Origin: Callorhinchus milii
Lineage: Eukaryota
Length of the DNA stretch: 64,000 bases
Direction: 5' to 3'
Assembly: GCF_018977255.1 (NCBI RefSeq)
Contig: NW_024704749.1
Location: 7,378,001-7,442,000, forward strand
Every line of letters begins with the position of its first letter. The stretch's first letter is position 1. Shown here piece after piece: positions 1 through 64,000 of the stretch. Under the pieces are notes generated by a model. That model ran no database searches, had not been told where the DNA came from, and worked only from the letters and a program-made list of their open reading frames with translations. Both the position numbers and the translations under genes were made by a program.

Positions 1-722
1 ATAACTTTCAAAAAGGACTGAACTAGGTACTTAAAACAAAAAATTTGGAGGGCTATGGGGTAAGAGCGAGAGAGTGGGACCAGTTGGTAGCCCTTTCAAC
101 AAGCCAGCACAGGCACATTGGGCTGAATGGCCTTCTTCTGTCCTGTAAGACTCTATGAACTTTTATTAAAACAAAATCTCTTAATTTTCTCTTCTCCCCT
201 GGTTCAATAGTCACTGGGGGCCAGCGAAACAGCTTGGATGAAGCCCACATGATCCTATTCTCCTCTCCGCCCTTTGAAACATCAAGCAGTTTCTTAAACA
301 AACCCTAGTAACTATGGCACCAACCACCCTTTCTGGTTATCTGTTCCAGCTGTTTTGTCTCCATGTAAAGACATGCTTTATCTATTATAAACTGACTCCT
401 TCACAACCCTGAACCCGTGCTCTTTTGTCCCACTGCCTTGGTAAACAAATTGTCCTTGGTTTATTCTCTATCACATGTATTACCTCCTGTACAAGGTCCT
501 CTAAGATGTCTGTTCATGATTGTCACACTTTGTGAATGGTTTTAAGTGGTTAAGGACCCTTTAAAATAATATGAATAAGAACATAACTAGGTCCCCAAAA
601 GAAAAAGTTTTTTTTCTTTGCATTTTTTATATACATTAAGAGGCTTCAAACTATACTAAGTAGATCTAAATAAATACTTGGAGCCACTTTAAACACAAGA
701 TATAATTTTAAAAAATACTTAC

Positions 723-3700
723 CCCACTATTTTGATTGGGAATCTGAAAAATAAAATGTCATATTTCAATTATTAATATTTTAAAAATGGGTTAATGAAG
801 TTTGGATACAATTTCTTGATGAAAAGATTTAATATAATAATTATCAACCACTACCCATCTAAGAGTACATTTCCACTGGTTGGTAAATGTGTTGGCTTTA
901 TAATGGATAAAGTTAGTGACTTCACTAACCTATGGTGTTTCACTTCTTCACATTAAAATTGATGTAAAACTATCAAAAAATAATTACAGTCCACCATGTA
1001 ACCCTATGTCAGGGTGACCCTGTATTTTGGAACTCTTAAAATTGTACCAACTTCCGACCTGCGTTATAAATCGACTTGTATTCTAACAAGGTGCGTTATA
1101 ATGGGGTCGTTCTGTACTAGTAGTCAAACACATTCCGGTCAGGAGTGATGGCATAGCTTCATGGGGAGAATAAAAATCTGCAGCAAACGTACAGAGAAGA
1201 TGATAAAGTCGAGGTAGTTCGTCACATTCAGTGCTGCGAGCCCCACGCAGTCCTTTGTGATGTCTATCTTCCTTGTACACTGTGACACCTGATCTACCAA
1301 AAACCCTGCAACGTGGAGAAAGCAGAATCAATGATGCATGTCACAGATGTTCAGCGCTCCTGAAGGCTATATTACAGGATTGTCATTAATTTATAGCAAG
1401 GCAGCCTACAGACCAGGAAAAAACAGCAATCATTCTCTCTCCCCTCCCAACCTGCAAACTCAATGACATTAACCCAGGGGGCAATTAGCCTAACTGAGGC
1501 ATCCCTGCTGCTGAGATCAGCCAAAGTGGACCTGATACACAGACACTTCTAACCTATATTGCAATTCAATTGTGCTCTACAACATAAATTACACATGCAG
1601 TACCTTGGAGTGGTGGGTTACAGCTTTGTTCAAGCAAGGTGTAACAGGCCATATTTCTTACCTGCTGGGTTGTCGTCAACACACTCGGATGTGACCAGTG
1701 GGACAGGGATCCTCAGGAAACCATTATTAGTTTGAATAGGAACTCCATACTGGATGGAAAAAAAATGGTGAATCCTTCGGTATTCAACATATTTCCAATT
1801 TAAGAAAATATGCAATTTCCAAGTTTTGTTTCCCCATCACTACCTGATAGCAACATCCTGTTGATTTGTCTCTGGTTGGATCAGGGGTCTCTGTGTTTGT
1901 TCCAAAAAAGAAGCCGCCAAAACGATTCACCAAACTTTCAAAATTATGAGGAGTTGGCATCTCTGGGGTTAAAAAGGATGATCCCATCTTGTCTGAAGAT
2001 CAAATGGTAAACTTGTGAGAAAGAAGGGGTTTACTGGTTTAAAATAAACTGCTGTGTCTGAATTAAAAGTTCATCGAAAGCTGTTGTAATGAAATGCTGG
2101 GAAATGTATGATTTTCACAACATTAGTGTATAAAAAAATACATACACAAGAATAATTTTAGACACAGAAATTAGTTATCACAGAAATATTTGCAAATGGC
2201 TCAGAAATGCAATGTAAATACATTGTCACAAGCAGAATTCACATATTGGTATTATTTTAATCCTTGCATTTGATACTAAAATCTTCTGTTAATTGCAGAG
2301 TGTTTACTTTGATGCAAGAAATGGGAATCTAACTCAAAATGCTGATTTTCAATATATTGTGTTAAACATTGAATATTTCCTTTAAAATTTACTGCAGAAA
2401 TGTTCAAGATCTGAAACCATTTATAAATAAAAATCTGAATTTAATTTTGTTTCCACACTCCATAAGCCTAATAATAATAATCCCTCAAGAAAAAAAGCAA
2501 TAATAAATTGGTCACTTCACTCCACGACTGTTTGTGGGACAATGCTGTGTGCAATTTGGTTGCCGCATTTTGCCCACAAATATACAGTTAATTCACTTTA
2601 TAGTATATCCTGTAAAGCGCTTTGAGACGTCTAGAAGACGTGAAAAGCGCTATAACAAATGCAAGGATTATTATTATTATTGTACAAAAATTAATACTGT
2701 TTGCTGATGGATCATGTGTTGCCCCGTGATGCACTTACAGTTCTTTCTCGCAATGCAAAAGATGCTGGGGTTGATCAGTTTTACAGTGGTTTCAATTAAG
2801 ATGTTGGTGGTGTATTTCACTGCCTCTTGATAACAAAGTTCGCTGTCATCCCTGCACAAAAATCAAGGGATTTTCATCCATCAAAACAGATTGTAGTTAA
2901 GAGGGAACAAATAAGAGAACAAAAGCACTGATATTTTATTCATGCAGTTTGAAAACAAAAATAACAAAACGGTGACACAAAGTTTAAACCATAAAGGTAG
3001 AGAGCAGAACAGCTCCCAAAAGAGGGTCAAATAAAGCCAATAGCATTCTATTTTATATCTTTTGCCCACAAAATACACAGTCAATCCACTTTACAATATA
3101 TTCTGTGAAGTGCTTTGAGATGTCTCAATGACAAGATAAGGTGCAATATCAAATGCAAGGATTATTATTAATAAAGTGGTTGAAAACTCAATTCAGATTC
3201 TTCATCGATAGATAAATTAAAGCACGTTTTACTTTGGCTTACCTGACTATCTCGACTATGCAATTTGTAAAGGTAGTGAAATTAAATACTTTGCAGTATG
3301 GGTCACAGCAGCAATTTGGATCACACTGATCCACCAGTAAGTCACAGGTACACAGATTCTGGACTGAAAGAGGAATAAGGTGTAGACGTTAGTTGTTTTT
3401 AAAAAAAGGGTACCTCTAGACATTTCTATTGTACTTAAATGGAAAGTTATGTCAACATGCAGTTGTAGGAAGCAGGTTATTTCCCCCACAGTGGATTCTT
3501 AGAAGAGGCCAGACAATCAGGGTGAAAAGGAAGTCACTCTAGTCTTGATTGTCTGGAACCAAATTGTCAGTTGAAAGTACAGTACTTGTTCATGCTGTGG
3601 AGCGTTGCAAGATTCCCTCCAAATTGCTAGAACTACTGACCGTTAACAGATTGCATGTTGAGATATGCCCCAACTTTTTTTTTTTTTTTAATCGATTCTG

Positions 3701-4987
3701 TATGAACTAACCACATATGGTGCAGGAACAGGAGGAGCGTATCTATAGCACAAAAGTACACCATTCAACCGACCGTGCCAGTGCTGACCCTCAGAATCTC
3801 CCTTCGTTTAGCCCCTTTTCCGATTACCCTTTTTACATTTCTCCCTTTCCAACTATTTGTCAAATTACCTTTTAAAATGTGAAATTAAAAGGTGGATGTT
3901 AAAGATCCCCCTGGCGCTGTTCAAAAAGAGGAAGGGAGTATACTCTTGCCTGGTGTCCTGGCTAACAATCTCCCGTAATAAAACGCAAAATACTGCAGAC
4001 GCTGGAAAATCTGAACCAAAAACAGAAGTCACTGGGAACACTCAACAGGTCAGGCAACAGGGTCGTGGACCTGAAACACTGACTCACTTTCCTCTCTCCA
4101 TAGATGCTGCCTGACCTGCTGAGTGTTCCCAGCAATTACCCAAATCAAATTGGTCGCTCACTGCACGACTGCATGCGGGACGCCGCTGCGCGCAACTCGC
4201 CGCGCTGCGCTTCGCCCGGAAAACGCGGTCCTCGCGCTCTGCGGTATCCTCCTGTGGAGCGCTTTGAGACGTCGCGCCGACGTGATAAGGCGCTGTATCG
4301 CATTGCAAAGGTTATCAGTGAAAGCAATGAGTAAAAGCAACTCAAGTTTGGGTGAGGGGGGGGGGGGGGCATGTCTCTTTCTGAGCGTGCGGGGGGGGGG
4401 GAGACTTTTGCGCTTGAAAATAATTTAACAAACCCCTTGCAGTCCACGCCGCCGAGACGCCTCAAAGCGCTTCGACGGGATATACTGTCAAGTGGAACTG
4501 ACTCGGGTGTAGTGCTCTTGCGGTGGGGAAAGCTTGAGCGGCCAAGCAAAGGGATCGCTAAGCAATCGTGGAAGACGCTGTAATAAATGTATTTTATTTA
4601 AATGGTGGGGGGGGGGGCGGGGAGGGAGGGGGAGGTTTTGAGGTAAATGATCACTAACGTACCATTTACTTCGAGAGGTGGCAATGCACCCGACAGAGGC
4701 AAAGGCACGGGTTCGAGGCCACTGGCGTCCGTGAAATTAACGGTCTCCTCCGTGGCGCCGGTCAGGCCGTCCGAGGTGGCGGCCCGGAGCGTGGTCGAGG
4801 CCTGCTCCGTGGTCAGGTTCCCGGCGTCTGCCGTCACGTTGGGCGGCCCCGGAGTCGTCGTCGGCGGCGGCGAGGACGACGGCGGCGGTGTGACAAGAGC
4901 TTCACCGGGACCGGTCTGGCCCACCGCGAACTCGACCCCGACCCCCACCACCACCCACAGCAGCAGATAAGCGGGTGAACCCATCAT
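723..4987 (-). CDS. TCTN1: Tectonic-1, 5' part (continues off the left edge). Exons: 4987-4663, 3363-3243, 2851-2739, 1992-1844, 1749-1662, 1305-1193, 743-723
   Basis: Signal-peptide-like MMGSPAYLLLWVVVGVGVEFAVG followed by a Thr/Pro-rich stalk. Exon 2 gives the tectonic Cys motif LCTCDLLVDQCDPNCCCDPYC; later exons give LINPSIFCI, YGVPIQT..ECVDDNPAG and FLVDQVSQCTRKI. All junctions are GT-AG and phase-consistent. Head-to-head with PPTC7 as in human. Confidence 0.93.
2450..2680 (+). mobile_element. 5'-truncated copy of the (ATT)n-tailed SINE. Others at about 3060-3170, 4137-4315, 8660-8770, 31170-31275, 48265-48390, 50680-50850, 51455-51548, 55930-56230, 63585-63697 (+) and 6700-6860, 7706-7755, 33830-33930, 51310-51420, 55013-55190, 58958-59190, 61148-61390 (-)
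   Basis: Recurrent CCCACAAA-TATACAGTCAATTCACTTTACAGTATATTCTGTGAAGCGCTTTGAGACGTC..GCGCTATATCAAATGCAAGGATTATTA. Confidence 0.85.
3979..4133. repeat. Palindromic Penelope-like non-autonomous repeat; second copy at 28517-28590 plus 28911-28970
   Basis: 4032-4056 and 4108-4132 form a 24/25-nt inverted repeat. The shared start CTGCAGAYG..GGAAA.CTGAA..AAAAACAGA..CTGGGAACACTCA.CAGGTCAGG occurs in both copies. Confidence 0.65.
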
Positions 4988-6200
4988 CGCTCGGGGCAAC
5001 CGTCAACGCGCCGCCATTTGCCGACCGACCGAACTGTCCCAGGAGGGGGGCATGCTGGGAAATGGAGTTCGCCGGCGGATTTTCCCCGCCTCCTTAAACG
5101 GTCGCGGCTCGAGCTCGCCCGCCAGCCTCCCGCGCGCAGGCGCACTCGCAGGCAGGCACGCGCGCTTGCATGACCACGTGATCCACCCGCCCCCGCCCGC
5201 GCGCGCGCGCGCACACACACCCACACACACACCCTCCCTCCCTTCGCCTCTCCTCGCTCGCCCCGCCCCCTCCCCTCCCCCCTGAGGGTGAAGGGGCGAT
5301 TATGACGTAGGAGAGGTGGCGGTACCGTTGTCAAGGAGTCACGAGACTGGGAAAGGCGGGTGAGGACCGGGAGAGAGAGAGAGAGTGCAGCGGATCTGTG
5401 CGCGCGCGTGTGTGTTCGTCCGTCCGTTGCTTGGCTTCTCCTTCGACGTCGTCGTCGTCGTCATCCTCCTCCTCGTCCTAATAGTAGTAGTAGTAGTCAA
5501 CCGTAACGTGCGCAACAAGGTGTTGTTGCCCGAAAAAAAAAGAGCGAAGAAGATGGCGTTTGCCAATACGAGAGCCGGGCCGGGCGGCGGCGGCGGCCCG
5601 CGAGTCAGACTGTGAGGGGGGGGGTGGGAGAGAGAGAGAAATCGTCGGGTCGCCCTGAGGAGGAGGAGGAGAAGAAGAAGAAAAGGAGGAGGAAAGAAAG
5701 AAAGAAAGAGGAGGAGGGAGCGAGGCGCGAGTTGGAGGGGGGGAAAAAAAAGAGCCAGGACGGAGGGGGGGGCGGCGGCGGCGACAACAACAACAACAAC
5801 AACATCGGCGGCGGTTGAGTGAGTGTGAGTGAGTGAGTGTGTGTGCGTTGTGAGCGGTTGGGAGTTGACGGAGAGCGAGTTCGAGAGGCCTCGGGCGACC
5901 CCCCACCCCCTCCCCCTCCCCCCGTGATGTTCTCCGTCTTGTCCTACGGACGGCTGGTGGCCCGGGCGGTGCTGGGCGGTCTCTCCCAAACGGATTCGCG
6001 CGACTACAGCCTGGTGACCGCCGGCTGCGGCTTCGGCAAGGACTTTCGGAAAGGCATCCTGAAGAAGGGGACGTGCTACGGCGACGACGCCTGTTTCGTG
6101 GCCAAGCACCGGAGCGCCGACGTGTTGGGTGAGCGGGGCGGGGGGGGTAGGTGGGCGGGGGGGAGAGCCCCGCTTCTGCGACCGTGCAGTGCGGCGGGGG
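4140..6200. promoter_or_regulatory. CpG island / bidirectional promoter TCTN1-PPTC7
   Basis: Very CpG-dense. Divergent ATGs at 4987 and 5927. E-box TGACCACGTGA near 5171, GC boxes, and YY1-like AAGATGGCG near 5550. Confidence 0.85.
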
Positions 6201-9200
6201 TGGTGTTGGGGGTCGTTGGGGGGTGCGTTTGTTGTCTCTGTGTGTGTGTGGGTGTGGGTGGGGGAGGGTTAAAAAAAAATGGCATCCAATTGCCTCCCCG
6301 AGGAGAGCGATCGGTGGCTTTCTTGACAGGTGTCAAAGAGGCGCTGTTAGTGTAGTGTGTTGTGTGTGTGTGTCTGTCTCTCTCTCTTTCTCTCTCTCTC
6401 TGTCTCCAGCATCGATTTTTCGGATCGATAATATGGCTATAAGTAATATTGGTTCCCGCCAACGCGTCAATAAGTGACCAGAAAGTCCTTCCTCTCTCTT
6501 TCTCTCTCTTCTTCCCCCCTCCCCACCGCCCCTCTTGCTTTCTGTTATTTATTTGAAGCCACACACACACACACACGAAAAAAGCCTCGTGTTTCACAAT
6601 TCGCAGAGTTTATCGTTTTTTTTCCGCCTCCCAACCCCAACCCCTCTCTTCTCAGTTCCAGAACGATGCCAAACTCGCGCTCAGATGTTCAATCGTTTAT
6701 AATAATAATAATAATAATCCTTGCATTTGACATAGTGCTTTTCACGTCGGGAGGACGTCCCAAAGCGCTTCATAGAACACACTGCAAAGTGAATTGACTA
6801 TATTTGTGGGCGAACGCGGCGGCCGATTGCGCACAGCAATGTCCCCCAAACAGTCGTAAAAAGGAAACGAAACACGAAAAGAAAAAGTTCTTTTCTTTCT
6901 GCCCTCGCCCACGCGCCATCGCAGTGATAAAATAATATAAGCGTGGACACTACGCTGCCCCGTAGATCGGACACGGTTTCCTATTTTATTTATTTTATCC
7001 CCCTTGTGCGGGAGAGAAAAACAAACCAAGCGTGTGGATTGTTTCCTGGTCTGAGCTTCTGTTTAATGCACTGTACTGCTCTTTTAGGATGTGTTTCATA
7101 ACAAAGGCGCACAGTTTTTTGGGGGGATTGAGATACTGAGGTTAACTTAACTTCCGGATTTATACATCTTGCAAAATATGATACGTGTTAACGAGTTTTA
7201 TCTTTATGTGGAAAAAAACATACTTGGATTATTAAACTGAGCAATGATAAAAGCCAGCCTATAAATGCTGTTATAAAATCGGGAACGGTGCTATTATTTC
7301 CCTACCTTTTGATGATTACGGTTTTGTTGCATCATACGGGAGGGTATTAGGGTTTTATTTATTAAAACCTGTAAGGTGTATATGTATTTCTGTGCTGTCA
7401 GTTACAATCAAGAATATTTGAGCTGCACAGTGTGCGTTTTGACAATATTAAAGGAAATAAATGAACACTATACATTTTTCTTTACCAAAAATAAGTTCTT
7501 AAAAGCGTTAAATTGTGTAATGTTCGTTAAAGTGTATTGGTGAGTGTTAAGTGAAGCACAGTGATGAACATGTGACGTTACCTTATGTTCACTTAATCTG
7601 TGCAAAATACCAAGCAGTACAGTTAAAGCTTCTGACCTTCCAGACTTGAGCCTGGAGCTTTTGAGCTTTGTAAATGGTAGTTACTTGTGAGAGCAATTTG
7701 AGGTAATAATAATCCTTGCATTTGATATAGCGCCTTATCACGTTATTGAGATGATCATACAAGATACGTATTGGCATCACATCAAAGCTTTGTTGGCATC
7801 ACTTGCTGTAGTAGCTGGCAATGAATTGTTGGGTGTCAATTGGAACGCACTGGTTATTCTAAAGCTCCAGTCAGCAACTAAGGGACTGGACCCTAACAGT
7901 CTCTGGAACACAATCAGAACTTTTTAGTATGTATCCTCTTTTGCTTTGGTCCCATTGAGCCCACTAACAGTATCCTATTCCCCAATGGATTGACGTGTCG
8001 TCAAATGCCTCTGCAGCTTTGCCCCACCCAATCTACTGCAACCCTTCTCCATTTACATTGCAATTTGTGGCCTACTTCATGCTGCCCCACGCAAAGCACT
8101 CTGTCTCAGTTTGCTCTTTGCCTTCAGTCTAGAAGAAGATGGTTAGTTTTTCTGGCCTCCATTTGTAACATAGCCAAACAAAGTGTCTCCCTTCCCATCT
8201 GAGTTTTATAAGCTGAGTGTGACACTCGTAGTCGAAGGGAGAGGAAAGTGAGTAGGAAATCCATTCTCCTTTTATTACATCTCAATCGATTTTTCCTTTC
8301 AGCTCCTCGAGAATGAGTTCTTTAAGGTCATCCATTCCCACGGAAATTTAAGTTGCCATTAAACCTCGTGCCTGAATTACACAACTCGTGCCCTTGTATC
8401 TGTAGTACATCTGAATGGCAATGTTACCTTATTTGAACTGCTTTTGGGATAATGCATCTGATATAAATTTACTGTAATTACAGCGGGATTAGGGAATGGA
8501 ATTCTGCAGCTAAAAGTTGAGAATAAGCCAATGGTCTAATGAATCCATCCCTGTATTCCAAACAAACATCTGCCATGCTGATTATTTAGCAACCACCGAA
8601 TGTATGTGAATAAGATGCTTTTCACATACATTTGTGCTGGAAGTCCACTAAATTATCTTTACCCACAAATATACAGTCAATTCACTTTACAGTATATTCA
8701 GTGAAGTGCTTTGATACGTCTCAGATGTGAAAAGCTCTATATCAAATGCAAGGATTATTATTATATTATAGCTAGTGGCCTAATCAGCTACTGACCTTCT
8801 GCCAAAGTGGTTCTGCAGCTTAACCTTGAAGTCTGGAGTGAAAGTACAAATAAGGAATAATGTACTGTGCTTAAAGCCAGTTTATTCCTCTTTCTAAGTA
8901 TGATTGCCATTTTATATTTTGGTGGGAGATCTGTCAAAGCTATTAATGCAGTGGAATAATTCCAAAATCAGAATAGCTAATGCAAAAATGCTGGTATTAG
9001 AACAGTTTACATTTCTGGTGTCACTATACTAACAGTGAAATTGCTGTCATTTCTTCTTTGCTAAATATGGCCCATTTTCAATATGTGCACAAGGCCACAA
9101 TTAAATAAATCCTGCAGGTTTATTTATAAATCTATCGGTGATCCACGGCGTAATGTAAATCTGATGACCTTTCAACATTAATGCCTTCTTTCAATCTTGT

Positions 9201-12200
9201 CTTCGTCCTTTGCTTATGAAACAACTGGATTCTGTCATGAGGAGGCTGTTTCTCTGGTTTGGGAGAGCCTCCTCCAACCAAGCCCCCTTTGCAAACTATA
9301 TCTTTGCTTCAAATTGATGTCAAATTACTTTTAAAAAAGAAAATCACGATCTGGTTTGCGACTCTGGGGTATTCCATGTATTTGTGCCTTATTGTCGGCA
9401 GCATCAGGAGGCACTTCAGTGAAGTCAGTTGAAACACGCTTCCACTGAAGCAAGAAGTACTGAAATGTGCTAACAATAAGCACTCTGTGCTTGACATTTG
9501 CTTTTGCCATTCTGAGTATTCAATTTGTAGAGAGTATTATAACTCCTGCTCATAATTGTATAATTAGATTATTTAAAAGGAGGCAATAAAGTAAGTGGGT
9601 CCTACTGATTCTTTGTTTCTAACTAATAAATTCAATTGCTATTCATTCAAGTAAAGTAACTGTGTGTCAATGTCTTTTGTGGGGGAAAAACTGACTTGTT
9701 GTTACTCAAGAATAAACAAGTTAAAATAAATTACAGTCTTAAGATTTTAAATGAAACAATTAAGATTTTTCTTTTGGATTTCCTCATTGGGAAACAACTT
9801 GGGTTTCCTTTAATGAAGATGATATATTTGTAGCAACAGAAATTCACCCTGTCAAACAAGACGTGTGAGCAGATTTGGCAATAATTCTGGTAAATAGAAA
9901 TGCTTCCTTGTGACAAATTTGTTTGACAAATATTTAGGTGGACACTCCTGACTAGGGAAATAAGAGATTTTTAAATACAATATTGTTGCCCAAATGTCCA
10001 TGAATGGAAGTGTTTATCAGATTTTTTTGAAAAACTGGTAGAGAATGGTGAGGGCATTGATGATTTGAACGATTGAGATCTTCTCCTTCAGTCTTGTATG
10101 AACAGCCTTATTATAACAAAGAATCAGATAACTGGGGAAATTGATCAGAAAGAATCATTATCTAGAATTGTGCAGCATCAGACTGGGAAGGGGTTAAGAG
10201 AGGATCCATAAATAATGCAACTGTAGCCCCTTTTCATTTTCTCAGTAGACTTTATTTATAACTCTGGTTGTACTCTTGTCAGTGCTACTATTCAGTGACT
10301 TGTGTGCCGGGCTAGCGGTTAGGTACTGCTGGTCACTCTGCTCCATTACCTTTTGAAAGTCGGAGGTACATAGGAAAGCTGCTTTACTTAAGCTTTTGAT
10401 TCTGTTAGCTGGAAGGAAATGAAACGCTTTCCATTGCTGTATTGGGGGACGCTGCATTGTTAGAGGTGCTAATGTTTGGTTGTTAAATTAAGGTCTCACC
10501 TGTAAAGATGGGTATTACTCGGTTTGAAAAGAGACAGTAATTTCTCCCAGTTTCCAGAGCCACCATCTAATTGATTGGCCAATCACACCATGCTATTTGC
10601 AGAACCTTGTTGGTACGTTTACCTAAAATAGCCTTTACTTGTCAAGTCCTTTGAAACATTTCAACATGATAAAGCTCTATATCAAATATAAGGATTGTTA
10701 TTCTTCTACTAGTTCACTGGAAACTTTCCATAACTGGTGATCAGTGGAGTGATTTTTCCCAGCAGTCTTAAGTATAATTTTAAATGACAATGCTGTATTT
10801 ATGGCTTCAGTTCAAAAAATATTCTCACAAAGTCTTGATGACTGTTCTAAAATAAACCTTTCCAAAGCCGTGTATTTTAGACTTCAAGATTTCAAACCTT
10901 GGAGCTAGTTTATTTTTGGATCACAATTCACCAGCTTTAGTATTTAAGGATACAGCAACACTTAACCTTTCATGGTTTGTTCATTAAGTCACTTACAATT
11001 GCTTGAAAAGAAATGGAAATTATCAAATTGTTCCCTCAACTAAATGTTTAGTATGTATCAAAGTATAATTATATTCTTGGCCCTAAAATGCTATGGTTCA
11101 TCCACTGCATTTTTAAAAATTCAGTTTTAAGTGTTTCAGTGGGATTTGAATGAGACCTTTACTCTGGTGGGTGGGAGTTTGGGTTGATTGTTTCCAGCTA
11201 CAGACAAAGCCTAAAACAGCGTAGCTAGCTAAATATACACATAAAGGTGTTTTCCTGCCTTTTTCTAATCTCACAATGTGAGGGAATCATTGGAAAATAT
11301 CACTATGTTATCCCTTGAAGAAGCTTTCCTATAATAATGGCTGTTTAAATTTTAATTCTGTTGGAATGAGTTGCTGATAGGGTTGTGGCAGCATCACTGA
11401 ATTCAAATGAGTCCATTTACATCACCTTCATCAAGGTTGAAAGTTGCTTGCAATAACATGTTGGTGTTAATGTGATCCAAGTATAGCTTGGTTTAACCTT
11501 CATACATGTCTTGCTCACTGATTTATTGGTGTACATCTTGATCCCTCAGATTGAATTTATGGGTTACAGTCACATTTCAGGAGATTTACTCCTGATCTGC
11601 TGTAGATTTTCAATTTGCATGTTTATTGTAAATGTAAAGGCTGCCGAGCAAAAGTTTTTCCACAAATGCTTTGCACACATGATGACATTTTCATATCCAC
11701 CCCTACGTTAACCTACAATTCAAGAGTATTGAGTGAGTCATTGGTCTTGCTATGTTGTGTACCTAGTCAGTTTTTCTCTTTGTAGTTTTGTCAGTATTCC
11801 AAATAGCTCTGCTTGGAATGTATTTTAGGCACAAGTGATAGTGTACGATTACTGCTTATATTCTGCAACTAACTGCATACTGACCTTAGTAAGCAAGAGT
11901 TCAAAAAGGCTAACAAAAAAAATTGAAGCTGTGAATGCTTTTTTGCTTTTGTTTTGCACATCCTTCTAATGTGAAAGGTGTGATAAATATAATAAATGTA
12001 ATTTGCTGCTGTTGTCGTATGAAAACCTGTTACATTGGTTTAGCACAGATGACGTTTGCAGAAGTAGTCTTTCAATGATTCAAGGTGATGTTCCGAGAGT
12101 TGCATTTGGAGACAAAATACTAACATGACTTAAGTTTTTTTATTTATATATTATATAAATATTATATATATGCTGTCCAAGTATCAAATGAAAAGAACTG

Positions 12201-15200
12201 TTTAGATATTTTCAAGGATTTTCTTGTAATGGAAGTAAGCCTGATGCCAGTGCAACATAATAGTATGGGACTGGTATATTGGGCCTGAAATTCTACTTTG
12301 TCTTCGCCTGTAAAGTGATTTTATCGTGTTTTAAGATCACACAGAATTGTGAGAATTTCTTGAATTCAGTTTTAACTTGGAAGTTGTGGCTTTAAGAACA
12401 TTCAACTTGCTAATTAAAGCTGAATGTAAAACGTTTCTACAATTCTACGTAATTGAAAATAAAGTACGATATCTTGCAGGCCAGGACTAAGTGGAATTTC
12501 GGGTCTGTTGTCTGCAGAAATGACTCCCAATGCAATCAGGCAGCTGCCTTCTCTCCACCTTCAACATTAAGCAATCTATAGTTGGGTACAAAATCAGCTG
12601 GCGCAGAATCAATTCTTATCCTTCAGATTGGATCCTCCATACTTTAAAGCTCCTACTGAGGTAGATTGTTTCAGTGAATGCATCTTGTATACTAATTGCT
12701 GTGTGTGTGTTTCAGGAGTGGCTGATGGGGTTGGAGGCTGGCGAGATTATGGAGTTGATCCTTCCCAGTTCTCAGGTACTCTGATGCGAACCTGCGAGCG
12801 TCTGGTAAGAGAAGGACGCTTTATACCCACCAACCCTGTAGGAATCCTAACCGCGAGCTACTGTGAACTACTACAGAACAAAGTCCCATTGCTAGGTATG
12901 TATATTGATGAACCACAAAATAAGTTGTATGTTATAAATTTTCTTTCTCTTAACTAACTTAAATCTACATAATTTCCATATAATCCCGATGTTGCTGGTT
13001 TATTCTCATCCCGTTGAGTGTCAGATAGTTATTTGAAAGATTTGAGTTTTAATTAAAAATTATTCAGTGAGCTGGTTATTCTGAATGTTTACAGTTTCAC
13101 CTTACACTAGGTATATACATGCTCACAAACCCTGTTTGTAGGGTTTGGCTATGTGTTATTGAAGCCTAAAAATATATTTGTTTTAGTGAATGGTTGACTG
13201 TGATCCAACACAATTATGTTTTAAGGAGCGTGTTGCAATTGTTTAGTGTAGTTCTTTGTGGGTCCATCTACAATAGAGCTGAAACAATTTAGTTGTTCAA
13301 AAATGGTGAAAAACTACAATAGCAATTCAATGCACCCAACCGTAAAACGTTTAAGTATTGTGTGACGGGCATATCACTGAAACTCTTCACATTAAATCTT
13401 GTATTGGCTTTTTTTTTAAAAAATGGAGTCAGGCTTCCTTCTCACACTGCAACTGATAGAATCAATTCTCATTGCAGGCAGCAGTACAGCCTGTTTAGTA
13501 ATTCTGGACAGAAGTAGTCACCGGCTGCACACAGCCAACCTGGGAGATTCCGGCTTTCTGGTGGTTCGAGGCGGAGAAGTGGTTCATCGGTCAGATGAGC
13601 AGCAACATTATTTTAATACCCCTTTCCAATTGTCGATAGCACCGCCTGAAGCAGAAGGTGTTGTTCTCAGTGACAGGTAAAGTGCTAGTGTTTCAATTAT
13701 TCCTGAAAATCTTATCAAATATCTGCTGATTTTTAAAATAAGACCTTGGTTTAATTTGACTTGGAAATAACTTAATTTCTTCTCTCCTGGAATTGACCAC
13801 AGTGCAAGCTCCCCCTCCCCCCTTTCCTCTGGACCTTCAAAAAGAGGGGAGTAGGGTTAAGTAATGAAAATGGCAATGCTGAACATGTATAACTAAACAT
13901 TTTGTTTAATTCGACCTTTGGGGATTTGAGATTGTGTTTAGCATTTTAAACTGTAGCTAATTATGTTTACGAGCAGCAGAGAGAAAGCACATACTCACGT
14001 CCGATTTTTTTGAGTAAGGTCTCAAGTGAACCGAATAAGATACCATTCTAGAGCAGGGTTGCCAAGCACTGCATTAAAATATTTACTGTGTTTCTTGGTG
14101 AAGGCTGAAACGGTTAGTAAATGTGACCATGTGATGCTTGTTTCACATTCCAGTCACTACTGAAATTTGCCAACAGTACATAGTTCATTGAAGGAAAATT
14201 TCAGGCTGGCACTATTCCCAGTGCATGGTTCAGGGAAAATCTCAAGAAGGTCTTTTTTTAATGAGTGTGCTATTTAAAATCCCACTCTGACAATATACTG
14301 TAAATTAGGAAATGCTGTAGTATTCTATGTCCCAAATTTTGCAGAAAGCTAATTTTGTAATCTAGCAAGTATCCGTCAACAGAATTTATAATTTATCAAA
14401 ATGTAAATTGCCCAGAATTTTTCACAATTTACAATTTGTAAGCCTCATTTGCACCATTCTTGTAGCCACCTGGATTACTGTTGCAGAAAATCTCTTGCTA
14501 ACCTCTCTCATGACCAGTTCTGACCCGGTGAGTGAATTTAACCAGCTGTTTGGTATATGGGACTCTTTTCAATTAATAGATTACACAGGAAATGCCATTA
14601 CCTTGGAGGTTGCCAGTTTATCAAGATCTGACTCGCAAGCATCTTCTCGAAGTAGTAATTTCTGCGCGTCATTTGTCTGATCCCGTGTCTCTCTCCTTCA
14701 CAGCCCAGAAGCTGCGGACCGTACCACGTTTGACGTCCAAATAGGAGACATAATCTTGACAGCAACTGATGGATTATTTGATAACATGCCTGACTACATG
14801 ATCTTACAAGAGCTGAAGAAACTTAAGGTATTTGTGTTGTGGAACATAAATTCTAGAGCAATATAAATTTTAGCTTTTTTTAAACTGCCTCGTTTGTGGG
14901 TAAAGGGCCTGTTTTAAATTTTGAAGTGAAATAGTGATTCCTGAAACTACATAGTATAAATATTTAGATATAATCCAATAAAAAAATTGTTTAAATATTT
15001 TACACTGAGTAATGGCATGAGTACATTTGTATTACAACAAAAACAACAAAATTACATTTGTATACCACCTTTCACATTGGGAGGACGTCCCAAGGCGCTG
15101 GACAGACAGAGTTACGGACCCGGGGTGGGGGAGGGTGGAGGGCAGGGGGGGGGAAGCAAGGAGAACGAAAGCACAGTCGAAAAAGAGGATCTTGAAGGTG

Positions 15201-16500
15201 GCGAGGGAGGGGGCGAGACGGAGGGACTGCGGGATGCTTATAGCTTAATAAGCTTTTTTTTAAAAAAAAACTTAATCTGTCTTCATTACAAATTTATTTT
15301 TACCAATGGGTCTGAAAATGGTGTGCGAGTAACCTGTAGGATAATTGTAAAGGAAAGTGAGAGTCAAGGTGTGCAGGAGAGTGGATTATGGTCCTGTTAA
15401 ACTCATTTACACGCTCCGTTGATTGAAACAATGAATATGTTTGAACTCCCGTTCCACTCCTTATTCACGTGGTCTTTTCATGCTGCCAGAGTGCTAGATT
15501 GTATGAATTTACATATCCTTGGGTGTACTACTGTCACCCATAATGGATGGCAGATCCTTTGGAGCCTCTGGGGGGTTGAAGCTGTCTTTTTCAATCACCA
15601 AGATTTGTGACTGACGTGTCATTTACAGGAGACCAATTATGAAAGTATTCAGCAAACGGCAAGAAGCATCGCAGAACAAGCCCATGAACTGGCATATGAT
15701 CCACACTACATGTCTCCATTTGCACAGTTTGCATGTGATAACGGACTGAACGTACGGGGTAAGGGCACTAATCATTACCATGCGTTTACTCGGTGAGGAG
15801 ATGTTTAATTTTCACATGGAGAAGAATTTAGCCTCTTTTCCACTTTAGTTCTGTTTAAATTTTGATTGGTTCAAAAATATCCAGGGTTAGTATTGAGCAT
15901 GGTGATAGTTGGGAGTAATAAGGTGCTGGATGCAGGATAAGGTGATCTTCAGCTTGGCACAAGAATGCATCTCAGTCAGACTCAGAAAAGCGTTATGCTA
16001 ATTGTTACTACCTACGATAGCCATTTCCCTTGCCAGCCATTTCAGCTATCCTGCCGTATTGTTCAGTAACATTGGTTTTATCTAATTCAATGGTGATTTA
16101 TGTTTTGCGGCGGTGGTGGGAATGCAATCAAGATGGCCCTTGCCCTGAATCGTTCCACAGCTTGTAAACTAGCAACAGGCAAATTGATGAGGGAATGAAG
16201 CCTGTTTTAATCATTTAATGTATTAGTTGATCTACTGCTCTATAAACATTGGGAGTGGACCAGTTACCCCTGACATTGCCCCAAGAGGCTTTCAAGTTGC
16301 AGGAAGATCAAAATTTGGAAAAATATTTGTTTTGTGATTTGAGATGAAGCAAATACTTAGATATGATCAGAACAAAGCCTGTTCTTATGGAATTAATTCG
16401 CTTTGCAAATGACTAATTTTGTTTTTTTTCTCTCTCTCCAGGAGGTAAACCAGATGACATCACTGTTCTACTGTCAATAGTAGCAGAATATACAGACTAG
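5927..16500 (+). CDS. PPTC7: PTC7 protein phosphatase homolog (PP2C family), 297 aa. Exons: 5927-6128, 12716-12895, 13478-13676, 14704-14827, 15629-15758, 16442-16500
   Basis: [93 protein letters not shown]. Exon lengths sum to 894 nt with canonical splice sites. Confidence 0.98.
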
Positions 16501-19500
16501 CAGTTTCAAAGGCATGGACACTTAAAACTAGATATCTTATTCCACTGTGTCCTGCTGGCAGGACCTGGTTTTCCGAATTATAACTTGTCTCAAAGGCCAG
16601 CCATTGCTGAGGCGAATATCCACTTCAGTTACTGCAAATATTTAATGCTGAAAACCACTACTTTCATTTGTTTCTGCTAGCAAGAAAATTTTTCTTAAAT
16701 TCTATCTATCACACACCCTTGCTCATGGGAAATAGAAAACCAATCTCTTCTACCAGTACTATGGTACTTTAATAGGTCAGTAATTCGAGATCCAAAAGGA
16801 AAGTTGGTCTGTAAGGCGTATGGAAATTGAAAGATTTTTTTGGTCATTAAATTAATGATGCCATTTACATGCATGGAAGAGGGGCAGCGGGATTGTAACC
16901 ACTGATGGAAATTTGAACCTGCAGAATTTTCTTTATTTGAGCAATGTAGAAATTCTCTGAGAATCATTAAAGATTTGCATACATAGCTATCACCCAATCC
17001 GTATAACGTAATAACTTTTGGGTTGATAACATAATCGCTGACCTCTAATGTCCTAACTGGTCAGTGTTCCTGCCAGTTTAAGTGTGCCGAGAACTTCATG
17101 GGGTTAATTATCTAGACTTCTCTGGATAGTTTCTTAAGTAGGGAACGACAGTGTCAGAAATGTTTCAACATATAGCCCTCGGGGAGTTATTTAAAGCCAT
17201 GTTTTAACTTTTTAAATGATAAAAATCAGGTAACTTATTTTGAGAGATTTTGTTTTAATGTTAAAGTTACTCGTGTACAAAGTCAGATTTTCTAATGTTT
17301 CATCCTAGCTGTACTGTATATTAGCACAACTGTTAATTTAAGTTATTTTTACATGTACTGTGTACATGTCGTTTTACTATTTAAATGAACATCATGCTTG
17401 TAATAGGCATTTCATTTTATATTTTGAGTTAGTCGCATGTAAAACAATAATTTTGTACTCGTATTCCTGATTTGACAGAAATTATATGTACTTATGCTCA
17501 AAGATTCACTGCCCGTTTTGAATATTGGTTTTAATCTTTGTTTTGGCTCGGAATGCTTTTGAAGCACAATTGTTTCTTTTGATGTATCCAGTATTTTGGT
17601 GGCTGGCAGACAGTATAGATGCTTGAAGCTTCCAATCCAGTTCCAGTGACTTATATATTATTGCCTCATGAAATTATTCTGAAAAGTCGCAGGCTTTATC
17701 AAATTTGGTGGGAAGGGGTTACTAAAACAATCCATATGGGACAATTCTTTGGCAGGTTTGTACTAAAAGCACAGAACTTTTTGCCTAAAAGCAGCGTATT
17801 CCATGGCTCGATCTACAGCAATCCATGTTTTTTCCGTCTTTCAAATCGCTGCATTAAATATTGGAAATCCTACAAGTGTTGGTTTCTGTGGATGCAAGAG
17901 CTTCAAAATGCCAGTCAGTGTCTTCCTTTCTAGTGATTTCAGATTTGTCAGAGTTACTGGGTTTGACTATCTGTATGCACTGAATTTTACTTTAGACACT
18001 TTAACAATTGTAGAACAGAATTTTGGTACAGATTTACCCAATGCAATGCCCAAATAACAGTAGCTTATTTCAGCTTTCAATATTCAGTGTTGCTTCATGT
18101 TAGTTTTTTTTAAATTAATTGTACACACTGAAGCTCTCCAGCGTGTTACCAGAAAGCTAAAGTGGCTTTGACAGTGAGGCCTTATTTATGCTCCAAACCA
18201 ATGTTTAGACTACTTTAAGAACTTTAATGGTCAAGTTTATATTTTTGTACAACTGGGTCTAAGTGCAAAGTAGTTTTTAAGTCGGCAGATCAAAATAATC
18301 AAACTCAAACTGTTTGCCAGGCTAAAAATGCTGGATTGTAAAGTTTAAAATTTCAATGCAATTATATCATTCACAACAGAACTGTTCCCTTTCAAATCTT
18401 TCTGTCGGGCTTGAGTTCACACCAAAGACCAGAACTAGCTTTCTCCTCTTCTATCCTGCTACCCACACAAAAAAAAACTACACCGATTAGTTGAGCAATA
18501 CTGTACTGAAACTTGTTTGTGGTTCTGCTCTGGGTTTGTGTGTTATTTTAGATTTGTTCCACAATGCACTACTATGTTTCTGAGAGATTATGCTCGATTG
18601 GAGCCAAGTCTCTGTGTTCTTTTTTTTAAAAAAAAGCTGCTTGCGCACAAATAAAAGTAGTTAGACACAGGCTTGTTTACAGATCCTAGATAATATTCTG
18701 TAGGTAATAAACTGCACAGCAAGCTAACTCCTTAAAGAAGCCAAGCACCCTGATGCCTCGCCCATTTGCTAAAGATGCGAAGCTAAGCCATACAGAACCA
18801 AAGGTTGCAGGTTGAAATCAGTCTTTGCTGGGCTTTATGTTGGTCTTAACTGCAGTTTGTGCAGTTACCTTGCCACCCAAGCCAAGAAAGGAGGATAAGC
18901 AAGCAACCTGAGATTCTTCATGTGATCTCATCCATCGCCTTGGATCATCCTAACGCGAAAGGCACTACACAAATGTAATATTGTATTGTATCCCCTTTGC
19001 TGGAAAGCGTATGGGATGAGGACTACTCGTATTCCTTATATTTGATATATCGCTTGATAACTTCAATATGTCTCAAAAAGTGCTTTACAGGTGAAATTTA
19101 CTTTTTTTTTAAAATCGGCAAATGTGCAACCCAGTTTTGCACAATAGACCCCACAAACAGCCAACGGTCAGTTTAAATGGAGGATTGTTGGCCTGGAAAA
19201 TGGCAGAAACTCCCTTTGAATAGAATTGTGGGATCTTTAACATCCACCTTAACAGGAAGACTTGGTTTAACGTGCTGTTAATCGGTCACACCTCTAACAA
19301 TGCAGTGTTCCTCCAGGTCGGCTTTGGAATGTCAGACTAGATTCGAACTCCAATCCCAACATGGGGCTTGAACCCTTGACTGTTTGACCCAGGGGTGAGC
19401 ATGCCATCGAGCAGTCAAAGATTGGGCTTGGCTATGACGTCCACTGAGGTCAAACAACTTGATGTCTTCCAAGTGAATGAGCACCTTGGCAAGATGACTG

Positions 19501-19821
19501 GTCCTGGTAGAACCTTGATAGAGGGTCTTTGGGGGGATGGAGAGAGTAAAAGTCCAGTTGACAATATCAGTAACATTTAAGTTCCATACTTTTTAAACCT
19601 CTTTATTCAGTTAGCTTGTTTTTTGGAGAATGCAACACAGAGAAAATTAGTATATACAGTAATCTAGAGAAGATATACGCCATCTCAAAATGAAAGCTGA
19701 CGTTTTTGGTCATGTAAGAGTAAGTTGTGTGACTGACATCTGCTTTAACTGTAGGGTAAATAGAAATGCAAGAATAGTAATGTACATATGTTTGTTGCAA
19801 AGCTGTACAGATGATATATTT

Positions 19822-19827
19822 AATAAA
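19822..19827 (+). terminator. Probable distal poly(A) signal of PPTC7 (3' UTR about 3.3 kb)
   Basis: AATAAA preceded by TGTA elements and followed by T-rich sequence. An earlier AATAAA occurs near 18650. Confidence 0.55.
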
Positions 19828-19949
19828 ATTCTATAGTATTTATACTAATGAGTTATTTTATTTCATCCAATTTGGTGAATTATAAGAATCGGTAAGTTTA
19901 CAACACAGAAGGAAGGGATTGGGTATTGCCATTATCTTGGTGCTACCCT

Positions 19950-20850
19950 TAGAATCATAGAATCGTACAGCACAAAAAGAGGCCATTCGGCCCATCGAGT
20001 CTGTGCCGGCTCTTTGAATAGAGCAATTAATGTCAGTCCCACTCCCCAGCCCTTTCCCCATAACCCTGCAAACCCGTCCTCCTCAAATACCCGTCCACCG
20101 CGTTTTTAAATGTAGTTATCGAATTGGCCTCGACCTCCCTTTCAGGCAATGCGTTCCAGTTCGTACAACTCGCTGCGTGAAAAAAAAATTCTCACCTCCC
20201 CTCTGCTTTCAGAGACTATTTTGAATCTGTGATCTCGAGTGGAATCAGTTTCTACCTCTCTAACCTATCAAATTCCCTCATGATTTTGAAGAGCTCTATT
20301 AGATCTCCTTGTAACCTCTGCGCCAATGAGAATAATCCTGGCCTCTCCAGCCTTTCCTCATAATCAAGGTCCCTCATTCCTGGTACCATCCTCGTAAATC
20401 TCCTCTGCACCCTTTCCAATCCTTAACATCCTTCCTATAGTGCGGTGCCCAAAACTGGGCGCAGTATTCCAACTGAGGCCTATCCAGTGTTTTATATAGG
20501 TTTTATATGGGTTAATCATAACCTCCTGACTCTTGTACTCTATACCCCTATTTATAAAGCCTGGTATCATATATGCCCTTTTGACAGCTTTATCTACCTG
20601 TCCTGCCACCTTCCAGGATTCATTTACCTGCACCCCCGGTCTCTCTGTTCTTTTACCCCCCTTAAGATTGTATTACCAGCCTATATTGCCTCCCCTCATT
20701 CTTTCTACCAAAATGCATTACTTTGCATTTCTCCACATTGAAATTCATCTGCTATGCATGTGTCTGCCCATTTTATCATTCTGTCTATCTTCCTGCAGTT
20801 GGCTGCTATCCTTCTCACTGTTTACTACCCTACCTAACTCTGTTTAATCT
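19950..20850 (-). mobile_element. CR1-clade (HER1-like) LINE 3' fragment, frameshifted
   Basis: Remnant KVAGQVDKAVKRAYMIPGFINRGIEYKSQEVM resembles the CR1 ORF2 C-terminus. The 3' end is ATGGGCCGAATGGCCTC..TGTGCTGTACGATTCTATGATTCTA. Confidence 0.85.
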
Positions 20851-20965
20851 CATTTACCTGTTGTGAATGATGGAGTGGTAGATCTCCCTAGAACACACAT
20901 TAGAAAGTAATATATTGGTGAAGAAAAACAAATGACCAATATCAATGAACTGCCTCGATCATAAT

Positions 20966-20971
20966 TTTATT
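20966..20971 (-). terminator. Probable poly(A) signal of RAD9B
   Basis: TTTATT on the + strand about 530 nt past the stop. Other candidates lie near 21036 and 21155. Confidence 0.45.
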
Positions 20972-21501
20972 TATAATCAAAACATCACACTCAGAAAACA
21001 ATGCCATGTCTAAACTACCATACATTTGGCTAATTTTATTACTATTATGAAAATTGATCTGCAAAAATTGAGTATTAGTGTATTAACAAGTTTTAACACA
21101 ATTACATTTTGAAAAGACTTCCTGTAATTTTTTTTACTGCCAAGCATGTAAAAGTTTATTACTGGAACCCAAAACATTGCACAACTTAGGCTGTTGGAGC
21201 TATTGCAATTTTAAAAGCCTGGTAAATGTGACTGTGTAATGCCCACAAATTGCTGATTGTAAATACACATTCTGTATTTCATTACATAAATAAGTCTTTT
21301 GGTTTTACTGAACAATACTCATTTAAATAGTTGTGGTGCTCTAAGGTAAGCCATTCCACGCCCATTTGGTTTGTCAACTGTTTCACAACTCAATGAAAAA
21401 TACTTAATTGGCCTATAGTGAAATCTTGTTTCCCACACTCAAATGCAGTATCTCTTTTGTAAGATACCTTGGTGTGTTATCCAGGTAAACTACCTTTCGG
21501 A

Positions 21502-29597
<8,096 letters not shown>

Positions 29598-30431
29598 GGC
29601 GGCTGTCTCCCCCACCTTCCTCCTCCTCCTCTTCCTCCTCCCCTCCCCCCCCCCCCCGCCCCGCCCCTTGGATGTCTTCCTCTGCGCTCTCGGAGCTCGG
29701 GCCAAGGTCAAGACCTGCCCTTTCCTCCGCAGTCGGACGTGTGTATTTTCTCCCTGAAAGAAAGGCGCCGCCTTTTCGACGCCGGGGGTCTTTTCTCCGG
29801 GCCGCCTGTTGGGGGACGTAACCGCGTGCCCCGGTCGGCGCCAGGCCCGGTCGGCGCCCTGCGCAGGCGCGTTTTTTCCCGGGCTGCCTCTGCGCACGCG
29901 CCCTGATGGTCCGGGCCGCCTGGCATCGCCCCGCCCCTCGACCGTTATTCCCCGGAATTTGAAACGCGCGCGGCGTGCGTGGCGTGAGCGGTGCGCGAGC
30001 GAGCGCTGCCGGCGTCGGCGTCCGAAGCTGTCCAGTCTACCCGCCCGCCCCGGAGAGCGAGCGGGACTGCAGCGACCGCCGCGAGGAGGCGCTCCGCTCC
30101 GGCAGTTAGCGACACGCAGGAAGCACGCAGGCTGCGGGGGGTGGTGCGGAGAGGGGGGGGCGGGGCAGCGAGCTATTTGCAGGGAAGTTGCGAAAAACGC
30201 GATTTCCCCCCCTCCCCCGCCCCGCCCGCCCGCGCCTCCCCCCCCTCTTGGATGTGTCCGCGGGCGGCTGCCGTCGGGACCTGAGTCAGGCATCCGATTG
30301 GTCGCCTCACGCCGCGGTTTGCCCCGGACGCTCGCGCTCTTGTCTCGGGTGGTGGTGGTGGTGAGGAGGAAGAGGAGGAGGAGGAGCCGCCGCTTGTGGC
30401 GGATAGCGGGGGAAATAAAGGAGAAAAAAAA

Positions 30432-33400
30432 ATGGTGAGTCAGCGGCTCTTCTCGCGTGACGAGCGATGCGGAGAGCCGTCAGCGGGCGGGCGGGGTGGG
30501 GGGATACCACAGAAACTGGTGCCGGGGTTTGGGGCCTGGCGGCAGGTCGGTCGGTCACTCGGAGCCTGCGGCCTAGCGCTGGTCACATGACCCGCACCCC
30601 CCCACCCACCCGCACCCACACCCACACACACACACCATTCCCCCCCAAACTCTCTCTCCAAGGGCAGCACATAGTGGGTGGGTGGGTGGGTGGGGGAGGC
30701 TGGGGCCCTTCACCCAGCCCAGGGCCCTGTGTCCCTGGCTTTCCCCGGGTGCTTTGCCCACCTTTTCCAACCGTTTGGGGTTTTTTTTTAAAAAAAAATG
30801 TCTCGAGTCACACCTATGATCCCCCACCACCCCCCCCCCCCCACCCCACCCACCCCCACCAGCACCCATGATAGTCATCCTCCTTGCATTTAGAGACAGC
30901 GCCTTATCCCACACACCGTTGAGAGCTGTTCTCGAAAAGCGCCTCACGGGATACACCGTCGGACTAAAATCTTGTCGCCTCCATCCACTTATTCTTGAAT
31001 CTGGAATACTGACATTGATGAGTGGTCCCACATAAACCCCCTCCCCCCTCCCCCATTAATTAATTCGGATTCGTTGCCAATGTTTACATGGGTTCCTGTG
31101 TGCGTGCGTGTGTGTGTGTGTGTCTGCGTAGCACCCACATAGCCAACACATAATGAGATGTTGCTGTTCGCCCACAAAATCCACAGTTGATCCACTTTAC
31201 AGCGTATCCTGTGAAACACTTTTGAGACGTCTTAATGGCTATAAGGTGCTATATGGAGGGCACGGATTATTTATGATTATTAGGTATAGTTTGCATGATG
31301 TTAGGGGGCAAAGGGAATAGAGTCGCAATACAGCTTGAGGGTTAGGAGGGGTTGAGGCTGACAAGCACCAGGCATTGACTGGCTGGGCTGAATGGCCTGT
31401 TTCTATGCTGTGTCAAATGCTGTTTACCATTCGTGGGTAATTCAATGTTGCAAGATGGCAAATTAATAAAATCTGCTCATTTTGAAGTCTTGAGTGTGCA
31501 GAAAATTGGGAGGATTTTTTCAGGGAAAAGTAGGAGGTTAGATTTTATAATGGAGCCATTTTTCAATAAATAAGATGGTTTGGGTAAAACCTTTCAAGCT
31601 GGTCGCTGAAGAATGGAACAATAAATCTAGATTAAAAAGGTGTCCAAAATTACATGGCCATAATGTTGGATATTTTAACTGTGGAAAGTTTTGTCCAGGT
31701 TATGCTTTTGTGTAGGCCTCTTGTTGAAATTTATAGCGAGTTGATTTTCTGATTCTTTTTTTTCTGGTGATTTTGTTAAAAGCTTTTGTTTTTCTTTTAA
31801 TTTTCACCTGTCTACAATCAACCTCTATTTCGTTAAGGCTGGTCACCGTGTAAGTTACTCTCTCAACTAGCTTTTCATTGGTGGTGTCAAGACCCTAACA
31901 GTTAGTACAGTTTATAGCTTGTAACTTGCAGGCCTAATTCAAACAGATTTCCAAATGGATTTGTAGATTTCTAATATTGGTTAGGGAACAAATCTGTGAC
32001 CCAGTTCACATCAGCTCTTTGTCTTTCAAATTCTATTTCTGGTCTTTTTTACTCTCCGAATCCATCAATACTATTACTTTACAAATATCTACTCCTTCAT
32101 TCTGCTTCTAAAACATCTTCCATGAAACTATCATCTTTAAGGTTGATTGGTTTCTGCAATGGGTGGTTCAATCAATAGCAAAACATCCTGTTCTGTCTCT
32201 TTTCTTTCCTTTGCTCCACATTCATCTTGAAACACTGTAAAACACTGTAAACAAGCCTACCAAACATCTAATGAATTTTGGGGGCTTGTTTAATTTTTAA
32301 AAAATTGATTGAATGACCTGTGACAACAGATCTGTTTGAATTACTTACTGTCTGGCTGGTTTATATCAAACTGTCAACCAGAGCAGATAAGCGCATATAT
32401 ATTGAGTTGAGGCCAGTTACTTTAGGCTATGGAGTGATATATTTTCTTCACTTTTCGCTATTGCCTTGTAAATATTCCTGCTAACCGTGTGCTTGCATTT
32501 GCTTAATCTAACCCTGTTTCAAATAAAAAGTCTTGTTTAGAGTTTACATTTGTGGTGCAAGACCTGGACTGCATTTTCCACTTCCCAACATCTAGTTATT
32601 AGCAAACGTTTGTTTCAATTTCATAACCTGCTGGGAGAAATTAAAAACCGGTCTTTTCATTAAAAGCTGTGTTTTCTAGGATGCTTAAAGTAAATTCAAG
32701 TAATTTGGGGGTGGGTGGGGGAATGAACTTGTATCCTAATCAGAATATGTTTTGAGAGTTGCAGACCTTTAGTCAAGATGGTAATAGATTGTTTTTTTGG
32801 TTAATCAGTCTCATCAGAGTTGTGTTACTTTGTTGGTCGGAAGGGTAAAGAGGTAAGTTTCATCATGTAGAACAGAATTAAGATAGAATTTGAGAAAATA
32901 GATCTACATTACATAAGGCTATGTAAAAGAGTGGGACCAAGTAGGGGAGGGTTGTGCTTTATTGTACAAGGAATGAATGAACCCCACAATCTGCTCATTG
33001 CTTTTCCACAAACGGCAAACATCTGTCTGGATGCTGTTTAAATACCTTTAAAGACACGCGTGAGCGTGTGCCATTCAGGATGATGATGATTTACCAATTT
33101 ATAATCCCGGCTCCTGCTTCAGCAGATTTTTCATTAAGTTCTGCTGCTTAGAACATCAATTATTGTTAAAATGCTCTGGTAGTACAGGAGGGACGGGATG
33201 TGAATTGTGGTGAGCCAAACTGATTTGTTGTTCGTTGTTGTCTGTCTCCACCGCTTCTGAAGTTGGTGCTGGTATTAGGAGACCTTCACATCCCCCATCG
33301 CTGCAACACGCTGCCAGCCAAGTTCAAGAAGTTGCTGGTGCCGGGTAAGATCCAGCACATCCTGTGTACGGGCAACCTTTGCACCAAAGAGAGCTACGAC

Positions 33401-34936
33401 TACCTTAAAACGCTGGCTGCAGATGTCCACATTGTCAGAGGTGACTTTGATGAGGTAAGCACCGTCTTTTTAGACATTGTTTCGTATTTTAGCTTGCTAA
33501 AAAAAAATCCCTCCCCTCCATCCACCTTCCTGCCTACCCTCATGGAAATGCCAAATCCTAATGGGATAGGCTTGGTGGAGTGTCAGCCTAACTGGAGAGA
33601 GAGGGGGAAATTTGCCTGACTTGTTTTAATGATATCTTCAAAGGTGAACTGTAGCTCCCTGTTTTTCAGGATGGCAATCTATCTGTTACAGACTTGTATT
33701 TCTCCAGTTCTTGGCTAGACACTGGGTAAGTTGTTACCGCTGCAGCCCTCGACCTTGGAGTACAGAAGCAATTGTTGCCGTTTCTGTTTCTCCATCCTTT
33801 GTTTTGCATTACCCTTGCCAGAAGTTACTGTAATAGTAATCCTTGCATTTGATATAGTGCCTTATCACGTCTTCCAAGACGTCTCAAAAGCACTTCATAG
33901 AATATACTGTAAAGTGAATTGACTTTATATTTTGTTCTTGCTTGAGTCATCCGTTCCAGGTGAAGGACGTGATCTATTCTTTGGGCCTTTTGTTTCAGAA
34001 CCTGAATTACCCTGAGCAGAAGGTGGTATCTGTGGGGCAGTTTAAAATCGGATTGATCCACGGGCACCAGGTCATTCCCTGGGGCGACATGGCCAGCTTG
34101 GCACTGCTACAGCGCCAGCTGGATGTGGACATCCTCATCTCCGGGCACACGCACAAGTTCGAGGCCTTCGAGCAAGAGAGCAAGTTCTACATCAACCCGG
34201 GCTCAGCCACGGGGGCATACAACGCACTGGAAAGGTGAGCGCTGTCGGAGAGCCGGCCTTTCAGACGTTTTACTCAAAGGGCAAAATGTCACCGCTGCTC
34301 GTACAGCGCCTTGGGACATCCTCGCAACGTGAAAGGCACTTTCATAACAAATGTAATTTGTTGTCGTCGTTTCTTGCCGCCAGGTGGCACTAAATGCAAT
34401 AGGAGCATTCTCACTGGAGGTGCTGGTGTTTAGTTTTGTTTGCACCACGATCCCCCACAGTTGAGTTGTCAAAAAGCACTTTCATTCCGAATCTAGAGGC
34501 TGGACTATTAACTACATAATGGCGAGTCTCTATTCTCTAAATTTCAATCAATTTTTCTGTGCATTACTGTCAATCCTTCCTCACTCACTCAGTCGTGTTC
34601 ACGCAAGATATTTTTCTGGCAGCCGCGATCTGTAAAACGGCACCCAATTTCATCAGCAGGATCCTACTCTGGCAAAAATTAGTGTTTTTAATGTCTACTA
34701 TAAAATATTTGCTGTNAAAAAAAAAAGACTGGGGCCTGTTAACATAATGTCCTGGTCTGTGTGCGCATTGCTCTAGAAACTAACATCGCAAAATAATCCC
34801 CTCTGTTCTCTCTTCCAGCAATATCATCCCTTCGTTTGTATTGATGGATATCCAGGCATCGACGGTAGTCACTTACGTTTATCAGCTGATTGGCGATGAC
34901 GTGAAAGTAGAAAGAATTGAATACAAAAAATCCTAA
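30432..34936 (+). CDS. VPS29: Retromer subunit VPS29, 182 aa (186 aa with microexon). Exons: 30432-30434 (ATG only), optional 31838-31849, 33263-33454, 33999-34234, 34819-34936
   Basis: [41 protein letters not shown]../[32 protein letters not shown]../..[13 protein letters not shown]. 549 nt, canonical junctions. Confidence 0.98.
31838..31849 (+). CDS. VPS29: VPS29 12-nt alternative microexon encoding AGHR
   Basis: ttaag|GCTGGTCACCGT|gtaagt after a long pyrimidine tract. Matches the MAGHR N-terminus of the longer mammalian VPS29 isoform. Confidence 0.88.
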
Positions 34937-35352
34937 ACCAGCTTCTCTATTCCACCTCTACCCCCCACCAGGCCTTTTTTTTACAAGGTTATTCCTTTTG
35001 TTTCCTGTTGGAACCCAGGGCACGTTAACAGATCTTTCTGTGTATCATAAGTCAAACAATGTATTTTATTTCTAGTAGCATTAACTGTTCATCCCCGGCA
35101 CAGCACAAGAAAGGAACTTAACTAATTGTACACTTGCACACCAAGGCACACGCCTTGCTCAAAACAATGCCACATTATTTACAATGCGTTTTCAGTCATG
35201 TAAATACTTCTACGCTTACAAGTAGTGGAGCAGTGCTTGGAAAATCATGTGCTTAATTTGTATGAAATACTTAACAAAGGGGTCTTTGTTTCCTTTTTTG
35301 GTGTTTAAAACTTTGTTGCTCTATATAAAATGTTTCCCTTCCCACAAATTCT

Positions 35353-35358
35353 AATAAA
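35353..35358 (+). terminator. Poly(A) signal of VPS29
   Basis: AATAAA about 420 nt after the stop, with a GT/T-rich tract downstream. Confidence 0.65.
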
Positions 35359-36009
35359 ACCATTCTCCTAAGCGCTTAACAATGCATATTCAGTGTTTCT
35401 TTTGTCAAATAGTAACAACAACTTGCATTTATATAGTGCCCTCATGCAGGGTAGCGTCCCAGAGCCTTGATAGTGGCAGAGCCTGACGCCGAGCTGGGGA
35501 GANGGGGGGAGACATGATCAAAGAGAAAGGTCTTCAGTATGACCTGAGGTGGGAAGGGCAAGACGGAGGGATAGAGGAAGAATGTTCCAGAGATTTGGGG
35601 CATAGTGGCTGAAAGTGCGGCCACTGTTTGTGGAACGGAAGGGACGAGAGTCGTGCGGAAGGCTGGAGCCAATGGAGCGGAGGCATCGGGTAGTAGGTTG
35701 GGGGTAAGCAGGTTGGAGAGGTAGGGAGGTGCCAGGGTATTGAAGGGTTTTGAAAACGAGTGAGAGGACCTAAATATTAAATATTTTTTTTGAAAGGAGA
35801 AGTTGTGAAAAGAATTATTCTTGTCGGTTATTAATCGGTAACAGCAGGTCATAAATTTAACATGGAGAGAGAGAGCAATCACTGAATTAAAAGGGCATTA
35901 GAGTTTTCACGAGCGGCTTGTGGAATGTGCAAGTTTTTCAGTATGAATCTCCGGTGGGGGAACTAGTTAGCACCAGCGCGTGTTAATGGGTGTGTAGTTT
36001 AGCATTTCC

Positions 36010-39000
36010 CTATAAATGTTGGCATTCAAAGTGACGATGAGATAAAATCGCAGCTTGAGAACGCAGTTTACTCTTTCCTTTGTCGTACTTCTCTTCACCC
36101 CGTTCTCGGCTGGTTGTCTCTGCCCGTTCTTCTACTGACGCACAGCTCATCAAGTACACGAGTTCCTCCTCTGTCGAAGTGGCCACATCTAGGAAGACAT
36201 CGCAGAGCTTGGGATTTTGAAAGTCTTGCAAAACTACATTAGGTACACGTGTGTGCAAAACTAAACTTAGGAACACAGCAACAGGACTAGGTTGTTCAGC
36301 CCCTCGAGCCTGTTCCGCCATTCTATTAGATCATGGCAGATCTATACCTCAACTCCCAATTACCCGTCTTTGCCCCATATCCCTTGATACCCTGAGCTAA
36401 CAAAAAATATATCCACCTCAGTCTTGAAAATTTGAATGGATTCAGTATCTACAGCCTTTTGGGGGAGGGAGAGAGTTCCAGATTTCCTCTACCGTTTGCG
36501 TGAAAAAATGCTTCCTGGAATCTTGTAGATTTATTATAGAAACGGACACAATGGTATCTCTCCACCCCCACCCCCCAGCAGTCAGCAGTGTTGGCAACTT
36601 ACCTCTTGTTGGTTGTGACTGTGTAACTGAACTGACACGCACTCGCTTGGTCTTGTTGCTTGGTTGAACTCCGGACTGTAACCTGCAACATTGGGGCGGG
36701 GGAAAAATATATTCTTATTGGGAACTTAACCAAAAGAGATTGGGCGCTCTTCTCTTTCCACAAACTTGCCTTAACTCCAGCTCTTTTGTCCAATTGCCTT
36801 GTTATTTCTGAGAGTGACTATTTCTCTGTTGTGGACTTTGCTGTGCACATAAAGGGCTGTCACTTTTATCCATAAATGCATATGCTACCCTTGATGGTAA
36901 TTGCTGTGAAAACGCTTTGAATTGTTCCAAAGCATTAAGATACTAATAATATATTGCTCTCAATGGCTTAATTTGTTCAACGCTCTGTGTGGATTTACAC
37001 TAGCAATAGAGAGAGAAGTGAGGGGTAAAGGAAGGGGAGAGCGGTGTAAGACACACTGACCTCTGACTGCCTTCCCCTATCCTGGGGAGGAAAATGGATC
37101 TCGCTGGCTGCTTTGCAGAAGCTGGGAAGCTGCTGCTTCTCTGTGCTCTCTTGTTTTCTCTCTGAGGCTTGAGCTTTAGGAGATGGTCCGTGTACTTCTG
37201 GCATTCACGATGGGTGATGTATCCTGATGTGGACAAGCGATGTGTTTAAAATATTCAGCTCACCATTACTTGGTTACAGTCCCATCCTATACTATTACTG
37301 GTACCATTCTGTACTATTCACAATGGGCGAGCATATATTATTTATATATGGCATCACTGGCTCCCCATCCCTCAGAGGATCGAGTTGCAAATCCTTGTCC
37401 TCACCTTTAAAGCTCACCACAATTTTGCTCAATCCTATCTCTGTGACCTCCTAAAGCCCTACCAACGTGTCTGCTCCTTTCGCTTGTCTGGCACTGGCCT
37501 GTTCCACTTCTCCCACGCTGCCCGCTCCACCATCCACCATGTGGCCTTTAGCCTTTCCGCACCCACCCTCCGGAACTTTATCTCGGAGCCCCTCCGCCTT
37601 GTCCCCCTCCCTTGACTCCTTTGATGCCCAATTCAAAACACGATAGGCGCTGTATAAATGCAAGTTGTTGTTGAATGGTGTGGGCTCACCGAGGTGAGCA
37701 CGCTGCTGTAACGTGCTCAGATACTGTTTCTGCATCAGGCGGCGGCTGCAGTCTGTACTGTAGATGTTAGCAATGCTGTACAGGTAACGTTTCTGTCCTG
37801 CTGTCAGGCCTGGATGCTGGGACACACGGGTTAAGCAGTTTTTTTTAATATTAAAAAAAGGGCAAAACCTTACTCCACAGCACTCTGTTTACCCAGCAGT
37901 AAGTAGGAACCTGGTTGTTAGTCAATTGGCGGATCGCTTTTCCGAAGGTAATAATCCTTTCAATAAAATAAATTTAAAAAATGATTTGGTCACTGAATCC
38001 ACGACTGTTTACGTGACACTTCTGTGCACAATTGGCTGCAGTGTTTTGCGCCACAAAATATACATTCAATTCACTTTACAATATATTCGGTGAAGCCCTT
38101 GAGACGTCTCGACAACGTGATAAGGCGCTATATTAAATGCAAGGATTATTATTACCAATGACCTGAAAAATAGCTCGAGCCGCTCCCCCCCCCAAAGAAA
38201 TCATACGCTGTAGGAATGCAGAGAAACAGACCCACCTGCAGAAATGGGGCTTTCTCCATTGCTCGGGGGATGTGTATGGTTTTCAGGTGCGGAGTGAGGG
38301 TGAGCTGCAGCATTATGTCCCGGTACTCTCTGGCTCTCTCCTCCTTCAGTTTGCATATTCTCTCCGTCAGGGAGCAGGCCAACGCTGGAGACACATGTTG
38401 GAAGCAGAGAAATGAGACTTGACAGAACATCCCACGCCTTACTGCACAGGAGGCTGTTCGACCCATCGTGACTGTGCCTATACCTCGCCCACTGGAGCTA
38501 AAGTCAGGCCCTATTATAACGTTGTGGTTTGACTTTATAATGGGTAGCATAAGAAAAGTGGTCACCACTGATCTCAGTTCCTGCTACAGTAATTATTGCC
38601 TTGGGGTGTCCTCCCCACGTGCAAGGTGCTATAAAGATGGAAGTTGTTGTGTAACTCAGGCTCATAGCACACGCCTATACAAGGGCACCTTACAACTGAG
38701 GCCAGCTTTACTCCCGTTCCACATTGCCCTCCCCGTTCCCTCTCACACCCTTCACCAAATTCCCCTTCAAAGGACCGTGTTGACTCTGGTATGCTACCCT
38801 GCGTGAGAGGTGATATATAAATGCAAGTTGTTGTTGGCTCGTCTCCATTCTCCACATCCGAATGACTCCATGCAATGGGTATCTAACAGAAGACCATTTG
38901 GCTTGGTGTAGAGGTCCTGGTGGGGTAGGGGGTGGATTGGGTGGGGGGGATGGAAAGACCCTGAATGACCACTCACTCACTCACCTTCATTCACTAACTG

Positions 39001-42000
39001 GTCTTTGAAAGCTTCGTTGTCATTATTTATAGAGATTTAGACATTCCATTAAATATTCCTCTCCGACGGCTGAAGACAGTTAATAGTTAGAGAAAGCAGA
39101 GCAATTCTGCATAACCTTTATAGGGTAAGAGCCTTCTTGTAAGATTTCCAAGCTTAGCGGAGAAACATATCAGTTGCCAATCACGGTAGATTTTAAAATG
39201 ACTATTTTGCTACAGAAAAGACTAGGGGTGTGGTTATGTTTGGGAATATTAATATTGATAAGCATCCTTTTTTTAAAGAAAACTATAAATCATCAATTTT
39301 AATCTAGATTGGGGATGGACAGGGAGTTGTATTAAAAAGTAAAGCTCTCTTCTGTATTCCTTTCAGATAATTTATTGCCCTGTGTGAAAGGAGTCCCAGT
39401 TTTGGGTTGCTATACCAACGGCTCTGGCATTGATGCCTATTCACAACAGCTTTCTATTTGTGTCCCAATGTCCCATGGGATCGTTCACTTTTAACCAAAG
39501 GGAAGCAGCTTCCAGTGGAATAAAACCTCTCAGTGTTAGCAGACTAGCTCCCCGAGTCCTTCGCAATAGAAGCCCTGTATTTTGTTGCACATTAACAATA
39601 TCTAAATTCTGATCTCAGGTTCTGAACCCGACTGGTTAAAGGAACATTGTGTGAGACCTTCCTCTTCCCCTGTGCAGAATCTCGGTGACCTGTCCCATTT
39701 CACTGCCTTCAGACACCAGACAGACAATCCCATTTGCCTTAGAAACCAGCAGCCGTAGCAACAGCAAACATGACAGTTTCTGAACAAGGGTCTATTGTAC
39801 ACCTCGGGCTAAACCAATGTGTTGTTACGGAAGATCGACAGGGTTCACCTTGACTGTATAGTTAATAAAACCAATGGAAAGGTTTTATTAATTGTACAAA
39901 ATTAACAGTCAGTCCTGGAGGTGAGAGATAAAGGAGGATCGGATGGATGTAATGTGGCATTTGATAAAAGTTCCACATTAAGAGGTTAACTTAAAATTGA
40001 GGTGAATGGAATTGTAGGCAATATCATGAAATGGATAGGAAACAGATTTATTTTCTGTGTGTGGCTCTTGTCCCTGTCTTCTCCCCTCAAAACCCAATCC
40101 CTGTCTTTGTATCGTCCTGAAACCATCTCCCTTCCTCCCCACCCTCATTCCCTTACGTGACGGGAATGAGGTTTGTCCCACATGAAAGGGGAGCTTCGCT
40201 GTATGAGTTGTGCGAGTTTCACTCGGGTTTGATTCCCGGGCAGGGCGGAACCTTAGGCAAGTTTCCTTATTCCACACACCTCTGTTTACCAGCAGTAAGC
40301 AGAACATGGGTGTTAGTCCATTGGCGGATCACTTTCCGGGAGTAATAATCCCTTCAAAAAATATATAATAATTTGGTCACTCGATCCATGACTGTTTGTG
40401 GGACACTGCTGCACACAATTGGCTGCTGCGTTTCGTCTACAAAATATACAGTTATTCCACTTTATAGTACATTCTGTGAAGTGCTCTGAGACATCTCAAC
40501 GACGTGATAAGGCGCAAGATCAAATGGAAAGATTATTGGATTATTGTTAAAGCCCCAGAGCTGTACTAGACACAAACACCGCGACCAGGAGCAAATGCCA
40601 AACTTTATTTTCTTACTCCCAATGCCATTAGGGCACCTTACATTCCCTATACCTTCTCTTAAACTAAGATAAAAGGTTACGCAGTGTCTTGTGCACTGCT
40701 TGGATATGGGGAAAAGAAGGGAAGGAGGGAGATGTAAAGCGGTCGAGAGGGAATGGGTGAGAACTACAAAGGAATCCTCTCTCCAAGCTTGAGGACCGGT
40801 CTGGCCACTTGATTCCTTGCGGAGCCAGAGACCAGGTTCTGACTCAGACACTTGACCAGGGCACTTATCTCTTGGCTCAGCTCCCTGAAGCCAGACTCCA
40901 CCATGCCTTGGAGTTGCAGGAAGCTGGAGTTGATGGTGGCAAGGTTATATTCCATTTTCTGCAGTGTGGATTCCACCGTGTTCATGGTGGAGCTTATCTG
41001 CCCCATGCTTGCCTGGATCCTCTTGTTGTTAGACTCGATCACGTCTTGGAGCAGGTTCATCCCGCTCTGGAAGTTGACCTGGGTTTCTTCCAACTGGCAC
41101 TGGATGTTTCTCCGCACTTCCCCCATGTGGGTCAGCCCGTCTCGCTGTACCCTCAGCAAGTGGGACAAGAGGTCAGGATCCAGCTGTTCTTCCTGGGGTT
41201 TCCCCCCCACCCCAACTCTCCGCCTGCTCTTCCCCGGCTCGATCACCGTCACGTCCTGTTTGCTTGTCTTGATCGGGAGCTCCCTGGCCGACATGACCCT
41301 GGCCCCCAGCTCAGGCTCGCTTACCACCACCTCCAGGTTGTGCCTCTCGCACTGGGGCTGGAGCTGGGACTGGGGGAGGGGGAGGCACAGCTGCCCCTCG
41401 TCCTCCTGACGCCTCTCTCCCTGTGCCCACTGGTCGGGGTGCTGGGGCTCAGCCGACCAGATGGGCAAAATAATCTTCCTCCTCGGCTTCTGCAGGGAGA
41501 CATCTGCAATCACATTAAAGCATGCGGTGAGTGTGTGTGAGGGGGAAGGGGGTGGGGAGGGAGTGGCTGGGGAGAGCGGGTGTGGCTCAGGAGAGGAGGA
41601 GGAAGAGAAGAGGGGTGGTAAGGGTAGAATTTCACAAACATTTCCCCCCCTCATATTCATTTCATCCTCCTGATGTGAAAGGTGCTAAAAAGAGGTAACT
41701 TCTTGTTGTTGTATTCAGCCAACAAGCAGTTATGGTTGTCTCCTCAGTCAAGGAAGGCAGCAGAACAAGGCAATGGACAACGCATGCAGGTGGTAACAAA
41801 ATGGCCTTTGCTCTTACCAGCATGCTCCTCCCACAGGCCAGCTTGCTTAGCCTGCCTCTGCTCTTCAGTCAGCTCTGCGAAGACCACAGACATCGGCCTT
41901 TTCCTCACCAACGTACGTCAGAGCGAGCCTAAGGACTGAGCCCCCAGTCGAGAGTGCGATGATCATTTTCCTTCCAAAGCATTTTGTCTCCTCTTCCACC

Positions 42001-43841
42001 CAAGGCTGGAGTCCGTCTGTTTTTGACCGTTATTTCCGACGCTCCCTGTGTGCTTCCCAACAAGCATGTCCTGGTGCTCCATCATCTTCATTATCATCCT
42101 CACTTGCCTCACTCTTCCCAAATCGCCTTCCCCATAGACTCGCATTCTCTTCCACCGGAGTCTGGTCTGCTCTTTGCCAGATGCTTAGCCAGATGGCTAT
42201 TTAGGATTGCCAGCTGTTTCAAGAGTGAATCCTCGGAGCCACAGACAACCCAACCCATCTCATTGTGTTGTTACTGATCTATAACTATGGTGTTCATCAC
42301 TGTACCAATCACTCACCAGTTCATACAATCCTACAACTCAGAAAGAGGCCATTCGGCCCATCGTGCTTGTACTGGCTCTTTGAAAGAGCTACCAACTAGT
42401 CTCATTCCTCTGCTCTTACCCCAAAGCCCTGCAAATTTTTCTTTTTCAAATAAATATCCAATTCTCTTTTGAAAGTTCCTGTGCTTCCTCTCCTTGATTC
42501 TGCAAGCATCGCCTTTTCCCAAGTTTCAGCAGGCACTATTCCACCAGCCAAAGGCAACATCTCAACCAATATTCCTTTAACCAACTTTATTAAACTTTCA
42601 GAAGGTTATTATATAATGGCTCTTGTACATAACACATACTATCTGCATGCAAATGTAATATGCATCATCTATCTGTCTGTCCATCTGTCAGACTCCATCT
42701 GTCACAGTTGAAGACCTTCATCTTTGACCGTGTTTATGGCCACCTCCCTCTCTCTGCCTGGCTCAGTGTCAAGCTTCGCTCTGAGATGCTACCCTGCATG
42801 AAGGGTGCCATATAAATGCAAGTTGTTGTTATCTTTGTCGGTCACACAGTGTCTCTCTATCTGCCTTTAAAAGCCTCTGGAAAACCTGCTTCCTTGACCC
42901 TACATCCAGTCATCTCCTCCCCCACCCTCTCCTCTTTCATTCTCCCTCCGATTCCTCTCTCGACACTGTCAAATGGTTTCATGAGAGATGGTGAGACTTC
43001 AGCATGTGTGTGTGCACGGGGGGAGGGTGGAAGTTGGGTGGGGACGGGGTGAGTGGGGGGTTTGCTTACCGCTGTTATTGTGACATTGTGGGAAATTAGG
43101 TCCTGGAATCCTGTAAAAACAAATGAGACAGTGACGGGTGCTCCGCTCCTGATTAATTTTTACAGCAAGTTTAAAAAAAAGTTGTGGAGTGTTTGCCTCA
43201 CAAGCGAGAGGACCCAGGTCCAATTCCCAGGTGGAGAGAAACCTCAGACAAGTTTCCTTGCTCCACACGCCTCTGTTTACCTAGCCAGCAGTATGTAGGA
43301 ACCCGGCTGTTGGTCCATTGGCGGATCACTTTCCCAGAGTAATAATCCCTTCCCCCAAAACATTTTTTTAGGGTCTGCCACTCAATCCATGACTGTTTGT
43401 GGGACATCTCTGTGCACTAGTTGGCTGCTGCGTTTCACCAACAAAACACACCTTCAATGCAATTTACGATATAAAGCGCTTTGAGACGTCTCGACGACGC
43501 GATAAGGCGCTGTATCAAATGCAAGGATTATCATTATTACTACACAAAGCACACAGTTGACAAAGATAAAAGTCGAGTCCCTTTTTTTAAAAAAAATCAA
43601 CACAGCAGAGTGTTAACACTTAACACCGAGCCTTGCATTTGCAGAAACTAACCTCGCTCGTAAAGGAAGAGAAAGAGAGAGGGAGAGAGAGAGAGAGAGA
43701 GATCAGCTATCAACGTCGGTCGGATCTGTGCAATGTGGGGTCTCTCTCTTACCTGACAACTTGATTGGCGTTCTGTGGCAATTTGGGATCGTGATTGCCA
43801 CAACCTCGGTCGAGGAAGCTGACTTGCTTCCTCACCTCCAT
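36010..43841 (-). CDS. FAM216A: FAM216A-like protein, about 275 aa. Exons: 43841-43753, 43110-43070, 38384-38236, 37816-37690, 37223-37061, 36682-36603, 36188-36010
   Basis: The core KTIHIPRAMEKAPFLQ/HPGLTAGQKRYLYSIANIYS..LMQKQY is the FAM216 signature. Seven phase-consistent exons total 828 nt. The ATG is in strong context (gcgATGg) and the gene is head-to-head with GPN3 as in human. Terminal exons are less certain than the core. Confidence 0.85.
37353..37673 (+). mobile_element. L2-clade LINE 3' fragment with (GTT)n tail. Related pieces at about 35415-35770 (-), 15030-15240 (-), 46040-46200, 52585-52655 and 62405-62472 (+)
   Basis: Translates HWLPIPQRIELQILVLTFKAHHNFAQSYLCDLLKPY, matching the L2 ORF2 C-terminal HWLP..RI.FK.L..TFKA.H...P.YL motif. 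Ends GGCGCTGTATAAATGCAAGTTGTTGTTG. Confidence 0.78.
40604..40609 (-). terminator. Poly(A) signal of the nested coiled-coil exon
   Basis: AATAAA on the minus strand about 155 nt after the stop, followed by GU-rich ggtgtttgtgtct. Confidence 0.5.
40764..41503 (-). CDS. Unannotated coiled-coil coding exon (246 codons including stop) nested in FAM216A intron 2; either an alternative last exon or a separate gene
   Basis: Uninterrupted frame after acceptor gtgattgcag|AT, GC3-rich codons, heptad-like C-terminal half, TAG at 40766-40764, and AATAAA on the minus strand at 40609-40604. Confidence 0.7.
41818..41874 (-). CDS. Candidate 57-nt phase 1-1 exon (ELTEEQRQAKQAGLWEEHA) upstream of the nested coiled-coil exon
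   Basis: gtcttcgcag|AG...GCTG|gtaagag, in frame with both FAM216A exon 2 and the 41503 acceptor. An in-frame ATG also lies at 41893. Confidence 0.5.
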
Positions 43842-44359
43842 CGCCACCGATCTCCCTCCCTCCCTCCCTCCCCACCCTCGGGGAAAGGTAAAGCTCCAAA
43901 GGTGTCCCACCTAAAGCTCTCAAAGCTGACAGCTGGGGGTCACCTTTCCAGCCTCTCTGGTTTGCACACGATGAAGAGCCCCTTGTAAAGGACCACACTC
44001 CCTCCCTCCCTCCCTCTCCCCCCCCACCGTCTCACACAACCACTAATTTAACACATACAAATGATCTGGATCCGAGAGGGAGGGAGACACAGAGAGAGAG
44101 AGACACACACAGACACACACACACAGAGGTGGTGAGGAAAAGGGGAAATGCATCGAATTCGCGAGCGTTAAAGGTCTCCTCCTCCAACGCGGTGCTTTCG
44201 GGACGTTTTGGACCAAACCCAAAAAAACTTGGCTCAGATCAAACACATTTTATTTTATTTTATTTTATTTGCCCCCATCTTCGCCTTTTGTGATGTCGTG
44301 TTTTTTTTCAATGAATGAATGAGCGCGTCTCCTCGTTATTGTTACGTGATTTTTTTTTG

Positions 44360-44722
44360 TGGGGGGGGGGGGGGTGGTTGGGGATGGGGTGGGGGATGGG
44401 TAGGGAAGGGGAGGGGGTTGGGGTGGGGAAGGGGAGGGGGATGGGGGTGGGGAAGGGGAGGGGGTTGGGGGGGATGGGGGGTGGGAAGGGGTTGGGGGGA
44501 TGGGGGGGGGGGGGGATGGGGGTGGGGAAGGGGTTGGGGGGGGGATGGGGTGGGGGGGAGGGGGTTGAGGTGGGGAAGGGGGGGGGGATGGGGGTGGGGA
44601 AGGGGATGGGGAGGGGTGGGGGGTGGGGAAGGGGTTGGGGTGGGGATGGGGTGGAGAGGGGAGGGGGTGGGGGGTTGGGGGTGGGGAAGGGGAGGGGGGT
44701 GGGGATGGGGGGGGGAGGGGGA
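44360..44722 (+). repeat. G-rich low-complexity tract (GGGATGGGGGTGGGGAAGGGG-like units)
   Basis: About 360 nt of G-runs separated by 1-2 A/T. Confidence 0.9.
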
Positions 44723-44929
44723 AAACCTGAAGTCACTTTTGCAATTTGATACCTTTTTAAAAATATATATCTACTTCACGTGATTTATAAGTTCATTATT
44801 CTATACAATACGAATAAACATATGAAGGTATCCCCACAGAAAAGGGAGCAACGTTCATGCATTGAAGGGAACCATTTTTTCCCCTTTCTTTTTCTCTCTC
44901 TTTCTTTCAAAAAAATCCGAAAGAAAAGC

Positions 44930-45170
44930 CGTGGCTTTTTTTTGAACCAAAAATTTCGCAACGGGGCCACCGCCGACGCTTTATATTGGTGCCCGGAGGC
45001 CGCCGTACGCGGAAGTCGCGGCCCTTTAAACTTGTATCCGTTTCGCCCTGAGGGGGCGGGGCTACGAGTGGGGGCGCAGCGTCAGGTGTAGAGTACTGGC
45101 GGTGGCGCTCCAAAACATGCCTCGTTATGCCCAGTTAGTGATGGGTCCGGCCGGCAGTGGGAAGGTAGGT
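44930..45170. promoter_or_regulatory. Short CpG-rich promoter core FAM216A-GPN3
   Basis: CpG cluster with ETS/GABP-like CGGAAGT near 45010, GC box GGGGCGGGG near 45053 and ATTGG near 44985, directly upstream of the GPN3 ATG. Confidence 0.75.
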
Positions 45171-48100
45171 CACCCCCTCCCCTCCACCCCCCCTCCACCC
45201 CCCCCCCCCCCCACCCCCCCACCCCTCCCCTCCACCCCCCCTCCACCCCCCCATCCCCTCCAATCCACCCCCCCATCCCCTCCCCTCCACTTCCCCTCCC
45301 CTCCATCCCCCCCATCCCCTCCCCTCCACCCCCTCCATCCACCCCCCCATCCCCTCCCTCCCCTCCACCCCCCCCACCCCCTCCCTCCACCCTCCACCCC
45401 CTCCATCCACCCCCCATCCCCTCCCCTCCACCCCCCCACCCCCTCCCCTCCACCCCCTCGCCCCCTCCCCTCCACCCCCCCCACCCCCTCCCCCCACCCT
45501 GACTTACTTCACCCCCCCCCCGACCCAATTGTTTTTATTTATTTATTTACCTGTTTACTTATTTATATATATATAATTTATATATATATTTTTATATATA
45601 TATATATAATCTTCCTCTTGCAAATGCATTCCTTCCCCTTCCCCACCCGCCGCCCCCCCCCCCCCGATTTACTTCGTCCCTGACCCCCATTTTTGTTTAT
45701 TTTATTTTTTTATATATATATAAATCTTCCTCTTGTAAATGCGTTCCCTCCCCCTCCCCCACCCTGACTTACTTCATCCCTGACCCAATTTTTTTTATTT
45801 ATATATATTTTTATATATGTAAATCTTCTTGTAAATGCATTCCTTCCCCTCCCCTCCCCCCCCCCCACACACCATGCTGCACTCACTCAACACGTTACTC
45901 TCCACATTGTCAACTCCGATGGCGACACCTCATGTGTCCCCTCCAGATGTGATAGAGTGCTGTCCCAAACGCAAGGGTTATTATTATTGTTATTATCGTT
46001 ATTAATATTATTATTATTTAAAACCCGCTTCTCTTTCGCAGCAGTGAGTGTTGCCCCGCAGGATAGTGGGACTCTGTTCTCTCCTCGTGTATGTTTTTTG
46101 ACCAGCTGTGCCCAGTGCCGTGCTCCGCCACTGTCAAGCGCTCTGGGACGCCACCCTGCGTGAGGGACGCTGTATAAATGCAAGTTGTTGTTGTTGTTTA
46201 AACCGCCTGTCTTTTCCCTTGTTCCAGAGTACCTACTGTTCCACTATCCAGCAACACTGTGAAGTGATCCAGCGCTCTGTACAGGTGGTGAATCTTGACC
46301 CCGCGGCAGAATACTTTAAATATCCCGTCTTGGCAGGTGGGTGTCTGTTGACCAAAAACCTGGAGGGAGGGAGATGCTTCCTCCTGCTTTACCCAATTCC
46401 AGAAAACCCATTATCTGGTAACTTTCCGGGATTAGGGAAGTAGGAATCGTCCTTTCAGGGAGAGAGAGAGAGAGAGAGAGAGTGCACATTCCATACCAAC
46501 AATCTATCTCTGGAATTTCCATGTGTAGTAGGGGTTGGGCTGCATGGAATTCTCAGTTTGGTTTGGAAACTCTGAAGCAAGAGTATGTCAGACACCCGGC
46601 TGGTCAAAAAAGATTGACCAAAGTGGAGAAGGGTGGGGGGGAGAGGAGAGAGGGGAGGGAGGGGAAGGTGGGGAGAGTGAGGATAGTAGGACTCTCTTTC
46701 CATCTGGAATCTTGTGGTCACGTTTGTTCCCTCTATCGTCACGTCAAAGCACAGATATCCGGGAGTTAATCCAAGTGGAGGACGTGATGGAGGACAAGTC
46801 ACTGGGGTTTGGCCCGAACGGAGGGCTCGTGTTCTGTATGGAATACTTCGCCAACAACCTGGACTGGCTGGGTGAGAGCCTGGGGCACGTGGAGGATGAC
46901 TATGTGCTGTTCGACTGCCCAGGTTGGTAGGCGGCGAGAGGGGGAGGGAGAGAGAGTCAGCGAAAGGCAGCACCTGCTCATAGCCTGTAAAAAGCAATTG
47001 GGTCAAGGGATTGAGGAAGAAAAATATAAAAGGTGTGTGTGTGTATCCGTGCTTGTGTCTATGTGAGTGTGCGATCGTGTGACTGCATGTAAGTGTGTGG
47101 TGCATGTGGAGGGGGAGGAAGGGAATTGAAGTGGAATAAACAAAGGGCCAAATGGTTTCCTCCCGAGCTGTAAAAATTCCGTGAAATGGGAATTGAGCAA
47201 CGATCGTCCGGCCGTGTGAGAACGGCACCTGGGAACGCTGCCCCAGCATGGGATCCAGGTGGGGGTTGGGGGTGGGGTTTGGGAGGAGAGAACCGAGGTG
47301 AACGGAAACACGGGGCTGATCGGGATGTCTCCCTGTAGGTCAGATCGAGCTGTACACTCACCTGCCGGTGATGAGACAGCTAGTGGAGCAGTTGCAGCAG
47401 TGGGAATTTCACGTTTGTGGAGTGTTTCTTGTGGACTCGCAGTTCATGGTCGAATCCTTTAAGGTAACCAGCCTCGCTGCCCCTCTTTTGACCTGATTTT
47501 AGTCTACAGACATGGAGACCTGTAGCGTAGTGGTTAGTTCACTCGCCCCACAAGCGAGAGAGCCTGGGTTTGTTTCCCGGGCAGAGTGAAACTTTGAGCA
47601 AGTTTCCTTACTCCATATGTCTCTATTTACTTAGCAGTTAGTAGGAACCCAGTTGTTTAGTCGATTGTCGGAGCTCTTTCCAGGGATAATAATCCCTCAA
47701 AATAAATAAATTTGATAACTCAATCCGCAACTGTTTGTGGAACATTGTTGAATGCAAATGGCTGCCACATTTTGCCCACAAGATACACAATCGATCCACT
47801 TTACGGTATATCCTGTGAAGCGCTTTGAGACTTCTCAACAACGTGATAAGGCGCTACCTCAAATGCAAGGATTATTATTTTTAAAATCCTCTGCTTTTTC
47901 TCAGTTTATCTCCGGGGCGATGGCGGCTCTAAGTGCCATGGTTTCCCTGGAAATCCCGCAGGTCAATGTGATGACGAAGATGGACTTACTGAGCAAGAAA
48001 GCCAAGCGAGAAATCGAGAAGTAAGTTAAAAGCATTCAACGTGAGCGTCACTCATATTCAGCCTGACCCTGCTTCGCCCCCCCACTCCCCCTCCCATTCA

Positions 48101-49512
48101 CACTGCTTTCTTTACTTTCTCTCGCTCCAGGTACCTCGATCCCGATATGTACTCACTGATGCACGACTCAAAAGACTCGTGGAGGAGCAAGAAGTTCAGG
48201 AAGCTAACCAAGGCAATCTGTGGCCTGGTAGGTGGTTTAAAGATGTGATCAGAGGATGCATTAAACTCAATTGGCTGTCGTGTTTTGCCCACAAAATATA
48301 CAATCAATTCACTTTACAGTATATTCTGTGAAGCACCGTGGGACGTCTTGAAGACACGATAAGGTGCTATATCAAATGGAAGGATTATCTATATATTTAT
48401 TATTTTTGCTCGCCAAAAATCACCAGATTCGGAAATGTTGTAAGATTGGTATACTGAGAATTTAGAACGTCCCCCGTCCCCCTCCCCACCACCACTGCCC
48501 GCTCAGTTCAATGATAAAGAAGGGAAGAGTTTCTTCCACAATCCACCCACCACCACGCAGCTAAAAGTGGATACTCGCTCCATTTCCATGTTCAAATTTG
48601 TCTGCTGCAGTGTTTGCCTACAAATATTTAGTTACTACACTCAATTGGCTTATTTCAATGGACAGCAGTTTCCCCCCCCCCCCCATCCCCCAGTAAAGCG
48701 CTTTAAGACGGTTCCATGTTGTATGTAATGTAGGCGCTGGATCAAAATGCACAGACTCTGCAGAGCGTGTTTTCACGGTGTCTTGTGTGTCCGCCTGCTT
48801 AGATTGACGACTACAGCATGGTGCGTTTCCTGCCCTTCGATCAATCGGATGAGGAGTCCGTCAACATTGTCCTGCAGCACATCGACTTCTCCATCCAGTA
48901 CGGAGAGGACTTCGAGGTCAGGGAACCGAGGGTGAGTGAACTCTGACTGTCAGACACCGAGAGGGACCTTGCTCCCATCCCTCTGTGATAATAATCGTGG
49001 AGTCTCGTAGCTTAGTGGTTAGCGCACTCGCCTCGCAAGCGATTCCCAGGCAGGACGAAACCTTAGGCAATTTTCTTTACTCCACATACCTCTGTTTACC
49101 CAGGAGTAAGTAGCAACTCGGTTGTTAGTCCTTTGGCGGATCGGTTTCCGGGGGTAATAATCCGTTCACTGCTGGGTGCAATTGGCTTCCGCGTTTCGCC
49201 CACAAAATACACAGTCACTCCACCGTACAGTATGTTCTGTGAAGTGCTTGGAGACATCTGAACCAGGTGATAGATAAGACTCTATGTCAAATACAAGGAT
49301 TGTTATTAATCCACCTACAAACACGCAGTCACTGCACTTTACAGAAGCTTCGTGAAGACTTTGAGACTTTCTTGACTTTATAGGATGGATATCAAAGGCA
49401 AACATTGGTATTTGTTATTACTTCATTGTTTCTTAAATAGGAAAAGGAAGAGGACCTTGAAACCTCCACTCAGAGAGATGAATTTTTCGAAGCTGCTGCC
49501 ACAGTTGAATGA
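45117..49512 (+). CDS. GPN3: GPN-loop GTPase 3, 287 aa. Exons: 45117-45164, 46228-46336, 46755-46922, 47339-47463, 47905-48020, 48131-48227, 48803-48931, 49441-49512
   Basis: [20 protein letters not shown] (P-loop), [15 protein letters not shown] (GPN loop), [26 protein letters not shown]. 864 nt, canonical junctions. Confidence 0.98.
45173..45521 (+). repeat. C-rich low-complexity tract in GPN3 intron 1 (CCCCTCCACCCCC-like units)
   Basis: About 350 nt of C-runs directly after the exon 1 donor. Confidence 0.9.
45497..45870 (+). repeat. Three-copy degenerate tandem repeat (about 100-170 nt unit)
   Basis: GAYTTACTTC..GACCC.ATT..(TA)n..AATCTTC..TGYAAATGCRTTCC recurs near 45500, 45667 and 45766. 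Confidence 0.75.
47515..47880 (+). mobile_element. Full-length long-subfamily SINE. Similar + copies at about 40195-40545, 43185-43540, 48998-49310 and 37860-38155; - copy at about 28060-28410
   Basis: tRNA head TAGCGTAGTGGTTAG, central GCAAGTTTCCTTACTCCA..CTCTATTTACTTAGCAGT..AGGAACCC, Deu-like block and (ATT)n tail. Confidence 0.85.
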
Positions 49513-49971
49513 AGCTTGAACAGAGGCCAGTGTTCAGACAGTGGCACTTTTTGGTGCATTGAAAGAACCTTCCACTAGGATCCAAAAGGATCAGACCTCC
49601 CCACGTCTCAAGTGAGAAGGTGATTGAGAACTCGCAGATCCCATGAGCTCCCAATTCCCATTCCTGCTGAACTCAAAAGGTAATTTATCACAGAGAAGGT
49701 ACCTCGCACGCTAGATATATATCTATTTTGTTCCACGTCATTACACATGATGTGTAGATAGGTAAACAGAGGCGTATTCTATTTATCATTGGAAAAACAC
49801 AAACCTTTGTTGACATACAGAATTAAAACCTTTGTGTTAATTATGAAAGAAATTTAAAGCAAACTTTTGCTGTCGGTAAGTGACCGACCTTGTAAAAGAT
49901 TTTATTATTCATTGGCTGTGCAGTGAGTGAGTGATTCACGCACCCTCCTTTGTTTCCCAAAAGAAAGTTTG

Positions 49972-50118
49972 AATAAAAAGTTTACTACTATAACTCTTTA
50001 TTTCCAAAAGTCCACAAAATAAGAACATGCCTGAAACTATCATTTCTTACCCTGGATTTTATTTAAAATTCTTGAAATGACTGTACAGTATTATTTTAGA
50101 TATTGTTTGCCTAATAAA
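49972..50118 (+). terminator. Tandem poly(A) signals of GPN3 (49972-49977 and 50113-50118)
   Basis: Two AATAAA hexamers downstream of the stop at 49512. Confidence 0.55.
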
Positions 50119-51079
50119 ACGTGACTATAGTCCTGGAGTAGTGGTGTATTATTTCCGAAGCATCATTTAACCTCGAGGAAACCTGTTGAAACGCAGTTTT
50201 TCCTCAATGACTTTGCAAAACTACATTCTAAGCTACATCACGTAAACTGCATTCATTCACAAAATACACACAGTTCCAGCACTTTACAATAATATCCTGT
50301 GAAACGATACCGGGGAACAATTTAAGAAACCTGACCCCGATCCAGCTCGGTGACGCTATAATTAAACGCACAGCTCTAATTTCCAAAGCAGCTTTGTTAC
50401 TGATACATGATTGGAACAGTGAGACAGAATTGACTGCAATGTGAGCCGGCAAGCAGCAGCAGGGGAGAGGAAAAACAGCGTAATTTCCCGGGAGCTGCTG
50501 TGAGATGTTTTGAGGTTAATAGTTGCTGTATGAGACACAAAAGATTATTTATTGCTGCCCTACGAAGATGTTTTTTCTCAATTTGCGTGACACCCCTTAT
50601 CGCCCTCTCACCAGTTTCTCCCTGACCAACAAATCCCTCTCTCCCCTCCCCCCCCGCCCCTCCGCCCACGACTGATAAAATCGGTCAGTCACTCCCATGG
50701 CTGTTTGTGGGACACTGCTGTGTGCTGTGCTGCTGCATTTACCCACAAAATACACAGTCAAAACCGCTTTACACTGTATGCTGCAAAACTCTTTGAGACA
50801 TCTCAACGAGGTGATAAGGCACCAAATCAAAATGCAAGGATTATTATATACTATATATATATGTATACATATTAACCCCCCCCAACAAGCTTCTCCAGTA
50901 ACTGCCAGCATAAGGAACTGGGGTGAGTTCAATTATATATACACAAGTTGACCAAAAAGTTGTGATATCATTACAATGTCTAATAAGTCTTAAATGATAT
51001 TTTTGTTTTTGTTTAAATAATAAGGGTAGTTATCACAACGTTGTGGTCACCCTCTCTCTCTCTCTATATATATATGCAT

Positions 51080-51292
51080 TACTTGGAATGCATGCCCTGA
51101 AAGGGTGGTGGAAGCCGATCTTAGATAACCACTTTTAAGACAGAAGTAGATAATTATTTGGGGAGGACAAGTTTGCAGGGCTATGGGGAGAGAGCAGGGG
51201 GAGTGGGATTGACTTGGACAGCTCTTTTCAAAGAGCTGGCACGGACACGATGGGCCGAATGGCCTCCTTCTGTGCTGTATAATTCTATGATT
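51080..51292 (+). mobile_element. CR1/HER1-type LINE 3' end. Related fragments at about 1-160 (+), 31370-31412 (+), 36268-36520 (-), 42320-42510 (-) and 60570-60672 (+)
   Basis: Shared GGGCTATGGGGAGAGAGCAGGG..GGGCCGAATGGCCTCCTTCTGTGCTGTA..TTCTATGA tail. Confidence 0.8.
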
Positions 51293-51659
51293 CCAGGATA
51301 TTTATAATGATAATAACCCTTGCATTTGATATAGCGCTTTTCACGTCTTCTCGACGTCTCAAAGCTCTTCACAGAATATACTATAAAGTGAATTGACTGT
51401 ATATTTGTGGGCGAAACGCACACTTATATATACACACATATGAATATACATATATATACAGTCAATTCACTTTACAGCATATTCTGTGAAGCCTTTGAGA
51501 AGTTGAGAAGACGTGGAAAGCGCTATATCAAATGCAAGGATTATTATACTATAGACATACATATATATGTATATATATATGTATGTATGTATGTATATAT
51601 ATTTAAACACATGTATGTGTGTGTGTCTCAGGATTTGATTTATAAAATGATGATCACTG

Positions 51660-51900
51660 TGGGAGAGGGTGGGGGGAGAAGGTGGGGAGAGGGTGTTGGG
51701 GGGGAGAGGGTGTTGGGGGGTGGGGGGAGAGGGTGTTGGGGGGGATAGGGTGTTGGGGGTGTGGGGGAGAGGGGGTGAGGGGAAAGGGTGTGGGGGGAGA
51801 GGGTGTTGGGGGGGTGGGGAGAGGGTGTTGGGGGGGAGAGGGTGTGGGGGGGAGAGGGTGTGGGGGGGGTGGGGGGGGGGGTGAGGGTGTTGGGGGGAGT
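51660..51900 (+). repeat. G-rich minisatellite (GGGGGAGAGGGTGTTGG units) upstream of ARPC3
   Basis: Roughly ten imperfect units. Confidence 0.85.
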
Positions 51901-51939
51901 GACACATTGTCTCTCTCTCTCTGTGATACCATTGTAACC

Positions 51940-52048
51940 ACTCGTCAGCTGTGAGAGTCACGTGGTTCCCGCTGGCGCAGGCGCAGACCGTCGCTGGGTG
52001 GGGACAGGCGGAAGTGTGGCGTCTCAGCGGAGCTCAGAGCAGCAGCGA

Positions 52049-52080
<32 letters not shown>

Positions 52081-52560
52081 CTCTCTCTCTCTCTCCCCCT
52101 CCCATCATGCCGGTAAGTGCCTGTCTCCCCGGGGACCGGGGATCCGCTCGGCATCAGCCCTGACGTTACATTTACTTTAATAAACAGTGAGTTTGAAGCC
52201 GGTGACAGTGACCCAGTGGGAGAGACAGGGAGGAAGGAACCAGGAAGTCGGGCTGTTTGAGGCCTTCCCCCCAAAAAAAAACCCTCCCCCTCCATCCAAT
52301 TCACTCAGCTACTTTCATGGGGTGGGGTGGGGGGGGTTTGCCCCCTCCTTCACGGTTACCTCAGCTGATTTACGTTCCCTCACTCCGCACCCCTCTGTTT
52401 CACCGAGCGGTGAAGTGGGAACGTGGTTGCGGAGCGGTTTGTCCGGTCGCTTTCCCGGGATAAATAATCCCGGTATGTCCCGGGAAGCGCTTTGAGGTGT
52501 CCCGATGACGCGGTACACGGCGTGAACGTCAAATGCGAGAGTTACCGTTAAAAGATCCTA
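51940..52560 (+). promoter_or_regulatory. ARPC3 CpG-rich promoter
   Basis: GTCACGTGG E-box near 51957, NRF1-like GCGCAGGCGCA near 51975 and ETS GCGGAAGTG near 52008, upstream of exon 1. Confidence 0.72.
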
Positions 52561-55500
52561 AAGCGTTGGCTGACCCTTGCGCAACGCCTTGGGACGTCCT
52601 CCCGACGTGAAAGGCGCTCTATAAACGAAATGTTGTTGTTGTTGTTGTTGTTGCTTGCTGCCTTCTCCCCAGACAGAGAGACTTTCCACGATATAATCTG
52701 CTTAAAAATCGACTGTAAGAAAGTCGTCCTCTTAATAAAACAATTGTTAGTTGTAATTTTTGTATCGGTTGCAGCCGAGTGAACGATGGCAAAGCGAGAG
52801 TAACGTCACTGACTGTGTGCCTCTTTCCCTTTTCCGAAGGCTTACCATTCCACCTTAAATGACTCTTCAGCGAAACTAGTTGGAAACATCGCTCTGTTGC
52901 CACTTAGGACACAGTTTAAAGGACCGGCTCCCAAAGAGAGTAAGTTTTGTTTTTCCACGCATCAAAAACAACAACTTCCATTTACACAGCGTCCCTCATG
53001 CAGCGTAGAGAGCAGCACTCGACAGTGGAGCCTGACGCGGAGCCAGGAGGTGGGACAGGTGACCGTGAGCATGGTCGAAGAGGAAGATCTTCAGGCGCGA
53101 CCTGAAGCTAGGAGAGGAGGGGAAGGAAAAAACTGCATTCAGATGCATTCTTTAACTAGCTCCATCTCACAAGGAGATCGTTCTAGATTCTTTTGTGTGT
53201 GTGCATTGTGTTTTGAAAGCGGGTAGTTGAAAATTGCAGGGAGTCGAGTATTATTATATGGAGAAAGTTGTTTTTTTCAAGTTTGGTAAAGGGAGTTCTA
53301 ATCTTTTCCAGCCAAAGACAATGACATCATTGATGAAGCAATCTACTTTTTTAAAGCAAATGTATTCTTCAAAAACTATGAAATAAAGGTATGTTTTTTT
53401 TTCTGTGGGGGGCGGGGGGAGACTAGTTTTTGTGTTCCATTTGGGAAAGAATTGGGATTTCTTTTACTTGCTGTGAATGTGCAGGATCTCCGCATGTGTT
53501 TGCAGAAACTCTTCCGTGGAGGAAGTATAGTGGCCATCGCTCTGTGCTTTGAAGGAGGATGTGGGTTTTCTGCTTTGCAGGTTTCCCAGTGATCACAGAG
53601 CTGCTGCTGTGAGGAAAGCGCTAAACAGAAGCCAAACTCTCCTCCTATGGGGGGAATAATAATAATTGCATTTGATATAGCGCCTTATCACAAGTCTCAA
53701 AGCGCTTCACAGAATATACTGTAAAGTGAAATGACTGTGTGTTTTGGAGTGAAACGTGGCAGCCAATTGTGCACAGCAGTGTCCCACAAACAGCTGTGGA
53801 TTGAGTGACCAATTTTTTGGGGGGGCAGGAGAGATTATTACCCACGGAAAGCGATTTGCCAATCAACTAACAACCGAGTTCTTATTTACTAGTCCTGTAG
53901 CTAGTGGTTAGAGCTCTCGCCTTGCAAGCGAGAGACCTGGGTTCGATTTCCGGCAGGGCGAAACCTTGGTCAAGTTTCCTTACTCCACATGCCTGATAAT
54001 AATCCCTCAAGAAAAAAACAATAATGATTTGGTCACTCAATCCACCACTCCACTGTTGTGCCCACAAATATACAGTCAATTCACTTTACAGTATATTCTG
54101 TGAAGTGCTTTGAGATGTCTAGAAGACATGAAAAGCGCTATATCAAATGCAAGGATTATTATTATTACTACTAGGTAGAACGAGGCACGTGGAATAAGGA
54201 AACTTTTACCTAAGGTTTTGCTGCGCCCGGGAATCAAACCCGGGCCCTCTTGCTTGCGAGGCGAGTGGACTAACCACCATCCTAAGAGACTCCACAATTA
54301 TCCTTTTACACTGCCGTATGCCCTTAGAGATCAGGCTAACACATTGCTATAATTGCAGAATGAAGCTGACCGAACCATGATCTACATCACCCTTTACATT
54401 ACTGAATGCCTCAAAAAACTTCAGAAGGTAAGGAGAAAAATTCTCAAAGATTTAATCTCTTTTCCACGCCCCCCACCCCACCCCATTACACACCCCACAT
54501 TTCCGGCTACAACCTGTTCATAGTATTTCAGAGATAAACCCTGGACTCCCAGTTATTCCTCCCACATTACATAAGATCAGATAAATATACACACAACACA
54601 TTATACATTTGTATAGTGCCTTTCATGTTGGGACGTCCCAAAGCGCTGGACAGTCAAGGATGTGCAACTGAGCTGGGGGTTGGGATCAGGAGTGGAGGAG
54701 AGCCCTTGTGAAATCTTTCAGAGAATTTCACTTTCTGTTTTTGTGTGTGTGTGTTGTTTTTTTTAAGTGCAACTCAAAAGGTCAAGGGGAGAAAGAAATG
54801 TACACCTTGGGGATAACTAGCTTTCCCATCCCGGGGGAGCCTGGATTCCCTCTCAACGCCATGTACGCCAAACCCGCAAACAGACAGGAAGACGGTACGT
54901 GGAAGTAGTGCTCAATGAATGACTCGCATCCGATTGTCAATAAGAGGACGTGAAAGTGCGTGTGATGTTTATTCAGAGGCTGCTGCTTTGTGAACATAAT
55001 AATGCTAGGATTATTATTTATCCTTGCATTTGATATAGCGCCTTATCACTTTGTGGCGACGCCTCAAAGCGCTTCACGGAATATACTGTAAAGTGGATTG
55101 ACTGTGCATTTTGTGGGCAAAATGCTGGAGCCAATTTCGCACAGCAGTGTCCCACAAACAGTCATGAATTGAGCGACCAAATTATTGTTATTAATTTTTT
55201 TTATTTCAGTCTGTCGCCTGTAACCTTGTCAGGTGCAAATCAAATACTTTTGCTTTTTAATTTTTTTTATAAATGGTGGCTACGTTTTTTTAAATTGGTT
55301 TGGATACTCTTAAGCATAATGATAAGTCTCCACGTGCATATGTCAGACACGTATGGTTGAACTAACTAACTAATTAAATGAATAAATAATTTTGACTTCA
55401 AGTCTTGTCTAGCAATCGTACGTGCCTAGACTCCTGGTGCTCATTTCAATCAATATTGTTCTTTTTCTGATTAGATTTGATGAGGAGCTACTTACAGCAG

Positions 55501-56339
55501 CTCAGACAGGAGACTGGCCTGAGACTGTGCGAGAAGGTGTTTGACCCCCAGACTGATAAACCTAGCAAGGTAAGCAGCAGCAACAATATCCAGAGAATTT
55601 ACAATTATACAACGCCTTTCACTGTTCGGGAGGGTGTCTCAAAGGCTGACTTCATTCACGTGGCTAACTGGGAGCCCAAACTGGTGGAGAGAATGTGACA
55701 CAGCACAGTTGAAAAGATCAGTTTGAAGGTGGGGAGGGAAGGGGGAGAGACGGTGGGGGGAGGAGGGAGAGCGAGGGTGAGTCAGGGAGGAACTCCGGGA
55801 TGGATGACGTATGTGTGGCTCATATTATCAGTGTCTCACAAGAACTTGTGGCCGGCTGTCTGTAACTCTCCTGGCTCTCTATTAACTCACAAATTGCGTT
55901 TTATTAAATACATGTTATTACTCTTTATTAACCCACAAAAGTGCGTTTTCGCCCAAAAAATACAGTCACTGTATAGTACAGTAAAACTCGCTGCACAGAT
56001 AAGTCTGAACTGTATAAATCGTATAATCGCCTAAGTCGTACATCTACCAAAGTCCTGTTCAAAAGTTTATATTTTATTCAACTTTGACATAACTCATACT
56101 TTTCATAAGCCATATGTATGGTCCCAACTGATACGACTTATGTGAGTTTTACAGCATATTCTGTGAAGCGCTTTGAGACATCTCGACAAAGTGATAAGGC
56201 ACTATATCAAATGGAAGAATTATTATTATTATAACCCATTGTTTTTGCTTGTTCCTCCCCCCCCCCCCCCCCGCAGTGGTGGATGTGCTTTGCGAAGAAA
56301 CAGTTCATGAACAAGAGCCTGTCAGCACCCGGGCAATAA
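52107..56339 (+). CDS. ARPC3: Arp2/3 complex subunit 3 (p21-Arc), 178 aa. Exons: 52107-52112, 52840-52939, 53312-53388, 54359-54427, 54768-54894, 55475-55569, 56277-56339
   Basis: [21 protein letters not shown]/..[45 protein letters not shown]/..[13 protein letters not shown]../..[38 protein letters not shown]. 537 nt. Confidence 0.98.
53654..54295 (-). mobile_element. Long-subfamily SINE (-) interrupted by a nested short-subfamily SINE (+, 53891-54168)
   Basis: The outer copy's tail/body (53654-53890) resumes at 54169-54295. The inner copy is flanked by a TTACTA duplication. Confidence 0.88.
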
Positions 56340-56494
56340 ACCTCTCAGTGGGGAATATCTCGACGTGATCAGTTGCAGGGAGGAATTGTACCCAAATGAA
56401 TTCACCTGCAGCGAGATGTACAAAGTGTTTTTTTTTTGTCTCGCCTTGGCCTTGTTCTGAATGATTTTATACAGGGGTGGGGTGGGGGTTGTTG

Positions 56495-57015
56495 AATAAA
56501 AGTACATGGCTCACATGGATGAGGTGGCTTTATTTCAAAACGATCGGTGTTCAATATGCTTAGTCCAGATGTTTTTCATCTGGGCCTTGTACATTTGTTT
56601 TGCAACATCAGATGATTGAAACAGGACACAAAGCAAGCAAACCTGCTGGTCAGAATATTTCAAAGCTGATTCAGTTGTGTCTCCCCACATTACATACAAG
56701 TCATAAATGGCCCCCTGCCCCCCCCCCCCCCCCCGAACAAACACAGTTTGCTGCTTCGTACAAGTGTGATAGTATTAAAAATCAAAGTGTGCTGGTATTT
56801 TTTTCTCAAGGATAAGGTCTGAATAATACTGCGTGCAATTTAATCTGATCCCTCTTCCTGCTGTCTTAACACCTTGTAGCCAACCACAATATTATGTTGA
56901 GGTTTAATTCCAGTAAAGAGGAGGGGGGGGCTTTGAGCAGGACTTTGTCGGTTCATTTCTCTTGTGTGAACTTTGCTCAAAATTAACCTTGTGTCTCTTT
57001 ATTAATAATAATAAA
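56495..57015 (+). terminator. Candidate poly(A) signals of ARPC3 (56495-56500 and 57010-57015)
   Basis: AATAAA hexamers downstream of the stop at 56339. Confidence 0.55.
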
Positions 57016-57305
57016 AAACTAAACTGGCAACCAAACGGATCTGACTGGAATCATTCTGCACGCAGCGGCTGTTTGGCGGTGCTCACACTAAAGAAACGCA
57101 TTTAATCTTTGAAAGCTTCGAATTAATATTTCAAAAGAAATAACGAAATTTAAGGCTTGCTAAGTAATAGCTTTGTACTAAAGTAATACGACATTCTGTA
57201 AAGTGGCTCTAAGCTATTACTGATATGTTGCCAAAGGCTTATTTGATCTCATTAACTAGATAATCTGGAAGAGGCAATGTGAGAATTCAGCTATTGATTA
57301 GTATT

Positions 57306-57625
57306 GTGGAGTCCTGTAGCCAGTGGTTAGAGCATTCGCTTTGCAAATGAGAGACCTGAGTTCAATTCCTGGCGGGCGAAACCTTGGGCAAGTTTCCTTA
57401 CTCCACACGCCTCATAATAATCCCTCCAAAAAACAAAAACAATAATAAAAATTGGTCATTTTCAATCTACGACTGTTTGTGGGACATTGCTGTGCGCAAT
57501 TGGCTGCCGCGTTCGCCCACAAATATACGGTCAATTCACTTTACAGTGTGTTCTGTGAAGCGCTTTGGGACGTCCTCCCAACGTGAAAAGCGCTATATCA
57601 AATGCGAGGATTATTATTATTTATT
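57306..57625 (+). mobile_element. Full-length tRNA-derived SINE (short subfamily) with (ATT)n tail and TSD ATTAGTAT
   Basis: A-box TAGCCAGTGG, B-box GAGTTCAATTCC, anticodon-like loop with TGC, Deu-domain-like GCTGTGCGCAATTGGCTGCCGCG, and tail AAGCGCTTTGGGACGTCC..GCGCTATATCAAATGC. Flanking 8-bp duplication at 57297-57304 and 57626-57633. Confidence 0.9.
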
Positions 57626-58069
57626 ATTAGTATGTTAGAACCTCACGCTGATTGTTATGGACGTGGTCGCCCAGCTATTCCTGAAAATTGCACACCCACT
57701 GAAAATTCAATGGAACAACTGCAATCATATTTATTACTGATGCATTGCCTCGGATTAAACTGTAGTGTCTGGGTTATGTAAACTGATCTTTGAACATCCA
57801 CTGTTAAATCTTTTCATTTGCAAACGGGTGTGTGTGTGTGTGTGTGTGTGTACACTGAAAACAAGAGTTCCCAACAAAACATGCAAAGTTGCTGCAAATA
57901 CTCAGTGCAATCAATCTGATGGGGACACAGGGGTGACAATGTTTTCTGACAATGAAAACGGCTATAAGGCAAAGGAAATTAATACCGACTGTCAACCTGC
58001 TTCGCCAAGAGCAAAGCGAACCATTTCTACCATCTTGATGTTGAGTTAATATTTTTTTAAAAAAAGGAG

Positions 58070-58560
58070 AGACCGGGAGCAGCGTAACCCCACATCCGAC
58101 TCCGCCGGGGACCGACCCCCGGACTGACTCATCTGCCTTCCACGCATGCGCCTCGTAAGCCCCCCACCCACAAGCAGAGTAGGCCGCGGCTCGCCCGCGC
58201 CCGCCGTCACCCCTCATTTCCTCGACCGTTCACTCTCCACCCTCGAGGAGGGGGCGGAAAAACAACCAACCGAATTTCGCCGAATAATAAATGTTGTGAG
58301 AGCGTCGACAGACAACGAATTGCGGTGTGGTTGTTGGTGTTGTGTGCAGGCGGACGGGTGGCCTTTGCTGGAGGACCCTCCCCCCCCACCCCTTGGCTGC
58401 TCTCTGGCGCCATTACTGAGGCGCGAGCTCGGGCGGTGGCAGTTATGAACGTCATCGAGCACGTCCGCGAGATGGTGGCCGCCGGCCTGTACTCCAACAG
58501 CCGGCTCCTGAGCGGCCTCCTGCTCAGCATGAGCGACAACAGCCCGTGAGTGGGCGCCAT
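58070..58560 (+). promoter_or_regulatory. ANAPC7 CpG island promoter
   Basis: CpG-dense. NRF1-like CGCATGCGC near 58143, TGACTCA near 58124 and GGGGCGG near 58250. Confidence 0.75.
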
Positions 58561-61500
58561 AGACACTACCCTTACTTACCCCCTCACACACACACCCCCT
58601 CACACACACCCTCACACAGACACACAGGGAGAGAGGGAGAGTGAAACTGACTGAGGGAGAAGAAGAAGAAGAAGAAGAAAAAAAATAATAAAGAGCGCGT
58701 GCGTGTGTGTGTGTGAGAGAGTGAGTGTGTGAGGGAAAGAGTGAGTGTGTGAGAGAAAGAGTGAGTGTGTGAGGGAAAGAGAGAGAGAGAGAGAGAGGGT
58801 GAGAAAGAGGAGAAGAGAAGAGAGAGAGAGTGAGTGGAAAGAGGGGAAAGACCAGAGTGTGTGGGGGGGGGAGAGAGTGAGAAAGGAGAAGAGAGAAGGC
58901 GGCACAGAGAGGAGTGTGTGAAAGAGAGAAAGGAGGAGGAGGAGAGCGAGAGAGTGATATAATAATAATAATAATAATAATCGTTGCATTTGATATGGGG
59001 CTTTTCACGTCTCCTCGACGTCTCAAAGCGCTTCACGGGATACGCCGTAAAGTGAATTGACCGTCTACTCGTGGGCGACGCGCGGTAGTCAGTTGCGCAC
59101 AGCGGCGTCCCCCCCCCCCCCACCCACCCCCCCCACTCCCGCACACACACGCACACACACACAGCCGTGGATTGAGAATGACCAATTTATTATTGTTTCG
59201 CTTCGGAGGGATTGGAGCGCGAGAGAGAGAATAATAATGCTCTTTTGCCTTTGGTAGAGCTTCCTCCAGAGCGTTTCACTTGGGTTTTAACGGTCAGGTG
59301 GAGTGACTGTGTTTGTAGTCGCGCAGCGGTGTCCCCCGCAAACAGCCGTGGAGTGAGTGACCGCTTTAATTCTTGTTGGGGGGGGGGTGTGGTTGTGGAC
59401 CAGGACGCTAGGAGAAACTCCCTTTATTTGAATAGTGCCATGAGATATTAAACGTCCATCTGAACAGGCAGACGGGACCTCGTCTCGTCCGAATGACACC
59501 ATCCGACAATGCAACCCCCCCCCCCCCCCGTCACCCCAGCACAATGTTCTTCGACTATACTGGTGTGAGAGGGAGTTTAAAAAAAATCAACGCTTCATTT
59601 CACAATGTTAAAATAATTGAAATCATGATTCACATCAGTTCGAAGATCAAAAGTTTATACTAACAAGTGGTGGTTACAAACCAGACAGGAATCCATTGAT
59701 GAGTGTATGTATAGATTGAGATATTACAGTTCAGAGGTACAGCAAGAGCGCGGGAGAGAGAGGGATGAACGATGTGAGAGGGAGTGAGTGAGATTGTGAG
59801 AGAATGAGTGAGTAGGTAAAAGAGTTGTGTGTGTATGAGAGAGAGCAAAAGTGAGTTTTTTAACAGTGAGTGAGTGTGTAAAAGAGGCTAAGACAACCAG
59901 ATATGTAATATCTTATTATTATATAAGTGATCTACCAATATATTCGGCGGTGAGTTGGCCATGAGAAATGTACATTCCTTTCTTCCCCCATTTAAAATCC
60001 TACCACAGTTCACAGATTGATATTTCGTAGCCTCCAGCGATTATGATTTTGTTCACAGTAGCACTAACTCTACGTTTTGTTCTTTGCTTTTAGAGAATTA
60101 TTCTCCCCAGCACAGAAATACCAGCTCCTTGTCTACCATGCGGATTCTCTCTTTCATGATAAAGAATATCGCAACGCCGAATCCAAATACAAGATCGCTT
60201 TACAGCAGAAGAAGGCGCTGAGCAAGACCACAAAAATGAGGCCAGCTGGGGGCAGCACCCCTTCAACCCCACAGACCCAGGTTAGTGTGTTTAGTGTTAG
60301 TGAAAACGCCCTTCTGGTTAGGGTTTATTCTTTTCTCTTGCCCAAGGCCATGTCGTGGCTGAAGGACAGGCTGGTGTGGGATTCTTTGTTTCTCTTCTCA
60401 CAGCTGTGATTGGAGGTGTAACGCGGTGGGGGTGAGGGGCAGAAAGGAGGGTGGTGGTGCCAATACTCATGTGAGTTCAAAGGCATCAAGGGATATAGAG
60501 CAAAGGCTCAACAACAAATTACATTTGTATAGTGCCTTTCATGTCGGGAGCACGTCCTAATATCAATATGGCAATGTTGAATCACTTGGAGTTGAGGTAC
60601 AGATCAGCCATGATCTAATAGGATGACAGAACAGCCTCGAGGGGCTGAATGGCCTTCTCCTGTTCCTATGATTGGTGAGCAGGTGGATTTTAGCTGTATA
60701 CTACAGTTGTAAGATTTACATTGAAGGGCAATTGTTGCACAGAATGGGGTTTACTTTATTTGGTAAAAGTTTTAACTTTGTCTCCCCTTCCACCCGTGTT
60801 GTGTTATTTTTATTTTCTATGTGGGTATCCAGATGTGTTCAGATTGCAGTGACTTTTCCTGGGTTCCTGAGCTCAGGAGCCGTTCCTTCACACTGAGGGA
60901 TACAAAAATGTGGAACGCCCTGCTACTCGAAACCTACAATGACCAAATCAATAGGCCAATAGTTTTAAAAGGACAGATAGACACTTGGGCAGTTAAGGCC
61001 ATTAACGGGATGGTGCAAAAGGCCAGTCTATTGGGATTAAAAAATTTGCCGAGATCCAATCAACTGGTTGAACAGACTTCCTGTTCCTGCTTTCCAATCA
61101 TCACTTTTGCACTTTTATTTTCTCCTTCAGCACTGCCAGGGTGAGATAATAATAATAATAATCCTTGCATTCGATAAAGAGCCTCATTGCATTCTGATAG
61201 CGCTTCACAGAATATCCTTTAGAGTGAACTATTTCTTGTGGTAGCCAATTGTGCACAGCAGTGTCCCACAAACAGTTGTGGATTGAATGACCAAATTATT
61301 ATTATTTATTTTGAAAGGATTATTACCCTCAGAAAGCGATCCACCAATCGACTAACAACCGTGTTCCTACTTACTGCTAGGCAAACAGAAATTCCCCCCT
61401 CCCCAGGTTACATGTTAGATTGTTATGTGTTTTTGTAATCGTCCTCATGCCATATTCCTAATAGGTTTGTTCTGTTTTACTTTTGTAGGGATGTCAACAG

Positions 61501-63995
61501 AGAGCCAGAAAAGTTTCAGAAGTTGGTAGCAAATTTTCTTTCAAAACATTTCACTTTGACTTTTGTTATTCGCATTTCAGTTATTCAGTAGAATTGTTTT
61601 ACTTTCCATTTCATGCCTCTTATCACTTTCTTTCTTAGCTTGTAACTTAGTGCAGCCTCCGTTTATCTAACTTTCCTCTTTGGTGTACGCGTGGCTTTCT
61701 TTTCGGAAGGGGTGAAGGGAGCGTGTGTGCCTTCAGGGCAGACTTGGTCAGGCTATTTTATCATAAGGTGTAACTGTTCCCTCTTTTAACCTTCTTAACT
61801 GCACAATTATCCCTAGAAGTTATAGTGTGTTGGTGTGTGTGTGCGGTGGATGTAAATGACGCTGTATTCTGTGTCAAGCCTGTGACCGTGTACCGATCTC
61901 CTAGTCAATGGAGAAGGAGCTGGGTTTGGGGGAGGAATGAGTGTTGGGGCTATCTTGTGGCGCTGTTTTTCAGAACTGCCGGTTGATGCGCAATGCGTTT
62001 GTTGCGTGACGTCATTGCGTACTGGCAGATAATTGCATAAATGGTAATTCCTGTTTTGGGCGGTAAGGCCCACAACAAAAAAATTGTTCAAATCGTCTTC
62101 AAATCGAAATTGTGAAATGCAAACCAGCGACAAACTGGGAATAGGAGAGTCAGAGGCGCATGCAGGGAATTGGTTAAGAACTTTCTGCGTTCCATTGCAG
62201 TGCCTGCCGTCTGAGATTGAGGTCAAGTATAAAATGGCCGAATGCTACACAATGCTGCGGCAGGAGAGAGACGCTGTTGCCATCCTGGACACCATTCCCA
62301 CCAGGCAGCGCACTCCCAAGGTAACAACCGTAACCTCTGCATGATTGTGTTTTTTTTATATCTAAACCTTGCGCCATGTATTGGGGCTTCAGCCTCTCTT
62401 GACTGTCCAGCGCTTTGGGACATCCTCCTGACGTGAAAGGCGCTGTGTAAATGTAATTTATTGTTGTTGTTATACGGCTTTTAAGCATGTATAAGAACAG
62501 GAGTAGTCATTCTGTCAGTTTGTTAGATCATAAAAGATGGTTTAATCCCATTTTCCTAAACCTTTTCCCTTTAATATCCTTACTTCCCAAGTGTTTGCCA
62601 ATCTAGCTTTTAAAGATCCCAATAGATTCTCCCTCCCTCCAACGCTCTCCACCTCTGCCTTGCCCTGATTTCCTTTGTTATAGCGGGAAACTGTAGGACA
62701 ATGAAATCCGGCCTGGACTTTTCCTGTATGTCTCTGTGTGCACGCTGACCACTGACTGGCTCTCTCCTCTGTCTAGATAAACATGATGTTAGCGAACCTG
62801 TATAAGAAAGCTGGACAGGAGAGATCGGCTGTCACCAGCTATAAGGAGGTGTTACGACAGTGCCCCCTGGCACTGGATGCAATTCTGGGTAGGTTCAGCA
62901 ATGCAACCAAACAAGCAGCTGTTGGATATATATTTGAATGTTGGATCATTCAATATATTTGTATAAACTGGGCACATGGAGACTGGGAAGGAATATGGTG
63001 GGATGGAGGGATGCATGTGCTGGGAAAAAATATGTCCTGTAGAATGGCAAAAAATTTACAGCACAGAAGGAAGCAGTTTAGTTCCTTCAGTGTGTGTGTG
63101 TGTTAGTTCTTGCTCCCCCACTGGAGTCATGCATTCTAACCCCCGGCTCTGTCCCCAGACTCTTATGTATTTATCCACTTTCCTTTTCAATATTAACGGA
63201 CTTAAATGCAATACAGTAAATTCCTGATAAAAAAATGTAAGTTATTGATAAATTAACCCTGGCTTAACTTGTCACTACCACTTAAGCCATCATTCTGTCA
63301 ATGTACCGACTGCATTTATTTATGCATTCAGACACGTGCCTAACTCGCCACTTCTCGTGAATTTGCCGTCAAATGTAGTGCCTAAGGAAGTTTTTTGCTG
63401 TTCCCTTTACCCAGGTCTGTTGTCCCTATCAGTGAAGGGAGCTGAGGTGGCGTCTCTGACCATGAATGTGATTCAGAGTATCCCCAATCTCGATTGGCTG
63501 TCCATCTGGATCAAAGCATATGCCTTTGTTCACACTGGCGACAACCCCCGAGCCATCAATACCATCTGGTGAGCAGATTCCTCCGTCCTACAAAATACAC
63601 AGTCAATCCACTTTACAATGTGTTCTGTGAGGCAGGGTTTCGAGACATCTGGATAACATGATAAGGCGCTATATTGAATGCAAGGATTATTATTAATAAT
63701 AAACCCCATTTGCTTCACCTCGTGAGCCCCGCAGAACACAGGGAACGTGGAACGAGAAACCTGCTTGGGGTTGCGGAGGGGGGAGTGAAAAATTGACCGT
63801 TGTGTGGGTGAGTGGACAGATATTGTCACTGCTGCTTATATTCTCTCCCTAGCTCTCTGGAGAAGAAGTCTTTGCTTCGTGACAATGTGGATCTGATGGG
63901 CAGCCTGGCTGATTTGTACTTCCGTGTGGGCGACAGCAAAAACGCCGTCTTAAAGTTTGAGCAGGCTCAGATTCTGGATCCGTATCTAATCAAAG
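58445..63995 (+). CDS. ANAPC7: Anaphase-promoting complex subunit 7, 5' part (continues off the right edge). Exons: 58445-58545, 60094-60280, 62201-62320, 62777-62888, 63415-63568, 63853-63995
   Basis: MNVIEHVREMVAAGLYSN../ELFSPAQKYQLLVYHADSLFHDKEYRNA../CLPSEIEVKYKMAECY../INMMLANLYKKAGQER../GLLSLSVKGAEVAS../SLEKKSLLRDNVDL. TPR-subunit sequence with canonical junctions. Confidence 0.97.
58580..58960 (+). repeat. (CA)n/(GA)n/(GT)n simple-repeat region in ANAPC7 intron 1
   Basis: Mixed dinucleotide microsatellites. Confidence 0.85.
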
Positions 63996-64000
63996 GTAAT

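What the first reader, a model, noticed from the sequence alone, without database searches (positions are those of the whole stretch)
40604..41893. Hidden coiled-coil protein-coding unit nested inside FAM216A intron 2
Seen: a 740-nt minus-strand exon (41503-40764) with acceptor gtgattgcag|, 245 uninterrupted codons, GC3-rich codon use, a stop, and AATAAA (40609-40604) followed by a GU-rich tract. The C-terminal ~120 aa (LLRVQRDGLTHMGEVRRNIQCQLEET..IQASMGQISSTMNTVESTLQKMEYNLATINSSFLQLQGMVESGFRELSQEISALVKCL) is heptad-like and unrelated to FAM216. The acceptor is phase 1, matching the FAM216A exon 2 donor at 43070, and a symmetric 57-nt exon (41874-41818) can be inserted in frame. Inference: one promoter may give two nearly unrelated proteins (FAM216A versus a 289/308-aa coiled-coil protein sharing only ~43 N-terminal residues) via an alternative last exon. 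Alternatively this is a separate 271-aa gene starting at ATG 41893. I know of no such unit at the human locus. The architecture loosely recalls the C-termini of Harbinger-derived Myb/SANT or t-SNARE-like proteins, but no Myb domain is visible.
Basis: partly seen in the sequence, partly recalled or inferred. Interest (0 to 1): 0.8.

Follow-up and report, generated by a model that had tools for sequence, protein, structure and literature searches.

The report
Shark-lineage coiled-coil exon colonising two genes
An intron of the elephant shark FAM216A gene holds a protein-coding last exon, conserved in sharks and skates, that likely swaps the normal protein for an unrelated, predicted coiled-coil rod, and a related exon sits inside a second, unrelated gene.

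Summary
The exon is real. The window is from Callorhinchus milii. RefSeq already models the 289-aa form (exons 1+2 joined to 41503) and the 271-aa form (ATG 41893) as FAM216A isoforms X1 and X4; canonical FAM216A is X3. Orthologues exist in four elasmobranchs. In bamboo shark and little skate they begin with FAM216A exon 1-2 homologues, so the alternative-last-exon arrangement is ancient. The 108-aa core is about 50% identical across species, against 23-24% in the linker. It is predicted as one long helix that forms a parallel coiled coil. New here: the genome holds one paralogue, also a large phase-1 terminal exon with its own AATAAA, between the likely first exons and the IQ exon of an IQANK1-like gene. 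This matches the TMPO/ZNF451 LAP2alpha double colonisation in layout. No transposon source was found, and the Harbinger-Myb/t-SNARE idea was not supported. RNA contigs from two studies cover the exon; one starts exactly at the acceptor. The 43070-to-41503 junction, the 308-aa form and the 3' end at 40585 were not shown. The domain has no Pfam family, and my searches found no paper on it.

The parts
43753..43841 (-). FAM216A exon 1, coding part (89 nt), shared by canonical and coiled-coil isoforms
   Evidence: Matches RefSeq X1 and X3 exactly; spliced to exons 2-3 in RNA contig X10 record 6
43070..43110 (-). FAM216A exon 2 (41 nt), phase-1 donor at 43070 that can join 41503 or 38384
   Evidence: The join to 41503 rests on RefSeq X1 and on orthologue N-termini
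41818..42806 (-). Long transcribed upstream exon ending at donor 41818 and carrying ATG 41893 (271-aa form). Its 5' end is unknown; 27 upstream ATGs lie in 42806-41894
   Evidence: X2 records 12 and 13, X3 record 20, X4 records 25 and 26; RefSeq X4; ATG count
41818..41874 (-). Proposed 57-nt cassette exon: in frame, but use of the 41874 acceptor is unsupported
   Evidence: frame; no support
40764..41503 (-). Coding part of the alternative terminal exon (245 codons plus stop, phase-1 acceptor)
   Evidence: X2 record 11 spans 41504-40487 and starts at the acceptor; no second DNA copy among 40 scored matches
40836..41159 (-). Conserved 108-aa coiled-coil core (residues 159-266 of the 289-aa protein)
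   Evidence: 53-55 of 108 identical in 4 elasmobranch orthologues; one helix, pLDDT 94; parallel homo-oligomer model
40604..40609 (-). AATAAA, candidate intronic polyadenylation signal with downstream GT-rich tract
   Evidence: Sequence only; cleavage not shown
38236..38384 (-). FAM216A exon 3, the competing phase-1 acceptor; the FAM216B Pfam domain begins here (residue 70)
37690..37816 (-). FAM216A exon 4 (PF15107 core)
   Evidence: exon 3-4 junction (CT..AC) seen in 4 of 4 runs

Best explanation
FAM216A intron 2 holds a conserved protein-coding terminal exon that likely acts as an alternative last exon, replacing the FAM216 domain with a disordered linker and a predicted self-associating coiled-coil rod. 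The steps are as follows. (1) The exon 2 donor (43070, phase 1) can splice to exon 3 (38384), giving 275-aa FAM216A; this is shown in RNA contigs. It can also splice to the intronic acceptor at 41503, giving a 289-aa protein; this rests on a RefSeq model and on matching N-termini in orthologues. (2) The intronic exon supplies its own stop (shown) and likely its own poly(A) site (inferred), so the two products are mutually exclusive. (3) A second entry through donor 41818 gives a 271-aa form, probably from an internal start (inferred). (4) The conserved C-terminal 108 aa are predicted to form a long parallel homo-oligomeric coiled coil, so the protein is most likely a structural or scaffolding oligomer, not an enzyme. 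(5) A homologous exon with the same layout lies in an IQANK1-like gene. The simplest history is an ancient cassette (acceptor, ORF, poly(A) signal) that inserted into two unrelated hosts before chimaeras and elasmobranchs split and borrowed the host promoters. A mobile-element source is likely by analogy but was not found.
For: RefSeq X1 and X4 match the predicted splices exactly. Orthologues exist in Leucoraja, Amblyraja, Chiloscyllium and Scyliorhinus. Of these 4, Chiloscyllium (named 'FAM216A isoform X1') and Leucoraja have N-termini homologous to the 43 shared residues (0 and 2 of 2000 shuffles reach the score), and the exon follows a 13-residue exon-2 equivalent directly. Core identity is 49-51% against 23-24% in the linker. 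RNA contigs cover the exon in 3 of 4 runs from 2 studies, and X2 record 11 starts at the acceptor. Hydrophobic period is 3.55-3.6; AlphaFold gives one helix. Three-copy model: score 0.49, best of 3 controls 0.00, runs agree in at least 94% of contacts, pLDDT at least 78. That mark was reached by 21 of 30 solved homo-pairs and 0 of 23 single chains in microbes, and by 17 of 29 and 0 of 30 in eukaryotes. Paralogue at G000:C2:121102811-121103656: phase-1 acceptor, AATAAA, two phase-1 upstream exons, IQ and ankyrin exons downstream on the same strand. The two clades are homologous (HHalign 99.1%, E 1.2e-18) and separated at 100/100 support.
Against: I did not see the 43070-to-41503 junction in reads: 238 joints were hidden. 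In X3 and X4 the FAM216A contig runs unbranched through exons 1-3 while the nested exon is covered, a weak hint that it is transcribed separately there. The 29 unplaced letters after donor 41818 fit a join to 41503, but a join to 38384 is not excluded. The 3' end was not shown. The Amblyraja and Scyliorhinus models lack the exon-1 N-terminus (p 0.07 and 0.86). The two upstream exons at the C2 locus are assigned to IQANK1 by my inference only. In Chiloscyllium the paralogous exon ends an 818-aa model, after the IQANK1 exons and an unrelated stretch, so its position is not shown to be conserved. No dN/dS between orthologues, and no peptide evidence. The oligomer number was my choice; three copies lie outside the calibration, and only 1 of 7 eukaryote pairs without an older solved relative reached the mark.
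Confidence: 0.72

Rival explanations
1. The exon is the body of an independent nested gene with its own promoter in intron 2 (271-aa form or internal Met). Splicing from FAM216A exon 2 is minor leakage.
For: A long upstream exon ending at 41818 is covered in 3 of 4 runs, and in X2 it has depth 15.9 against 22.6 for the coding exon. Canonical contigs are unbranched at exon 2 in X3 and X4. RefSeq names the skate and catshark proteins as separate uncharacterised loci.
Against: The FAM216A exon 1-2 N-terminus is on the orthologous models in Chiloscyllium and Leucoraja. No orthologue shows the 26-aa N-terminus of the 271-aa form. 27 upstream ATGs precede ATG 41893 in the covered stretch. No CpG-island-like peak there.
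Confidence: 0.18
2. The exon is the C-terminal exon of a domesticated Harbinger Myb/SANT gene that lost its Myb exon.
For: Two of 9 Myb_DNA-bind_5 loci in this genome showed a similar layout, with a large downstream exon made of a disordered linker and a helical region.
Against: HHalign against those two gave probability 0.4% (reversed control 0.3%), and 0.14% against the coiled-coil exon of a third Myb locus. The core HMM found nothing downstream of the 9 loci (best other E 2 among 7291 ORFs). A Myb HMM built from 6 of the loci found no remnant in FAM216A intron 2 or the C2 region.
Confidence: 0.05
3. A young or non-functional transposon ORF, or a chance open frame.
For: The layout resembles a mobile insertion. 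Paralogue NG86 pS 0.57 and pN 0.41 are not decisive, because synonymous sites are near saturation.
Against: Only 2 protein-level copies were found and no second DNA copy. Intact orthologues exist in four elasmobranchs, with conservation concentrated in the core. Shuffle tests gave 1 of 1000 and 0 of 300.
Confidence: 0.02

Closest known systems
TMPO/LAP2alpha and ZNF451-L2a (PMC4495291; parts 1-2 of 3 of the text read, covering the whole body)
   Same: Two unrelated host genes each carry a homologous, large, single alternative 3' exon with a poly(A) signal that replaces the host's own domain; restricted to one lineage; the original isoform is kept.
   Different: No sequence match to LAP2alpha (PF11560 not hit). 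There the source is a DIRS1 ORF1 with hundreds of living copies; here no source element was found. Lineage is cartilaginous fish, not mammals. No proteomics or dN/dS here.
CSB-PGBD3 exon trap (PMC2268245; 10 passages read)
   Same: Intronic unit with an in-frame acceptor and poly(A) signal, used both as a fusion last exon and from an internal start.
   Different: PGBD3 is a recognisable piggyBac transposase with TTAA duplication and MER85 ends; here there is no transposase, and no shared non-repeat flanking DNA between the two loci.
FAM216A (PF15107)
   Same: Same locus and the same first 43 residues.
   Different: The FAM216B Pfam domain starts at residue 70 of the canonical protein and is absent from the coiled-coil isoforms, so RefSeq's name 'FAM216A isoform X1/X4' misdescribes the protein.
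Long parallel trimeric coiled coils such as LINE-1 ORF1p (recalled)
   Same: Disordered N-terminal part followed by a long parallel coiled coil (predicted).
   Different: No Pfam match to any L1 ORF1 family at E up to 1 and no RRM follows; PDB sequence hits were only weak generic coiled coils (best E 0.007); Foldseek found nothing, which is uninformative for a single helix.

Membership tests
FAM216 protein family (PF15107) | FAM216B domain in the protein | tested here: not met
   Absent from the 289-aa protein; present in canonical X3 at residues 70-156
Domain-swapping alternative terminal exon (TMPO/ZNF451, CSB-PGBD3 type) | Single large intronic exon with an in-frame acceptor and its own stop | tested here: met
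   paralogue
Domain-swapping alternative terminal exon (TMPO/ZNF451, CSB-PGBD3 type) | Host upstream exons spliced onto it in transcripts | tested here: inconclusive
   RefSeq X1 and two orthologue models have it; junction not visible in my read laying
Domain-swapping alternative terminal exon (TMPO/ZNF451, CSB-PGBD3 type) | Intronic polyadenylation | tested here: inconclusive
   AATAAA at both loci; contigs run on to 40487 and cannot show ends
Domain-swapping alternative terminal exon (TMPO/ZNF451, CSB-PGBD3 type) | Purifying selection on the new domain | tested here: met
   Protein level only: intact in 5 species, core 49-51% versus linker 23-24% identity; dN/dS between orthologues could not be computed
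Domain-swapping alternative terminal exon (TMPO/ZNF451, CSB-PGBD3 type) | Homologous exon in a second unrelated host gene | tested here: met
   Paralogue lies upstream of the IQ and ankyrin exons of an IQANK1-like gene on the same strand; that the two exons upstream of it belong to that gene is inferred
Domesticated transposable-element exon | Sequence homology to a known or multicopy element | tested here: not met
   2 copies only; no Pfam, PDB, viral-contig or metagenome relative; Dfam and Repbase were not available, so an extinct source is not excluded
Harbinger-derived Myb/SANT proteins | Myb/SANT domain upstream, or a homologous C-terminus | tested here: not met
t-SNARE / LAP2alpha / L1 ORF1 | Pfam domain match | tested here: not met
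   No such family among the hits at E up to 1 or 0.05

The most novel reading that the evidence does not exclude
An undescribed, now extinct mobile exon-trap cassette encoding a coiled-coil domain colonised at least two unrelated genes (FAM216A and IQANK1, perhaps a third in bamboo shark) in the ancestor of cartilaginous fishes. Both copies were kept for over 400 million years as alternative last exons, a second and far older LAP2alpha-type double domestication, with the two products possibly co-assembling in germ or ciliated cells.
Probability: 0.3. Interest if true: 0.75.

Novelty: new member of a known kind. Interest (0 to 1): 0.56.

Why it matters
Genes whose isoforms swap one whole domain for another are rare: PMC4495291 retained nine in human and treated the double colonisation of TMPO and ZNF451 as remarkable. 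This looks like an independent, much older case with a domain that has no family name, and every named relative found is a cartilaginous fish. It also shows that database entries called FAM216A X1/X4 in chimaera and bamboo shark are a different protein, and it points to an unnoticed paralogue. It offers a test of how old vertebrate lineages gain new proteins by borrowing host promoters.

Tried and rejected
Pfam scans gave only sub-threshold generic coiled-coil hits. The ESM Atlas gave no hit at 0.9 or above (best 0.77 and 0.86). PDB profile search gave weak dynein, spike, syntaxin-6 and haemagglutinin helices, treated as generic. Foldseek on PDB and BFVD returned 0 matches. PHROGs: phrog_6376 hit 3 of 7 members (best E 2.9e-6). 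An unnamed 680-aa protein P0010 scored E 1e-4 by phmmer and HHalign probability 82% against 11% reversed. Both were set aside as likely compositional coiled-coil matches, not disproved. Viral and metagenome contig scans found no relative among 85 and 164 pattern matches. Own-genome searches for PF02994 and PF11560 rang nowhere, controls included, so they are uninformative. The unrelated 70-aa stretch of the Chiloscyllium model was not found in this genome or in Pfam. No listed run was on record as RNA; the four laid runs are RNA by guess, though all show the spliced exon 3-4 joint. Two variants in the exon (one synonymous, one not) are too few to use. The first exon 1-2 check and the FAM216A GC values used coordinates off by one and were discarded; one search is the corrected check. 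Exact look-ups of 5 single-exon Met-started products found none. The word-index searches missed known orthologues, so they say little about range. Earlier-findings searches returned nothing.

Full report
Setting. The best database hit to the ORF is a Callorhinchus milii RefSeq protein. The window is G000:C8:7378001-7442000. FAM216A lies on the minus strand (PF15107). Upstream on the plus strand is a GPN-type ATPase (ATP_bind_1; the name GPN3 is recalled). Downstream is a VPS29-like gene (name recalled).

Observation. Exon 1 CDS (89 nt) plus exon 2 (41 nt) end in phase 1, as do donor 41818 and acceptors 41503 and 38384. A stop-free run of 245 codons arose in 1 of 1000 exon shuffles and 0 of 300 intron shuffles. 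GC by codon position is 0.59, 0.38 and 0.80. A DNA search with 40560-42330 returned the locus itself and 39 matches to one 50-base intronic repeat, among 40 scored of 93 candidates.

Annotation. RefSeq holds four isoforms: X1 289 aa (exons 1+2 plus this exon), X2 287 aa, X3 275 aa (canonical) and X4 271 aa (ATG 41893). X1 and X4 match the genome with 0 mismatches. None is the 308-aa form. I could not see the evidence behind the RefSeq models.

Transcription. I laid 4 of 12 listed runs (assembled contigs, RNA by guess, 2 studies). All four show the exon 3-4 joint. The coding exon is covered in X2, X3 and X4, and not in X10. In X2 one 1018-letter contig runs 41504-40487 at depth 22.6, starting at the acceptor. 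Another covers 42385-41818 at depth 15.9 and has 29 further letters. That is the overlap expected if it splices to 41503, but the letters were not printed, and a join to exon 3 fits the same arithmetic. Coverage continues upstream to at least 42806, so donor 41818 closes a long exon and the 41874 acceptor is unsupported. That stretch holds 27 ATGs before 41893, so the 271-aa form needs a nearer start site to be translated well. Canonical contigs in X3 and X4 pass exons 1-3 without a break, a weak hint that the nested exon is entered by its own route in those samples. The 43070>41503 joint was not among the 15 joints shown (238 hidden). Contigs cannot show strand, ends or level.

Conservation. 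phmmer over 1.84 billion representatives gave 7 hits at E up to 0.001: this protein, three named elasmobranch orthologues (Leucoraja, Chiloscyllium, Scyliorhinus), a Heptranchias protein, an unnamed Logan protein, and one 680-aa protein that I set aside as a generic coiled coil. Amblyraja came as a cluster member. Every named relative is a cartilaginous fish; the organisms of the Logan records are unknown. The Chiloscyllium protein is named FAM216A isoform X1. It and the Leucoraja protein begin with homologues of C. milii exons 1-2 (17 and 14 of 43 identical; 0 and 2 of 2000 shuffles reach the score), followed directly by the new exon. The Amblyraja and Scyliorhinus models start elsewhere. Identity is 53-55 of 108 in the core in all four, against 26-28 of 115 in the linker for the three that span it. 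An open frame kept since the chimaera-elasmobranch split (over 400 million years, recalled), with conservation focused on one domain, indicates purifying selection. dN/dS between orthologues could not be run for lack of their DNA.

A second copy. Three protein searches of the genome found this exon and one paralogue, at C2:121102811-121103656 (candidate counts are lower bounds). It has a phase-1 acceptor, a 277-codon frame, GC3 0.83 and an AATAAA about 220 bases past the stop. Downstream on the same strand lie an IQ-motif exon with a phase-1 acceptor and exons matching the Chiloscyllium IQANK1-like protein. Upstream lie an ATG-bearing exon ending in phase 1 and a 114-nt phase 1-1 exon, then a divergent SACK1-domain gene (FAM83H by recall). 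I infer that those two exons are IQANK1's first coding exons, which would put the paralogue in intron 2, as at FAM216A. The two clades are homologous (HHalign 99.1%) and split at 100/100 in a 9-row tree. Both include chimaera and elasmobranch members, so the duplication predates that split. Against a tidy picture, the Chiloscyllium paralogue ends an 818-aa model after the IQANK1 exons and a stretch that I recall as TONSL-like. This may be a misassembled model or a third host.

Protein. The core has a hydrophobic period of 3.55-3.6. AlphaFold2 gives a single helix over residues 2-116 of 117 (pLDDT 94, pTM 0.47). A three-copy model is an in-register parallel coiled coil: score 0.49, best of 3 controls 0.00, contact agreement at least 94%, pLDDT at least 78. 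The mark was reached by 21 of 30 solved homo-pairs and 0 of 23 single chains in microbes, and by 17 of 29 and 0 of 30 in eukaryotes, but by only 1 of 7 without an older solved relative. Three copies are outside the calibration and were my choice, so self-association is supported and the trimer is not established. No catalytic, membrane or nucleic-acid-binding family was hit. A scaffold or spacer role is the most likely. A role in germ or ciliated cells is a guess from recalled expression of the two hosts.

Origin. A single large exon with an acceptor and poly(A) signal, in two unrelated hosts and one lineage, fits the indirect signs of transposon origin listed in PMC4495291. The direct sign, a multicopy source, is missing. 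Harbinger Myb genes were tested: 9 loci, no core-HMM hit in 10 kb downstream, no Myb remnant at either host, HHalign 0.4%. The two loci share only common repeats in their flanks. An extinct element, a retrocopy or a small segmental duplication all remain possible.

Literature. Searches for FAM216A (52 papers, 25 listings seen), IQANK1 (37, 20 seen), FAM216A with shark (1), two architecture queries and a Harbinger query (3) showed nothing on this exon, judged from listings and abstract starts only. The library lacks most subscription papers, and no supplements were searched. PMC4495291 was read through its conclusions, and PMC2268245 as 10 passages.

Verdict. A real, conserved coding unit. The protein models are already in RefSeq but unrecognised as a separate family. 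The layout is of a known, rare kind; the domain and the two-host arrangement appear undescribed.

Noticed in passing
G000:C2:121102811-121103656 (L002:1327-2175, minus): Paralogous coiled-coil terminal exon in the IQANK1-like locus; no database protein from it was returned by any search here.
   Followed up: yes
P0019 (XP_043547019, Chiloscyllium): The 818-aa model joins IQANK1 exons without the IQ exon, a stretch recalled as TONSL-like, and the clade-B coiled-coil exon; probably a chimeric model, or a third host gene.
   Followed up: partly
window 38236-38560, minus: RefSeq X2 (287 aa) and UniProt V9L133 (247 aa) start in sequence just upstream of exon 3, so FAM216A has a further internal start after the nested exon.
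   Followed up: no
L004:6684-7065, minus (C2:121109684-121110065): The likely first coding exon of the IQANK1-like gene encodes a tandem Lys/Ala/Ser/Gln/Pro repeat of about 15 residues.
   Followed up: no
window 43841 and about 45117; C2:121110065 and 121137388: Both host genes lie head to head with a neighbour (a GPN ATPase, and a SACK1/FAM83 gene).
   Followed up: no
L024-L026, L033, L035 (C1:95.28 Mb and 135.8 Mb): A small family of Myb_DNA-bind_5 genes with homologous large C-terminal exons, likely Harbinger-derived and domesticated.
   Followed up: partly
L032 (C326:58101-68100): LTR-retrotransposon-like gag/pol frames lie downstream of a Myb-domain exon.
   Followed up: no
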